Source: an uncultured Spirochaetota bacterium (lineage in GTDB: Bacteria > Spirochaetota > Spirochaetia > SZUA-6 > Fen-1364). Taken from it: a stretch of DNA of 64,000 nt. The notes below the pieces were generated by a model. That model was given only the letters and a program-made list of their open reading frames with translations, made no database searches and was not told the DNA's origin. Positions 1 through 64,000 of this stretch are shown here, piece after piece (position 1 is the stretch's first letter; each line of letters opens with the position of its first letter). The stretch is from positions 736,001-800,000 of the forward strand of contig CAWAHW010000002.1 of assembly GCA_963781885.1 (NCBI GenBank). Direction: 5' to 3'. A program made the translations under genes and the position numbers.

Positions 1-1017
1 ATCGGCGAGTGGCTTTCAAGCCCCGCGGTGATGGATAGAATGGACGGCCTGGGTGACATCGTGAAGCCCGGAAAGATCGACCCGTCCTGGTTCTATTCCC
101 GGCTGCTTGCCATGGGCTCGCGCGACAACCGGCCCGTGCTCGTCCCGCTCTCCTTCTCCCTTCCAGCGATCGTCTACGTGCGAGGCCCCGCGGACCTGCC
201 GACCATGTTCATGCCCCTGGACACGCTGCGCGAGATGAGCAAGGCCTTCAACAAGACCGACAAGGCCGGAGCGCCGGCGAGCGTGGGCTTTTCTCCCACG
301 TGGAGCCCCGATTTCCTCACGTCCACGGCGCTCCTCTTCGGCACCCACCTGCGCCCGGGTCGCAACGGCATGCCATCGTGGGACGAAAGCGGGCTTCGCA
401 AGACCGTGGATTTCGTCACCTCATGGGTCGCCGACAACAACGGGGGCGCTGCTGACGGCAGCTTTGCCGCCCGTTACGTCCTCAACCAGCCGTGGGCGTG
501 GCATAAGCTGCTCGCGGACCCGCCGCGCGCCCTTTTCGGGTTCGCATCATTCACGGACTTCTTTGCCTTGCCGGAGGAGGAGCGCCGCGACCTGGATTTT
601 CGCTGGCTTTCCCAGGACGGGGTGATTCCGGTCCTGGACAACGTCCTCTTTGCGGGCATCCAGAGATCAGCCCGCGACAAGGGCGGCGCGCGCGCCTTCC
701 TCCAGTGGTTCTGCTCCCTCGGGGTTCAGCAGAACCTGATCACGGTGAATCAGTCCCGGAGGATCGGGGTGTTCGGGATCACGAACGGCTTCTCAGCCCT
801 GAAAAGCATCAATGAGAAGGACCTCCCGATGAAATACCCCCTCCTGTTGGGACATGTGCCGCAGGAAAACCTCCTCGTCTTCCCCGACATGCTGCCGGAT
901 TCGTGGCTGCGGGTGCGGGATGTCATGGACCCCTGGATCGTCGCCACTGCTCGGGGTCAGGAGACGGAAACACTGCAGAAAAAACTCGATGAATGGCAAA
1001 ATGCCCAGAAAAAGTGA
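1..1017 (+). CDS. Hypothetical / putative extracellular solute-binding protein (5' partial)
   Basis: Frame is open from base 1 (IGEWLSSPAVMDR...) to TGA at 1017. It lies just upstream of a sugar ABC ATPase, and the C-terminal 'ARAFLQWF' segment resembles solute-binding proteins. Confidence 0.5.
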   Translation: MGEWLSSPAVMDRMDGLGDIVKPGKIDPSWFYSRLLAMGSRDNRPVLVPLSFSLPAIVYVRGPADLPTMFMPLDTLREMSKAFNKTDKAGAPASVGFSPTWSPDFLTSTALLFGTHLRPGRNGMPSWDESGLRKTVDFVTSWVADNNGGAADGSFAARYVLNQPWAWHKLLADPPRALFGFASFTDFFALPEEERRDLDFRWLSQDGVIPVLDNVLFAGIQRSARDKGGARAFLQWFCSLGVQQNLITVNQSRRIGVFGITNGFSALKSINEKDLPMKYPLLLGHVPQENLLVFPDMLPDSWLRVRDVMDPWIVATARGQETETLQKKLDEWQNAQKK

Positions 1018-1056
1018 GGCCGGAAGGGGGCCGGAGGCTCCCTGGGGACTTTTTCA

Positions 1057-1085
1057 TTGACAGCAGCCCCCATCTGCTCTATGAT
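1057..1085 (+). promoter_or_regulatory. Sigma70-type promoter TTGACA-N17-TATGAT
   Basis: Near-consensus -35/-10 with 17-bp spacer, upstream of the GGAGG RBS of the ABC ATPase. Confidence 0.65.
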
Positions 1086-1120
1086 CGCCGCATAAGATAA
1101 TCCACCCAGGGAGGTTGCCT

Positions 1121-2215
1121 ATGGCGACAGTAGAGTTGAGGAACATTTCCAAGGTCTACGAGGGGGGCGTCAAGGCGGTCGACAACGCCAACCTCACAAT
1201 TAATGACAAGGAGTTCGTCGTCCTCGTCGGCCCGTCGGGCTGCGGCAAGACGACAACGCTCCGCATGGTCGCAGGTCTTGAGGAAATTTCGGGGGGCGAG
1301 CTGTACATCGACGGCAAGCTCATGAACGACGTGGCCCCGAAGGACCGCGACATCGCGATGGTGTTCCAGAACTACGCGTTGTACCCCCACATGACGGTGT
1401 ACGACAACATGGCTTTCGGGCTGAAGATCCGCAAGTACCCGAAGGCGGAGATCAACGCCCGCGTCCACGAGGCGGCGCAGATCCTCGACATTGAAGAGCT
1501 GCTCGATCGCAAGCCGAAGGCCCTCTCGGGCGGCCAGAGGCAGCGCGTGGCGGTCGGCCGCGCAATCGTGCGCAAGCCGAAGGTCTTTCTTTTCGACGAG
1601 CCGCTGTCCAACCTCGACGCGAAGCTCCGCGTCCAGATGAGGGCAGAGCTCTCGGCGCTCCATCACCGGCTCCAGGCCACGATGATCTACGTCACGCACG
1701 ACCAGATCGAGGCCATGACCATGGGGGACCGGATCGTCGTCCTGAAGGACGGGCTCATCCAGCAGATCGGCACCCCGCTTGGTCTCTACAATACGCCGGT
1801 GAACAGATTCGTCGCCGGTTTCATCGGGTCGCCTCCCATGAACTTCATGAAGGTGAGCCTGAAGATGGAAGGCGGCAAGTTGCTCGCGGACGAAGGAACC
1901 TTCCGTATGGAGCTCACGCCCCAGCAGACGGAATCCCTGCGCAACTACGCCGGCAAGGATGCGATATTCGGGATCAGGCCGGAAGACCTCCTGTACTCGG
2001 AGAACGGCTCAAAACCAAACTCGATACCGTCCAAGGTGGAAGTCATCGAGCCCCTGGGATCTGAAATCCATCTCTGGGTGAGCACGAAAAACAACCAGCT
2101 CGTCGCGAAGGTCGCGCCGAAGTACACGTTCCACATCGGCGACACCGCGCATCTGGTGCCGGACCTTTCCAAGATCCACTTCTTCGACCTGGAAACGGAG
2201 AAAGCCACCTTCTAG
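1121..2215 (+). CDS. Sugar ABC transporter ATP-binding protein (MalK/MsmK/UgpC family)
   Basis: Walker [35 protein letters not shown] and C-terminal TOBE region. Confidence 0.95.
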   Translation: MATVELRNISKVYEGGVKAVDNANLTINDKEFVVLVGPSGCGKTTTLRMVAGLEEISGGELYIDGKLMNDVAPKDRDIAMVFQNYALYPHMTVYDNMAFGLKIRKYPKAEINARVHEAAQILDIEELLDRKPKALSGGQRQRVAVGRAIVRKPKVFLFDEPLSNLDAKLRVQMRAELSALHHRLQATMIYVTHDQIEAMTMGDRIVVLKDGLIQQIGTPLGLYNTPVNRFVAGFIGSPPMNFMKVSLKMEGGKLLADEGTFRMELTPQQTESLRNYAGKDAIFGIRPEDLLYSENGSKPNSIPSKVEVIEPLGSEIHLWVSTKNNQLVAKVAPKYTFHIGDTAHLVPDLSKIHFFDLETEKATF

Positions 2216-2229
2216 TCCGTCGTTGGAAT

Positions 2230-2267
2230 CAAAAAGGGGCTGTCCAAAAAGGGCAGCCCCTTTTTTT
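2230..2267. terminator. Intrinsic, probably bidirectional terminator
   Basis: AAAAAGGGGCTGTCC-AAAAA-GGGCAGCCCCTTTTTTT between convergent genes. Confidence 0.85.
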
Positions 2268-2331
2268 GTCCTGCGCGCCGCCTCCGGTGTCGGCGGTCCA
2301 GCTGCCGCCCCCGCGCCGGGTACGGCGCTAG

Positions 2332-2386
2332 GGGCTCGCTCCCGTGCATCCAACTCCGCCAGGAGCGGAAGGCACTCGCTCGCCCT
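2332..2386. repeat. ~55-bp structured dispersed repeat, family B copy 1
   Basis: Core 2348-2386 matches 53895-53933 at 36/39 positions. Confidence 0.75.
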
Positions 2387-2397
2387 CGACATCGTGT

Positions 2398-3480
2398 CTA
2401 GGGCAACTCGCCATTGTTCCTCTTGGCGTACTGCTTGGCGACGTAGCGTGTCAGCGCGAGCTTCTGCGCGACGTCCCGGCGCTGGCTCTGCACCTGCGCG
2501 AAGAATTGCGCCGTGGTGAGGCCAGGGTCGATCGTGCCGACGCCTGTTCCCGCGTCGTGGAGCGCCTGCAGGCGCGGGAGCCGGAAGCTCACCCGTTCGA
2601 GCTGGAACTGCGTCCGGCGCATGCGGGCAAGCTGCCCGCCTATCGCCAGGCGCTCGCGGATGACCTCCCCGCGCGTGCCGATCCGGCCGCGCCTGTCCTC
2701 GTCCGCCCACTTGCTGAGGATGGACTGGCTGCGCAGGAGCTCAGCATTCTCTGTGTCGAGCTCCCGGACGAGCCGGTTGTAGAGCCGGGCATTGGCCTGA
2801 ATGAGCCGGAAGGCGTTCTGCTGGAGAAACTGCGCGCGCTGGGTCGACCACGTTCCGCGGTATGTATCCAGGTCGGCCGCCGCAACAGCCGAGGCCCTGA
2901 AGAGAACCAGAGGCTGTTTCTCCACCACCGTGCCCGGCTGTGCGTGAAGCTCCTTGCCCTGGTCGTCGGTGACCGCAACGTCGCCATCGTCGCACGTGAC
3001 GAGGATGTCGCCCGTCTCGGGCGCCGTCACCGTGAAGCTCGTGCCACGAACGCCCATCACCGCCGAGTCGCTCTTCACGCTCACCGCCTGGTCTCCCGTG
3101 AGCTTCGCCACTTTCAGCGCAATCTGTCCGCCGATGATGCCGATTGTCGTCTGCTGTTTTCCCTGGAGCGTGGAGGTTTCGAGGGAGAACTGCGTGTTGC
3201 TGCTCAGCTTGACCGTGATGTGCGGCACGGAGGGGGCGTCGAGGGAAAGCTCGGCCAGGCCGTCGGCGCCGGTTTTCACCATGTCGAAGTTCTGCACGTC
3301 GGAGCCGATGGCAACGCCCGAGACGTCGTCGCCGTTGCGCACGATGGAGACGTCCCCCTCCATGTACGTGACGCTCCCCATGCTGTCATCGGCGTATGCG
3401 CGCGCCGACAGAAGGAGACACGCGACGAGCAGGAAGCCCGTCGCGTGTCGGCGGCTCAGAGCAGGGCGAACACCAGCCAC
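2398..3480 (-). CDS. FecR-domain secreted protein
   Basis: Signal peptide, then 'GDVSIVRNG...VKTGADG...AVMGVRGTSFTV...VTCDDGDVAV' FecR-like motifs. Confidence 0.8.
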   Translation of the reverse strand: MAGVRPALSRRHATGFLLVACLLLSARAYADDSMGSVTYMEGDVSIVRNGDDVSGVAIGSDVQNFDMVKTGADGLAELSLDAPSVPHITVKLSSNTQFSLETSTLQGKQQTTIGIIGGQIALKVAKLTGDQAVSVKSDSAVMGVRGTSFTVTAPETGDILVTCDDGDVAVTDDQGKELHAQPGTVVEKQPLVLFRASAVAAADLDTYRGTWSTQRAQFLQQNAFRLIQANARLYNRLVRELDTENAELLRSQSILSKWADEDRRGRIGTRGEVIRERLAIGGQLARMRRTQFQLERVSFRLPRLQALHDAGTGVGTIDPGLTTAQFFAQVQSQRRDVAQKLALTRYVAKQYAKRNNGELP

Positions 3481-4613
3481 GCGGACCCTTCCTGCACGAA
3501 ATAGTATTTCTGGTACATCGACCAGAACGGGATGCCGGCGGAGAGATCCGTTTTTGCCTTGACGTTCAGCACATAGATCGTTCCCGTGACGCCGTCCACC
3601 GGGCTTGCCGCGGGCTGGACGAACGCGCTGTCCAGATCCACCACGTCGGCGAGTGTCGGGCTGCCGAAATCGGGATTGTCGAAATAGCCCTGGAGGGTCG
3701 TCTTCAGCTCATCCTGCGTCACCGTCTGACGCAGCCGCAGGAAGCGGATGCTCGGGCTGGTGAATCCGACGGCGCCATCGGCGTCCTTCTTCAAGATCGC
3801 AGTCATGAAGCCGGTGTATGCGTCGGTGATCTGCTTGCCCGCGTCCGCCTGTGAAAGCATCATGGCGGGAACGGCGGCCACGGCCGTTGCCTTCTGCGGG
3901 GCCCACGTGAGCGGAGGAGGCGTCTGGCCGATGGCGAAGATGGACCAGGCGCCGGATACCCGATGGATGAAGAACTGCTGTTTCTGCTCCCAGACGCTCA
4001 GGGACGAGGAGAAGTCCGGCTTTGCGTTCACCGTGAGGGTGTAGGTGTCGCCCCAGGCCGCCTGTTCCACCTGTGGCGCGGCGGCGACGACGATGCTGTC
4101 CAGGTCATAGACGGCGGCCGGATCCATGCCTTTCAGGGGCGCGGCGGCGAAGAAGCTCTGGAGGGCCGGCAGCGCGTCGGCGCTCGTCACGTCGGCCCCC
4201 AGCTTTGTAAAATAGACGGAGCCGTCGAGGAAACTCACCACGCCTGCCGCATCCTCGGCAACGAGGCTGCCGACGAAGCGCAGGAAAAAGGAGTTGATGG
4301 CCGCGGTGGGAACCGTCCCGGCACCCGACCCGATGGTGGTGGCGCGCCCCTGCGCGAGAAGCTCCGCGGCGGAAGGCAGCGCCGTATCCTTGATCGCGGC
4401 GGGGTCGAGCTGCGGGTAGATGAGCCGGGCCACCGTCATGTAATCGGCACCCTTGTCCTTCTCACCGACCGCCTGGTATTGCTTCCCGGCGAGCCAGTAC
4501 GCCTCGCCGACCGCCTGTCGCTGAGCATCGGTATAGGTCTTCCAGAATTGTCCCCACACGAGGCCCGAAGCGGCGAGCAGGATCAGCACGGAGAGAAAGA
4601 GTTTTTTCCTCAT
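3456..4613 (-). CDS. Secreted hypothetical protein with two tandem NTF2/SnoaL-like repeat domains
   Basis: Start MRKKLFLSV after GAGGAGG. Two internally similar ~125-aa blocks end in GAWSIFAI and SAWLVFAL. Confidence 0.65.
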   Translation of the reverse strand: MRKKLFLSVLILLAASGLVWGQFWKTYTDAQRQAVGEAYWLAGKQYQAVGEKDKGADYMTVARLIYPQLDPAAIKDTALPSAAELLAQGRATTIGSGAGTVPTAAINSFFLRFVGSLVAEDAAGVVSFLDGSVYFTKLGADVTSADALPALQSFFAAAPLKGMDPAAVYDLDSIVVAAAPQVEQAAWGDTYTLTVNAKPDFSSSLSVWEQKQQFFIHRVSGAWSIFAIGQTPPPLTWAPQKATAVAAVPAMMLSQADAGKQITDAYTGFMTAILKKDADGAVGFTSPSIRFLRLRQTVTQDELKTTLQGYFDNPDFGSPTLADVVDLDSAFVQPAASPVDGVTGTIYVLNVKAKTDLSAGIPFWSMYQKYYFVQEGSAWLVFALL

Positions 4614-4669
4614 GCGCAGCCTCCTCATTCGAAGTGCGACGTAATTCATTTTACCAATTCGAGTTTGAG

Positions 4670-4698
4670 TTGACAACCCATATTCCTGCTGGTAAGCT
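4670..4698 (+). promoter_or_regulatory. Sigma70-type promoter TTGACA-N17-TAAGCT
   Basis: Consensus -35 and 17-bp spacer upstream of the LysM lipoprotein. Confidence 0.55.
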
Positions 4699-4758
4699 TT
4701 TACCGTTCGTTGTGCACCTCTCCGGCGGGGAGGAAGAATGTCCATGAGGGAGGCTGCC

Positions 4759-6615
4759 ATGGCCCGATTGATCCGTTGTGCGGCGATTGTTGGTCTCTCC
4801 ATTGTCCTCATGAACTGTCCATCGACGCCCAAAAAGCCCCTCGACACCGTCGCGGCGCCCGCATTCACCCCGGCGGAAGGCACGTTCGCGTCCAGCCAAT
4901 CGGTGACGCTGGCGACGTCCACGGACGGCGCGAGCATCCGCTACACCACGGACGGCACCGTGCCCACGGCCACGACAGGCACCGCGTACTCAGGCGCCAT
5001 CGCCGTGTCGGCCACGACCACCATTCGCGCCATCGCCGCGAAGACGGGCTGGAACGATTCTCCCGTCGTGAGTGCGACATTCACCATCACGGGCAAGGTC
5101 GCCGACATACAGTTCAGCCCAGCGGCCGGAAGCTTCGATGCCGCCACCTCGGTCACGCTCAGCACGGACACAGATGGCGCGCAGATCTATTTCACCACGG
5201 ACGGCTCCGATCCCACCGCCGCGAACGGCACGCTCTACGCGGGGCCGGTCTCCGTTTCTGCCACGCAGACGATCAAGGCCATCGGCGTGAAACAGTCCTG
5301 GGAAAGCTCCGCGATCGCAAGCGCGACCTTCACGATCAATGTCGCCCAGACCGTCACGACCCCGGCCGTCGAGCCCATCACCGACGTGGAGGTCACCGAC
5401 GCACGCAACGCGCTGGCGCGCGCAAAGGAAGTGGACGCGGACTTCTTCGATCCCGACAACTACGATGCGGCGCGTAGCGCCCTTGACGACGGCATCAGCA
5501 TGCGTGTCTCTGACCCGGCCACTGCGCGGCAGCGCCTGGATACGGCAAAGGAGAAGGCAGACCTGGCGTTCACGAATTCCGTCCAGCGCGCCGCCCAGGA
5601 CATGGCTGGCGCAATGGATGCGGTAAAGCAGCGCCTTCTCACGCTGGAGGCGGACAAGTTCCTCCCCGACGACTACCAGAAGTCCACGGCCGGCATCGAT
5701 GAGGCTGCGTCCCTCTTCGCCGACAACAAGTACGCTGATGCCCGCGCACGCGGCTACCAGGCGCTCAAGGAGATGACGGACCTCGCCAATACGCTGGAAA
5801 GCAGGCTTGCAGGGGTGCGGACGCTGAAAAGCGACACCGAGCAGCTCATGAAGCAGATCGAGGACTCGGACCTGTACACCTATGCGCCCGGCCAGAAGGA
5901 CAAGGTCACCACGTTGTACGTGAACGGCGTCACCGCTCTTTCGACCTACAAGCTGGATTCCGCGGAGGAGAACTTCGGCGCGGCGCGGGAGGCGGCGCGG
6001 GACACCATCCGCATCGCCAAGGACGCGCAGGACACCACGCAGGCCGCCCAGAAGGCGAAGGCCGAGGCGATGCAGGCGCAGGTGATGAAGGCACTCCAGG
6101 ATGCCTCGGCGCTCACGGTGGTGACGGAGGACGGGACCGTCATCAAGCCGCAGAACTGGAAGGAAGACGACTTCCTGAAGCAGATCGACCAGATGATGCA
6201 GCAGCAGCAACAGCAGCAGCAGAAGAACTCGTCCGACGACCAGTCGATGCTGATACCGCAGGACCAGAGCACGGCCGTCATGGCCGACGAATCGTCGCCC
6301 AATCTCCTCCAGCAGGCACGGGACTTGTGGGTCCAGGGCCTCAAGGAAAACCAGGCGGGCAACTATGGCAAGGCCCAGGACTATTTCGCGGAGGCGCAGC
6401 GCTACATCGACATCTACAAGTCCTACGCGGTGAAGGGCGTCTACACCGTCCGCCTCATCCCGGACCGGCGCGATTGCCTCTGGAGGATCGCCGAATACGG
6501 GGACATCTATGGCGATCCGTACAAGTGGCCCACGATCTGGAGAAGGAACCGCAAGCTGATCCAGAACCCGGACCTGATATTCCCGGGCTGGCAGCTCGTC
6601 ATTCCGCCGAACTAG
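4759..6615 (+). CDS. Lipoprotein with two CHB_HEX_C/Fn3-like domains, helical region, poly-Q and C-terminal LysM
   Basis: Lipobox-like LMNC; two 'PAxGxF...IxYTTDG' repeats; 'DCLWRIAE...IYGDPYKWPTIW..N...IQNPDLIFPGWQLVIP' LysM. Confidence 0.85.
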   Translation: MARLIRCAAIVGLSIVLMNCPSTPKKPLDTVAAPAFTPAEGTFASSQSVTLATSTDGASIRYTTDGTVPTATTGTAYSGAIAVSATTTIRAIAAKTGWNDSPVVSATFTITGKVADIQFSPAAGSFDAATSVTLSTDTDGAQIYFTTDGSDPTAANGTLYAGPVSVSATQTIKAIGVKQSWESSAIASATFTINVAQTVTTPAVEPITDVEVTDARNALARAKEVDADFFDPDNYDAARSALDDGISMRVSDPATARQRLDTAKEKADLAFTNSVQRAAQDMAGAMDAVKQRLLTLEADKFLPDDYQKSTAGIDEAASLFADNKYADARARGYQALKEMTDLANTLESRLAGVRTLKSDTEQLMKQIEDSDLYTYAPGQKDKVTTLYVNGVTALSTYKLDSAEENFGAAREAARDTIRIAKDAQDTTQAAQKAKAEAMQAQVMKALQDASALTVVTEDGTVIKPQNWKEDDFLKQIDQMMQQQQQQQQKNSSDDQSMLIPQDQSTAVMADESSPNLLQQARDLWVQGLKENQAGNYGKAQDYFAEAQRYIDIYKSYAVKGVYTVRLIPDRRDCLWRIAEYGDIYGDPYKWPTIWRRNRKLIQNPDLIFPGWQLVIPPN

Positions 6616-6628
6616 AGACGGACCTCGT

Positions 6629-8023
6629 TCAGGTTCCGACAGGTCCTGCGTACCGCCGGATCTTCTGGACCAGCTCTTCTTTCCGTTGCAAGAGCCCCTT
6701 TTCCGTCGCGGATTCGACCACCAGACGGAGGAGGGGCTCGGTGTTTGAGACCCTCAGATTGAACCACCAATCTGCGTAGTCTATTCGGATGCCGTCCAGG
6801 TCCGTGAGCTTTCCATCGGAATATTCCTGTTGCACCCGCCTGACGATCTCTGCCCCGTTGGAAACGGTGAAATTGAGCTCCCCGGAAAAATGGTACCTGT
6901 CGATCTCCGCCATCAGTCGGGAGAAGGGGAGCCCCGACCGCGCCAGCACTTCCAGCACCACGAGAGCCGCGATCATGCCCGAGTCGCAAAAGAAGTTTTC
7001 CCGGAAGTAATAGTGCCCCGCGAGCTCCCCGCCCGCGATCCCCCCCGTTTCCCGCAGCAGCTTCTTGGCGTATGAGTGCCCCACCTTGCAGATGGTCGGC
7101 ACCGCGCCCAGCGCCTGCAGTGCCTCCACGACGCTGCGGGAGGAGCGGATGTCGTATGTCATCACGCGGCTCGGCGCTGCCGCCTCGCCCATTGGGACAC
7201 CGGGGGCAAGGAGCCTCTCGGGGTGCAGCGTGAAGTAGGAGCGGCCCAGGAGGGCGATGATCAGGTCCGGGGAGATGAACCGGCCGGTCTCGTCGACGAA
7301 CATCACGCGGTCTGCATCGCCGTCGAAACAGATGCCGCAGTCTGCCTTGTCCCCGCGGACGCGCGCCTTCAGGGCGGCGAGGTTCTCCTCCACCAGCGGG
7401 TTGGGCGCATGATTCGGGAAGGTGCCGTCCGGCTCGTCGAAGAGAAGCGAGTAGCGCAGCCCGGTGCCGGCAAGCACGTCCCGGAGAAAGACGCCCACCA
7501 TGCCGTTCGAGCAGTCAATGACGGCAGAGAGGCGGGAGAGGTCCGAACGGAAACGCGCGAGATGCGCGACGTAATCCGCGCGGATGTCGATGCTGCGGAC
7601 GACCCCCTTTGCTGCTGCCGCGGCGGGCAATGGGCGCGTGGCGACCGCGCGCTCCAGCTCCGCGAGTCCCGTATCGAAGCCGACAGGCACCGCCCAACGG
7701 CGCGACACCTTCAGGCCGTTGTATTCCGGGGGGTTGTGCGAGGCGGTGATCATCACGCTGCCGTCGAACGCGTAGTGGGCCGTGCTGAAATACACCGCCG
7801 GCGTGTCGCAAAGCCCAATGTCCACGACGTCGCATCCCGCCTCGATTATGCCGGCCGTGAGCATCTGGAATATTTCCGGCGAAGAGGTGCGCACGTCGCG
7901 ACCCACGCCGATGCTCCGCGCGGCCAGGAGGCCGGGAAGGCATCTGCCGACGGCGTAGGCGGTGTCGCCCGTCCACTCGCTGCCGAAAACCCCGCGAATA
8001 TCGTAGGACTTGAAGATTCCCAT
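6629..8023 (-). CDS. Phosphomannomutase/phosphoglucomutase
   Basis: FKSYDIRG, TASHNP, FDGDADR, GELAGH and RVSNTEP motifs. Confidence 0.95.
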   Translation of the reverse strand: MGIFKSYDIRGVFGSEWTGDTAYAVGRCLPGLLAARSIGVGRDVRTSSPEIFQMLTAGIIEAGCDVVDIGLCDTPAVYFSTAHYAFDGSVMITASHNPPEYNGLKVSRRWAVPVGFDTGLAELERAVATRPLPAAAAAKGVVRSIDIRADYVAHLARFRSDLSRLSAVIDCSNGMVGVFLRDVLAGTGLRYSLLFDEPDGTFPNHAPNPLVEENLAALKARVRGDKADCGICFDGDADRVMFVDETGRFISPDLIIALLGRSYFTLHPERLLAPGVPMGEAAAPSRVMTYDIRSSRSVVEALQALGAVPTICKVGHSYAKKLLRETGGIAGGELAGHYYFRENFFCDSGMIAALVVLEVLARSGLPFSRLMAEIDRYHFSGELNFTVSNGAEIVRRVQQEYSDGKLTDLDGIRIDYADWWFNLRVSNTEPLLRLVVESATEKGLLQRKEELVQKIRRYAGPVGT

Positions 8024-8102
8024 GTGGCGATAGTAGCAGGGGAGGAGCCGTCGCGGCAAATGCGTCCGGCCGCCGAACGCGACCGGCTACGGTGGCCGCA
8101 TA

Positions 8103-8172
8103 AATGCCACGGAATACCGTGGCCGCAATGCCACGGAATCACACGGAGTACCGTGTGTGCTACCGTGGCCGC
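8103..8172. repeat. REP-like palindrome family A: one short unit plus one long nested unit
   Basis: AATGCCACGGAATACCGTGGCCGC followed by a longer unit containing an inner CACACGG-AGTA-CCGTGTG hairpin. Confidence 0.8.
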
Positions 8173-8208
8173 CTGTACAGCGCGCCCGTTTTTGACTACG
8201 CTGAGACT

Positions 8209-10746
8209 ATGGGACATCTGGCATTCATCATCAAGCCGAATATTCCTGAGAGGCTGAAACCGCTCGAGGAGCTCGCGCACAACCTTTGGATCAGCTGGAA
8301 CTTCGAAGCCATCATGCTCTTCATGCGCCTGGACTACGACACGTGGCTGGAGGCGCGGCAGAGTCCCGTGCGCATGCTCGGCCTCGTCGCCCAGGACAAG
8401 CTGGAGGCCGCGGCGCGCGACGACTCGTTCCTTGCGGCGCTCAACGCGGTCTGGTCGAAGTTCACGCGCTACCTCGGCGCGGAGCGCTGGTACAAGGGTG
8501 CCCAGAACACCGCCATCGCTTATTTCTCGATGGAGTACGGGCTCGACGTTGCGCTGCCGGTGTATTCCGGCGGTCTGGGGATGCTTTCGGGAGATCATCT
8601 GAAGACCTCCTCGGACCTCGGGCTTCCATTGGTGGGGGTGGGTCTCCTGTATCGGCAGGGCTACTTCCAGCAGTACCTCAACCTGGACGGGTTCCAGCAG
8701 GAATCGTATCCCGAGAACGACTGGTACAACATGCCGGTCACGCTCTGCCGCGACGAAAAGGGCACACCGCTGGCGGTCAAGGTGGAAATGGGACCGTCGG
8801 TTGCCACGGCCTGGATCTGGAGGGTGGCGGTGGGCAAAAACGCCCTCTACCTCCTGGACACGAACATCGACGCCAACACCCCCGAGCTGCGGCTCATCAC
8901 CGCGTCGCTGTACGGCGGCGACAAGGAGACGAGGATACAGCAGGAGATGCTCCTGGGCGTCGGCGGCGTGCGCGCGCTGCGCGCGCTGGGAATCTCGGCT
9001 TCCTGCATGCACATGAACGAGGGGCATTCGGCGTTCCTCTGCCTGGAGCGCATGCGCTCCCTCATGCAGGAGAGCAAGCTGTCCTATGCCGATGCGGCGC
9101 AATTCGTCTGGTCGACAAACGTGTTCACCACGCATACGCCGGTTCCCGCGGGCAACGAGCGCTTTTCACCGGCGCTCATGGAAAAGTACCTGGGTGGCAC
9201 GGCGCACGACCTGGGGCTTTCGTGGAAGGACTTCCTTGCGCTGGGCCGTGAGGACCCGAACAACGACGGGGAGGACTTCTGCATGACGGTGCTCGCCCTG
9301 CGCCTGTCCGCGTTCAACAACGGCGTGAGCAGGCTGCACGGCGAGGTCTCCCGGACGATGTGGCGGAGCATCTGGCCGTCGCTCCCGGTGGAGGAGGTGC
9401 CCATCGGGCACATCACGAATGGCGTCCATCCGCGCACCTGGATCAGCCACGACATGATCGACCTGCTGGACAGGTTCTTCGGCCCGGAGTTCCACGACAC
9501 GCCAACGAACCTGGAGATCTGGAACCGCATCGACCGCATCTCCGACGAGGAGCTGTGGCGCACCCATGAGCGCCGGCGGGAGCGGCTTGTCGCCTTCGCG
9601 CGCCAGCGTCTCCTTCAGCAGCTGGAGCGCCGCGGGGTCACCAACTCCGAGCTTTCGCGCGGAGCGGACGCGCTGTCGCCGTATACGCTGACGATCTGCT
9701 TCGCGCGGCGCTTCGCGACGTACAAGCGGGCGGACCTCCTGCTCTCCGACCCCGAGCGGCTCATCCGCCTTCTCACGAACAAGGAAAGGCCCGTGCAGAT
9801 GATATTCGCCGGCAAGGCTCACCCCCACGACCTGCCGGGCAAGGAGATCATCAAGCGCATCGTCCATTTCTCCAGCGACCCGCGGGTCGCCAGCCGCATC
9901 GTGTTCCTCGAGGACTACGACATGAACATGTCGCGCTACCTCGTCTCGGGGAGCGACCTCTGGATGAACACGCCGCGGCGGCCCCTGGAGGCGAGCGGCA
10001 CAAGCGGCATGAAGGCCGCCATGAACGGAACGCTCAATCTTTCGATCCTCGATGGCTGGTGGGATGAGGCCTACACCGCCGGCATCGGCTGGGCGATCGG
10101 CCGGGGCGAGGAATACGAGGATCACGTTCTACAAGACGAGGTGGAAGGCAAGGCGCTGTACGACCTGCTGGAGCGCGAGATCATCCCCCTCTTCTATACG
10201 CGCGGCATGGACGGGCTCCCGCGCGAGTGGATCCGCCGGATGAAGGAATCCATGCGCGACGTGGGGAAGAAGTTCAGTACGCACCGGATGCTGCTGCAGT
10301 ACGCCGACACCTTCTACGCGCCGGCCGTGCGCAACGCGAAGACATTTGCCGCCAAGGGATACGCGCAGAGCAAGGAGGTGGCGGCATATCTTTCACGCCT
10401 GCGGGAGCACTGGGCGGAGCTTCGCATCGAGGAGCTCACGTCCGACGCGGCGCCGATCCTCACCATCGGCAATACCATCTCCGTGAAGGCGCGCATCTTC
10501 CTCGCCGGGCTGTCCGCGGGGGACCTGGGCGTCGAGCTGTACTACGGGGCGCTGTCGTCCAAGGGGGCAATCGAGGAGCCGCGGAGGATGGAGATGGTGC
10601 CGTGCGGCGTCGAGGGCAGCACGGCCCTGTACTGCGCGCAGGTGGCGTGCGACAGGACGGGCCGGCAGGGTTACACGATCCGCATCCTGCCGAAGCACGA
10701 TACGCTCGTGCATCCCTTCCTGCCCGGTCTGGTGAAGTGGGGTTGA
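8209..10746 (+). CDS. glgP: Alpha-glucan (glycogen/starch) phosphorylase
   Basis: YFSMEYG, YSGGLG, HMNEGH, FARRFATYKRA and EASGTSGMKA motifs. Confidence 0.96.
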   Translation: MGHLAFIIKPNIPERLKPLEELAHNLWISWNFEAIMLFMRLDYDTWLEARQSPVRMLGLVAQDKLEAAARDDSFLAALNAVWSKFTRYLGAERWYKGAQNTAIAYFSMEYGLDVALPVYSGGLGMLSGDHLKTSSDLGLPLVGVGLLYRQGYFQQYLNLDGFQQESYPENDWYNMPVTLCRDEKGTPLAVKVEMGPSVATAWIWRVAVGKNALYLLDTNIDANTPELRLITASLYGGDKETRIQQEMLLGVGGVRALRALGISASCMHMNEGHSAFLCLERMRSLMQESKLSYADAAQFVWSTNVFTTHTPVPAGNERFSPALMEKYLGGTAHDLGLSWKDFLALGREDPNNDGEDFCMTVLALRLSAFNNGVSRLHGEVSRTMWRSIWPSLPVEEVPIGHITNGVHPRTWISHDMIDLLDRFFGPEFHDTPTNLEIWNRIDRISDEELWRTHERRRERLVAFARQRLLQQLERRGVTNSELSRGADALSPYTLTICFARRFATYKRADLLLSDPERLIRLLTNKERPVQMIFAGKAHPHDLPGKEIIKRIVHFSSDPRVASRIVFLEDYDMNMSRYLVSGSDLWMNTPRRPLEASGTSGMKAAMNGTLNLSILDGWWDEAYTAGIGWAIGRGEEYEDHVLQDEVEGKALYDLLEREIIPLFYTRGMDGLPREWIRRMKESMRDVGKKFSTHRMLLQYADTFYAPAVRNAKTFAAKGYAQSKEVAAYLSRLREHWAELRIEELTSDAAPILTIGNTISVKARIFLAGLSAGDLGVELYYGALSSKGAIEEPRRMEMVPCGVEGSTALYCAQVACDRTGRQGYTIRILPKHDTLVHPFLPGLVKWG

Positions 10747-10760
10747 GAGAAGGCCTCGTG

Positions 10761-11474
10761 CTACAGCCCCATCAGGTGATGGGAGAGGGCGAAGCCTTCA
10801 CCGGCCACGAACAGCACGATCAGGATGAGCGCGGGCAGGAAGTTCGCGAGCTTGAGCTTCGCGAGTCCCAGGAGATTGATACCGATCATGATGACCAGCG
10901 CGCCGCCCACGCCCGTCAATTCCTTTAGCAAGAGGTCGGTCACAAGCGGCGCCAGCCACACCGAAAGCAGCGTGAGCAGGCCCTGGTAGACCAGGACGGA
11001 GAGCGCGGCAAAGGCCACGCCGATGCCCATGGCGGCCGTGAAGACGATGGCCATGAAGCCGTCCATCACCGACTTCGTGAAGATGAGGCTGTAGTCCCCC
11101 TGGGTCCCGGCCTTGAACGATCCGACGATCGACATGGCCCCAACGCAGAATAGCATCGATGCGGTGAGGAACCCGTAGGCGAACTGGCTTCCGGTATCCT
11201 TGCGCGCAAAGGTCCGCTTCAGCACTTCCCCGAGGGCAAGGACGCCTTCCTCGATCCTCCACCACGTCCCGAGCATTCCCCCGATGATCAGCGACAGAGC
11301 GAGATAGACGATCTTCGAGCTGGAAATCGCCATCTGGACGCCAATGACGACCGACGTGATCCCTGCGCCCACGGAGACAACGGTCTTGAACGACTCCTTG
11401 ATCCGGGTGCGGAAGAGCAAACCGATCAGGGATCCGACGATGACTGCGACTGCGTTCACGACGACCGCTACCAT
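10761..11474 (-). CDS. DUF554 family membrane protein
   Basis: 'VNAVAVIVGSLIG...FCVGAMSIVGS...KSVMDG...ANFLPAL' signature. Confidence 0.9.
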   Translation of the reverse strand: MVAVVVNAVAVIVGSLIGLLFRTRIKESFKTVVSVGAGITSVVIGVQMAISSSKIVYLALSLIIGGMLGTWWRIEEGVLALGEVLKRTFARKDTGSQFAYGFLTASMLFCVGAMSIVGSFKAGTQGDYSLIFTKSVMDGFMAIVFTAAMGIGVAFAALSVLVYQGLLTLLSVWLAPLVTDLLLKELTGVGGALVIMIGINLLGLAKLKLANFLPALILIVLFVAGEGFALSHHLMGL

Positions 11475-11524
11475 GAGTGCTCAATCTATCCGTTTTTCGC
11501 ATGTCATGGGAAGCGGTGCAGGTC

Positions 11525-11572
11525 GCCACGGGCTACCGTGGCCGGACCGAATGCCACGGGATACCGTGGCCG
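11525..11572. repeat. REP-like family A, two units
   Basis: GCCACGGGCTACCGTGGC and AATGCCACGGGATACCGTGGCCG. Confidence 0.8.
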
Positions 11573-11614
11573 GGCTTGTCTCCCACAGGCAAAATACCTA
11601 AGCTCTCCGCAGTC

Positions 11615-12067
11615 ATGAGAGCGCAGTTCCCTATCGTTGCATTAGTCCTGCTCCTGGCGAGCGCCCCTGCGGTCTGGGCCCAGGAGACGGATCCGATGAA
11701 GATCGTCGGAATGGACCTGAAGACTGCCACGGATTCCTTCGGGCTTCCGCAGAGCATGTTTTCCTTTCGGGGCAGCGCGGCGGATCGCGACGACGTCGTG
11801 TTCTACTACAGCAACCATGTCTATCTCTTCTGGTTCCACGACCGCGTCTGGCAGGTGAGATACGACATGCGCTTCAGCGGCTCTGTCTTCGGCGTCACTC
11901 TCGGCACGCCGCGGGAGCAGATCCAGGCGGACTTTTCACGGCCCCTGCTGCCGCTCGACGATTCCCTGTACTTCGACGTCGACACCGCCGGCTACCCCGT
12001 GCGCGTCCGGCTGGTCTTTGCCTACGGCTGTCTCTCCGACGTCTACGTCTACAGGAGCGATTTCTGA
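11615..12067 (+). CDS. Secreted hypothetical protein
   Basis: Signal peptide and 150-aa ORF coupled to aroDE. Confidence 0.7.
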   Translation: MRAQFPIVALVLLLASAPAVWAQETDPMKIVGMDLKTATDSFGLPQSMFSFRGSAADRDDVVFYYSNHVYLFWFHDRVWQVRYDMRFSGSVFGVTLGTPREQIQADFSRPLLPLDDSLYFDVDTAGYPVRVRLVFAYGCLSDVYVYRSDF

Positions 12068-13575
12068 ACAGCCGGGCATCCATCTGTCTCTGCCTTGCCG
12101 CCGAAACCCTTGAGGCCGACCTGGCGCACGCGCGCCGCTATGGGAAGCGCTTCGATCTCCTGGAGCTGCGCGTTGACAGGCTCACGCCGTCCGAGCGCGC
12201 GCATGCCGGTCGACTGCCGCATCTTGCGGACGCGCCGGTCATCCTCACGGTGCGTCGCCGCAACGACGGCGGGATGTTCGATGGTGACGAAAGGGAAAGA
12301 CTGGCGCTTCTGCAGCGTTGCGCCGGGGAAGGCTTCGCCTATGTCGATCTGGAAGACGGGCTGCAGGCTCCGGCGCTGGAGGCCCGTCTGAGAGAGACAG
12401 GCACGAAAATCATCCGGTCTTTCCACGATCTCACCGGCGTGCCCGCGGATTTCCCGCAGCGGCTGGATAGGATTTCGGAGCGACCGCATGAGATCCCCAA
12501 GGCCGCGGTGACGCCGCGCTCCTGTGCCGACCTCGCGCGTCTGCTGCGCGTCGTCATGGACCGGAGCCGGGTCCCGGGCAACGCGCCGATGTTGGTCCTT
12601 GGGATGGGCGCGGTGGGCTTCCCGACACGGGTGCTTGCGTCGAAGCTCGGCGCTCCCTGGTGCTATACGTCGCCGGAAAGCGACAAGGCGGCACCCGGAC
12701 ACATCGACCCGGCCATGCTCGAGGATGTCTACCGATTCCGCTCGATCGGACCCGACACCGCCGTCTTCGGCGTCATCGGGGACCCGGTCATGCACTCCCG
12801 GTCCCCGCTCATCCATAACAAGGGTTTCGATGCATGCGGCTTGGACGCCGTCTACCTGCCATTCGCCGTCCCGGACCTCGAGGGCTTCTGGGAGGTTGCC
12901 GATCTCCTGGCCGTGCGCGGCCTGTCGGTGACCGTTCCCCATAAGAATGCGGTGATCCCGCGCCTGTCCAGCGCCGACGAGCTTGTCCGTGCCTCGGGTG
13001 CCTGCAACACGATAACCCGCTCCGAAGCGGCGGGCGACTGGCAGGGAACAAATACCGACGTTGCCGGCTTCCTCGGGCCGCTGCGGGAAGCATTCGCGGG
13101 CACGGTGCCCCGAGGTCTTGCGGCCACGGTCGTCGGGGCCGGCGGGGCCGCGCGCGCGGTGGTCCATGCCCTTTCAGGTCTGGGGGCGCGCATTCTCGTG
13201 CTCAATCGCGGCTCCGAGAGCGCGCGCGCCGTGGCGGAGACCGTGGGAGCCTCATTCGGCGGGCTGGATGCGGCCGGATTCACGGCTGCGCGGCAGTTCA
13301 GCGACCTGGTCGTGCAGACCACCAGGGTCGGCATGGACCCGCTGGCGGACCGCGATCCTGCGCCCGAGTTGTCGTTCAGCGGAAAAGAAATCGTCTATGA
13401 GCTGATCTATGCCCCGCGTGTCACCCCCTTCCTTGGTCGCGCGATAAAGGCGGGGTGTCGGGTCATTTATGGGAGGCAGATGCTCGTCAACCAGGCCATG
13501 GAGCAATTCAGGCTTTTCACCGGGCAATACTATCCGTCGGAATGCCGGTCAGGCCTTGAGGAAGGAATAGATTGA
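12064..13575 (+). CDS. aroDE: Fused type I 3-dehydroquinate dehydratase / shikimate dehydrogenase (probable CTG start)
   Basis: N-terminal ICLCL...LLELRVD and IIRSFHD (AroD); HSRSP, SVTVPHK, NTD and GAGGAA (AroE). Confidence 0.9.
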   Translation: MNSRASICLCLAAETLEADLAHARRYGKRFDLLELRVDRLTPSERAHAGRLPHLADAPVILTVRRRNDGGMFDGDERERLALLQRCAGEGFAYVDLEDGLQAPALEARLRETGTKIIRSFHDLTGVPADFPQRLDRISERPHEIPKAAVTPRSCADLARLLRVVMDRSRVPGNAPMLVLGMGAVGFPTRVLASKLGAPWCYTSPESDKAAPGHIDPAMLEDVYRFRSIGPDTAVFGVIGDPVMHSRSPLIHNKGFDACGLDAVYLPFAVPDLEGFWEVADLLAVRGLSVTVPHKNAVIPRLSSADELVRASGACNTITRSEAAGDWQGTNTDVAGFLGPLREAFAGTVPRGLAATVVGAGGAARAVVHALSGLGARILVLNRGSESARAVAETVGASFGGLDAAGFTAARQFSDLVVQTTRVGMDPLADRDPAPELSFSGKEIVYELIYAPRVTPFLGRAIKAGCRVIYGRQMLVNQAMEQFRLFTGQYYPSECRSGLEEGID

Positions 13576-13656
13576 GAATGCATTCACGATATACTCCTTG
13601 ACTCTTCTTTCATTCCACGTATAGTTATGCATCCGCTTGACAGGAGGGAGCGCTCA

Positions 13657-14734
13657 ATGCCGCACAAGAAGTTGTTCATTCCCGGCCCCACCGAGGTCCA
13701 CCCCGAAGTTCTCCAAGCCATGGCGACGCCCATGATCGGCCATAGGAGCGGCGAGTACTCGGAGCTGCAGAAACGCCTGACCGGGAAGGTGCAGAAGCTC
13801 GCCGGCACGGCGAACCCCATCTTGTTCTCCGCCTCCTCGGGGAGCGGGCTCATGGAAGGGGCCATCCGCTGCTGCACCGCGCGGCGGGCCATCGTCTTTT
13901 CCGTCGGCACATTCGGCAACCGGTGGTTCGAGATCGCCCAGGGCAATGGCGTACCGGCGGACAAGCACGAAGTGGAGTGGGGCCAGGGCCTCACGCCCGA
14001 CATGGTCGAGCAATATCTCTCCACCGGGAAGTACGACTGCGCCACCCTCACGCACAGCGAGACATCAACCGGTGTCATGAATCATCTCGAAGAAATGGCG
14101 CCGGTGTTCCGTCGTTACCCCGACGTTGTTCTGGTGCATCGACGCCGTCTCGTCGTTCGGCGGCGTGAAGATCGACGTCGACGGCCTGGGCATCGACGTG
14201 ATGGTGACCTCCAGCCAGAAGTGCCTGGGTCTCCCGCCGGGCCTGAGCCTTGCCACGTTCTCCGCCAAGGCGGAAAAGCGCGCGCAGACGGTGAAAAACC
14301 GCGGCTTCTATTTCGACCTCCTCCAGCTCCTCCAGTTCATCCGGGAAAAGAACTTCCAGTACCCGTCCACGATGAGCATCTCCCACCTCTTCGCGCTGGA
14401 TACGCAGATGGAGCGCATCGAGAAAGAGGGCGCCGAGGCGCGCTTCGCCCGTCACGATGCCATGGCGCAGCGCGTCCAGGAATGGGCCAGGAAGCACTTC
14501 GCGCTCTATCCCGTGGAGAAGTACGCGTCGAAGACCGTCACGTGCATCAAGAACACGCGCGGCATCTCCGTCGGCGACCTGAACAAGGAGCTTGCGAAGC
14601 GGAACCTCAACCTGTCGAACGGCTACGGCAAGCTCAAAGAGCAGACATTCCGCATCGCCCACATGGGCGATCTGCAGATGAGCGACATCGACGAGCTCCT
14701 GCACGCCATCGAGGAAATCCTCTCGCTGAAATAG
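13657..14734 (+). CDS. Class V PLP aminotransferase (alanine-glyoxylate/serine-pyruvate family), +1 frameshift at ~14126
   Basis: LFIPGPT and HSETSTG in one frame; DAVSS, SSQKCL and FRIAHMG in the next frame. Confidence 0.9.
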
Positions 14735-14812
14735 CGCGTGAATGGGGCGCGCCGATCGGTGCGCCCTGAAATATTTTTGCATCGCCCCGGGCAGCCGACT
14801 ATACTTGAGCCC

Positions 14813-15061
14813 ATGGGGGAGCAGAAATCCTGTCTTTTTTGCGGGAAAAACGTCGACAACGCATTCCAGTACTGTCCCCATTGCGGCTACGAGTTCGGGC
14901 AGGGCGAAGACCTTCCCGTCCTCCTGGAAGAGGTTGCCGGCGAGCCTCCCGTGGACGGGGAGGAGGATTACCTCCTGCGGCTGCGGACCCTTCAGGAGCT
15001 CCTGGCCGACATGGAGAAGGAGCTCGACCTCATCATCAGGACCTCTTCAAAAGGTCCTTGA
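14813..15061 (+). CDS. Small zinc-ribbon protein
   Basis: CxxC-x9-CxxC (CLFCG...CPHCG) followed by an acidic helix. Confidence 0.7.
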   Translation: MGEQKSCLFCGKNVDNAFQYCPHCGYEFGQGEDLPVLLEEVAGEPPVDGEEDYLLRLRTLQELLADMEKELDLIIRTSSKGP

Positions 15062-16274
15062 TCACGCTCCTGTCATCCAGCAGCGAGCTCAAGCTTCGAT
15101 TGTAATGCACGCGGTAGATCGTCCGCGCGAAAAGGTTCGTGATGTCCGCGCTGCGGTACCAGTCGCGTTCGAGCAGCGAGCCGTCGTGGTAGACGGCGTT
15201 CGTTCCGATGACCTCTGAGAAAAGCCCCTCGTCGTGCGCCTTCTGGAACGACCCCACCGTCTCGGGCGTCGTGAAGAAAGGCAGGCTCACGGCGCAGATG
15301 GTCCGACGCGCGCCCGCCTCCTTGAGCACGCGCATCGCCTTGATGAGCGTGCCGCCCGTCCCCAGCATGTCGTCGCAGAGGAATACGGTCCTGTCTTTCA
15401 CGGACCCCAGCAGCCGCATATCGGTGATGTTGCCCCGCTCCGCGCTCTGCGCGACGCGGGAGTAGTCCCTCTCCTTGTACAGCATGCCCAGGGGCTTTCC
15501 GAGGATGGAAGCGTAGAACTTGCTCCTCTCCACGGCGCCGGTGTCCGGCGCGACCACCATAAGGCTCTCATCCTTCAGGTCCGTGACGCTGCCGAGGGTC
15601 TTCAGGATCTGGTAGGCGCCGTGGAGATTCTCCAGGCGGAGGTGGTTGAAGCAGTTCTCGATCTCCTTGGAATGGATGTCGAGCGTGATGATGCGCGCGA
15701 CGCCGAAGTATTCCAGGATCTGACCCAGCCGGGCGGCCGACAGGCTCTCCCGTCCCTTTTTCTTGTGCTGCCGCGAGTAGGGGAACGTGGGGAGGATCAC
15801 GGTGACCTGCAGAGCGCCCGCCTGGAGCGCCGCGTCCACCGTCATCAGGAGACAGAAGATGTGGTCGTTCACCGAGTGGATCACGGGTGCATCCGCTTTC
15901 TGCAGCTGGAGGGGATAGCGGTTTGCCACGTCCTGCACGATGTAGATGTCGGTGTTGCGCACGGAGGAGAGTATTTCGGTCTTGAACTCCCCGTTGGGGA
16001 ACCTTGTGTACTTTGCCGGCACGAGCATATTGCGCGTGCGGTGCTGGTCCACCGGCTCGTCCCGCTCTCCGATGGGGGAGCTCATGTCGCTTGCCAGATT
16101 GATCTGTCGGATGACCTCTGCGCGCGGGAGGCCATAGAGGCGCGAAAGCGCACGGGCGCGCTCTTCCATCTTGTCCATGGTGATGGTCTGCAGGTGCGCG
16201 TAGACCGACTGGGCGAACACCATTCCTCCCGGGCAGGGGAGGATGCCGATCTCCGACTGGCTGGCGTCAGGCAT
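15036..16274 (-). CDS. prs: Ribose-phosphate pyrophosphokinase
   Basis: FPNGE, PYSRQHK, LDIHS, APDTG and DDMLGTGGT motifs. Confidence 0.93.
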   Translation of the reverse strand: MPDASQSEIGILPCPGGMVFAQSVYAHLQTITMDKMEERARALSRLYGLPRAEVIRQINLASDMSSPIGERDEPVDQHRTRNMLVPAKYTRFPNGEFKTEILSSVRNTDIYIVQDVANRYPLQLQKADAPVIHSVNDHIFCLLMTVDAALQAGALQVTVILPTFPYSRQHKKKGRESLSAARLGQILEYFGVARIITLDIHSKEIENCFNHLRLENLHGAYQILKTLGSVTDLKDESLMVVAPDTGAVERSKFYASILGKPLGMLYKERDYSRVAQSAERGNITDMRLLGSVKDRTVFLCDDMLGTGGTLIKAMRVLKEAGARRTICAVSLPFFTTPETVGSFQKAHDEGLFSEVIGTNAVYHDGSLLERDWYRSADITNLFARTIYRVHYNRSLSSLLDDRSVIKDLLKRS

Positions 16275-17341
16275 GAGCGGCTATTTGTCGCGCCGGAAGC
16301 GTTAGGGGAGGCCGCGGGAGTGCCGCCAGGAGCGGAAGCAGCGGCTGCCGGAATGCCGCCAGGAGCGACTGCCGGAATGCCGCCAGGAGCGGCTGCCGGA
16401 ATGCCGCCAGCAGCGGCTGCGTTGAAATACGCAATAGTGCGGGCGAGCCCCTCGTCGAGGCTGAAGCTCGGCTTCCAGCCGAGAACCCGGGCAGCCTTTC
16501 CGTTGTCCAGGCAGCTCCTGTGGAGGTCTCCGGGCCGCGGGCCGGCCCGGGTGTAGCGCAGCTCCTTGCCCATGATCCGGCAAATGGCGGCCAGGATCTC
16601 CCGGGTGCGGACCTCTTTGCCTGCCCCGATGTTCACCGCCTCGCCTGCCGCCTTGTCCAGGGCGAGCAGATTCGCCCGCGCGACGTCCTCCACGTAGACA
16701 TAGTCGCGCGCCATGCCCTCCGGCTCTTCGGGGTAGGCGTTTATGGACGGGATTTCCCCGGCCAGGACCTTCGAAATAAAAATGGCGACGACCCCCGCTT
16801 CTCCGTGGGGATTCTGCCGCGGCCCGTAGACGTTTGCGTAGCGGAGAGTTGTCCACGACAGGTGATGTTGTATGCCGTAGAAGCGCAGGTAGTGCTCCCC
16901 AAGGAGCTTGTGGATGGCGTACGGAGAAACAGGGACAGGATTGTGGTCTTCGCTAAATCGGGCTCCCTCGGATTCCCCGTAGATGGCGCCGCCCGATGAG
17001 ACGAAAATGAACTTCTTCACGCCGGCGGTGCGGCTGCATTCCAGGACATTCAGGAGACCCAGGGCATTGACCTTTGCGTCGAAGACCGGGTCGCGCGCGG
17101 AGACGACGACGCTGATCTGGGCGGCATGATGGTTGATCACGTCCGGCTTCTCGATCTGGAAGACACGGGCGAGCTGAGGGGCGTCGATGCTCATGAGATA
17201 GAAAGGGACACCCTTGCGGAGATTGGCCTCGGAGCCGGTGCTCAGATCGTCCACGACCGCAACCTCATGTCCGGCCGCGAGATACGCGTCGACGACGTGC
17301 GATCCGATGAATCCCGCCCCGCCCGTTACCAGGATTTTCAT
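16082..17341 (-). CDS. NAD-dependent epimerase/dehydratase (UDP-glucose 4-epimerase-like) with repeat tail; true 3' end uncertain
   Basis: GGAGFIG, YxxxK (YAIHK), RYANVYGPRQ and RDYVYV motifs. Confidence 0.9.
   Translation of the reverse strand: MKILVTGGAGFIGSHVVDAYLAAGHEVAVVDDLSTGSEANLRKGVPFYLMSIDAPQLARVFQIEKPDVINHHAAQISVVVSARDPVFDAKVNALGLLNVLECSRTAGVKKFIFVSSGGAIYGESEGARFSEDHNPVPVSPYAIHKLLGEHYLRFYGIQHHLSWTTLRYANVYGPRQNPHGEAGVVAIFISKVLAGEIPSINAYPEEPEGMARDYVYVEDVARANLLALDKAAGEAVNIGAGKEVRTREILAAICRIMGKELRYTRAGPRPGDLHRSCLDNGKAARVLGWKPSFSLDEGLARTIAYFNAAAAGGIPAAAPGGIPAVAPGGIPAAAASAPGGTPAASPNASGATNSRSCLTPASRRSASSPAREEWCSPSRSTRTCRPSPWTRWKSAPVRFRASMASRAQRSSDRSIWQAT
16321..16420. repeat. 24-bp tandem repeat (3 full copies plus partials) encoding AAAPGGIP
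   Basis: AGCGGCTGCCGGAATGCCGCCAGG-type units start at 16340, 16364 and 16388. Confidence 0.85.
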
Positions 17342-17520
17342 GCCCCGACTGTAGCATCGCCGCGTCGCAGGGGTCAAGGCGAGCCGTTTTTTGTCGGCCG
17401 CTCATGCCGGGCGGAAGGTATAATATGGAACGCAAGGGGAGGCAGCCGCTTTTTCTTGCAATTTTGCTCTTGTAAATGCCGATTATTGTACGTAACAGGA
17501 AAAGAAGAGGTACGGATACG

Positions 17521-19803
17521 TTGAGGAAAATACTACTCCTCCTTGGCATCTCGCTGGTCGCTGTTGCCGCATTCGGCCAGGTGAGCTTCTCCGGCCTGGA
17601 CCTGTCTTCCACGGACAGGCTTCTCTTCTCGGCGCGCACGCCGTCAACCGCATTTGGGACCTTTGACACGCTTTTTCTCGCCGACGCGAAGAGCCGTGCC
17701 ATGCGGCAGCTCACGTTCTTTCCCGAGGACGTGCAGCTTCTGCAAGATAAGGACGTCCTGCAGATCCAGAACCGCTTCGGCGTCTTCCGCTCCGGTCCGG
17801 ACTATCGCAACATTGCCCCGCTTGCCATGTTCCCCTCTTTCGTCGCCGGCGGGCAGGTCCAGGCGGGCACTGTCTCGCCGATGCAGACCTCACCCGACGG
17901 CAGGTTCCTGCTCTTCCTCCGCATGACGTCCCCCGCCTACGGGGACCTCACGCTCCTGAACGTCGCCACCGGCGAGCTCACCGTGGTCGCCCCAAAAGTC
18001 GAGCTGTCGCTGCAGGGGCTGCCGGCCGTCTGGTCGCCGGACTCCCGCTTCATCGTCTACACGAAAGCGTCCGGGCTCTATTACTATTCGGTGGAGCAGC
18101 TGCAGGACAACCGCGTGCTGTCGGAAGGCCTGCGCAAGATGGGCGACGGGACCATCGCGAACGTGCAGTGGGGAAATGGCGGCACCCTGTACTACGTCTC
18201 AGGCGTCATCGTCTATGCCATCGATCCCAATGAGCTTTTCACCCGCGCGCTCTACGCGGGATTCCTGAAGATCGGCACGGTCGTCGGCAAGATCCCCTTC
18301 GAGTTCGACCCGAACTTCGATTCCCTGTGGGTCTCGCCGGACGGGAAGAACCTGCTCCTCAACAAGGGCGGGCGGAACATCTTCCTCTACTACCTCACGC
18401 TCGACGATTTCCATGCATCGGCGACGCCGCTGACGCTGCCGTACCTTGCGCTGCCGCGCGACACCACCGTGCAGAAAGTGATCTGGTCCACCGGCAACGT
18501 GGTGACCATGCTGTGCGCGAGCCGCGCCGGCGGCGTGCAGGGCACGGCGGTGTATCGCCTCACCCAGGACGCGAAGGGGACCTACGGGGTCTTCACGCGC
18601 ATGGACGACGTCGGTGTGCTCGACATCACCCTGTCGCCGGACGGCAGCCGCGCCGCCCTCATGACCGCCGACGGCGTGTCGTGGAAGGACTACGTCACCT
18701 GGAAGGACCAGGGCAGGATGAGCCATCCCTCGCCGCTGCACGTGCTGTGGCTGAGCGACGACGAGATGCTCGTCGCCGGTGCCTACTTCATCGAGCGCTA
18801 TACGGTGACGGCGGGGACGAGCTCCCTGGTGGCGCTGTCCCAGCCGGGGGATTTCGGGCATGCGAAGACCGGGCAGGCGGTGCTGGACCGGACGCGCGAC
18901 AGGATGTTCTCCTTCGACGAGACGGCCGGCGCCTGGGTGCCCGCGATCGATTTTTCCGTCCGCGACAAGAGCGTCGCATCGGATGCCTTCCGCGTGTACC
19001 TGGAGCAGTCGGCGCGCGGCAGCTACGCGAACCTCGTGATGGTCCGCGACGCGAAGGGTTTCGGCACGACGCCGCTCTTCCCGCCCGAGACGGTCCTCTA
19101 CGAGCCGTTCCCGGTCGCGGACGATCCCATGGACTTCACGAACGTGTCGCACGGATCGCGCATCCGCCGGCGCGAGGTGAGCCTCGTCTTCAACGCGGTG
19201 GACTCCGCCGAGGGCCTCACGAGCATCCTCAACACGCTGTCGGCGTACAAGGTGCGCGCCACGTTCTTCGTGAACGGCGAGTTCATCCGCCGCTACCCGG
19301 ACGCGGTGAAGGAGATCGCCGAATCGGGTCACGAGGTGGGATCGCTCTTCTATGCCTATTTCAACATGACCGATTCGCGCTTCACCGTGGACCACGACTT
19401 CGTGAAGGCCGGTCTCGCGCGCAACGAGGACGACTACTACGCCGCCACCGGCCGCGAGCTCTCCCTGCTCTGGCACGCCCCCTACTACATCGTGAACTCG
19501 GAGATACTCTCCGCCGCGGCGGAGATGAACTACACCTACGCCGGCCGTGACCTGGATTCCTACGACTGGGTGACGTCCACGGAGAGCAACCAGGCGCGCG
19601 GCATCTACATGCGCGCGGCCGACCTCGTGGAACGCATCATCGCGCAGAAGAAGCCCGGCTCCATCATCCCCCTCCAGGTGGGGGCGGGTGAGGGGCGGCG
19701 GGAGGACTACCTGTTCCAGAAGCTCGACATCCTCATCAACGAGCTTTTCCGCCGCGGCTACACGATCGTGCCGGTCTCGACGCTGATCGAGCACGCGCGG
19801 TAA
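17521..19803 (+). CDS. Secreted beta-propeller plus polysaccharide deacetylase (NodB-like) protein
   Basis: Signal peptide, SPDG propeller repeats, and C-terminal 'ATFFVNGEF...GHEVG...GYTIVPVSTL'. Confidence 0.8.
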   Translation: MRKILLLLGISLVAVAAFGQVSFSGLDLSSTDRLLFSARTPSTAFGTFDTLFLADAKSRAMRQLTFFPEDVQLLQDKDVLQIQNRFGVFRSGPDYRNIAPLAMFPSFVAGGQVQAGTVSPMQTSPDGRFLLFLRMTSPAYGDLTLLNVATGELTVVAPKVELSLQGLPAVWSPDSRFIVYTKASGLYYYSVEQLQDNRVLSEGLRKMGDGTIANVQWGNGGTLYYVSGVIVYAIDPNELFTRALYAGFLKIGTVVGKIPFEFDPNFDSLWVSPDGKNLLLNKGGRNIFLYYLTLDDFHASATPLTLPYLALPRDTTVQKVIWSTGNVVTMLCASRAGGVQGTAVYRLTQDAKGTYGVFTRMDDVGVLDITLSPDGSRAALMTADGVSWKDYVTWKDQGRMSHPSPLHVLWLSDDEMLVAGAYFIERYTVTAGTSSLVALSQPGDFGHAKTGQAVLDRTRDRMFSFDETAGAWVPAIDFSVRDKSVASDAFRVYLEQSARGSYANLVMVRDAKGFGTTPLFPPETVLYEPFPVADDPMDFTNVSHGSRIRRREVSLVFNAVDSAEGLTSILNTLSAYKVRATFFVNGEFIRRYPDAVKEIAESGHEVGSLFYAYFNMTDSRFTVDHDFVKAGLARNEDDYYAATGRELSLLWHAPYYIVNSEILSAAAEMNYTYAGRDLDSYDWVTSTESNQARGIYMRAADLVERIIAQKKPGSIIPLQVGAGEGRREDYLFQKLDILINELFRRGYTIVPVSTLIEHAR

Positions 19804-19831
19804 CGGCAACGGGAAGAAAGGGGAAGCTGCG

Positions 19832-20260
19832 GTGAACGCGAACGATCCAGGGAATGCCTACCGCGAGATCCAGATCAAGACGGCGAACCAGATCCGGCTC
19901 ATCGTCATGCTCTACGACGGGGCGATCAAGCACATCAACCTCGCGCTCGACATGTTCGCCGAGGGTCACAAGCGTTACGACGCGATCAATGGCCACCTCA
20001 TCGCCGCGCAGGACATCCTCTCGGAGCTGATGGCGTCACTGGACTTCGAGAAGGGGGGCGTGCTCGCCCGCAACCTCTTCAGCCTCTACTCCTTCATGAA
20101 TCGACGGCTTCTGGATGGAAACCTGAAAAAGGACCCTGCTCCGCTCGCCGAGGTGCGCAAGTTGATGGGTGAGCTGCGCGAGGCGTGGGATGAGATCTCC
20201 ACGCGCAAGGGCCTGGAGGGGAATGCGACACCCGCCAGCGGGGTGAATATCGCCGGATAG
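19832..20260 (+). CDS. fliS: Flagellar export chaperone FliS
   Basis: 'AY...IKTA...LIVMLYDGAI...ELMASLD...NLFSLY...ELREAW' signature. Confidence 0.93.
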   Translation: MNANDPGNAYREIQIKTANQIRLIVMLYDGAIKHINLALDMFAEGHKRYDAINGHLIAAQDILSELMASLDFEKGGVLARNLFSLYSFMNRRLLDGNLKKDPAPLAEVRKLMGELREAWDEISTRKGLEGNATPASGVNIAG

Positions 20261-20289
20261 CCGGGACGCGGACAAAAGGGAGGGGCCCC

Positions 20290-20733
20290 ATGAGCGAAAA
20301 TGAACAGAATGTCGCCATCCTCAGGCGCCTGCGCGAGATGCTCGCGCGCCAGAGGGACAGGTTCGATGCCTACCTGCGCCTGCTCGAGCGCCAGAAGAAC
20401 GCCATCGACGAAAGGGACACCGGCAGGCTTCTGGAGCAGGTGGAGATGGAGAGGTCGATCATCGCGGAGGTGAAGAGCCTGCGGAAGGTCATCGCCCCGC
20501 TGGAAGCGCTCTACCAGGCTGCCTACCCGGGGACGGAAGACACCGTGCCGCAGCTCCAGGCGACCCTGGACACGATGGGCAAGACCATCGCGGCGCACAA
20601 CGCGCGCAACCGGCAGATGCTCCGCGACCGCATGCAGGAGCTGCGCCAGGAGATCAACGCGCTGCACGCATGGCCGAAGACCGCCCCGCAGTTCTCCACG
20701 GTCTCGCCGAATCTCGTCGACATCACCACATGA
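20290..20733 (+). CDS. FlgN-like flagellar chaperone
   Basis: Helical 147-aa protein between fliS and polA. Confidence 0.6.
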   Translation: MSENEQNVAILRRLREMLARQRDRFDAYLRLLERQKNAIDERDTGRLLEQVEMERSIIAEVKSLRKVIAPLEALYQAAYPGTEDTVPQLQATLDTMGKTIAAHNARNRQMLRDRMQELRQEINALHAWPKTAPQFSTVSPNLVDITT

Positions 20734-23486
20734 GTCGGGAGCTGTACCTCCTCGACGGCTACAGCATCATCTATCGGGGGTATTTCGCCTTCCTGAACCG
20801 GCCGCTCCTCAATCCGCAGGGCCGCAACTCCTCGTCCGTCTTCGTCTTCTTCCGCACGCTCTTCCAGCTCATTCGCGACAGGGCCCCGGGCGCCATCGTC
20901 GTGGCGATGGATTCGCGCGTGCCCACCTTCCGCCACGTGCGCTACGACCAGTACAAGGCGAATCGTGAAAAGGCCCCCGGCGACCTGCACGCGCAGGTGC
21001 CGGTGATCGAGGAAATCCTCGCGGCCCTCCACGTGCCCAGCATCCGGGCGGACGGCTTCGAGGCCGATGACGTCATCGCGACGCTCGCCGAAGGCTGCCG
21101 CAAGATGGGCGTCCCGTGCTGGATCCTCTCAAGTGACAAGGACATCCTCCAGCTCATCGGCGGCAACGTGCGCCTGATGGCCCAGGAGAAAGGAAGAAGC
21201 GATCTGGTCGAGTACTCCCGACAGAAGGTGTTCGAGGCACGAGGGGTGTACCCCGAGCAGATCGTCGATTACCTCGCCCTCACCGGCGACTCATCCGACA
21301 ATGTCCCCGGCGTCGCGGGTATCGGGGAAAAGACGGCGCAGAAGCTGCTGGCCCAGTTCGGGAGCCTGGAAAAGATGTATGCCGAGCTTTCCTCGGTCAC
21401 GCCAGAATCGCTTCGAAAAAAGCTGGAGACGGGGCGCGAGCTTGCCTTCCTGTCCCACGAGCTCGTGACGCTCCGGCGGGACGTCCCCGGCATGCCGGAG
21501 ATCGATTCGCTCGCCTTTCCCGGTCTCGATGTCGACGCCGGCGCTCCGCTCTTCGAGCGCGAAGGCATGAAGACGCTGGTGACGGAGATGCGGGGCATCG
21601 CGCATGCGGCGGCCGCGCCGCGCGCCGCGGCACCGGTGGCGCCCGCCCCCGCACCGGAGCCAGTCGCCGACACCAAGGCGGCGCCGGCGGTCGAGATGAA
21701 GAGGGGCACCTACACCACGATCACCTCCCTGAGCGAGCTGGACCTCTGGGTGGAGAAGGCGCGCCGCGCGGGCACGTACTCTTTCGACGTGGAAACGGAC
21801 GGCATCGATGAGATGAGCGCCCGGCCTCTCGGATTCTCCTTCAGCTTCGAGGAGGGCAAGGCCTGCTATATTCCCCTCCGGGCCCCTGGTGTCGCCTGCC
21901 TGCCGGACGACGCGGTGAAAAGCAGGCTCGCGAGGCTCCTGGAAAATCCCGGCCTGCACCTGGTGGGGCAGAACGTGAAATACGATTACAAGGTCATGCG
22001 CCGCTGGGGCGTGCGCCCGGCCAATGTCACCTTCGATACCATGATCGCCGCCTGGGTCCTCGAAAGCGACGAGGCGTTCTTCGGCCTCGATCACCTTGCG
22101 GAAAAGCGCCTGGGTTTCCGCGCCAAGCCGTATGCGGAGGTGGTGGGCAAGGGCCAGACCCTCGACGAGGTGCCCATTCAACAGGCGACGGATTATTCGG
22201 GGGAGGACGCGGATCTCACCTTGCGCCTGCACGCCCTCCTGTCGAAGGACCTGAAATCCGAAAGCCTGGAGTTCGTCTTTTACGATATCGAGATGCCGCT
22301 GGTGTCGGTGCTGGCCGAGATGGAGCTTGCGGGCATCAGGATCCTTTCGGCCGAGCTCGCCGCCTACAGCCGCGAAATGGAAAGCTCCCTTTCGCGCCTG
22401 GAGGCGGAGATCTACGAGCTCTGCGGCCGCTCCTTCAACATCAATTCGACGAAACAGCTCGCGGAGATCCTTTTCACCTGGCGGAAGCTCACGCCCGTGA
22501 AGAAGACGAAGACCGGCTACTCCACCGACGTCGACGTTCTGGAAATACTCGCTGCGGAAGACCCGGTGCCGGAGAAAATCCTCGCTCACCGCAAGCTGTC
22601 GAAGCTGAAGTCGACCTATGTCGATGCGCTGCCCCTGCTCGTCAACGAGCAAACGGGACGCCTGCACACGCACTACGTCCAGACGGGAGCGGCGACGGGG
22701 CGTCTTGCGAGCAAGGACCCGAACCTCCAGAATATCCCCATCCGCGAGGAGGAGGGACGGCGCGTGCGGGCCGCATTCGTGCCCGCGCCGGGCATGAAAT
22801 TCGTGAGCGCGGATTACGCGCAGATCGAGCTCGCCATCCTTGCATACCTGTCCAAGGACCCCATCCTGCTCCAGGCATTCAAGGACGGCAAGGATATCCA
22901 TCGGCAGACGGCCGCGCTTATCTTCGGCGTCGGGGAGGCGGCGGTGTCGCCCGAACAGAGACGCGTCGGAAAGACGATCAATTTCGGCGTGGTCTACGGC
23001 ATGTCAGCCTTCGGCCTTGCCCAGGGGCTGAAGATCTCCCGGGCCGACGCGGACAGGTTCATCAAGACCTATTTCCAGCGCTTCGAAGGGGTCGATCGAT
23101 TCCTGAAGGAAACGATACGCTCCGCGGAAGAGACGGGATTCGTGCGCACGCTCATGGGGCGCCGGCGCAGGATCAACGCGATCACGAGCCGCAACCGTAC
23201 CGAGAAGACGGCAGCGGAGAGAGTGGCGGTGAACTCTCCCATCCAGGGCTCCGCGGCAGACATCGTCAAGATGGCGATGGTGAAGCTGCATCGCCGCCTT
23301 GCGCAGGAAGGGCTTTCGACAAGAATTCTTCTGCAAGTGCACGACGAGATCATCCTGGAGGCTCCGGAGGGCGAGGTGCCGGCCGTCGAGCGCGCCGTGC
23401 ACGACGTGATGGAGCATGTCACCGACCACGCGATCCCGCTGAAGGTCTCCTGCGAATCCGGCGACAGCTGGGGCGCGTTCCACTAA
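20730..23486 (+). CDS. polA: DNA polymerase I
   Basis: 5'-3' exonuclease (LLDG, EADDVI, GIGEKTA), 3'-5' exonuclease (DVET), and polymerase motifs (DYAQIE, INFGVVYG, QVHDE). Confidence 0.98.
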   Translation: MSRELYLLDGYSIIYRGYFAFLNRPLLNPQGRNSSSVFVFFRTLFQLIRDRAPGAIVVAMDSRVPTFRHVRYDQYKANREKAPGDLHAQVPVIEEILAALHVPSIRADGFEADDVIATLAEGCRKMGVPCWILSSDKDILQLIGGNVRLMAQEKGRSDLVEYSRQKVFEARGVYPEQIVDYLALTGDSSDNVPGVAGIGEKTAQKLLAQFGSLEKMYAELSSVTPESLRKKLETGRELAFLSHELVTLRRDVPGMPEIDSLAFPGLDVDAGAPLFEREGMKTLVTEMRGIAHAAAAPRAAAPVAPAPAPEPVADTKAAPAVEMKRGTYTTITSLSELDLWVEKARRAGTYSFDVETDGIDEMSARPLGFSFSFEEGKACYIPLRAPGVACLPDDAVKSRLARLLENPGLHLVGQNVKYDYKVMRRWGVRPANVTFDTMIAAWVLESDEAFFGLDHLAEKRLGFRAKPYAEVVGKGQTLDEVPIQQATDYSGEDADLTLRLHALLSKDLKSESLEFVFYDIEMPLVSVLAEMELAGIRILSAELAAYSREMESSLSRLEAEIYELCGRSFNINSTKQLAEILFTWRKLTPVKKTKTGYSTDVDVLEILAAEDPVPEKILAHRKLSKLKSTYVDALPLLVNEQTGRLHTHYVQTGAATGRLASKDPNLQNIPIREEEGRRVRAAFVPAPGMKFVSADYAQIELAILAYLSKDPILLQAFKDGKDIHRQTAALIFGVGEAAVSPEQRRVGKTINFGVVYGMSAFGLAQGLKISRADADRFIKTYFQRFEGVDRFLKETIRSAEETGFVRTLMGRRRRINAITSRNRTEKTAAERVAVNSPIQGSAADIVKMAMVKLHRRLAQEGLSTRILLQVHDEIILEAPEGEVPAVERAVHDVMEHVTDHAIPLKVSCESGDSWGAFH

Positions 23487-23523
23487 AGGAGGCCGCGTGG
23501 CGTTGCGCTTCGTGCGGCGCACT

Positions 23524-23751
23524 TCATGCGCCCCCGCCCATTCTCTGGAACTCTTCGATTTCCCAGGCAGTCGCGGGGTGGTACCAGCCTCTGAACTTAC
23601 GGAGGTAGCCGTCGGGCACCGGCTCGGGGGAAAGCCTTGCGCCGTCCATCCGGTAGCCCCTCACGACAGCGGGGTTCTCCGAGATCACGCGCAGGAAATC
23701 GCAGCGCGGCTCGCCGCTCCAGGGCCTGTTTTTCATGTAGAGGCTGATCAT
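23524..23751 (-). CDS. Small hypothetical protein (75 aa)
   Basis: AAAGGAG RBS, ATG and an upstream TTGACA; fills the polA-coaE gap. Confidence 0.5.
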   Translation of the reverse strand: MISLYMKNRPWSGEPRCDFLRVISENPAVVRGYRMDGARLSPEPVPDGYLRKFRGWYHPATAWEIEEFQRMGGGA

Positions 23752-23778
23752 GACGGATGCTCCTTTGAAAGACAAATA

Positions 23779-23796
23779 ACTATACAAGTGTATAGT
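23779..23796. promoter_or_regulatory. AT-rich palindrome, putative operator
   Basis: ACTATACA-AG-TGTATAGT (8-bp perfect arms) between divergent starts. Confidence 0.55.
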
Positions 23797-23798
23797 AT

Positions 23799-24623
23799 GT
23801 GTCAAGCGGAAAAAAACGGAGATTGGGCGTGGTCGTCGGACTGACGGGAGGATACTGCGCGGGTAAGGACGTTGTCGCCCGCGCGCTTGCGGGCCGTGGC
23901 TTCGCCGTGATCGACGTGGATGCACTCGGGCACGACGCGCTTCGGGAGAAGGCGGCAGAGGTCATCGCGGCTTTCGGGCGGCTGGTGCGCCGCGACGACG
24001 GCAGCATCGACCGCAAAGCCCTGGGGAGAATCGTCTTCGCGGATGCCGCGGCCCTTGCGCGGCTTGAATCCATCGTGCATCCCGTCATGGTGGAGGAAGT
24101 GAAGAAAAGGGCGTCGGCCGCGCGCGGAGATGTCCTGATCAACGCGGCGATCCTCCGCCACATGGGCCTGCACACCCTTTGCCGCGCGGTCATCTGCGTG
24201 CGTGCGCCGCTTGCGGCCCGGGTGCTCCGCGCGATGCGACGGGACAGGCTTTCATTCGGCGCTGCCCTTGCGAGGATCCGTTCGCAAGGAGACGTCTGTG
24301 CATCGGGGCGCGGAACGCGCCACGGATTTTTGGCATCGGGGCGCGGAACGCGCCACGGATTTTTGGCATCGGGGCGCGGAACGCGCCACGGATTTTTGGC
24401 ATCGGGGCGCGCAACGCGCCACGGATTTTTGGCATCGGGGCGCGCAACGCGCCACGGATTGTCGGCATCGGGGCGCGGAACGCGCCACGGATTGTCGGCA
24501 TCGGGGCGCGGAACGCCTCAATTCAATGATTCCCCTGTCGATACTTATACTGTACGAAACAGGGGGAGCATGCGTTCGCTGGAGCGTCGCGTCGCAGAGC
24601 TCGACCGGCTCTTGAGAGGATAG
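23799..24623 (+). CDS. coaE: Dephospho-CoA kinase with in-frame repeat insertion
   Basis: VGLTGGYCAGK, IDRKALGRIVF and LESIVHP motifs; downstream of polA. Confidence 0.9.
   Translation: MSSGKKRRLGVVVGLTGGYCAGKDVVARALAGRGFAVIDVDALGHDALREKAAEVIAAFGRLVRRDDGSIDRKALGRIVFADAAALARLESIVHPVMVEEVKKRASAARGDVLINAAILRHMGLHTLCRAVICVRAPLAARVLRAMRRDRLSFGAALARIRSQGDVCASGRGTRHGFLASGRGTRHGFLASGRGTRHGFLASGRATRHGFLASGRATRHGLSASGRGTRHGLSASGRGTPQFNDSPVDTYTVRNRGSMRSLERRVAELDRLLRG
24300..24517 (+). repeat. 33-bp tandem repeat (6 full copies plus 1 partial) encoding ASGRGTRHGFL
   Basis: GCATCGGGGCGCGGAACGCGCCACGGATTTTTG units start at 24300, 24333, 24366, 24399, 24432, 24465 and 24498. Confidence 0.95.
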
Positions 24624-24629
24624 GAAGGG

Positions 24630-25316
24630 ATGGAACGGCAGAAAATTTTCTGGGTCGTGCTCTCGGTGAGCGTCTTCGTCGTGATCGTGCTGGTCGTGGG
24701 GGTGCTGCTCCTTCGCCAGAAGTCCTCCACCACCGCGCCGGTCACCGTGAGCCCCCTGTCCGGCACGGGAACGCAGGTCTACGAGTACCAGAGCCCCCCG
24801 ACGTCCCCCGCCGCGCAGGGTGCGCAGCCGTCTGGTTCCGGCACCGCGCAAACGGGCCAGAAGCCCGGCGACCAGCAGACCATGCATTTCTACATCGGAG
24901 AGGGCGACGGACAGAACGCACAACCGGCCCAGACGTCCCCCACGACGACGACACCCGCAGTGAAGCCGGTCGCGCCGGCACCGCAGGCGAGCCCGGCACG
25001 AACCGCCATCCGGCCGGCCACATCGGCACCGGCTGCCGTGAAAAAGCCGCAGAAGGGCATCGATTTCTGGATCCAGACCGGCTCCTACAAGAGCCAGGGC
25101 AAGGCGGAGGAGCTGGTGACGCTGCTGGAGGGCAAGGGCCTCACCGGGAGGGTTTTCTCCTACACGTCAAAGACGGACACCTACTACAGGGTCCGCATCG
25201 GTCCCTATCCGAACAAGGGCGATGCGGAGAAATTCCTCGCCGAGGTGAAGCAGGTCCAGGGTCTGGAAACGAGCTTTATCGCGCAGGTCACCGTGACGCG
25301 ACCTGCGACAAACTGA
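24630..25316 (+). CDS. SPOR domain membrane protein
   Basis: N-terminal TM helix, Pro/Thr linker, and 'WIQTGSY...YRVRIGPY' SPOR domain. Confidence 0.9.
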   Translation: MERQKIFWVVLSVSVFVVIVLVVGVLLLRQKSSTTAPVTVSPLSGTGTQVYEYQSPPTSPAAQGAQPSGSGTAQTGQKPGDQQTMHFYIGEGDGQNAQPAQTSPTTTTPAVKPVAPAPQASPARTAIRPATSAPAAVKKPQKGIDFWIQTGSYKSQGKAEELVTLLEGKGLTGRVFSYTSKTDTYYRVRIGPYPNKGDAEKFLAEVKQVQGLETSFIAQVTVTRPATN

Positions 25317-25325
25317 GGCTCCCCC

Positions 25326-26444
25326 TCAGGAGCCGTTCAGGACCTGTTCGTAGATCTTTTCGTATTGCGGAATGATCGCCGCATAGTCGAATCGTCTGGC
25401 CTGTGCGCGCGCCGCCGCCGCGTAGCGTCGGGCCTTTCCGCAGTCTTCCAGGAGCTGCAGACAGTAACCCGCCATCGCATCGATATCGCCGACCGGCGCG
25501 AGGAATCCGGTCACCCCGTGCTCCACGACTTCCGGCAGCCCCCCCACGTCGCTTGCCACAACGGGCACGCCGCTCGCCATGGCCTCCAGCGCCACGAGGC
25601 CGAAGCTTTCCGTCTCGCTGGGCAGGAGGAGGACGTCGGCCGCCTTCAGGAGCGGCGCCACCTCGTCCACCACGCCCACGTAGCGCACCACCGACGTCAA
25701 CCCCATGGAATCCACGAGCTCGCGAGTCCTCCCGTATTCGGGGCCGTCGCCTACGAGCACCAGACGCGCGTCCATGGATTCCCGCACCCGCGCGAAGATC
25801 CGCACGACGTCGTCGGTGCGCTTGATGGGGCGGAAGTTCGAGATGTGCATGAGCGTGACCTGCCGCTCCGAGGTCTTTTCCGGTATGCAGCGGGGCTCGC
25901 GCACCTCGTGCCGATCCGGGTCGATGAAATTGTAGACGACCTGGATCTCCTTTTTCATCGGGATCTGCCGGTAGGTTTCATCCCGCAAGTAGCGGGAGAC
26001 CGCCGTGACGGCGTCCGATTGCTCGATGGACCATTGCGTCACCGGCTTGAAGGACGGGCTCGATCCCACCAGGGTGATGTCCGTGCCATGCAGCGTCGTG
26101 ACGACCTTCAGGTTCAGCTCCGAGGCGATCTGCCGCGTCATGATGGCGGCGGCGGCAAAGGGGATGGCATAGTGCACGTGCATCACCTGCAGCTTGTGCG
26201 TCCGCGCCACCTCCACCATCTTCGCCGTCAGGGTGAGGCTGTGCGGAAACTGCTTCAGGAGCGCGTGATTCTCCTGGTCCACTTCGTGGTAGCAGACCCG
26301 GGGCGGGAGCTCGCCGAGACGAAGCGGGTTGGCGTAGCTGATGAAGGCCACCGAATGCCCGCGCTCCGCCAAGTGCTTGCCAAGCTCCGTTGCCACCACG
26401 CCGCTTCCGCCGGCGGTGGGATAGCAGCAGATGCCGATCCGCAT
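25326..26444 (-). CDS. bshA: N-acetyl-alpha-D-glucosaminyl L-malate synthase
   Basis: [49 protein letters not shown] and [11 protein letters not shown]. Confidence 0.92.
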
Positions 26445-26524
26445 GTGCCGCTCGGAGGCCGGCTCCGCGTGGCCCGGGCCGGGCCCGGCGGCGTCGCCGG
26501 TGAGGGGACCTGGTGGGGTCGGCG

Positions 26525-27466
26525 TCACAGCCCGCCGTCCCAGGCATCGGGATCGTCCGCACGCGCGTGACGGATCTGGCTGGGGTTGTGATAGATCCTG
26601 CTGTTGGCGGGCACGCTCTCCGTGAGCCATACGTTGCCGCCGATGATCGATCCGCGGCCGACCACCGTCTTTCCGCCAAGGATCGTCGCCCCGGCGTAGA
26701 TGGTGACCTCGTCCTCGATCGTGGGATGGCGCTTGCTGTTGGCGAGCTCCTTGCGGACGCTGAGGGCGCCGAGCGTCACGCCCTGGTAGAGCTTCACGTT
26801 GTCGCCGATGACGGTCGTCTCTCCGATGACGACACCGGTGCCGTGGTCGATGAAGAAGGAATCCCCGATCGTCGCCCCGGGGTGGATGTCGATGCCCGTC
26901 TGGCCGTGCACGTATTCGCTCATCATGCGGGGAATCATAGCGACGTGGCGCTCGTACAGCTCGTGCGCAATGCGGTGGACGAGGATGGCCTCCACCGCGG
27001 GGTAGGAGAGGATCACTTCCTCATAGGTGCGCGCCGCCGGGTCTCCGCGGAAGGCTGCCTGGACGTCGCGGCTCACGCGGCGGCGGATCTCCGGTATCCC
27101 TTCCAGCAGCGCGCGCACGATGTCTTCCGCCTCACCGGTGCAGTTCTGGTGCCGGTCGCAGTCGTCCATCATCCTGCACGTGTAGCGCAGGCTCTTTTCC
27201 ACTTCGATCGTGAGCCCCCGGGCGACGTTCACGACTTTCTCTCCAATGGCGTAACGCATGCCCGACAGCTCCAGGCGCTCCTCCGCGCGGAAACCGGGGA
27301 AGATGAGGGACGCAAGCTCCTCCACGATCCGTTCCACGCTCTGCCGCGAGGGGAGATTCGCGCCTTCGATGTGATTGATGCCCCCGAGCTCCCGGTAGGA
27401 GCCGAGTATGCCTTCCACGATATTGTCGAGGAAATCGGGCGGTTCCCTTGCCGCGGCCTGACTCAT
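26525..27466 (-). CDS. cysE: Serine O-acetyltransferase
   Basis: GDPAA, GIDIHPGATIG, IDHGTGVVIGET and KRHPTI. Confidence 0.93.
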   Translation of the reverse strand: MSQAAAREPPDFLDNIVEGILGSYRELGGINHIEGANLPSRQSVERIVEELASLIFPGFRAEERLELSGMRYAIGEKVVNVARGLTIEVEKSLRYTCRMMDDCDRHQNCTGEAEDIVRALLEGIPEIRRRVSRDVQAAFRGDPAARTYEEVILSYPAVEAILVHRIAHELYERHVAMIPRMMSEYVHGQTGIDIHPGATIGDSFFIDHGTGVVIGETTVIGDNVKLYQGVTLGALSVRKELANSKRHPTIEDEVTIYAGATILGGKTVVGRGSIIGGNVWLTESVPANSRIYHNPSQIRHARADDPDAWDGGL

Positions 27467-27530
27467 GCATTGAAAATGGGGCGGACACGGTGAGTTTGTC
27501 AAGGCGCGCCAAATCTCCTACAATGACCGC

Positions 27531-27971
27531 ATGCGGGTCCATCTGCCCCTCAGCGCCTGTCTCCTCGTGGCCGTGGCCGTCCAGCTGCTCTGCCAGCTCT
27601 TCAAGGTGGTCTACTATTCGCTGCGCACGCGCCGCCTGTCCCTTTCCTGGTTCATTTCCGCCGGCGGCATGCCTAGCGCGCACTCGGCCTTCGTGAGCTC
27701 ACTTGCCGTCTCGGTGGGTCTCTGGGCCGGTTTCGATACCGACCTCTTCGGCGTGACGTGCGTCTTTTCCATCATCATCATGTACGATGCCCTGCGCCTT
27801 CGCGGGGCGGTGCAGCACCACGCGCAGATCCTCTCTGCGCTCGCGGCCGTCCACCCCGAGGTCGATGCGGGAAAGATCAATCTCCGCCTCGGCCATAGCG
27901 CCGCGGAAATCGCCGCGGGAATCATCGTGGGAGGGGGATGCGCGCTGCTCGCCTGGGCGCTCATGCGGTAG
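27531..27971 (+). CDS. Divergent PAP2 (DUF212) family protein
   Basis: GGMPSAHSA, IMYDA and LGH motifs. Confidence 0.9.
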   Translation: MRVHLPLSACLLVAVAVQLLCQLFKVVYYSLRTRRLSLSWFISAGGMPSAHSAFVSSLAVSVGLWAGFDTDLFGVTCVFSIIIMYDALRLRGAVQHHAQILSALAAVHPEVDAGKINLRLGHSAAEIAAGIIVGGGCALLAWALMR

Positions 27972-28027
27972 GCCGCGGCTGCGTGTCCGCGCCGGCCGTG
28001 CGCTGCCCATGGGGCGCCGTCAGCGGC

Positions 28028-28627
28028 TTAGTGGCTGCGGGCGATGCGGGTCTGCTCGGTGATGGTTTGCGATGACTCGCTGAGCTGGTCGCGTACCGTG
28101 GTGAGCTTTGCCTTCGCTTCGGCGAATGCCCCGGCGGCGATGTCTTTCTGGGCGTCCGCCACCGTGGCGCGCGCCTGGTCGGGAAGCTGCTGCAGCGGCG
28201 TGATGACGTCCATCTTGATCCGCGGCACCCGCTTCGCCGCCCACAGCCGGGACTCGAATGGCTGGATGGCAGCGGTCACGTCGTCGACGAGCGCGGAGGC
28301 TTCCAGGGCCACCTGCTGCTTCGACGTTGCGGCCGTCTCTCCCGCCGTGCGGGCGTCAGCGGCCGTCTGGTCGGCGAGGGTCCGCGCGAGATCGTAGTTG
28401 CGCGAGAGGGCGGATCGCTTCGCCTGCGCGGCAAGCTCCGCGTCCAGGGCGTCCATCCGGTCCTGCGCGGCGCGCAAGGCATCCGGGGCGTACGTGATGA
28501 CATCGGGATTCTGCAGGGCGGCGGCAAGCGCGGCTTTTGCCGCATCGATCTGGGCCTGCGGAGGCGCCGCGCAGGCGGCGAGCAGGAACGCAAGCAGGAC
28601 GGGGGCGAGCCACCGGGCTTTTTTCAT
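28028..28627 (-). CDS. Alanine-rich helical lipoprotein (DUF4398-like)
   Basis: Lipobox LAAC, then 'PPQAQIDAAKAAL...YAPD'. Confidence 0.7.
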   Translation of the reverse strand: MKKARWLAPVLLAFLLAACAAPPQAQIDAAKAALAAALQNPDVITYAPDALRAAQDRMDALDAELAAQAKRSALSRNYDLARTLADQTAADARTAGETAATSKQQVALEASALVDDVTAAIQPFESRLWAAKRVPRIKMDVITPLQQLPDQARATVADAQKDIAAGAFAEAKAKLTTVRDQLSESSQTITEQTRIARSH

Positions 28628-28863
28628 CGGTCGCGGAGTTCCTTTCGCGCACAGTGTGGGCATATCATCATTATCGGCATGCGCATCCGCAAAGCCATGG
28701 GGACTCTCGGCGGCGTGGATCGAGCCGAAGGAAAGCCGATTTTTTCCCCGGTGTCAAGGGACGACGTCCGCTTCGTTCTCCCGGGACCCGATCGCGCCGG
28801 GGGACGCGGGCTTTAAAAAGGGCGCCCGGCCGGTTATAATCTGAGCATAGTGAGGAGGAAGGG

Positions 28864-29844
28864 ATGAATGATATTCGGAGGAAAACAGCGCTGCTCGCGG
28901 TCGTGATCGCGCTCGCGGCAGGGGCCGTCTTCGCCCAGGGGCTTCTGCCGAGCAAGATCTGGATACTGACGATCAACGTGAACGTCCCCAACGCGTCGAT
29001 CTACGTCGACAACGCCCTGATCCAGGGCAATGCCGCGCGCGTGACGGGCGGTGTCCACAACATCAGAGTCCACGCGGACGGCTACACCGACGTCGCCCAG
29101 ACCGTCACGGTCAGGGACAATATGCAATTTGGCGTAAGGCTGAACCCGCTGCTCTACCCCGTCACCATCCGGGTGGCGGCGCCGAATGCAAGCGTGTTTC
29201 TGGACGGCAACAACGTCACCGGCTCGACCCCTTCCGTCATGACGGGATCGCACACGGTGCAGGTCACGGCGCCGGGATTCCAGGACTACAATACGGTCAT
29301 CAACGTTTCCGCCCCCGTCACCCTCGACATTCCGCTTCAGGCCGCGGGCTTCCTGCTCACCGTCAACTCGAACGTTCCTGACGCGACCGTCATCATCAAC
29401 AATCTCGCCAAGGGCGCGGTTCCCTATTCCGAGTACCTGCCCCCCGGCAGCTACACCGTGCGTGTTTCCGCCGCCGGGTATTACGACTACATCGCGAGCG
29501 TCGCGCTGGATCGGGCCATCACGATGACGGCGCCGCTGAAGCAGATGCCGCAGCCGGTCACCCAGCCCTCGACCCTGACGTTCGTCATCCCGCCCGTCTT
29601 CCGCGATCCCCAGATGCAGCCGGGCGACCCGACGGACGTCGTGCGGATCTACGTCGACAACCGGCTGGTCAATCCGAACAGAGAGCTCGCAAGGATCGCG
29701 ATCGCCCCCGGGCGCCATCGCATCCGCATCTCCTCGGGCTCCTTCTCCATGCAGCTGGGCGACATCACGGTTCAATCCGGCATGAGTTACATCATCGAGC
29801 TTGCGCTCGACATGAAGGTCAGGGCGGTCGCCTCCGACCAGTAA
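28864..29844 (+). CDS. PEGA domain protein
   Basis: Three repeats of 'PNASxYxD...G.H.VxVxAxGY'. Confidence 0.85.
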   Translation: MNDIRRKTALLAVVIALAAGAVFAQGLLPSKIWILTINVNVPNASIYVDNALIQGNAARVTGGVHNIRVHADGYTDVAQTVTVRDNMQFGVRLNPLLYPVTIRVAAPNASVFLDGNNVTGSTPSVMTGSHTVQVTAPGFQDYNTVINVSAPVTLDIPLQAAGFLLTVNSNVPDATVIINNLAKGAVPYSEYLPPGSYTVRVSAAGYYDYIASVALDRAITMTAPLKQMPQPVTQPSTLTFVIPPVFRDPQMQPGDPTDVVRIYVDNRLVNPNRELARIAIAPGRHRIRISSGSFSMQLGDITVQSGMSYIIELALDMKVRAVASDQ

Positions 29845-29971
29845 GCCTGCATTCCGCCACGGGGACATTCGTCCCCGTGGTTTTTTCGGCAAATATTCCT
29901 TTTCCGGTCAGAAATCTTGACAGCAGCTCCGGGCGACCTTACTATGGGCTTCTGAAAAAAGGAGGCCTTTC

Positions 29972-30862
29972 ATGCGTCGCATCCTCGTGCTTGCACTCTT
30001 CATCGTGCCCGCATCCATCGCCCTTGCCGACACCGCACAGGTCATCGCGCAGGCTGACGCGCTCGACCTGAAAGGCTCCTACGCGGAGGCACGCACGCTC
30101 GCACTCGACGCGGTCCCGGCTGCCGCGAACGCGAAAGAGCAGGCGGAGCTGTACTGGCGCGCGTCACGCGAGACACTCAACCTGGGCGACAACGCCGACG
30201 ATGCGAAAAAGCCGCAGGGCGACATCCTCGCACTGTTCACCGAGGGGGAAGGCTATGCCGACAAGGCAATCGCCGCCGATCCCCAGAACGACCTGGCTTA
30301 TTACTGGAAATCGTCCAATATCGGGCGCTGGGGGCAGACAAAAGGCATTCTCAATTCGCTCTTCAAGGCCGGGCCGATGAAGGATCTCCTCGTGAAGGAG
30401 CTCTCCCTCAACGTCAACCGCACCGATGCCTACTACGTGCTGGGGCAGCTCTACCGCGAGCTTCCGGGCTGGCCGGTATCCTTCGGCAACATCGACGCCG
30501 CCGTTTCCCTCGGACGCAAGTCGGTGGACCTGCGCGCCGCGCAGTTCCAGGCGGGCACGGCAAAGGAGCTCGTCTACAATTTCTCCAACGAGCTTGCGAA
30601 GACCCTCTGGAAGAGGAACTGGAGCGCCGACAAGAGGCTCGCCGAGCAGAAGAACAAGACGGAGAAGCTCGCTGCCGCGACGACCCCGCTGGACATGGGT
30701 TCATACTACGAGGCGAGCGTGACCTTGAAGAACATGTCCGATCGCGAAGAGGCGAAGGCGCTCGTGCAGGCGGTCGTGGCGGACTTGCAGAAGGTGGCGA
30801 ACCGCAACGCAGACCAGAACAAGGATCTGCAGAAAGCAGTCGACCTGCTCAAGGGGTGGTAG
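29972..30862 (+). CDS. Secreted TPR-like protein
   Basis: Signal peptide, TPR-like helices and 'LYRELPGWP.SFG'; TTGACA-N17-TACTAT promoter at 29917-29945. Confidence 0.7.
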   Translation: MRRILVLALFIVPASIALADTAQVIAQADALDLKGSYAEARTLALDAVPAAANAKEQAELYWRASRETLNLGDNADDAKKPQGDILALFTEGEGYADKAIAADPQNDLAYYWKSSNIGRWGQTKGILNSLFKAGPMKDLLVKELSLNVNRTDAYYVLGQLYRELPGWPVSFGNIDAAVSLGRKSVDLRAAQFQAGTAKELVYNFSNELAKTLWKRNWSADKRLAEQKNKTEKLAAATTPLDMGSYYEASVTLKNMSDREEAKALVQAVVADLQKVANRNADQNKDLQKAVDLLKGW

Positions 30863-32060
30863 GGGGTTTGCGCCGGCCTTCCCCTTTCATGAGGCTTGCC
30901 TTTGTGAGTGTTCCGTCTCCCATCTTCCGCTGGAGACGGAACACGGCCTCTTCCACCTTCTTCTTGCGCGCGAATCCGTCGGCAAAAAGCTCCAGCTGAT
31001 CCTGCGATTCCACCGGCGTCAGGTTGGAAAAGCCGATGCCGATGAGCCTGATCGGGGTGCCCCCCGTCCACCGGGAGTCCAGCAGCTCCCGTGCAACCGC
31101 GTAGAGCTCCTCCGTGGACGTCACCCAGTGCTTGATCGTCTTCTGCGCCGACAGCGTCGTGAAGTCGTGGTAGCGCAGCTTCAGCGCGACCGTCTTCGAT
31201 TTCCAGCTCCCCTCAAGCATCCGGAACATCACCTGGTGGCAGAGCTCCAGCAGCGTCCGCTCGATGCCCGCGCGGTCCTTGCGGTCGTGCTCGAATGTCG
31301 TCTCCGTGGAAAGCGACCTGCTGTGCGGCTCCTCTGCAAATATTCCCGGGTCGGCGCCGCGCGTGACGGAAGAGAGGAAGCCCGATGCGCCCTGTCCGAG
31401 CAGGCGCGCGAGCTGGGGCTGCGGCATGGCGCGAAGCTGCCGCACCGACGTGATGTTGAGCTCCGTGAGGCGCTGGAGCGTCTTTTCCCCGATGCCCCAG
31501 AGATCCGAAAGCTTGATGCCGTCCAGGAACTCCACGGCGTTCTCTTCCCGCACCTCGACGAGCCCGTCCGGCTTGCCGGAGTTCGTGGCGAGCTTCGCGA
31601 GGTACTTGTTCGGCCCGATGCCCACTGAAATCGCCAGGCCCGTCTTTTCCTTCACCTCCGCCTTGAGCCGCGCCCCGGTGTCCCGCGCGGGCCCGAAGAG
31701 CCTCTCCGTGCCGGAAAGATCGAGGAATGCCTCGTCCACGGAGATCTGCTGCATGTGGGGGGTGTACCCGGCGAGGATCTCCATGACCTGGCGGGAGACC
31801 TCGAGATAGCGCTCCATGCGCACGGGGAGGTAGGCACCCTGCGGGCAGCGCCGATAGGCCTGGCTGATGGGCATCGCCGAGTGGATGCCGAAACGGCGCG
31901 CCTCGTAGGAGCAGGCCGACACCACGCCGCGATGGCCCGGCGCCGCACCGACGATCACCGGCCTTCCCTTCAGGGAGGGGTCGTCGCGCTGCTCCACGGA
32001 GGCATAGAACGCATCCAGGTCGACGTGGAAGACGACGGGACGGACGGATGGGTCGCTCAC
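30849..32060 (-). CDS. dinB: DNA polymerase IV
   Basis: HVDLDAFYASVE, SYEARRFG, SVDEAFLD and LAKLA...KPDG. Confidence 0.95.
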   Translation of the reverse strand: MSDPSVRPVVFHVDLDAFYASVEQRDDPSLKGRPVIVGAAPGHRGVVSACSYEARRFGIHSAMPISQAYRRCPQGAYLPVRMERYLEVSRQVMEILAGYTPHMQQISVDEAFLDLSGTERLFGPARDTGARLKAEVKEKTGLAISVGIGPNKYLAKLATNSGKPDGLVEVREENAVEFLDGIKLSDLWGIGEKTLQRLTELNITSVRQLRAMPQPQLARLLGQGASGFLSSVTRGADPGIFAEEPHSRSLSTETTFEHDRKDRAGIERTLLELCHQVMFRMLEGSWKSKTVALKLRYHDFTTLSAQKTIKHWVTSTEELYAVARELLDSRWTGGTPIRLIGIGFSNLTPVESQDQLELFADGFARKKKVEEAVFRLQRKMGDGTLTKASLMKGEGRRKPPTTP

Positions 32061-34271
32061 GTCTTCAGGTCCAGGCCGTTGATCACGCGCACGCGCGTCG
32101 ACACGCGCAGGTCGGGACGCGTCCCGACGTCCACGCCGATGAGGGGGGAATCGAATTCCGCGGAAACGGAGAGCGTGAACTCGCCGCCCACGGGCAGCGT
32201 CAGCTGGAGCGCGAGCGGGTCCGGGGCAAAGGCTCCGACTTGCAGCCGGTATTCCCGGGGGCTCACCCGCACGGCGGGAAAGGAGCTGTCGTACAGGATG
32301 AAATCGCTCAGGGAGGTGAGGGTGACCTCAAAGAGCCTTGGTCGGAGGGGCATGCGCACGTCGAGCGTCACCGTCCGCTCCCCCAGGAACTGTCCCGAGG
32401 TGACGCTCACCTGGACCGGGGAGGCCGCAAGAGGCAGGGCGAGCGTTGCGCGGTTCGCATTCGACGGCACAGCAAGCCCTCCGTCCCCGTCGCTCACGGA
32501 AAGCTTCCCAAGCGGCGCGGCGCTTGCAAGAGAGAGATAGGTGGAGGTCGTGCGGCCCTGCGTGTCGACCACCAGCGTCTGGGTCGCCGTCACCTGCTGG
32601 GGGTGGGCCGGGGAAAACGGAGCGAAGGTCAGGAGATGCACGGCAAGCGCCGCCCCCGCGGCGAGGAAGACGCCCGCGATGACCAGCTCCCTTCTGCCGC
32701 GGCGGAGGATGCCCCTGCCCCGAAAGAGGAGCCCGACGCGCAGAAAGGCGAGCACGATGGGGAGGCATGCCCCCGCGACCAGGAGATTGCCCCACAGGGG
32801 GGAGAGCATCAGAAAACGGCAGAAGGGGAGCGCCGGTGCGAGGAAGACGGAGATCACCCCTTTCACGCCCCAGAACGGCGCGGGAAGGATGAAGAGCGTC
32901 TTCACCCATCGGTTGCGCATGAGGGTGGAGAGAAAGACGAAGAGGAAGGCCCAGAGGAAATAGAACGTGAAGGAGATGTCGAAGACCGCCACCACGACGA
33001 CGTTGACGAGCAGCACGAAAAGGGCGGCGGCGGCATAGAAGCTTCCGCTGCGCGCGATGCGCAGCCGCCGGAGCGGGATGTACAGGATGGCGGCGAGAAA
33101 GGCCGCCGTGCAGATTTTCAGCGCGAGGAAGGGAAGCGGCACGAGCGTCCACAGGTCGGGGAAGCCCCGCAGGGAGAGCACGCCCTCCAGGACGTAGGTT
33201 CCCGCCGCGAGGAACGCGAACGGGAAGGCGACGGCCGGCACCAGCACGAGGATGTGGCGGACCAGGGTTCGCGTGTACTTTTTCAAGCCCCTTCGGAAAA
33301 GCTGTGCGTAGAGAAGGACAACGGCAAAGACGGCGCAGATCAGAAGCACGTACTCCTGCTCCCCGATGATGACGGAGAAGCCGCCCACCTGGGCCTCGAG
33401 GTAGTGCAGGTCCCAATCCTCGGGGATGCCGGAGACGCCGTCCCGCACCAGCGCCCGCAGGAAAGAGGCGAGCGTTGCAAGCCTCTGGTCCGCCGGGCAG
33501 GGTGTCGGTCCCGCCGTATTCGCCCTCGATGCCCACCGACGGATAGCCCGCTTTCAGCCAGGGCTCGATGAGGGTCCTTTCATCGGTGGCGCCGATGCGG
33601 AAGATCTGCGTTTCCTCGCCGGGCAGAAGGAAGGGGACACGCGCCTCCCGCAGCGCATCCACCGACCTGTTCATCAGCCAGTACGGGCTCACGATGCCTC
33701 TCCCGCCTCCCCTCACGATGACCCGGGAAGGCACGGCGTGGAGATTCAGGTAGACCACCGCCGCCCGGTAGTTGGGCTGGAAGTCGCGCAGGAACAGGTT
33801 GCTCCCCATCGGGTATGCGTCCGTGTCCCCGTATTCGGCTCCCAGGAAGAGCACGGTGACGCCCGTCGGCGGCGTGCTGCCCTGGAGGCTCTCGATGAGG
33901 TTCACGGCGATCGCCACGGCCACGGACCCGTCGGCAGCGGCATCGGCGTCGGGCGGCGCGTCCAACGGCACCGCCACGATCAGGGTGTCGCGCGAAGCGC
34001 CGGGCAGGTCGACCCGGAGGCACGTGGAGAAGGAATGCCCGGCTTCCGCCTGGCTGAAGTCGAACCGGGCGGACGTGATGCCCCGGGCGCCGAGGCTCTG
34101 CTCGATCCACGCGAGCAGGGCACGCTCCGCCATCGAGCCTTCCTGCCGCGGGGCAAACGCGGCAACGGCGCGCAGCGTGTCTTCCAGGGAGGCGGCAGGC
34201 GCCGTCGCGGTCGCCTCGGCGTGGAGGGGAGCCGCGGCGAGCAGGCACGCGAGCAGGAGCGCCACGATCAT
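32057..34271 (-). CDS. M28-peptidase-like domain plus multi-TM membrane protein, +1 frameshift at ~33496
   Basis: Signal peptide and 'VLFLGAEY...MGS' peptidase-fold segment; the TM region continues in the 32057..33448 frame. Confidence 0.6.
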
Positions 34272-34367
34272 GGTGGGCCCAGCATAGGAGAAGCCCTGCC
34301 GGCCGTCAATCGCGGCGGCCGAATCTTGAATTGCGCAGGTGATTTCATTACTCTCTTGATCGAAGCC

Positions 34368-34877
34368 ATGGAAGTCATGCCGGAGATCGTCCAGCGCCGC
34401 AGTGTGCGATCGTTCACCTCCCAGCCTGTCGAAAAGGAACAGATAGAGCGCATCATCGAAGCCGGTCGGCTCGCCCCGTCCGCCAAGAACAGGCAGGAAT
34501 GGCGCTTCATCTACATCCAGAAGAAAGAGACCCGGCAGAAGATGATGGAGGCCGCATTCAGCCAGGATTACGTGGGCCAGGCCCCCCTCATCATTGCCGT
34601 GTGCACGACGAATATCGACTACCGCATGCCCAACGGCCAGGCGTCATACCCCATCGATCTTGCTTTTGCCGCTTCCCATATGGTGCTGCAGGCCGTCCAC
34701 GAGGGACTGGGGACCTGCTGCATCACGACCTTCGACGAGCAGGAGGTGCGGGAGGTGCTCACCGCCCCCTTCTCCATGCGCATCGTGCTGCTCATCCTCG
34801 TCGGCTACGCGAATGAAGTGCCCGAACCGACGCCGCGGAAATCGCTGAAGCTCATCTCCGGAAAGGACCACTGGTAG
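34368..34877 (+). CDS. Nitroreductase family protein
   Basis: RRSVRSF, APSAKNRQEW and GLGTC motifs. Confidence 0.92.
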   Translation: MEVMPEIVQRRSVRSFTSQPVEKEQIERIIEAGRLAPSAKNRQEWRFIYIQKKETRQKMMEAAFSQDYVGQAPLIIAVCTTNIDYRMPNGQASYPIDLAFAASHMVLQAVHEGLGTCCITTFDEQEVREVLTAPFSMRIVLLILVGYANEVPEPTPRKSLKLISGKDHW

Positions 34878-34938
34878 GGGGCGGCGCGCCGACCGCGTGC
34901 CTTTCACCGCGCTCCGCCAGCGAAACAATGCATCGACG

Positions 34939-35280
34939 CTAGACCCCGTTGCCGCTGTAGTACGCCACGAGCTTCTCGAATGATGAAAGCGCGGCCGGGT
35001 CATCGAATTGCTCGATCTGGGCGCCCAGGGCAAACCAGATTGCATCCTGCTTCAGCCAACGCACCCGCAGCGTGATCGGAAAGGGCGTGATGCTCGGATC
35101 GTGCTCCGCGATCACGCGCAGCGTGATGACGTCTCCGACGGCGGCGGGCACCGGTTGCATGAAAGCCACCTGGCAGCCGGTCCGGCTCAGGTCCCGGATG
35201 TAGCCGGGGGCGGGAGGCGTGAGCAGTATCGCCTTGGCGTAGCTGGAGACGCGGGGGTCTTTGCGCTGCTCAGTTCCCAT
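34939..35280 (-). CDS. PilZ domain protein
   Basis: RxxxR (QRKDPR) and DxSxxG (DLSRTG) c-di-GMP-binding motifs. Confidence 0.85.
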   Translation of the reverse strand: MGTEQRKDPRVSSYAKAILLTPPAPGYIRDLSRTGCQVAFMQPVPAAVGDVITLRVIAEHDPSITPFPITLRVRWLKQDAIWFALGAQIEQFDDPAALSSFEKLVAYYSGNGV

Positions 35281-35872
35281 TGCCTGCCTCCGCCGCGCTT
35301 GCTCCGCGCGTGTCCCCGGCCGTGCTCACGGCGAGCGTGATGAGCGTCCCGGCCGTCTTGCCCGGATGGAAGCTCATGGGCCGATCCCGCTCGTCCAGGA
35401 AAACGAGTCGGAACTCGTCGAATGTCTTCCGCGCGACATAGATCCCCATTCCGAAGCGCTTGTACTCGTGCTGCTTCTGGTAGGCATCGAAGGACGCGGA
35501 GTGAAGGTCGAGCGTCCGCGGGTCGGTTGACAGGTCGTAGGGCAGATTCTTCGTGTCGAAGCCGCCGCCGAAGTCCCGCACGGAGACCATGAACCGGCCG
35601 TCGAGCGCGCTCAGGTCGATCCAGATGTCGCGCGATTCCCCTTTTTCCCGGTGGGCGCGGATGGAATTGTTGAGGAGCTCCAGGATGGCGAACCGGATGT
35701 GCTCGGTGCTCACCCGTGACGGGGGGATGACGATGGCGTCGAGGATGCGGATGACCTCACGGAAGTCCGCATGGGGGTCGATGGACAGACGAATGGTCCT
35801 GCTCTGCAGACCGTTCATCTTGAGTGCGGGCGCGGGTTCCATGTCGTCCGTCTCTTTTCCTCTCTCCGACAT
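35270..35872 (-). CDS. HATPase_c protein (anti-sigma/RsbW-like)
   Basis: ELLNNSIRAH (N box), VRDFGGGF (G1) and GMGIY (G2). Confidence 0.8.
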   Translation of the reverse strand: MSERGKETDDMEPAPALKMNGLQSRTIRLSIDPHADFREVIRILDAIVIPPSRVSTEHIRFAILELLNNSIRAHREKGESRDIWIDLSALDGRFMVSVRDFGGGFDTKNLPYDLSTDPRTLDLHSASFDAYQKQHEYKRFGMGIYVARKTFDEFRLVFLDERDRPMSFHPGKTAGTLITLAVSTAGDTRGASAAEAGNGN

Positions 35873-35889
35873 TCGTGGATACTGCGGGA

Positions 35890-38800
35890 ATGGTATATGT
35901 TATCGCGGAGTTGCGCAATTACCGGCAGCTCGTGCGCCTGAGGGCGAAAGACCTCGCGAGCCTGGAGGGGTCGCTCCTTGCCGCCCTTGACACGCACCTC
36001 GCCCGGCCCGCGGCCGCGGGTCCAGGCGTCTGGACGGCCGCGGTGGGGCAGGAAGCCGAGATGGACCCTGCGTCCGCCGCCCTCGGCGCGGCCCGGATAC
36101 GCGACCTTCTTCTTTCCCTCCGCGGGCAGCTCTTCGGCTTCGCGGTGCTGATCGCGGCCCTTGATGCCGATACACCCCCTTCCTCGGCCCTCCGCGGTCT
36201 GCTCGACGCGGCGGAGGAGGACGAGCAGCTCTGGATCGCGCGCGGGTGCGCGGAGCTTTTCGCGGATGCACTCGCCTGGGAGGCCGGCGGCGCCGTCTGC
36301 AAGGTGACGGGTCTGCGCCGGCCGGCGCCGCGCGAGGAGACGCAGCCGGACGCGCCGCGGCCCTGGGTGCGGGAGGCGCTGGTGGACCGCGCGCTTGACC
36401 TCATGAGCGGCAGGATCAACAGCGGCGAATCGCACGACGTCCTCTGGGTGCGGGGACCTCGCGGCGTGGGAACGACGGACCTCGTAGGGGAGATCGCCGC
36501 GCGGCTGCAACGCGACCCCGACACGCCGTGGCTGCGCATGCGCACGATATTCAAGAGGCGCTCGCCCCTGCATCCCTTCCTGCCGACGCTTCTCCCCGGT
36601 CTCATCGACGCCGTGCCGGATTCGCTGCGCGGTCCCGAGAGGGAGGTCTGGTCCGACGTCGGGGGGCTGCTCGCCTGGCTGCAGGACCCTGCCGGCCGGG
36701 AATCCCGGGGCGTGATACGGCCGCTACCCGATCACATCCTGGAGGACTTCTGTCTCGGTTACAGGCTGTACCTCCTGGCCTGGATACGCGCGGCGGAAAG
36801 GACCCTGGCTCCCGCGATCTTCGTCTGTGAAGGCATCGACGCGTATCATCCGGCCGCCCGCAGGATCGTGGGCCAGCTCATCGACGAGCTGCTTGCGCGC
36901 CCGGGTTTCCTTCCCGTCGTGACCACGTCTTCCGTGCGGGCCCCCGACGAGATCGCCGGGCTCTCCCTCGTGCCTTTCCACGTGCATCCGCTGGGCAAGC
37001 GCGAGATACGGTCCCTTGCGCGGCATGTCTTTCCGGGTCTTGCGGTTCCCGCCTCTCTCGCGCGGATCCTCCATCATCGATCCGGCGGGCTTTCCGTTTC
37101 CGTCGTCTCCTACCTCCACTACCTTGCAAAGACCGGGCGCATTGTCGCCCGCGGCGACGGCTTCGCCTGGGTGCAGGACGCGCAGGAGACGCTCGTCATC
37201 CCCGCCAACCCCCTCTCGGTGTCCTGGTTCCTCATCCGGGACCTGCGTTCGGACACCTTTCTCTTTCTCTACGCCCTCTACCTTGCGGCCGGTCTGCTCG
37301 ACCGGCACGGCTTCCAGGACTTCCTGGCCGAGGCGGGCTTCGACGCGGCGACGATTTCCCGGTCCTTTTCCGATCTGGCAGCCTCCGGTCTCATGGCCGA
37401 CGAGCCCGAGCTCATCCCGCTTTTCCCCGCCCTGCGCCGCAAGCTGGAAGAGCTGCTGGGGAGGGAAGGCGTGAGCCTGCGCGAGCGTTTCATCGCCCAC
37501 ATGTTCGCGCTCTGGACCGGCGGACGTTACCGTCACCCCGTGCTCCTCTTCACGTTTCTCGCGCGCAACGGGAGGACCGACCTTGCGCTGCGGATCCTGC
37601 CCGACATCATCCGCCGCAAGCTCGACGAGTGCGATCCCGCCGGCGCCGTTGTCTTCTGCGACCTGCGCTCGCTCGACTTCGCGGTGCCGCCCACCCCGGA
37701 GCAGGCGCGCGAGCTCGCCGCCGTCGTGGCGCTGGGACGCCTGCGCGCCGCGCTGATGCGCCAGGATGCACCCGCTGCCGAGGCGGCGCAGGCCGAGGCC
37801 CGCAAGTGGGCTTCCACCGATGCGCCGGTCCCCCTGCGCGGGGAGGTGGGCGTCGAGCGGGCGAAATATTTTCTCTCCACCGGCAACTCCGGCGCCGCGC
37901 TGGAAGAATTGAAGAAGGGCCTTCTCCTGAGCCAGGAGTCGCGGAGCGACGCGGCGGACTCCGCGGGGGCGGAGAAGGGCGATCGGCCGTTCTATCTCTG
38001 GCTGGGTGCCACGATGCTCGCCGAGGGACGGCTGGGCGAAGCGGTGGAATACCTCGGGATGTCACAGAGATTGTGCCAGGAGGCCGACGACGCCCCGGGG
38101 CTGCTCTGGACCCTCGTGTACCTGGCGGACAGCTGCTTCATCGCGGGACGCTACACCCAGTGCTTCACCGTACTCGAGCAGGGATTGCGCAAGGCGCACG
38201 CCCTCTACCGCCGCGAGGTGGAGCTCTTCCTGGAGTTCCTGCGCGCGCGCGTGCTCTTCCAGGTCGGCTCCTATGAAGAGTGCTCGCTGTGCCTCCAGGC
38301 CTGTCTCTGCCTCGCCACCCTGTACGGCCGCGACGATGCGCTTCCCGTCCTGCGCGCGTGGCTGGGACGCACGCTTCTGCACCAGGGTGAGTCGGCGTCC
38401 GGCACGCGTCTCCTGGAGAGCCTTTCGCGGCAGACGAAAGAGGTCCTCCTTTTCCAGGCGGAGGGCTGCCTTTTCTCCGGCAACCTCGAAAATGCCTCCC
38501 TCTATGTCGAGCGCGGGCTCGGGCTTTCCGCGGCATCGCGCTTTCCGGCGCCGGAGGGCGTCCACTGGCAGGATGGCTTTGCCTGCGCGGAAGGCCGCTG
38601 CTTCCGTCTCAGCAGGGGGGACGCGTACCTGCGGCGCACCCTGGGCGGGCTTCGCGCCTATCTTCTCGGTCTGCGCGGTTTTCGCGAGGAGGCGATACGC
38701 GAGCTGCGGCAGCTCACCCGCGGTGAGAAGGCCGTGGAGGAGGATCCCGGCGTTTTCGTCCTGAACTACCTCTACTCGCAGGTCCTGCCCGAGGCCGGCG

Positions 38801-38964
38801 CGGACGAGGTGGACGACAAGGTCACCGTCCTCAGCAAGAGCCTGAAGAGCCTCCAGGAACGCGCTTCGCGCATCGACGCCCCAGCCGAACGAAGCTCCTT
38901 TCTCTGGCGCAATCGATGGAACCGCATGATCATGGACGAGGCGCGCGAAAGAAAGCTCGTGTGA
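35890..38964 (+). CDS. Large degenerate P-loop plus TPR protein
   Basis: ~1020 aa with GPRGVGTT P-loop-like motif and TPR-like C-terminal half. Confidence 0.7.
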   Translation: MVYVIAELRNYRQLVRLRAKDLASLEGSLLAALDTHLARPAAAGPGVWTAAVGQEAEMDPASAALGAARIRDLLLSLRGQLFGFAVLIAALDADTPPSSALRGLLDAAEEDEQLWIARGCAELFADALAWEAGGAVCKVTGLRRPAPREETQPDAPRPWVREALVDRALDLMSGRINSGESHDVLWVRGPRGVGTTDLVGEIAARLQRDPDTPWLRMRTIFKRRSPLHPFLPTLLPGLIDAVPDSLRGPEREVWSDVGGLLAWLQDPAGRESRGVIRPLPDHILEDFCLGYRLYLLAWIRAAERTLAPAIFVCEGIDAYHPAARRIVGQLIDELLARPGFLPVVTTSSVRAPDEIAGLSLVPFHVHPLGKREIRSLARHVFPGLAVPASLARILHHRSGGLSVSVVSYLHYLAKTGRIVARGDGFAWVQDAQETLVIPANPLSVSWFLIRDLRSDTFLFLYALYLAAGLLDRHGFQDFLAEAGFDAATISRSFSDLAASGLMADEPELIPLFPALRRKLEELLGREGVSLRERFIAHMFALWTGGRYRHPVLLFTFLARNGRTDLALRILPDIIRRKLDECDPAGAVVFCDLRSLDFAVPPTPEQARELAAVVALGRLRAALMRQDAPAAEAAQAEARKWASTDAPVPLRGEVGVERAKYFLSTGNSGAALEELKKGLLLSQESRSDAADSAGAEKGDRPFYLWLGATMLAEGRLGEAVEYLGMSQRLCQEADDAPGLLWTLVYLADSCFIAGRYTQCFTVLEQGLRKAHALYRREVELFLEFLRARVLFQVGSYEECSLCLQACLCLATLYGRDDALPVLRAWLGRTLLHQGESASGTRLLESLSRQTKEVLLFQAEGCLFSGNLENASLYVERGLGLSAASRFPAPEGVHWQDGFACAEGRCFRLSRGDAYLRRTLGGLRAYLLGLRGFREEAIRELRQLTRGEKAVEEDPGVFVLNYLYSQVLPEAGADEVDDKVTVLSKSLKSLQERASRIDAPAERSSFLWRNRWNRMIMDEARERKLV

Positions 38965-39058
38965 CACGTTTTTCCGTCCGTGGGGTTACAGCCATCGTGA
39001 TGGCGCCCCTCACTCTTGACTCGCGTGGCGAAAATCGGGACTTTCTTCTGGAAAGCCA

Positions 39059-39856
39059 ATGATGCGTTTCCGTCTTTCTTTTCCCGCGGCTCTCGTGAGG
39101 CCCGACAGGACCTTTGCGAGCCGCGAGATCTACGCGATACCAAAAGTCATCCTCGTTCTCTCCCTCTTTGTCCTCTACATTGCCGGTGAGCGTCTCGTCC
39201 AGGGCTACTACCAGAACGAGCATGCAAAGACCCTGGCGCTCCTGGAGGTGGATTCCCGCATGGGCGGCTTTCTCCAGAACGCCCCCGCCCAGGTGCAGCG
39301 GCAGGCGCGCGACCAGATGCTGGACTCGATACTCGGCCGCCGCAGCGCGATGATGACGGCGTTCGGCATCGTTTCCGCCGGCGTGAGCTTTCTTCTCGTG
39401 CTCCTTGAGTCGTGGATCGTGAGCGCGGTGGCGTGCCAGTTCTTCGGCGGTCAGGAGGAGAAGACGGGCAGGGGACGCCCATCTGCCACGCTTTTCGTGG
39501 TGGCATGGTTTCCCCTGGCGCTGCGAAGGCTCCTGGCGGGCGTCATCATGGCGGCCCGCAGCCCCGATGCCGCCTCCAATGCGCTGACGCTTGCGGACTA
39601 TCGGAAGCTGAGCGCCGTCCGCTTCGACCTGTACTCCCTCCTCCATCTGCCGAACGTGGGGCCATTCCTCACGGCGGTGGCGACCATGGCGACCGATCCC
39701 TTTCTCCTCTGGACGCTCGCGATCCTCTGGTTCGGAGGCAGGGAGGTCTACCATATGCCGCTGCGGAGCGCGGTGATGCTCACCGCGGTTCTCGTCGTTC
39801 TCCTGGGGCTGCAGAGCGCGCTTCTGGGGCGCATCGGTGTTCAGTGGGAGCTGTAA
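39059..39856 (+). CDS. Yip1-family membrane protein
   Basis: 'LVRPDRTF' N-terminus, several TM helices and 'DPFLLW'; upstream of tolC/macAB-type genes. Confidence 0.7.
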   Translation: MMRFRLSFPAALVRPDRTFASREIYAIPKVILVLSLFVLYIAGERLVQGYYQNEHAKTLALLEVDSRMGGFLQNAPAQVQRQARDQMLDSILGRRSAMMTAFGIVSAGVSFLLVLLESWIVSAVACQFFGGQEEKTGRGRPSATLFVVAWFPLALRRLLAGVIMAARSPDAASNALTLADYRKLSAVRFDLYSLLHLPNVGPFLTAVATMATDPFLLWTLAILWFGGREVYHMPLRSAVMLTAVLVVLLGLQSALLGRIGVQWEL

Positions 39857-39978
39857 TGATGAAACCAGCGACTCTCAGTATGGTGACTGAATGATGCAGT
39901 TCTCATTTTGTCCCATGATAAATGACCGCTTTCTATGTGTGTCGTACACGTTCCAAACCCAAGAAGGCCCAAAATGAG

Positions 39979-40580
39979 ACAAGCCGCATCGAGCATGGTT
40001 GCAGGCTCTTGAGTTGGAGGATCCGCTGGAGCAGTTGACTCTCACCGAGTACCGCTGCCAAGTCGACGAGCTGGAGGAGAAGTGTCGGCGGATCAAGGCG
40101 GGCATCGAAGAGATCGCGGCACGTAAAAGCTATGCCGAACCTGTAGCCAAGCTGAAGGCGTTCAAGGGCGTGGAGACGCTGATCGCCTTGTCGCTTGTTT
40201 CGGAGATCGGGGACTTTCGGCGCTTTGCAGGTGCGGATCAATTCATGGCGTTTTTGGGGTTGGTGCCCTCCGAGCGATCCAGCGGAAACAAGAGGCGCTT
40301 GGGAGGAATCACAAAGGCGGGTAATTCCCACCTGCGCAAACTTCTGGTGGAGGCCGCCTGGCAATACCGCAGCTACCATCCCAGTAGCACTCGGTTGATG
40401 AAACGACGCGAGGGTCTTTCTCCATCCTTGGTCAGCTATGCCAACCGTGCGTGCAGGCGGCTAAACAAGAAATTTCTGCGTCTGCTTTTTCGCGGCAAAG
40501 CTTCTCAGACCGTGGTGACGGCGGTGGCGCGAGAGCTCTCGGGGTTCCTGTGGGGCGCGATGGTTGATCGGGTGGCTTGA
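39979..40580 (+). pseudogene. IS110 transposase, C-terminal half only
   Basis: EIGDFRRF, FLGLVPSERSSG, GGITKAGN, LVEAAW and AVAREL motifs; the N-terminal DEDD RuvC-like domain is absent. Confidence 0.9.
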
Positions 40581-40589
40581 GGAGGCTGC

Positions 40590-40770
40590 GTATGCAATCG
40601 AGGCAACCGGGACGGATGGGGAAGGTTCGTGGCGAACGGAGAATCCTCGAGCGGTTCTGCAGGCAGACTATGGTCTGATCCTGGTAATGAGACGGAGGCA
40701 AGCTCCTGACGATCACATTGGCCTGCGGTAACCAATCCACGCATATCAGACTGGTCGATCGTCGGTTATG
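40590..40770 (+). ncRNA. Predicted IS110 bridge RNA (boundaries approximate)
   Basis: Two stem/internal-loop modules whose loop segments match the insertion target and the IS right end. Confidence 0.7.
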
Positions 40771-40875
40771 CCCTTCTCCATCTCTTCGGGTTGGCCTCGA
40801 TGTTCAGAAGGAGTTCTAAAGAAAAAAGGAGGCTTTTAGAGCTTGACGGGGGCACATCATATCAGAACTGCTGTG

Positions 40876-42456
40876 ATGAAACGTGTCCTCTTGACGTGCA
40901 TCGCGGCGGCGCTTGCGCTGCCGGCCCTTTTTGCCGACGACGCGGCGACGCCGCAGACTCTTTCACTCGGCGATCTGCCTGCCCTGGTGCTCGGTCACGA
41001 CACGGGCGCCGCGATCTCGGCGCAGACCACGCAGTTCGCCCTCCACACCTACCGGGGAGCCATCGCGCAGGCCCTTCCCCAGATCGACTTCACCTCCAAC
41101 TATTCCCTCGCCTATACGCCCCTGTACGAGTCGGAATCGATCAGCCTCGGAGTCCCCCCGTACGGCTTCGGGATAGACGACACGAAGACGCAGGACCAGG
41201 GGAATCACTTCCTGGACACGAAGCTTTCCCTGTCGCAGCTCCTGCCCACGGCGGGCAACCTCTTCTTCAGCCTCGAAAACAGCATGACGATCAGCGCCGT
41301 CGGCAGCCAGACGGTGAACGGCATCGCCGTGACCACGGCCGACACGCAGTTCAGCGAGAAGCCGAAGGTGAGCCTCAACCTCACGCAGCCGCTTCTCCTC
41401 AATGGCAAGCTGATCGACTTCGACCTCTTTCCCGCAACGCTCCGCAAGGCGGAGCTGGGCTATCTCGAGCAGGACGCCGCGGACATGGCGCAGAGGAACC
41501 AGCTCGTGGGTCAGGCCGTGCAGAGCTATCTCGCGGTCATCCAGCTTCGCCGGAATGTCGCCCAGACGCAGAAGAGCATCGACGTGACGCAGGGCAATCT
41601 CGACGTGATGGAGAAGAACTACTCGCTGGGGCTCGTGGCGGAGCCTGACCTGCTGGACGCGCGCATCGGCCTTTCCCGTCAGAAGCAGGCGCTCCTGGAG
41701 CTCTCCTCCACGCTCGCGAAGACCGAGCGCCTGCTCGCACACGCAATCGGCAGGACCGACGTTGCAGCCGTCGTGTTCTCGGAGGACATCCCGCCGCTCG
41801 CCTTCGGCCTCGGCCGCGAGGAGGCAGTGGCGCGGGCCTTCAGCGGTCACCCGCTCCTCCGTCAGAAGGGGCTCACCGCGGAGGAAAGGCGCCTGGACAC
41901 GATACTCGCCGGGCAGCAGTATGCCTCCACGCTGTCCCTTTCATTCTCCTGGTCGCCCCGTTACCCCTTCACCACGAACACGCCGTACATGACGGACTTC
42001 AACTCGTCGTTCTCCGATCTGTTCAAGACGGGCGCGGGAAACGATTACTCCCTCGCCGCGGGTCTCACGATCCACCTCTATGATGGCGGCAGCCAGAGGG
42101 AGGGTCTCGCGGGCCAGGCGGCGCTCGGTGCGGCCGCGGACCAGGGTCTGGTTGCCCAGAGGCAGGAGGTGCAGGACCAGGTGGAGCTGGACCTCCTGGA
42201 AATGGCGAGTCTCCAGGAAAAGGTGGCGCTGCTGGAAGAATCGGCGCGGCTGGACGAGCGGCGGCTCTCGACGGAGCAGAGCCTGCTCGCGTTGGGCAAG
42301 TCAACCGAGCTTGCGGTGGAGTCGAAGGCTGCCGACGTCGATGCCGGGGCAAACGAGCTGTGGCGCGCGCGGGCGGATCTCTATCTCACGATTCTGGACC
42401 TGCATTCCCTCACGGGGGATGACGTGGCGAAGATCGTCCAAGGAAACGGGAAATGA
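40876..42456 (+). CDS. TolC family outer-membrane efflux protein
   Basis: Signal peptide, 'LNLTQPLL' and two OEP-like helical repeats; operon context. Confidence 0.85.
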   Translation: MKRVLLTCIAAALALPALFADDAATPQTLSLGDLPALVLGHDTGAAISAQTTQFALHTYRGAIAQALPQIDFTSNYSLAYTPLYESESISLGVPPYGFGIDDTKTQDQGNHFLDTKLSLSQLLPTAGNLFFSLENSMTISAVGSQTVNGIAVTTADTQFSEKPKVSLNLTQPLLLNGKLIDFDLFPATLRKAELGYLEQDAADMAQRNQLVGQAVQSYLAVIQLRRNVAQTQKSIDVTQGNLDVMEKNYSLGLVAEPDLLDARIGLSRQKQALLELSSTLAKTERLLAHAIGRTDVAAVVFSEDIPPLAFGLGREEAVARAFSGHPLLRQKGLTAEERRLDTILAGQQYASTLSLSFSWSPRYPFTTNTPYMTDFNSSFSDLFKTGAGNDYSLAAGLTIHLYDGGSQREGLAGQAALGAAADQGLVAQRQEVQDQVELDLLEMASLQEKVALLEESARLDERRLSTEQSLLALGKSTELAVESKAADVDAGANELWRARADLYLTILDLHSLTGDDVAKIVQGNGK

Positions 42457-43754
42457 AACGACGACGGGTCCTGTATGTGATCGGTGCAATCATCGTCCTC
42501 ATCGCCGCCGTGGTGATCCTCAACTTCACGCTGAAGGGGAGCAAGTACGATACGGCCATCCCGGTGCGCGGCTACGTGGCGGCAAAGGGGAGGCTGGAGG
42601 ACCGGGTGAGCGGCGACGGCACCTTCAAGGCCCGCAGCACCGTCACGGTGGTCGCGCAGGTCTCGGGCGAGGTGAAGACCATACCCGTGGATGAGAACTC
42701 CATCGTCCAGGAGGGCACGGTGCTCGTGACCCTCCGCGATGACGACTATGCCCTCTCCGTGCAGAAGATGAAGGCGTCGCTCGACTCCACGCGCCGCAGC
42801 ATCCAGCAATCCCTGGTCACCCTGCGGGCCCAGTACAGGAGCGCGGTCTCATCTCTTTCCGATGCCCAGCGCACCTTGGACAAGAACAAGGAGCTTTTCG
42901 CGACAAAATCCATTTCGGAAGAGGTCTACCAGCACTCCTCCGACGCGCTTGCCACCGCGAAGGTGAGCTGGCAATCGGCGCGCGAGCAGCTCGACCTGCG
43001 CTGCGATCTTCCGCTGGACGCGGAACCGCCCCTGGACGGCTCCCACGATGCGCAGGTGATCGAGGCGTCACCCGAGGTGGAGCAGGCGCTGCTCTCCCTG
43101 CGCTCGGCGGAGGACAGCGTGGCGCGCTGCACCATCACCTCACCCGTCGCGGGAACCGTCACGAAGGTGATGCCGTCCGTCGGCGACATGGTCGCGCCGA
43201 ATACCCAGCTCGTTCGGGTGGAGGACCTGGGCGACATGCAGGCGGAGATACAGATCGACGAGGTGGACATCGGCAAGATCCACCTCGGCCAGCCCGCCGA
43301 GATCACGAGCGATTCGCTCATCGGCCTCACGCTGCACGGCGCCGTGGAGACCATCGCGCCGACCATCACGAGCCTCGGGTCCACCCGCGTGAGCCTCGTC
43401 GACCTGCGCATCGATCGCCGCGCGATTCTCAACCCGGCGACCGTGACGCTGCGCTCGGGGGCGTCGTGCACGGCGCGCATCACCACGAGCATCACGGAAG
43501 ACGCGCTCCTCATCCCGCTTTCGGGCTTTCTCGCGGAAGAGAACGTCAACTCGGTGTTCCTCCTCACGTCGACGGGCCGCACGTCCCCGGCCGGCCAGGA
43601 CATCTACCTCGTCACGAAGCGCGACGTGACGATCGGCGCGAGCGACGTGAACAACGTGGAGGTGACAAAGGGTCTTGCCGCGGGCGACACCATCGTCGCG
43701 GGCAACCTGAAGCTGATCCGGGACGGCATCCTCGTGACGCTCCGTCAGGACTGA
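42453..43754 (+). CDS. MacA-like periplasmic adaptor subunit
   Basis: TM anchor, lipoyl halves ([15 protein letters not shown]) and IDEVDIGKI. Confidence 0.92.
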
Positions 43755-43756
43755 CG

Positions 43757-44470
43757 ATGATCCAGCTGGAGGCGATCACGAAGGTCTACCACATGGGCAA
43801 GCTGGACGTGCCGGCGCTGCGCGGCGTCACGCTGCGCGTGGAGGAGCACGAGTTCGTCGCCATCATGGGACCCTCCGGCTCGGGCAAGTCCACGCTCATG
43901 AACATCATCGGCTGTCTCGATCGCCTGTCGGAGGGCAGCTATGTCCTGGACGGCATCGACGTCTCGCGCATGGCCGACAATGACCTCGCCGAGGTGCGCA
44001 ACCGCAAGATCGGTTTCGTCTTCCAGACCTTCAATCTCCTCCCCCGCATGACGTCGCTGCGCAACGTGGAGCTCCCCCTCATCTACAGCGCCGTCTCCAA
44101 GCGGGAGCGCCGCGACAGGGCCATGACGGCGCTGAAACAGGTGGGCCTGGAGAACCGCGCGCTCCACCGCCCGAACGAGCTTTCCGGCGGCCAGCGCCAG
44201 CGGGTGGCCATTGCGCGCGCGCTCATCAATCGTCCCGCCATCCTCCTTGCCGACGAGCCGACGGGGAACCTCGACTCGAAGACCGGGGAGGAGATCATGG
44301 CAACCATCCAGGACCTCAACGACCAGGGGGCCACCATCATTCTCGTCACGCACGAGCCGGACATCGCGGCCTGCGCGCGGCGCATCGTCGCCATTCGCGA
44401 CGGCCTCGTGACGCGCGACGAGCCGGTCGCGCACCGGACGCTGCACTCCGTTGGCGGCTTCGAGTCATGA
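43757..44470 (+). CDS. ABC transporter ATP-binding protein (MacB/LolD family)
   Basis: [27 protein letters not shown] and ADEPTGNLD. Confidence 0.95.
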
Positions 44471-45684
44471 ACGTCACCGAGGGTTTCCGCGAATCCTGGG
44501 ACACCATCCGCCACAACCGCCTGCGCACCATCCTCACCATGCTCGGAATGAACATCGGCGTCGCCTCCGTGATCGCCGTGATGGCGACGGGTCTCATGGG
44601 GCGCGGTGCCATCATGAAGGGCATCGAGAACATCGGCTCCAGCCTCCTCTGGGTGCAGGCGGCGCGGGATTCCTACCCCACGGGTCGCGATATCACCTAC
44701 TTGAAGCCCGTGGACCTGTCGACGCTCGCCACGATCGTGCAGGACGCATGGATATCGCCCAACCTGCGCGCGAACTATTCCATGGGATACCGCGGCGACC
44801 AGGAGATGTCCTCCGTCTACGGCGTATGGCCGGACTACCAGCGCATGTGGGGGAGGGCGCTGCAGGCCGGACGCTCCATCAGCAAGGAGGACGTGGACCA
44901 GCGCCGACGCGTCGTGGTCCTGGGCATGAACACCGCGCGCGCGTTCTTTCAGACCGAGGACGCCGCCCTTGGCAACAGCGTGAGCTTTGCCGGCAAGGAT
45001 TTCACCGTGATCGGCGTCATGGCGAAGAAGGAGAGGTCCCCCGTGGACGACGGCTCCGACGACGACACCGCGTACGTACCCTACGAGATACTGTCGGATG
45101 TCACGAACTGGGACCAGTACGGCGGCCCCCGGATCATGCGCATCTATCTCAAGGTCCATGACATGGCGGACCTCGACTTCGTCTCCGGGCAGATCGACCA
45201 GTACCTCGATCACAAGTACGGCAAGGTGGAAGGGAAGCCCCGATTCGTCGTGAAGAAGGCGGAGGACAGCATCCAGACCACCAACAAGGTCTTCGACATC
45301 ATCACGACCGTCATCACGCTGATCGCCGGCATCTCTCTGGTGGTCGGGGGCATCGGCATCATGAACATCATGCTCATCACGGTCACCGAGCGTACGCGCG
45401 AGATCGGCATCCGCAAGGCGCTGGGCGCCAAGCGCCGCGACATCCTCGCCCAGTTCCTCATCGAGTCGATCATCATCTGCCTCATCGGCGGCGGCGTCGG
45501 CATCCTCTTCGGCATCGGCATCACCGCGATCATCTCCGTGGCCCAGAAATGGGAGTACCTTCTTCCCTGGGCCGCCATCATGCTCGGGCTCGGGGTCTCC
45601 ATCGGCATCGGGCTCTTCTTCGGCATCTACCCGGCGCTGAAGGCGGCCCGGCTGGACCCCGTCGTGGCGCTGACGAAGGAGTAG
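44467..45684 (+). CDS. MacB/FtsX-type ABC permease
   Basis: [26 protein letters not shown] and [10 protein letters not shown]. Confidence 0.93.
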
Positions 45685-45687
45685 GCG

Positions 45688-46920
45688 GTGCGGCTGATCT
45701 CCCTCTTCGAGGAGGCGTGGCTCGCGATACGGACCAACAGGTCCCGCACCGCCCTCACCATCCTGGGCATCGTGATCGGGGTCGGCTCGGTCATCTCCGT
45801 GGTCGGCGTCGGTGAAGGAGCCAAGCGGGTCGTGGGGGACCTTCTCGGGCAGTTCGGGTCCACCTCCATCATCGTGGCGCCCAATTTCACCGCCATCCGC
45901 GAGAGCAAGGGAAAGTTCCGTTTCGAGGAGATCTCGCGGGACGACATCGAGACGATCAACACCCGCGCGCCCGCCGTCCGCGGCGTCACGCCGCAGATCC
46001 AGATGGATGCCGAGGTGAAGTACGGGGACACCACGGAGAAGGCGACGCTCTTCGGCACCATGCACCAGTACCTCTCCGCGAGCAAGCTCTCCCTGCGCCG
46101 GGGTCGTTTCCTCGATCCCGATGACGACACGTTCATGAGAAAGGTCGGCGTGCTGGGCGCCGATCTTGCCCAGAATCTTTTCGGCGCGGACAACCCCGTC
46201 GGCAAATACGTGCGCATCAACAATATCGTCGAGGTCGAAATCATCGGCGTTCTGGAGAAGGAGGAAAAATCCTTCATCTCCACGGTCTCTGATTTCGACA
46301 CGTCCAACAACAACCGCCTTTTCGTCCCGTCCTCCGCCATCGAGCGGGTGGGCGGGAGCTCGCAGGTGTACTTCCTCATCGGTGAGGCGGTGTCCGAAGA
46401 CCGCATCGACGAGGCGAAGCAGCAGATCATGGCCATCCTGGACAAGAGCCACGGCAAGTGGAGCGGCACGGTGGAGAAGTACTTCGTGCAGGAGATGGGC
46501 CAGGTGCTCGCGATGATCGACACGGCCACGAGCACGCTCACCACCGCCATTTCCATCATCGCGGGCATCGCGCTCCTGGTGGCCGGCATCGGGATCATGA
46601 ACATCATGCTCGTCTCGGTGAAGGAGCGCACCCGGGAGATCGGCGTGCGCAAGGCGCTGGGCGCCCGGCAGTCATCGCTGCTCAACCAGTTCCTGCTGGA
46701 GACGCTCATTCTCTGCGGCGGCGGGGGTCTGTTCGGGGTCGGCTTCGCGGTCGCCGCCATCCAGCTCGTCGCATCGCTGTCAAAATGGCCCGCCGTTATT
46801 TCCCTCAGCGTCATCGAGCTGGCCGTCATCCTTTCCCTCGTGACGGGTCTCATCTTCGGCCTGTATCCGGCAAGCCGCGCGGCAAAAATGGATCCCGTTG
46901 AGGCGCTGCGCTACGAATAG
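45688..46920 (+). CDS. MacB/FtsX-type ABC permease (second paralog)
   Basis: [27 protein letters not shown] and DPVEALRYE. Confidence 0.93.
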   Translation: MRLISLFEEAWLAIRTNRSRTALTILGIVIGVGSVISVVGVGEGAKRVVGDLLGQFGSTSIIVAPNFTAIRESKGKFRFEEISRDDIETINTRAPAVRGVTPQIQMDAEVKYGDTTEKATLFGTMHQYLSASKLSLRRGRFLDPDDDTFMRKVGVLGADLAQNLFGADNPVGKYVRINNIVEVEIIGVLEKEEKSFISTVSDFDTSNNNRLFVPSSAIERVGGSSQVYFLIGEAVSEDRIDEAKQQIMAILDKSHGKWSGTVEKYFVQEMGQVLAMIDTATSTLTTAISIIAGIALLVAGIGIMNIMLVSVKERTREIGVRKALGARQSSLLNQFLLETLILCGGGGLFGVGFAVAAIQLVASLSKWPAVISLSVIELAVILSLVTGLIFGLYPASRAAKMDPVEALRYE

Positions 46921-47022
46921 CGCAACGCGGTCGCTCCTGGCGACATTTTGGCCTCAACGAGGGCGGCAGCTGTTTCGTAGAAACGGCGGGAGCCCAGGCC
47001 CCGCGCTGCGCTACGAATAGCG
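46903..47022 (+). repeat. 20-bp direct repeat duplicating the permease 3' end
   Basis: GCGCTGCGCTACGAATAGCG at 46903-46922 and 47003-47022. Confidence 0.85.
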
Positions 47023-47122
47023 GCCTGAAAGGCCGCCACGGCGGGCGTCTTTTTACGTTGACGGCGGCCGGCTGATTGCGCCTATACTTCCTGGTAGCTC
47101 GTCATTCTCTGGGAGGGGAACG

Positions 47123-48876
47123 ATGGCCGAACAGCTCATTGCTCAAGAATTTGCCCTTCATCAAGGTGCTTCCTGCCTGGGCACAGGAGCTCTCGTACAA
47201 GTACTGCTCGAAGACCGCCAACCTCTATCTCCTGTCCGGCAACATCCGCGACTTCATGCCGCACAAGATGAAGGAAGGCGAGTTCAACTTCGTGAAGATC
47301 CAGGACTACGTCTCCGAGGTCCTCTTCGGCAACCGCGACATCATCTGCTTCTACGACCGCTCCTCGGGCGTGAGCTTCTGCAAACCCGAGATGAAGAAAG
47401 ACTACTTGATGCACATGCGACAGCTCGCGCCAAAGGCCACGCCGGGCTCGCTCCTGTCGCGCAACCCCGTGAAGGCGCTGGCGAATCTCGAGAGGTACTT
47501 CTACGCCAACATCAAGAACAACAAGCGCATCGTGCTCATCATCGACTATTCGGAGACCGTGGTGCCGAACACCGACATCTCCCGCTACACCGACGAGGAC
47601 CGCTACTGCCTGGTGACCCTCAACCGCTGGGCCAATGACCCGATCTTTACGCAGGGCGACGTCTCCATCCTCCTCCTCACGGAAAATCTCTCCGACATCA
47701 ACCCGACCATCGTCCGCTCGCCGAGCGCCATCAAGGTGAACATCCCCATCCCCGATGAAAGGGTGCGGGAAAGCTTCCTGCACTTCCTCGACAGGAGCGG
47801 CAAGCTGCTCCTGGAGCAATCCCTCACGATCCCCGAGTTCGCGGGCATCACGAGCGGTCTCAACCTGGTGAACCTCAACCAGCTCGCCGCGGAGAGCTTC
47901 CAGGAGGACCGGGAGATCAACCTCGGCTATCTGAAGGAAAAGAAAAAGCAGATCATCGAGGCCGAGGCCGTGGGGCTGCTGGAGTTCATCGAGAGCGAGC
48001 ACGACCTGGCGGCGGTGTCCGGCCACGATTTCGTCAAGAAGCGTTTCCGCAGCGCGGCAAAGGCCATCCGCGAGAGCAGGTTCGACGTGTTGCCCATGGG
48101 ATACCTGATCGCCGGGCCTGTTGGCACCGGGCAAGAGCTTCATGGTCACCGCCTTTACCGGAGAAATCGGCATCCCCATCGTGAAGTTCCGCAACTTCCG
48201 TTCCAAGTGGCAGGGCGTCACGGAGAGCAACCTGGAAAAGATCCTCAACATCCTGAAGGCAATGGCTCCGGTGGGAGTCATGATCGACGAGGCGGACGCG
48301 TTCCTCGGCGACCGCAACCAGGATGGCGACTCCGGCACGAGCAACCGCATCTTCGCCCAGATCGCCTCCTTCATGGGCAATACGGAATACCGCGGCAAGA
48401 TCATCTGGTTCCTCATCACCTGTCGGCCCGATCTCCTGCCCATCGACTTGAAGCGCCAGGGCAGGGCGGAGGAGCACCTCGCCCTCTTCTACCCCGACAC
48501 CATCGAGGAGAAGGAGGACCTCTTCTCGACGTTGGTGAAGAAGCTCGCCCTGCGCATGCAGAAAACGAATGTGGCCGAGCTCTTCCGCCGGTACAAGTAC
48601 GACTTCTCGGGAGCCGACCTTGAATCCGTCCTGATCCGCGCGAAGTTCCTCTCCGCGATGAACAACCATGTCTTCATCACCAAGGGAGACCTGGAGGAGA
48701 CAATTCAGGACTTCATGCCTCCCGCGTATCCGCACGAGATCGAGCTGCAGAACCTCGTGGCCGTGCTCGAGTGCACGAGCCGCGAGATGGTCCCCCGGCG
48801 TTTCCGTGACATGACGCGCGACAAGCTGGTGACCGAGATCAAGCAGCTGAAGGTGCTGCTGCACGAGAGGGAGTAG
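47123..48876 (+). CDS. AAA+ ATPase (Ycf46-like); apparent +1 frameshifts at ~47128 and ~48130
   Basis: Walker A G-P-V-G-T-G|K-S is split by the frameshift; Walker B VMIDEAD; RPDLLPIDLKRQGR. Confidence 0.85.
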
Positions 48877-48929
48877 CGGCCGTGCCCCGGCCTTGATTTC
48901 ATACACCGCCACCGTCACACTCCGGGGCA

Positions 48930-51453
48930 ATGCACGTTCGTCCAGCGCCGGCCGGCGACATTCTTCGGGCGCGCGTCCCGTTCTTCAGCCGCATGGCGGT
49001 CAAGCTCGCCCTTGCGGGGAGCGGCCTCGTGCTCCTGGCCGTTTCCTTCACCGCCGGTTTCATCGTCCGCTTTGCCACCGACGAGCTCCGCGGCACGCTC
49101 CTCCAGCGCAACCGGCAGATCGCCACGCAGGCGGCAAACGAGATCGGCTCCTTCATCGACGTTGCGCGGCGCGACCTGCTCTCCACCTCCGACTTCATGC
49201 AGCTCGTGTCGCATACGCCGTGGGTGCGTGACGTCCTCCTGAAGAATCACGTCATGTCCGCGAGGCTCTTCGAGTCCGTCATCGCGGTCGACCGTGCGGG
49301 GCAGGTCGTCGCCGACAGCGGCATCGGGGCGCCCGACATCACCTCTTTTCCCGCGGAGGCTTTCCGGCGCGCGCAGACGGGCGCCGGCTGGACGTCTCCC
49401 GTCAGCATCGACGCGCACCAGCTTCCCGTCATGACGTTCGTCACGCCCGTGGACGCGGACATTGCCCTCATTGCGCGTCTGCCCCTGCAGAAGATCTGGA
49501 GTCTCATCGACGGCATCGATGCGGGCCCGGGCGGATTTGCCTATCTGGTTTCCGCGGAGGGGACCCTCCTGGCCTATCCCGACAAGGCGGTCATCATCCG
49601 CGGCCAGAAGCCCGCGCAGGTCCGCGCCCCGGGCATCGCCCCGCCGCTTATCGTGAGCAGCGTCGTGCCCGGCCTGGAGTGGACGGTCTTCATCGAGCAG
49701 CCCGCGGCGAAGGCCTACCTCCCCGTCTTCCAGATGGTCCGCCGCTCACTCGTCTATTTCCTGGCCGGGCTCTCCATGGCGGTGCTGCTCGGCGGCGCCT
49801 TCGCGGTGCTCTACGCGCGCTCCCTGGACGCCCTGCTCCTCGGCACGGCCCGTATTGCGGAAGGAGATCTCTCCTACAGGATCGACGAGACGCGCCGGGA
49901 CGAGTTCGGCGTCCTTTCCGATGCGTTCAACGACATGGTGGAGCGCCTGCGCGAGCGCACGACCGCGCTGGAGGAGTCGGAGAGCCGATATCGGCGCGTG
50001 GCGGAGAGCGTCTGGGACATCATCTACTCGATGGACGCCGCCGGTTGCTTCCTTTTCCTCAACACGCGCGTCGAGACGATCCTGGGGCGCCATGTGGCCG
50101 ACATGATGGGCCGACCCTTCATCGAGTTCATCGCCCCGTCGCAAAGGGTGAGGAAGGAGCGGGAGCTGCGGAGGTTCATCGCCGATGCCCGGCCGTCCGG
50201 CGTGGCGGGGGAAGTGCGCGCCATGGCCGCGGATGGCGGCGAGGTGATCCTCGAATACACGAGCATCACGATGAGTCTCCCCTCGGGGGAGGTCCAGGTC
50301 TTCGGCGTTGCGCGCGACGTCACCGCACGTCGACGCATCGAGGAGAAGCTCCGCAGGGCGGAGAAGCTCGCGGCGCTGGGCGAGATCGTCTCCAAGGTCG
50401 CGCACGAGCTGCGCAACGCCGTCGCGGGGATCACCGCCTCCATGGAGCTCGCACGCGACCGCGGCGGGCAGGGAGCCCTTGCCGATGACCTGGACCGCGT
50501 GCTTTCGGAGGCGCGCAACGCGCAGGGCATCGTGGAAGGGCTCCTGGGCACCTCGGCGCCGACGGGGGCCGCGAATGTCTCCTGCGGCCTCCACGACGCG
50601 CTCCGCGCCGTGATCGGGCTGCGCCGCGGCCGATGGGAATCCAGCGGGATCGCGGCGCACGTCGCACTGTGCGACCGGGAGCTTTTCGTCGTCGCCAATC
50701 CCGGGCAGCTCCGCCAGGTATTCCACAACATCATCGACAACGCGGAGCGTGCCGTCGCGGCGATGCCGGGCGCTTCGCCCCACGAGATGTGGATCAGGTC
50801 GTGGCAGGCCGCGGGGCGGGCCTGCGTCGAGATCGAGGACGCGGGCCCCGGGATTCCCGCCCAGAACCTGCCGAAGCTCTTCGACCCCTTCTTCACGACG
50901 CGCGCGCCCGGCGAAGGCACCGGCCTGGGGCTCGCCCTCTCCCTTGGTTTCGTGGAGTCCTTTGGCGGCGACATCAAGGCCGGCGAATCGACCCGCGGGA
51001 GGCGCCTTCTTCAGGGTGGAGCTGCCCTGCACCGGGGAGGCCGGAGAGGCGCGCCCCGCGGGACCCGCGATTGCCGCGGCCCGACGCATCCTGGTTGCCG
51101 AGGATGAGACGGCCATCCGGGAGTTCGCCCACGATTTTCTGGAGAGCCTCGGTTACGCGGTCGACCCCGCGGCAAACGGGCAGGAGGCGGTCGCCCTCCT
51201 TGCGGCCGGCGCGCCGTATGCCTTGGTGATCTCGGACTTCCAGATGCCCGACCGCGACGGTCGCGCGCTCTACGACTGGATCCGGGCGAGCAGGCCGAAC
51301 CTGCTTTCACGGCTCATCTACATCACCGGCGACAGCCTCAATCCCGCCACCCGGCTCTTCCTCGAGGAATCCGGCGTGCCCTATCTCCTGAAGCCCGTGC
51401 GCGCGCCGATCCTCGCGTCGATGGTGGAGCGCATGCTCGCCAGCGGGGGGTGA
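48930..51453 (+). CDS. Hybrid sensor histidine kinase (Cache-HAMP-PAS-HisKA-HATPase-REC), +1 frameshift at ~50980
   Basis: DEFG HAMP, PAS, AHELRN and GTGLGL; receiver 'ILVAEDE...SDFQMP' in the shifted frame. Confidence 0.88.
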
Positions 51454-51518
51454 GGCGCGGAGGCGCAGAAGGGAATTTCGCGTGTTGACGTTCCGCGGCG
51501 CGCGGTTAGAATAGCGCG

Positions 51519-51563
51519 AATGCCGCGGAGTCACACGGGGGGACCGTGTATGACGCCGTGGCC
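51519..51563. repeat. REP-like family A, long nested unit
   Basis: AATGCCGCGGAGTCACACGG-GGGA-CCGTGTATGACGCCGTGGCCG resembles 8127-8172. Confidence 0.7.
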
Positions 51564-51596
51564 GGCACGGACTGCCGATTGCGAAAGGTGGCCACA

Positions 51597-52181
51597 ATGT
51601 CATCTCGCCTCGTACAGCTCTCCCGCGCGACGCATGAGACGCAGATCAGCCTCGCCCTCGACCCGGACGCGGCGGTGGAAGGCGGCATCGCCACGGGGCT
51701 CGCCTTTTTCGATCACATGCTCACGGCGATGTCCTTTCACGGAAGGCTGGGTCTCATGGTGGCGGCCACCGGTGACATCGCGGTCGACCCCCATCACCTC
51801 GTGGAGGACGTCGGCCTTGTCCTCGGGCAGGCATTCGCGGACGTGCTGGCAAAAGGCGGCGCGGTGGCGCGCTTCGGCCATGCCGTGATCCCGATGGACG
51901 AGGCGCTCGCGGAGGTCACCGTCGATGTCTGCGGGAGGCCGACGCTCGCCCTGCACGCGGTCTTCGTCCATCTGTGGGCGGGCACATTCGATCTCTCGCT
52001 CCTGCGCGAGTTCTTCACGGCGCTTGCCTCATCGGCGCGGATCAGCCTTCACATCGACGTGCGGCGCGGCGAGAACGGCCACCATATGGCAGAGGCCGCG
52101 TTCAAGGCGCTCGGACGGGCGCTCGCCGCCGCCTACGCACGGGACGACCGCGCGATGTCTTCGAAGGGGCGCATCGGATAG
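51597..52181 (+). CDS. hisB: Imidazoleglycerol-phosphate dehydratase
   Basis: FFDHML, DPHHLVEDVG, PMDEAL and NGHHMAEAAFKA. Confidence 0.95.
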   Translation: MSSRLVQLSRATHETQISLALDPDAAVEGGIATGLAFFDHMLTAMSFHGRLGLMVAATGDIAVDPHHLVEDVGLVLGQAFADVLAKGGAVARFGHAVIPMDEALAEVTVDVCGRPTLALHAVFVHLWAGTFDLSLLREFFTALASSARISLHIDVRRGENGHHMAEAAFKALGRALAAAYARDDRAMSSKGRIG

Positions 52182-52301
52182 CTCCTCGCAATGGCCGACT
52201 TTCATCCGACAGCAAGGTGTTTACTCTAGAACGCCAATCAAGTATCTTGAAATCACCGTCGGGGAGAGCGCAGACGAGGCCGCGCGGCAGTGGAAGGGCA
52301 A

Positions 52302-52649
52302 ATGAGTGCGCAGGACATCCTGAAGAAGTTGCCTTCCGGTGGATTTTTGAAGATCCAGGGCGAGATTCCTGCATCGCTCGACAGCGACAAGAGAGTGGCG
52401 CTCATCCGCAAGGGCAATGAGTTGTTCAACAAGGGGGATTTCGCGCTCGCGGAGAAGATTTTCGTCACGACCAGATATTCTGATGGGCTGATCAGGGTGG
52501 GAGACCGATACCGGAAAGAGGGGCAGCCGCTCAAGGCCTTGCAGGCGTATTGGCTTGCGCCGGCGCCGGATAAGAGCGCGGTGCTCGTCGAGCAAATCGC
52601 GCAGGTGATGAAACAATGGCTTTCAGAGGAGAACACGAAAACGAAATGA
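52302..52649 (+). CDS. Small TPR-like hypothetical protein
   Basis: 'LIRKGNELFN.G...A..IF..T.YSDGLIRVGD'. Confidence 0.7.
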   Translation: MSAQDILKKLPSGGFLKIQGEIPASLDSDKRVALIRKGNELFNKGDFALAEKIFVTTRYSDGLIRVGDRYRKEGQPLKALQAYWLAPAPDKSAVLVEQIAQVMKQWLSEENTKTK

Positions 52650-53746
52650 GCAGCGAGGAGAAAATGTCCGAGCCCGTACCCGTCTCCATTTCGGAGCTTT
52701 CCAAGAGGGGCTACCAGCTGCTCAAGGAAGAGCATATCGCGGAGGCGGAGGAGAATTTTCGCCGGATCCTCACCATCGAACCGCAGAACAACTACGCCCT
52801 CGTGGGCATGGGGGACGCGGCGCGCAAACGCAAGTCCTACCACGAGGCAATCCGCTACTACGAGGAATGCCTGGGCTACCACGTCGGGAACAAGTACGCG
52901 CTCGTCGGCCTCGCCGACAGCTACCGTTCGCTCAAGCAGTTCCACCGGGCGATCGAGATCTGGGAGAAGTACCTTGCCCAGGGGGACAGCGACGTGACGG
53001 TGCTCACGCGCATCGCGGATGCCTACCGGAAAGTCCTCGACTTCAGCCGGTCAAAGGAGATCTATCACAAGATCCTGGAAATCGACCCGGGCAACCCCTA
53101 CGCGCTCACGGGTCTGGGCTACCTGCACTTCGATCTGAAGGAGTACCGCGAGGCGCTCACGTACTGGGAGAAGATGCACGAGAAGGACCCCAAGAATATC
53201 TGGGTGCTCACGTCAATAGGTAACTGCTACCGCAAGCTGAAGACCTACGAAAAGGGCATCCCTTATTTCAAGAAAGCCCTGGAGATACAGCCCGGCAACT
53301 TCTATGCCCTCTTCGGACTGGCCGACTGCTATCGGGGCATGAACGACCCGCAGGAATCGCTATTCTACTGGCAGAAGATCCTCGATGCCGATCCCGACAA
53401 CAAGGTGATCCTCACGCGGATCGGGGATTCGCACCGGGCGATGAACAATCTCGACACGGCGCGGGAATACTACAGCAAGGCCCTCAACATCGAGTTCGAC
53501 AGCTACGCGGTGCTCGGGCTGGCCCTGATCAACAAGGAGAAGGGCAATTACCTCGAGGCCATCGAAAGCCTTTCCGGGCTTCTGGTCAACGACGCGAAGA
53601 ATCCCCGGCTGTACCTGGAGATCGCGCAGAGCTGGCTCGCCCTGGACAAGAAGGACAAGGCGCTCGACGTGCTCACGCGCGCCCAGCGCATGGGCATCAA
53701 GAACCTCGGCATCGGCGAGCTGCTGGAGAAGCTGCAGAGAGGATAG
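52646..53746 (+). CDS. Tetratricopeptide repeat protein
   Basis: About ten TPRs ('P.N.YAL.GL.D.YR'). Confidence 0.9.
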   Translation: MSSEEKMSEPVPVSISELSKRGYQLLKEEHIAEAEENFRRILTIEPQNNYALVGMGDAARKRKSYHEAIRYYEECLGYHVGNKYALVGLADSYRSLKQFHRAIEIWEKYLAQGDSDVTVLTRIADAYRKVLDFSRSKEIYHKILEIDPGNPYALTGLGYLHFDLKEYREALTYWEKMHEKDPKNIWVLTSIGNCYRKLKTYEKGIPYFKKALEIQPGNFYALFGLADCYRGMNDPQESLFYWQKILDADPDNKVILTRIGDSHRAMNNLDTAREYYSKALNIEFDSYAVLGLALINKEKGNYLEAIESLSGLLVNDAKNPRLYLEIAQSWLALDKKDKALDVLTRAQRMGIKNLGIGELLEKLQRG

Positions 53747-53748
53747 CC

Positions 53749-53882
53749 CGGCCACGGTACTCCGTGGCATTCGCGGCCACGGTACTCCGTGGCATTCGCG
53801 GCCACGGTACTCCGTGGCATTCGCGGCCACGGTACTCCGTGGCATTCGCGGCCACGGTACTCCGTGGCATTCGCGGCCACGG
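53749..53882. repeat. Tandem array of REP-like family A (5 identical 25-bp units plus a partial)
   Basis: CGGCCACGGTACTCCGTGGCATTCG x5, without spacers. Confidence 0.95.
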
Positions 53883-53933
53883 GCTCGTTGCCGTATCCAA
53901 CTCCGCTAGGAACGGAAGGTACTCGCTCGCCCT
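53881..53933. repeat. Structured dispersed repeat, family B copy 2
   Basis: Matches 2332-2386. Confidence 0.75.
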
Positions 53934-53950
53934 TGCCCTCCCTGGCTAGG

Positions 53951-55738
53951 CTACTCCAGCACCGCCCGAATCCGCCGCACACCGGCGGATGACGACTGTT
54001 CCTTCTGGATCACGAACTTTCCCAGGACGCCGGTGCGCTCGACATGCGGGCCGCCGCAGACTTCCTTGGAGAAATCCCCGATCGTATAGACCTTCACCTT
54101 TTCTTCGTACTTCTCGCCGAACAGCGCGATGGCGCCCGCGGCGCGGGCCTGCTCGATCGTCATGATCTCCATGCTCACGGGGAGATTCCGCGTGATCTGC
54201 TCGTTGACGATGGCCTCCGCCTTGCGCACCTCCTCTTCCGTCATCGGCTGGGGATGCGAGAAGTCGAAGCGCAGCCGCTCCACGGTGATGTTCGAGCCCT
54301 TCTGGGCGACGTGCGGACCCAGCACCGTCCGCAGCGCCTGGTGGAGGAGGTGCGTGGCGGTGTGCAGCCTCGTCGTCATCTCGGAATGGTCGGCGAGCCC
54401 GCCCTTGAATGTCTTTTCAGCTCCCGCCTTGGAAAGCTCCTGGTGCTTTTCGAACGCCTCGTCGAATCCCTTGCGGTCGACGGCCATGCCGTTCTCTTTG
54501 GCAAGCTCCTCCGTGATCTCGATGGGAAAGCCGTACGTGTCGTAGAGGCGGAAGGCGACCCTTCCCGGGATGGTCTTCTGGGGGTTTTTGAGGAGATTGG
54601 GCAGGAGCTTTTCGAACTCCTTTTCACCCTTCAGGAGGGTGTCGGAGAAGCGCTCCTCCTCCGCCGCGAGCTCCGATGCGATGGAGGACGCATTCTGGCG
54701 CAGGATGGGATAGAAGCCCTCGTAGATGGCGATCACTTCCGCGGCCAGTGCCCCGAGGAAACTGCCCTCGAATCCGAGCTTGCGGCCGTGGCGGATTCCG
54801 CGCCGGATGAGACGCCGCAGGATGTAGCCCTGCCCGACATTGGAGGGGGTCACACCGCGCTCGTCGCCGATGATGAACACGGCCGAGCGCACGTGGTCCG
54901 CGATGATCCGGAACGAGACGTCCTGGGCGGCATTGGCGCCGTATTTCTTCGATGAGATCTCCTGGAGGCGGGCGATGATCGGCCAGAAAAGCTCCGTCTC
55001 GAAGACGGTCTTCTTGCCCTGGATCATGGCCAGGGTGCGGTCCACGCCCATGCCCGTGTCCACCGTCCTCTGCGCGAGCGGAAGGTATTTTCCCTCCGCC
55101 GTCTTGTTGTACTGCATGAAGACGTCGTTCCAGACCTCGATGTACTTGCCGCAATGGCAGCCGGGCTTGCAGTCAGGCCCGCAGGCGGGGGCGCCGGTGT
55201 CGATGAACATCTCCGTGTCCGGGCCGCACGGACCCGTCTGTCCCGCAGGGCCCCACCAGTTGTCCTTGCGGCCGAGGAAATGGATGCGGGAGGCCGGTAC
55301 CCCGATGGTCTTCCAGATTTCGGCCGCCTCGGTGTCGGGCGGCACCTCCGCGTCACCGCCGAAGACGGTCACCGACAGAAGGTCAGGGGAGAAGCCCAGC
55401 CACTGGGGCGAGGTGAGGAACTCGAAGCTGTACGCAATGGCGTCCTTCTTGAAGTAGTCCCCGAGGGACCAGTTGCCCAGCATCTCGAAGAACGTGCAGT
55501 GCGCGGCGTCGCCCACCTCCTCGATGTCGTCCGTGCGGACGCATTTCTGGCAGTCGACCAGGCGCTTGCCCGCCGGGTGCGGCTCACCGAGGATGTATGG
55601 CACCAGCGGATGCATGCCCGCCGTGGTGAAGAGCACCGTGGGGTCGTTTTCCGGGACGAGGGACTTGCCCGTTATTTCTGCATGCCCTTTTCCCTTGAAA
55701 AAATCGATGTATGCGCGCCGAAGCTCGTTGCCCGTCAT
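53951..55738 (-). CDS. alaS: Alanine--tRNA ligase (short form without C-Ala)
   Basis: LFTTAGM, FFEMLGNWS, DTGMG, LYDTYGFP, HTATHLL, CGGPHV and GVRRI. Confidence 0.96.
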   Translation of the reverse strand: MTGNELRRAYIDFFKGKGHAEITGKSLVPENDPTVLFTTAGMHPLVPYILGEPHPAGKRLVDCQKCVRTDDIEEVGDAAHCTFFEMLGNWSLGDYFKKDAIAYSFEFLTSPQWLGFSPDLLSVTVFGGDAEVPPDTEAAEIWKTIGVPASRIHFLGRKDNWWGPAGQTGPCGPDTEMFIDTGAPACGPDCKPGCHCGKYIEVWNDVFMQYNKTAEGKYLPLAQRTVDTGMGVDRTLAMIQGKKTVFETELFWPIIARLQEISSKKYGANAAQDVSFRIIADHVRSAVFIIGDERGVTPSNVGQGYILRRLIRRGIRHGRKLGFEGSFLGALAAEVIAIYEGFYPILRQNASSIASELAAEEERFSDTLLKGEKEFEKLLPNLLKNPQKTIPGRVAFRLYDTYGFPIEITEELAKENGMAVDRKGFDEAFEKHQELSKAGAEKTFKGGLADHSEMTTRLHTATHLLHQALRTVLGPHVAQKGSNITVERLRFDFSHPQPMTEEEVRKAEAIVNEQITRNLPVSMEIMTIEQARAAGAIALFGEKYEEKVKVYTIGDFSKEVCGGPHVERTGVLGKFVIQKEQSSSAGVRRIRAVLE

Positions 55739-55827
55739 GGCCCCAAGGTACGGGGAGCGGGGGAGCGTTGTCAATGGGAGGCGCGCGCGTCGAGACCATG
55801 TGAGCCGAAAAATGATAGAAAGGTGCG

Positions 55828-55944
55828 GTGAGCGAAGCCGAAAAGCGAAACCCGGCCCTCATTGTCGCCTGTTATGTCACGATCTACCTTGTCGCGGTGG
55901 AGCCTGTCGAGGGCCTCGTGCTGCGAAGGAAGCCGACGCGGTGA
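55828..55944 (+). pseudogene. 38-aa ORF, possible EamA/DMT transporter remnant
   Basis: GAAAGG RBS, MSEAEKRNPALIVACYVTIYLV...; its stop overlaps the pbpC GTG. Confidence 0.4.
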
Positions 55945-58145
55945 AAGCGGGTCCGCGTCTCGCGCGTCGTGTCGCTCTGCTGATCGGCATTCCCTGGCTG
56001 CTTTCGACCGCCCTCCTGCTCTCTCCCTTTCCGCGGCTGGACCGCTTCGTGGCCGATCCTGCCGGCACCCGCATCACGGATGCCGCGGGCGCATTCCTCG
56101 GGGCAATGCCCGGCGAAAGCGACACGTTTCAGCTCAAGGAGGCGCCGTCCGCGATCCCCGCCGCCTGCGGCGAGATATTCGTACGGCTGGAGGACGCGCG
56201 GTTCCGCGTTCATCCCGGCATCGACCTGCTTGCCGCGGCGAGGGCGATGGTCGCGTTCGTCACCGGCAGGGGAGCGCGTTCGGGCGCCTCCACGATCACC
56301 ATGCAGCTTGCAAGGCTCGTCGCGCCGCACGCGCGCGGCCCGGGTGGCAAGCTCGTGGAGGCGTCAAACGCGCTCCGCATCGAAGCGAGGCTCACGAAGG
56401 ACGGCATCCTCGTCGCGTATCTCAACGACGTGCCCTTCGGCCGCAACACCCGCGGGGTCGGGGCCGCGGCGTGGACGTACTTCGGCACGGAGCTCGGCCG
56501 CCTGTCGCGCGCGCAGCTCCTTGTCCTCGGCGTGATTCCGCGCAATCCGACGCTCTACGATCCCTTCACGAACCCCGACAGGCTGATCGCCGTCGCGCGC
56601 GACATTGCCGCACGGTATCGACTCGGCATCGACCCCGCGGACGTCCAGGCCGCCGTGCGCGGCGCGAGGCAGGGCCGGCCCGAGGGCGATGCGCCTCATT
56701 TCACCCGCTACGTGGCGGGCCTCGCACAGGCCGGCAAGGTCACGCCCGTCGACGGCGTTGTCGCCACCACTCTGGATCTTTCCGTCAACCGTTATATCGA
56801 GGCACGGATGAGCTCCGTCCTGGCCCGCTACGAGGCAGCCCGCATCACCAACGCCTCAGTCGTGGCGATCGACAACGACACGGGCGCCGTCGTGGGATGG
56901 GTCGGCTCGCGCGATTTCTCAGACGCGACGCATTCCGGTCAGATCGACGGCGCGTTGATCCGCCGGCAGAGCGCCTCGACTCTCAAGCCATTTCTCTACG
57001 CGCGCGCCATGGAGAAGGGATGGACCGCTGCCACGCTGCTGCCGGACCTGCCGCTCGTGTTCGGGGCCGCGGACGAGGAATCCTACAGCCCTGAGAACTT
57101 CGACAAGCGCAGCCACGGCGTCGTGCGGGCAAGGACGGCGCTCGCGAGCTCGCTGAATGTCCCCGCCGTGTACACGCTGTCCCACGTCGGTCTTTCGGAT
57201 TTCCTCTCCACCCTGAGAAGCCTCGGTTTCACCCTGCCCGCGGACGCCGCCGCACGTTACGGCATGGGAACGGCTATTGGCAACGCGGAGGTATCGCTTG
57301 CCGAGCTGGTCCACGCTTTTTCCGTCTTTCCGCGACGGGGGGTGCTTTCCGATCTCGTTGTCCAGCGGGGCCGGACAGCGAGGAGTCGCCGGATATTCGA
57401 TCCCTTTGCCGCGTGGATCGTCGCGAACATCCTTTCGGACCCCTCGGCGCGCGCGACAGGCTTTGGCACGCATACCTATTTCCGCACGCCCGTTCCTGCA
57501 ATGTTCAAGACCGGCACCTCGAGTGAGTTCACCAATCTCTGGTGCGTCGGGGCGACCGCGCGCTACACCGTGGGCGCATGGGCCGGCAACTTCGATGGAA
57601 GGGCCGTGATCAACAAGACGGGGAGCATCGTGCCCACGCAGATCGTGTCGGACCTCCTCACGTGGCTGGAATCGCGGGACGGGAGCAACGAGTCGGCGCG
57701 CGGTTTTCCACAGCCGCCCGGCACGATCGCCGCACGCATCTGCACCGTCTCCGGCGGCCAGGCCACACCCGAGTGCCCCTCCACGCGCACGGAGTATTTC
57801 CGCAGCCTCGCGGACGTGCCGCCCGACTGCCTCTACCATCCGCGGCAGGAAAGCGACCAGGCCCTGCTGGACGATGCCTTCCTTGCAAAAGGCCAGGCCG
57901 TGCGCATCCTCTTTCCGGTGCCCGGCCAATCCTTCTACAGGGACGAGACCTTACGGGCCGGTGTCCAGAGCATCCCCGTTGCATTCGCCGCGCGACGGGC
58001 AGAGAATGCTTCGGTCACCTTTGACGGCGTGAGGGTTTCGCCCGGCGCGGCCGGCTCGATCGCGGTGCCCCTGGTGCGCGGAGCCCATATTGTTGTCGTC
58101 ACCTGCCCGGACGGGAGCGACAGGGTATCCTTTTCAGTCCGCTAG
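55941..58145 (+). CDS. pbpC: Penicillin-binding protein 1C
   Basis: EDARF..HPGID, GASTITMQLAR, SxxK (STLKPF), SLN, KTGTS and a C-terminal PBP1C region. Confidence 0.88.
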   Translation: MKAGPRLARRVALLIGIPWLLSTALLLSPFPRLDRFVADPAGTRITDAAGAFLGAMPGESDTFQLKEAPSAIPAACGEIFVRLEDARFRVHPGIDLLAAARAMVAFVTGRGARSGASTITMQLARLVAPHARGPGGKLVEASNALRIEARLTKDGILVAYLNDVPFGRNTRGVGAAAWTYFGTELGRLSRAQLLVLGVIPRNPTLYDPFTNPDRLIAVARDIAARYRLGIDPADVQAAVRGARQGRPEGDAPHFTRYVAGLAQAGKVTPVDGVVATTLDLSVNRYIEARMSSVLARYEAARITNASVVAIDNDTGAVVGWVGSRDFSDATHSGQIDGALIRRQSASTLKPFLYARAMEKGWTAATLLPDLPLVFGAADEESYSPENFDKRSHGVVRARTALASSLNVPAVYTLSHVGLSDFLSTLRSLGFTLPADAAARYGMGTAIGNAEVSLAELVHAFSVFPRRGVLSDLVVQRGRTARSRRIFDPFAAWIVANILSDPSARATGFGTHTYFRTPVPAMFKTGTSSEFTNLWCVGATARYTVGAWAGNFDGRAVINKTGSIVPTQIVSDLLTWLESRDGSNESARGFPQPPGTIAARICTVSGGQATPECPSTRTEYFRSLADVPPDCLYHPRQESDQALLDDAFLAKGQAVRILFPVPGQSFYRDETLRAGVQSIPVAFAARRAENASVTFDGVRVSPGAAGSIAVPLVRGAHIVVVTCPDGSDRVSFSVR

Positions 58146-58165
58146 GCTCGATGATACCGTGAGTC

Positions 58166-58460
58166 ATGGATGGAGGCGATTTCTTCACGTCGAACGGAAA
58201 GCTCCTCTCGGTCAGGGTTCACGCCAGGCCCGGAGCGAGAGAGGACGCTTTTCTTGGCATCCGCGCGGGAGAGCTGGTCGTGGCGGTCCGTGCCGTCGCG
58301 GAGAAGGGCAAAGCGAACGACGGAATCACCAGGCTTCTTGCCCGTGCGCTGGGCGTCCCCCGCGACAGCGTCAGCCTGCGCATGGGTGCGGCCTCTCCTC
58401 ACAAGGTGTTCCACGCGCCGCTTTCGTGTGAAGCGGCACTGCGGAGGCTCGGCGGGAGTC

Positions 58461-58474
<14 letters not shown>
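58166..58474 (+). CDS. DUF167/YggU family protein
   Basis: '[10 protein letters not shown]...GKAND...LGVP...G..SPHK'. Confidence 0.85.
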
Positions 58475-61037
<2,563 letters not shown>

Positions 61038-61092
61038 CTTTGTCTCCGGGAAGTTCTTTTACAGATGAAGATACGATCCGGATTCGATCCGG

Positions 61093-61332
61093 TCAAACCT
61101 CTGCGGCTGGATCCGTTTGCTTGTCGGGGGTCATGTCTGCAATCAGCCGCGGCGTGCAGTCGGGGCAGACGCCATGGGAGAAGGACCGTACGGGCATCGC
61201 CGCGTGCACGGCACCCCTTTCCCGCCAGCCCCCCTGGCCATCGCTCACCCTGCCGCAGTACATGCAGATGCGGATAAAGGGAGCTCTCCGGGAGGGGGAA
61301 GGGTGGGGGTTGGTTGGATGCGACGATCCCAT
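61093..61332 (-). CDS. Small Cys/His putative metal-binding protein
   Basis: ICMYCGRV..GQGGW...FSHGVCPDC motif. Confidence 0.6.
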   Translation of the reverse strand: MGSSHPTNPHPSPSRRAPFIRICMYCGRVSDGQGGWRERGAVHAAMPVRSFSHGVCPDCTPRLIADMTPDKQTDPAAEV

Positions 61333-61424
61333 TTTCTGGCCTCATGATATTATCGGCAGCCGCGGCGGCCCCTTTGACAATGAAATGCCATTCAACGACA
61401 ATGGCGCCACATCAGGAGCAAAGC

Positions 61425-62780
61425 ATGCCCGCAACGGAGTTTCCGAAGGGGTTTCTCTGGGGCGCCGCCACTGCCGCCTACCAGATCGAAGGCGCCGTGC
61501 ACGACGACGGGCGCGGCGAATCGATCTGGGACAGGTTCTGTCGCCGGCCCGGCGCGATAGAAAACGGCGATACCGGCGACGTCGCCTGCGACCATTACCA
61601 TCGGTGGCGCGACGACCTTGAGAACATGCGCGCGCTGGGGCTGAAGGCGTACCGGTTCTCCGTGGCATGGCCGCGCCTCTTTCCCCAGGGGCACGGGAGG
61701 ATGGAGCAGCGGGGTCTTGCCTTCTATGAGGCGTTGGTCGACGCGCTGCTGTCCGCCGGCATCGAGCCTGCCGTGACGCTCTATCACTGGGACCTGCCGC
61801 AGGCGCTCCAGGACAAGGGCGGCTGGACGAACCGCGACACCGCCCTGTGGTTTGCCGACTATGCCGCCTGCCTCTTCACGCATCTTGGAGACAGGGTGAA
61901 GACCTGGATGACGCTGAACGAGCCGCATATTTCCGCCTTCCTCGGGCACGCTTTGGGCATTCATGCGCCGGGGCTGGCGGACTATGCCGCGGCCGTCCAG
62001 GCTTCCCACGTGCTCTTTCTTGCCCACGCCCGGGGCGTACAGGCCTTTCGGGAGCTGGGCCCGGCGACGCACCGCATCGGCATCGCGCTGGACCTCCACC
62101 CGGTGCATCCCTTCACCGACGGGATGTCGGACGTGGAGGCAGCGCAGCGCGCCGACGAGGTCGACAACAGGTGGTACCTGGACCCGGTGCTCCGGGGCAC
62201 GTATCCCGCCGACCTCCTGGCGCTGTATGCCAGGCATCGCGTCGCCCCGCAGGTGCTGGCGGAGGACCTTGCGCTCCTGGCGGCGCAGCGCGCCGACTTT
62301 GTGGGCGTGAACTATTACTTTCCCACGCACGTCTATGCAAGCGACGAAGGCGGCATGCTGGGCTACAAGGAAGCTGCAAAAAGGGATTGCAGGCGCACGG
62401 CCATGGGGTGGGAGATTTCAGCCCCCGATCTGCACGACCTGCTCCTGCGGATCCACAACGACTACGCCGGGCCCGCGCTAATGATCACGGAAAACGGGGC
62501 GGCTTTCGCGGATGACGTGGTGGAGCGCGGCATCGTCCAGGACGACGCGCGCATCGACTACATCGGCAGCCATTTGCGCGAGGCACGCCGCGCAATCGGA
62601 CACGGCGTGAAGCTCGAGGCCTATTTCGTCTGGTCGCTCATGGACAATTTCGAATGGTCAATGGGCTACGCGAAGCGTTTCGGGATCACGCACGTGGACT
62701 ATCGCACGCTCGCGCGCACTTGGAAGAAAAGCGCCCACTGGTACCAGTCGGTGATCGACAGCAACGGCGGGGTGCTGTAG
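61425..62780 (+). CDS. GH1 beta-glucosidase
   Basis: FLWGAATAAYQIEG, TLNEP, ITENG and WSLMDNFEW. Confidence 0.96.
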   Translation: MPATEFPKGFLWGAATAAYQIEGAVHDDGRGESIWDRFCRRPGAIENGDTGDVACDHYHRWRDDLENMRALGLKAYRFSVAWPRLFPQGHGRMEQRGLAFYEALVDALLSAGIEPAVTLYHWDLPQALQDKGGWTNRDTALWFADYAACLFTHLGDRVKTWMTLNEPHISAFLGHALGIHAPGLADYAAAVQASHVLFLAHARGVQAFRELGPATHRIGIALDLHPVHPFTDGMSDVEAAQRADEVDNRWYLDPVLRGTYPADLLALYARHRVAPQVLAEDLALLAAQRADFVGVNYYFPTHVYASDEGGMLGYKEAAKRDCRRTAMGWEISAPDLHDLLLRIHNDYAGPALMITENGAAFADDVVERGIVQDDARIDYIGSHLREARRAIGHGVKLEAYFVWSLMDNFEWSMGYAKRFGITHVDYRTLARTWKKSAHWYQSVIDSNGGVL

Positions 62781-62800
62781 CGCACCCCGTCGCCGCTACA

Positions 62801-62824
62801 AATGCCACGGAGTACCGTGGCCGC
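62801..62824. repeat. REP-like family A, single unit
   Basis: AATGCCACGGAGTACCGTGGCCGC between convergent genes. Confidence 0.8.
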
Positions 62825-62825
62825 C

Positions 62826-63549
62826 CTACATCGTGCGGCCGCCGAATGTTGCCACCAGGTCGTCCACTTCCATGACGCCGTGGATGCGAAACGGCTCGCC
62901 GTATTTCTTGCCGATCAAATGCCCGTAGTGCGCCATGCGGGCAAAAAGCAGCTCTTGGAATTGCTCGCTCGCAATGAAGGTGGGAGGCCCGCTCGATGCC
63001 GTGCCGGCGACGAAAACCTGGGACGAATAGGCATGCAGGGCACGGCGCTTCTCGTCGATCACGGCGCTGATGTCCACGATGAAGCTCGGCTCGAACTCCC
63101 AGGTCGACATGTAGGAGACGAGCTGGGCCGGCCGATAGGGCTCCTGGCCCGTATCGATCTTCGCAAGCCCGGGCAAGGAACGCCGCTTCCTCGACGATGC
63201 GCGCGGTGGCGGGGTGGTCGGGGTGCCGGTCCTCATCGTGGGGGAGAAGCACGATCCGCGGGCGATGCGCGCGTATCTCGCGCACCACGGCGAGCTTGGA
63301 CTCCCGGTCCGGCGTGAGCCACCCGTCAGGAAGGCCGAGCATGCCATGATGGGCGAGCCCCAGGATCGCCGCGGCCGCGTCGAACTCCGCCGCGCGCGCC
63401 GCAATGGTGCCCCGGGTGCCCATCTCACCCCGGGTGAGCGTGATGACGCCCGTGGACGCGCCGGCGCGCGCGGCGCGGATGAGGGTGCCGGCGGCGGCCA
63501 GCTCCACGTCGTCGGGATGCGCGCCGAATGCAAGGATGTCCAGGCTCAT
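62826..63549 (-). CDS. bshB1: Bacillithiol biosynthesis deacetylase BshB1, +1 frameshift at ~63172
   Basis: LAFGAHPDDVE, LTRGEMGTRG, DRHPDH and YGEPF; directly downstream of bshC. Confidence 0.88.
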
Positions 63550-63559
63550 GCGTCCACCA

Positions 63560-63680
63560 AAGCAGTTCTCATTTTAGACCTTCCGGAGACCTGGAACAGG
63601 TATGCACACTTTGAAAACGGCCGTCCCTCATGGGACAAAATGAGAACTGCATCATTCAGTCACCATACTGAGAGTCGCCG
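63560..63680 (-). mobile_element. MITE copy 2 (121 bp, empty)
   Basis: 51 bp identical to copy 1, remainder similar; flanked by CGTCCACCA (63551-63559) and CGTCCACCC (63681-63689). Confidence 0.85.
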
Positions 63681-64000
63681 CGTCCACCCCCAGCACGCGG
63701 TGCTCCGGTGCAAAGGGGTCCGCGCAGTCGATCAGCTGGGACACGATCCTGTCGCCGTGCCGCGCGAGAAAGGGCAGCGCGCAAAGAGTCCGTTCCTGCA
63801 GGCCGCCCCGCGGCGCGAGCGTGGACACGAGTCTCTGCACCTTGCCGCGCAGGATCACGTTCTTCTTCCGCGCGGCCTGTGCGATCTTTTTTTCCAGCCG
63901 GTCGAGCTGCCACAGGGAACGCGACTTTCCAAGCTCCGCGGTCCTGTGCAGCGTCGCGTCCAGGCCGTCGATCTCTCCCACGATCCCGCGCCACGTCTCC
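63652..64000 (-). CDS. bshC: Bacillithiol cysteine ligase BshC, 3' part only
   Basis: 'D.TL...LEKKI...L.P.G.LQER...F...G' C-terminal signature next to bshB1. Confidence 0.8.
   Translation of the reverse strand, partial: ETWRGIVGEIDGLDATLHRTAELGKSRSLWQLDRLEKKIAQAARKKNVILRGKVQRLVSTLAPRGGLQERTLCALPFLARHGDRIVSQLIDCADPFAPEHRVLGVDAATLSMVTE

Follow-up and report, generated by a model that had tools for sequence, protein, structure and literature searches.

A bridge/seek RNA encoded 3' of the transposase gene very probably directs an insertion sequence of the IS1111 group to one position in the right terminal repeat of a MITE, in the genome of an uncultured Spirochaetota bacterium. The element was encountered in a stretch of 64,000 nucleotides of this genome, analysed as a whole and referred to below as the window. 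An earlier, sequence-only reading of the window had proposed an RNA-guided IS110-family element programmed against the MITE repeat, with the guide, an occupied site and an empty site all visible in the same window. All three are present there, and the proposal is upheld by the recurrence of the same insertion site, by covariation within the helices of the RNA and by covariation between the guides and the sequences flanking the element. The genome as a whole displays the guide together with 9 occupied sites, 3 intact empty sites and 13 unused near-identical decoys, and offers a natural gauge of guide length and mismatch tolerance in an IS1111-type system.

The copy residing in the window (39979-40865, plus strand) is a 5'-deleted form of a 1484-bp IS1111-group (IS110 family) element, and agrees with nt 601-1484 of the full-length copies at every position (100% identity). 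It retains the ACA of the left end and then jumps to IS nt ~601; the segment from nt ~4 to 600 is missing, which removes the left end as well as the DEDD domain. The remnant of the transposase (39982-40580, plus strand) comprises the Transposase_20 domain only, as judged by a Pfam search, in which PF02371 was the sole domain match of the corresponding ORF (39999-40580). This copy has lost transposition and an active transposase, and its RNA gene is intact. Recombination at the AG cores was considered as the origin of the deletion and rejected, since the product retains ACA between two AGs.

The full-length element encodes a 364-aa DEDD transposase (P0001) with an N-terminal DEDD (RuvC-like) domain (PF01548, 50.3 bits vs a cut-off of 29) and a C-terminal Transposase_20 domain (PF02371, 78.8 bits). 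The protein also matches the model NF033542 ("IS110 family RNA-guided transposase") with 237.3 bits, the cut-off being 140, and contains the sequence GLVPSERSSG, i.e. the GL-P----S(T)G motif given as a feature of IS1111-family transposases (PMC11187229). The gene is followed by 285 nt of non-coding DNA, vs 104 nt upstream. Sub-terminal inverted repeats, ATATGAAGTGCCCCC on the left and GGGGGCACATCATAT on the right (40848-40862, plus strand), are located 3-4 nt from the tips of the element; the left partner is deleted in the window copy. Both repeats have changed jointly in relatives L005, L011, L047, L058 and L061. The sub-terminal repeats and the location of the RNA 3' of the transposase gene place the element in the IS1111 group and not with the IS621 type. 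A scan with the transposase alignment revealed no relatives in viral contigs.

The MITE is a short, non-coding element of ~120 bp, present in 14 genomic copies (nhmmer, MITE profile). Copy 1 of the window (39866-39978, plus strand) extends from its left terminal repeat (CAGCGACTCTCAG...) up to the break in the right repeat, whose left half is included (...CCCAAAATGAG). It is bordered by a 9-bp target-site duplication TGATGAAAC, found at 39857-39865 and again, beyond the IS, at 40874-40882 (both plus strand), where it includes the ATG (40875) of a downstream outer-membrane efflux gene (ORF 40843-42456, matching PF02321). As the sequence-only reading had stated, the IS splits the right repeat into AAAATGAG (39971-39978, plus strand), which forms the left half of the occupied site, and AACTGCTG (40866-40873, plus strand), the outer 8 bp of the repeat, now severed from the MITE. 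Copy 2 (63561-63678, minus strand; nhmmer) is unoccupied and, again in line with that reading, carries the intact target AAAATGAGAACTGC at 63562-63575. Among the genomic copies, matching 8-9-bp duplications flank a, b, d and h; copies c and f have a longer stretch in common between their flanks, and in g a partial match alone was seen. The genome also contains three copies of a 1656-bp autonomous IS with MITE-like repeats (CAGCAATTCT...) and 9-bp duplications, which is the probable parent of the MITE; its 437-aa transposase is weakly IS4-like (DDE_Tnp_1, 20 bits, under the cut-off of 23).

In total, nine loci of the genome carry the IS1111-group element, the window copy and eight more. At every readable junction of these nine copies it is inserted as AAAATGAG/IS/AACTGCTG, in one site and in one orientation, which agrees with the expectation that full-length copies would occupy AATGAG/AACTGC-like sites. 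The left junction AAAATGAG/ACAATATG was found in 8/8 copies of the full-length type, and the right junction CATATCAG/AACTGCTG in 8/8 readable copies, that of the window included (in copy e, Ns mask the right end). The target, AAAATG-AG/AACTGCT, is situated in the MITE's right terminal repeat, 10 bp from its tip. AG(A) occurs at both junctions of occupied sites and once in empty ones, and the IS generates no further duplication. Five of the 14 MITEs are empty: three with an intact site, one with a 1-nt deletion in the site, and one diverged.

The co-occurrence of the two elements might have arisen in another way, namely by the IS4-like transposase moving MITE and IS as a composite unit, such that the nine associations are a single event copied. 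All IS copies reside within MITEs that have their own 9-bp duplications, and a matching autonomous IS is available in three copies, as this explanation would have it. We nevertheless regard it as extremely unlikely: the seven full-length IS copies that can be read throughout show at most 2 differences over 1484 nt, whereas the MITEs that carry the IS are only 66-94% identical (median 77%, 36 pairs), which argues for recent, independent insertions, as does the separate duplication that borders each MITE. Furthermore, both MITE sub-families are occupied, beside near-identical empty members (occ_f and the empty copy at C1:386452 share 98% identity), and the insertion removes the outer 10 bp of the repeat, which the IS4-like transposase would need.

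The predicted bridge/seek RNA has a core of 127 nt (40638-40764, plus strand; covariance model R1), in which a helix P1 (40638-41/40703-06) is accompanied by two modules: a target module (module 1, 40645-40698) and a donor module (module 2, 40707-40764), all on the plus strand. The layout of both modules proved to be as originally described. In module 1, a stem formed by CCTC (40645-48) and GAGG (40695-98) encloses GCGGTTCT (40651-58), the hairpin CAGAC-TATG-GTCTG (40664-77) and AATGAG (40686-91). In module 2, the stem GACGATC (40708-14) with GATCGTC (40757-63) surrounds ATTGGCCT (40717-24) and CATATCAG (40742-49).

The covariance model located the RNA in 55 places among 84 loci. Over 49 distinct sequences, the six helices are paired in 94.2% of the cells (84.9% in shuffles), and compensatory change was observed in 13 of the 29 base pairs. 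The covariation score of 0.221 compares with 0.082 in shuffles, none of 500 being as high, and with at most 0.047 in slid controls. Conservation within the molecule is highest in module 2. The sequence-only reading had recommended folding and aligning the RNA; the alignment gave the covarying helices just described, whereas folding revealed no unusual thermodynamic stability (z -0.32 for the MFE fold; 66/200 shuffles were as stable). A search of window positions 39000-42000 yielded no Rfam family at E up to 1. RNAalifold applied to the MAFFT alignment alone recovered P1, P2, P5 and P6 and missed P3 and P4, because two subgroups had been misaligned by MAFFT. That structure, which also paired the donor-loop strands with each other, was replaced by one drawn by hand and tested by covariance-model alignment.

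Module 1 contains two predicted guides. The 5' target guide, AGCGGUUCU (DNA AGCGGTTCT; 40650-40658, plus strand), can form eight Watson-Crick pairs and one G:T pair with the top-strand sequence AGAACTGCT, i.e. the core AG followed by AACTGCT. The earlier reading had recognised an 8-nt match with a single wobble at this place; the match itself stood, and its length has been extended to 9 nt. The 3' target guide, AAUGAG (40686-40691, plus strand), is complementary to bottom-strand CTCATT, which comprises the left half of the target and the core, as had been claimed for the "other" target half. In the RNA, the match to the top strand precedes that to the bottom strand, the order published for IS1111-type seekRNAs (PMC11187229). 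Such an ordered pair of matches is unlikely to be fortuitous: when the 285 nt of non-coding sequence were shuffled 20000 times, it arose in 3 cases. The dinucleotides AC and GC that follow the guides were considered as handshake guides and dropped: they are not conserved across subgroups, and the left end is constant.

Relatives of the element, covering at least nine different target sequences, show that the guides change with the site. Among 38 non-redundant loci, agreement between the 5' guide and the reverse complement of its own right flank averages 7.55 of 9 positions (nine perfect matches and 12 at 8/9), while permuted guide-flank pairings gave 5.46 +/- 0.21, and the highest of 2000 permutations reached 6.29. 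For the 3' guide and its own left flank, the average is 5.22 of 7 positions (32 loci; permuted 4.07 +/- 0.15). Three of the 38 loci, L003 among them, fit their right flank at only 5/9. The right flank of L003 appears rearranged. That the module-1 guides track their own flanks in ~40 relatives is strong evidence for an RNA-guided choice of target.

The site could, on another view, be recognised by the transposase itself, which would read the MITE hairpin or repeat as a DNA structure or sequence, the matches of the RNA being a relic or of minor importance. The target is in fact one arm of an 18-19-bp palindrome of the MITE, and of two arms bearing the same 14-mer only one is used: terminal sites are occupied in 9/12 cases vs 0/13 for internal ones (Fisher p 1.1e-4). 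The window has an example of the latter, the inverted copy GCAGTTCTCATTTT at 39896-39909 (plus strand), an unoccupied arm of the long palindrome of MITE copy 1. A role of structure in specificity also has a precedent, as a stem-loop in the target is reported as a second specificity determinant of the IS110 element ISPpu10 (10.64898/2026.03.19.712850). Against this stands the joint change of guides and flanks over at least nine target sequences, which a pure protein read-out does not predict. In addition, the base at the 9th guide position is T in the terminal arm and A or G in the internal one, a difference that suffices for the RNA-based explanation. Recognition by protein alone is therefore very unlikely, and choice of the site by the RNA is preferred. 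This RNA-guided system tolerates one G:T pair, but apparently not a mismatch at the distal 9th position.

Donor pairing is only half supported. The two module 2 segments that bear on it are ACAUUGGCCU and CAUAUCAG. The 3' donor guide CAUAUCAG (40742-40749, plus strand) is identical to the right end of the element at 40858-40865, which confirms the equation of CATATCAG with the IS right end made in the earlier reading; an 8-mer equal to the right end occurred in the non-coding region by chance in 52/20000 shuffles. ATATCAG is retained in nearly all relatives that were read, including the distant L058 and L061 (L024 has ATTTCAG and L060 ATGTCAG). The candidate left-donor guide is the 5' donor-loop strand AUUGGCCU (40717-40724, plus strand). 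From this segment a left end of approximately AG-GCCAAT had been predicted, which was not found: full-length copies start AG-ACAAT, and the left end is AG-ACAATATGAAG in all of them and in all close relatives. Comparison of its reverse complement, ATTG-TCT, with ATTGGCCT indicates that pairing of the latter with such an end would require one mismatch and a one-base bulge. ATTGGCCT is invariant in close relatives, in which both ends and module 2 barely vary, and no compensating change in the 5' donor segment was detected in the distant L058 and L061, whose left end is altered. A search of the whole 3' non-coding region for a better left-donor guide returned just two matches of 7/8, one of them ATTGGCCT itself; the other sits in a variable hairpin and was judged coincidental.

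It could accordingly be asked whether module 2 binds the donor at all, or whether the protein recognises the ends of the element through the sub-terminal repeats and the RNA serves in target seeking only. The unclean match of the 5' donor segment to the left end, its failure to covary in L058 and L061 and the joint variation of the left and right repeats speak for such a division of labour, and the IS1111-type seekRNAs of 82-96 nt that co-purified with their transposases were described by their target matches (PMC11187229). The 8/8 identity of CAUAUCAG to the right end, with its low chance frequency and its retention even in L058 and L061, points the other way, as do the conservation of module 2 above all other parts of the RNA and the prediction of donor-binding positions in the bridge RNAs of 93% of IS1111 elements (PMC11208160). 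On balance, an RNA restricted to target seeking appears rather unlikely, and a donor-binding module 2 is retained in the model below.

By analogy with the published mechanism of the family, the element would excise as a circle in which its right end is joined to its left end, and a promoter would form across this joint with a -35 sequence contributed by the right end. The presumed half of this circle-junction promoter is TTGACG (40843-40848, plus strand), a -35-like hexamer pointing outward from the right end: CTTGAC is conserved in 9 and TTGAC in all of 10 aligned relatives. Reading by eye, we noticed GACAAT in the core plus left end as a candidate -10 partner. A scan of window positions 39800-41000 gave no sigma-70-like promoter in the integrated state. 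Among public sequencing runs, eight contain the sequence, all as DNA contigs, and no RNA run does; the contigs of four of these were compared with the full element, and no circle junctions or joints were present among them. In the transposase-RNA complex, the target would then be bound by pairing to module 1 and the joined ends by pairing to module 2, and strand exchange would take place at the AG/CT core. That only the terminal arm of the MITE palindrome is used would be accounted for by base 9 of the guide, an A that pairs with T.

One family of mobile elements here persistently disables the ends of another. Relatives of the IS1111-group element in other phyla are inserted at the same position of the repeat of the IS4-like family; beside L005, a 195-aa fragment without a Pfam or NCBIfam match was recognised through its tblastn similarity to the 437-aa transposase of this genome. 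We tentatively raise the possibility, which we consider less probable than its opposite, that this IS1111-group clade is a dedicated hyperparasite of a single IS4-like family across phyla, always cutting the terminal repeat after nt 10 (CAGCAATTCT/), with guides that follow the variants of the repeat. The guide described here might then have been retuned from the parent-type AGCAAUUCU (seen in L005 and L020) to AGCGGUUCU, which fits the right repeat of the MITE, a single distal guide base separating the palindrome arms. The resident autonomous IS may have escaped, since it has CG and not CT at the core of its right repeat, and there are mismatches between its left repeat and the 3' guide.

No new mechanism is revealed. 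RNA-guided targeting in the IS110 family has been known since 2024, and insertion of IS1111-group elements into MITEs and transposon repeats had been described before that year. IS4321 and IS5075, also of the IS1111 group, reportedly insert at a fixed position and in a fixed orientation in the terminal inverted repeats of the Tn21 family; their hosts are Tn3/Tn21 transposons, whereas here the hosts are an IS4-like IS and its MITE. In Coxiella burnetii RSA 493, 20 of the 21 IS1111 copies reside in QMITE2, with parts of the MITE on both sides (PMC5896051), so that in both bacteria IS1111-group copies are found, almost without exception, at one position of a MITE palindrome; the likeness concerns the group and the insertion pattern. 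The target in QMITE2 is a GTAG REP inside the MITE (PMC5896051), and not, as here, a terminal repeat entered 10 bp from its tip; here, the IS4-like parent of the MITE is present in the same genome. That paper predates the RNA-guide model and, in its available text, gives no guide (PMC5896051). The Coxiella and Tn21 cases are precedents, and an element of this kind was therefore already known. Plasmid-borne relatives are less than 60% identical to P0001, the best being an IS110-family gene of Leptospira (46.5%).

With ISEc11, ISPa11, ISKpn4 and ISPst6 (Siddiquee et al. 2024; PMC11187229) the element shares an RNA 3' of the transposase gene, sub-terminal repeats, the GL-P----SG motif and the order of the guides in the folded RNA. 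It differs from these seekRNA elements in its targets, in being known from sequence alone, and in the length of its transposase, which has 364 aa vs the 330-350 aa stated for the IS1111 family (PMC11187229). Similarity of P0001 to the IS621 protein is confined to the C-terminal domain (residues 222-289, E 1e-7). The predicted RNA nevertheless resembles the bridge RNA of IS621 (Durrant et al. 2024; PDB 8WT6; PMC11208160) in having two loops, a 9-nt guide (7 + 2 core) accompanied by a short second guide, and a CT/AG core in both target and donor, whereas in IS621 the RNA is encoded in the left end and the order of the guides is reversed (PMC11208160).

When the window sequence was re-read, every feature described in the sequence-only reading was present: the left MITE half at the junction, AAAATGAG (39971-39978), the IS remnant ending in CATATCAG (39979-40865), and the outer MITE piece AACTGCTG to its right (40866-40873). 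The remnant is flanked by genes for a Yip1-domain protein and an outer-membrane efflux protein; its ORF (39999-40580) has PF02371 (C-terminal Transposase_20) as its only domain. A BLAST search of the genome that contains the window (4.64 Mb in 7 contigs) yielded eight further copies, showing 99.9-100% identity across window positions 39982-40873 and containing about 597 extra bases at the left. The full-length element (1484 bp) is composed of a 104-nt leader, a 364-aa ORF and a 285-nt 3' non-coding region; its protein contains the DEDD domain PF01548 as well as PF02371, and scores 237 bits (cut-off 140) against NF033542, "IS110 family RNA-guided transposase". Among the seven full-length copies that can be read throughout, no two differ at more than two positions (nt 264 and 741), and copy e (contig G000:C4, ~160000) matches up to IS nt 1219, where a long N stretch hides the RNA region and right junction. 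The window copy has lost the left end and catalytic domain: only ACA is kept from the left end before the sequence resumes at IS nt ~601. Its RNA region shows no difference from that of the full copies. This deletion of IS nt ~4-600 joins ...GAGACA to AGCCGC... (39979-39983) with microhomology of 1 nt or less, at a point other than the AG core.

The full-length copies occupy the same MITE site as the window copy wherever a junction is readable. The left junction is AAAATGAG/ACAATATGAAGTGCCCCC... in all eight other copies (the slash marks the boundary), while the right junction, ...GGGGGCACATCATATCAG/AACTGCTG, is found in 8/8 readable copies, including that of the window. To the left of the IS lies a ~120-bp repeat whose terminal repeats are CAGCAATTCTCAG... 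and ...AAAATGAGAACTGCTG and which also carries an internal inverted copy of its right repeat. MITE copy 1 of the window is bounded by 9-bp target duplications, TGATGAAAC (39857-65 and 40874-82); copies a, b, d and h likewise lie between matching duplications of 8-9 bp, a longer stretch is common to both flanks of copies c and f, and copy g shows a partial match only. MITE copy 1 landed exactly between the stop codon of the Yip1-domain gene (TAA, 39854-56) and the ATG of the efflux gene (40875), the latter being contained in the duplication; these once adjacent genes are now ~1 kb apart (39850-39866, 40866-40885).

A profile search revealed 14 MITE copies in the genome, nine occupied and five empty. 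Three of the empty copies have an intact AAAATGAGAACTGC; in a fourth the site lacks 1 nt, and the fifth has diverged. Among the intact ones is that at 63561-63678, so guide, occupied target and empty target are all within the window, as the sequence-only reading had proposed. The occupied MITEs are 66-94% identical to one another (median 77%, 36 pairs) and are drawn from both MITE sub-families, which argues that the insertions are separate, recent events. That one composite MITE+IS unit was copied many times is very unlikely, given this same divergence and the involvement of two sub-families.

Transposase relatives were collected from genome contigs (11 loci, 41-67% identity, in MAGs of Spirochaetota, Pirellulales, Terriglobales, NC10 and Deferrisomatales) and from metagenomes (72 loci); viral contigs yielded none. 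Their 3' regions align across a core of 127-131 nt (40638-40764 in the window), on which a six-helix structure was drawn by hand: P1 (GGAG/CUCC); P2 (CCUC/GAGG), closing the target loop, with P3 and P4 forming a hairpin within it; and P5 (GACGAUC/GAUCGUC), closing the donor loop, with the hairpin P6 inside. A covariance model built from seven sequences gave 55 matches when 84 loci were searched. In 49 distinct sequences, 94.2% of cells hold a standard pair (84.9% in shuffles), 13 of the 29 pairs show compensatory change, and the covariation score of 0.221 (0.082 in shuffles) was reached by 0/500 shuffles; aligning the sequences to the model favours the structure, yet equally biased controls with partners slid by 1-3 columns scored far lower (≤0.047). 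The helices of the predicted RNA thus covary. Its fold energy is unremarkable (z -0.32), and the region has no match in Rfam. Some contigs carry two RNA copies (L030, 7-137 and 2356-2486; L037, 418-542, minus strand), and in L020 (around 1090-1102) GCATATCAG, resembling a right end, precedes the left end; such arrangements may reflect tandem or nested copies.

Within the target loop, the 5' guide AGCGGUUCU (40650-58; the 9 nt after P2) pairs with top-strand AGAACTGCT through eight Watson-Crick pairs and one G:T, and the 3' guide AAUGAG (40686-91) pairs with bottom-strand CTCATT. Such an ordered pair of matches arose in 3/20000 shuffles of the non-coding region. The relatives provide a stronger test (44 loci with the RNA, 40 non-redundant). 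The 5' guide matches the reverse complement of its own right flank at a mean of 7.55/9 positions (38 loci: 9 perfect, 12 at 8, 11 at 7, 3 at 6 and 3 at 5), compared with 5.46 ± 0.21 (maximum 6.29) in 2000 permuted pairings; for the 3' guide and the left flank the mean is 5.22/7 (32 loci), against 4.07 ± 0.15 (maximum 4.56). Both target guides of the sequence-only reading are therefore upheld, by pairing in this genome and by guides that track their own flanks elsewhere. Distinct guide/target pairs include AGGAAUUCU, AGCAAUUCU, AACUGAACU, AACUCAACU, CAAUAAGCU and UAUCAACCU. The misfits at 5/9 are L003/L016, whose right flank looks rearranged, L021 and L041; L048 also scored 5/9, in a separate guide-flank comparison. 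A different conserved sequence, CATAACATAGAG/TTCAGTTGCC(C/G)CGC and variants, is occupied by the most numerous subgroup (L006-L010, L023-L046 and further loci from metagenomes); it resembles a further repeated element or a transposon end.

The 14-mer AAAATGAGAACTGC occurs unoccupied 16 times in the genome, 13 times as the internal arm of the palindrome, followed by A (12) or G (1), and three times as the terminal arm, followed by T. Occupancy is 9/12 for terminal and 0/13 for internal arms (Fisher p 1.1e-4). Within the guides' reach the arms differ solely in the base facing nucleotide 1 of the guide (A), and the preference fits a 9-nt guide. DNA structure may also contribute to the choice of arm, as has been claimed for ISPpu10 (10.64898/2026.03.19.712850). 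A perfect Watson-Crick site for the guide, AATGAGAACCGC, is absent from the genome.

On the donor side, the 3' segment CAUAUCAG (40742-49) equals the right end, a match given by 52/20000 shuffles. The 5' segment AUUGGCCU had been taken to predict a left end AG-GCCAAT; the true left end in all copies and all close relatives is AG-ACAATATGAAG, and so the segment fits it only with one mismatch and a one-base bulge. Of the four guide assignments, that of the left-donor guide is thus not supported. Both ends and module 2 (the donor loop) are nearly invariant in close relatives. In the distant relatives L058 and L061 the left end is ACGATATGG; both keep AAUAUCAG, with no ATCG in the 5' loop strand, a pattern that counts weakly against the 5' donor-guide assignment. 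In this subgroup (47% identity) the 5' strand and inner hairpin of the donor loop are rebuilt, AAUAUCAG being retained as the 3' donor segment, and the sub-terminal repeats are different (ATATGGCGTGAC / GTCACGCCATAT). Across relatives, the sub-terminal repeats of the two ends covary. According to Durrant et al. (PMC11208160), donor-binding positions lie in a multi-loop in many IS1111 orthologues. Just inside the right end, CTTGAC is kept in 9/10 aligned relatives and TTGAC in 10/10. If the right end were joined to the left end, TTGAC would, as read by eye, face GACAAT at a 16-nt spacing; no sigma-70-like promoter was found in the integrated copy.

A clue to the origin of the MITE came from L005, where the relative adjoins a 195-aa ORF fragment (no match in Pfam or NCBIfam) with 47% identity to three loci in the window's genome; directly beyond this fragment lies a reverse transcriptase gene (RVT_1, 120 bits; both features within L005, 1-1119 and 1733-2320). 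Each of the three loci holds an identical 1656-bp IS with 9-bp duplications (L086, G000:C4:220865-222520; C6, ~77.4-79.2 kb; C1, ~277.9-279.7 kb), whose left repeat is CAGCAATTCTAACTATGGG and right repeat, reading inward, CAGCAATTCGCATTATGGCC. Its 437-aa transposase scores below threshold for both DDE_Tnp_1 (20 bits, cut-off 23) and DDE_Tnp_1_assoc (20 bits, cut-off 32), and the IS is therefore at best IS4/ISAs1-like. It is likely the parent of the MITE. Immediately upstream of the IS110-type relative, L003/L016, L005, L017, L019 and L055 carry this same transposase gene, and the left flanks of those relatives continue the same repeat (CT/AATTATGG, CT/AATTTTGG, CT/CATTATGG, CT/AAATGTAG). These flanks indicate that the clade inserts after nt 10 of the terminal repeat of this IS4-like family, and does so in two phyla or more, judging from the labels of L003 and L005. 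In this genome the guide fits the right repeat of the MITE, not the repeats of the 1656-bp IS. The right repeat of the latter has CG where occupied repeats in other genomes carry the CT core (as in the L019 flank, CT/CATTATGGCC). None of its three copies contains an IS1111-type element, and the one on C1 adjoins the MITE holding IS copy f. A solitary unoccupied AATGAGAACTGCT, sharing the 14 nt AGCAGTTCTCATTT with the MITE right repeat, was observed at L088 (G000:C4:720262-720274), immediately upstream of a DDE_Tnp_1_4 transposase gene (452 bits) that occurs as a single copy.

The original observation is confirmed, and its main interpretation, an RNA-guided IS aimed at a MITE repeat, is supported. 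As a natural source of data on how long the guide is, how far wobble pairs are tolerated and how one transposon parasitises another, the element is of moderate value. In the literature searched for MITE or terminal-repeat targeting, ISfinder and the papers' supplements excepted, this IS4-like family was nowhere described as a target. IS4321 and IS5075 target the repeats of Tn21-family transposons; the nearest plasmid-borne relatives of our element have at most 46.5% identity, and its transposase resembles the IS621 protein only in the C-terminal domain. That RNA guides targeting in the IS110 and IS1111 groups has been in print since 2024 (PMC11208160, PMC11187229), and the IS1111-type seekRNAs described in the latter have the same guide order as this element, with the top-strand match 5' of the bottom-strand match. 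In Coxiella, 20/21 IS1111 copies reside in the QMITE2 MITE (PMC5896051). The kind of system is therefore already known, and the element described here is a well-documented further case.
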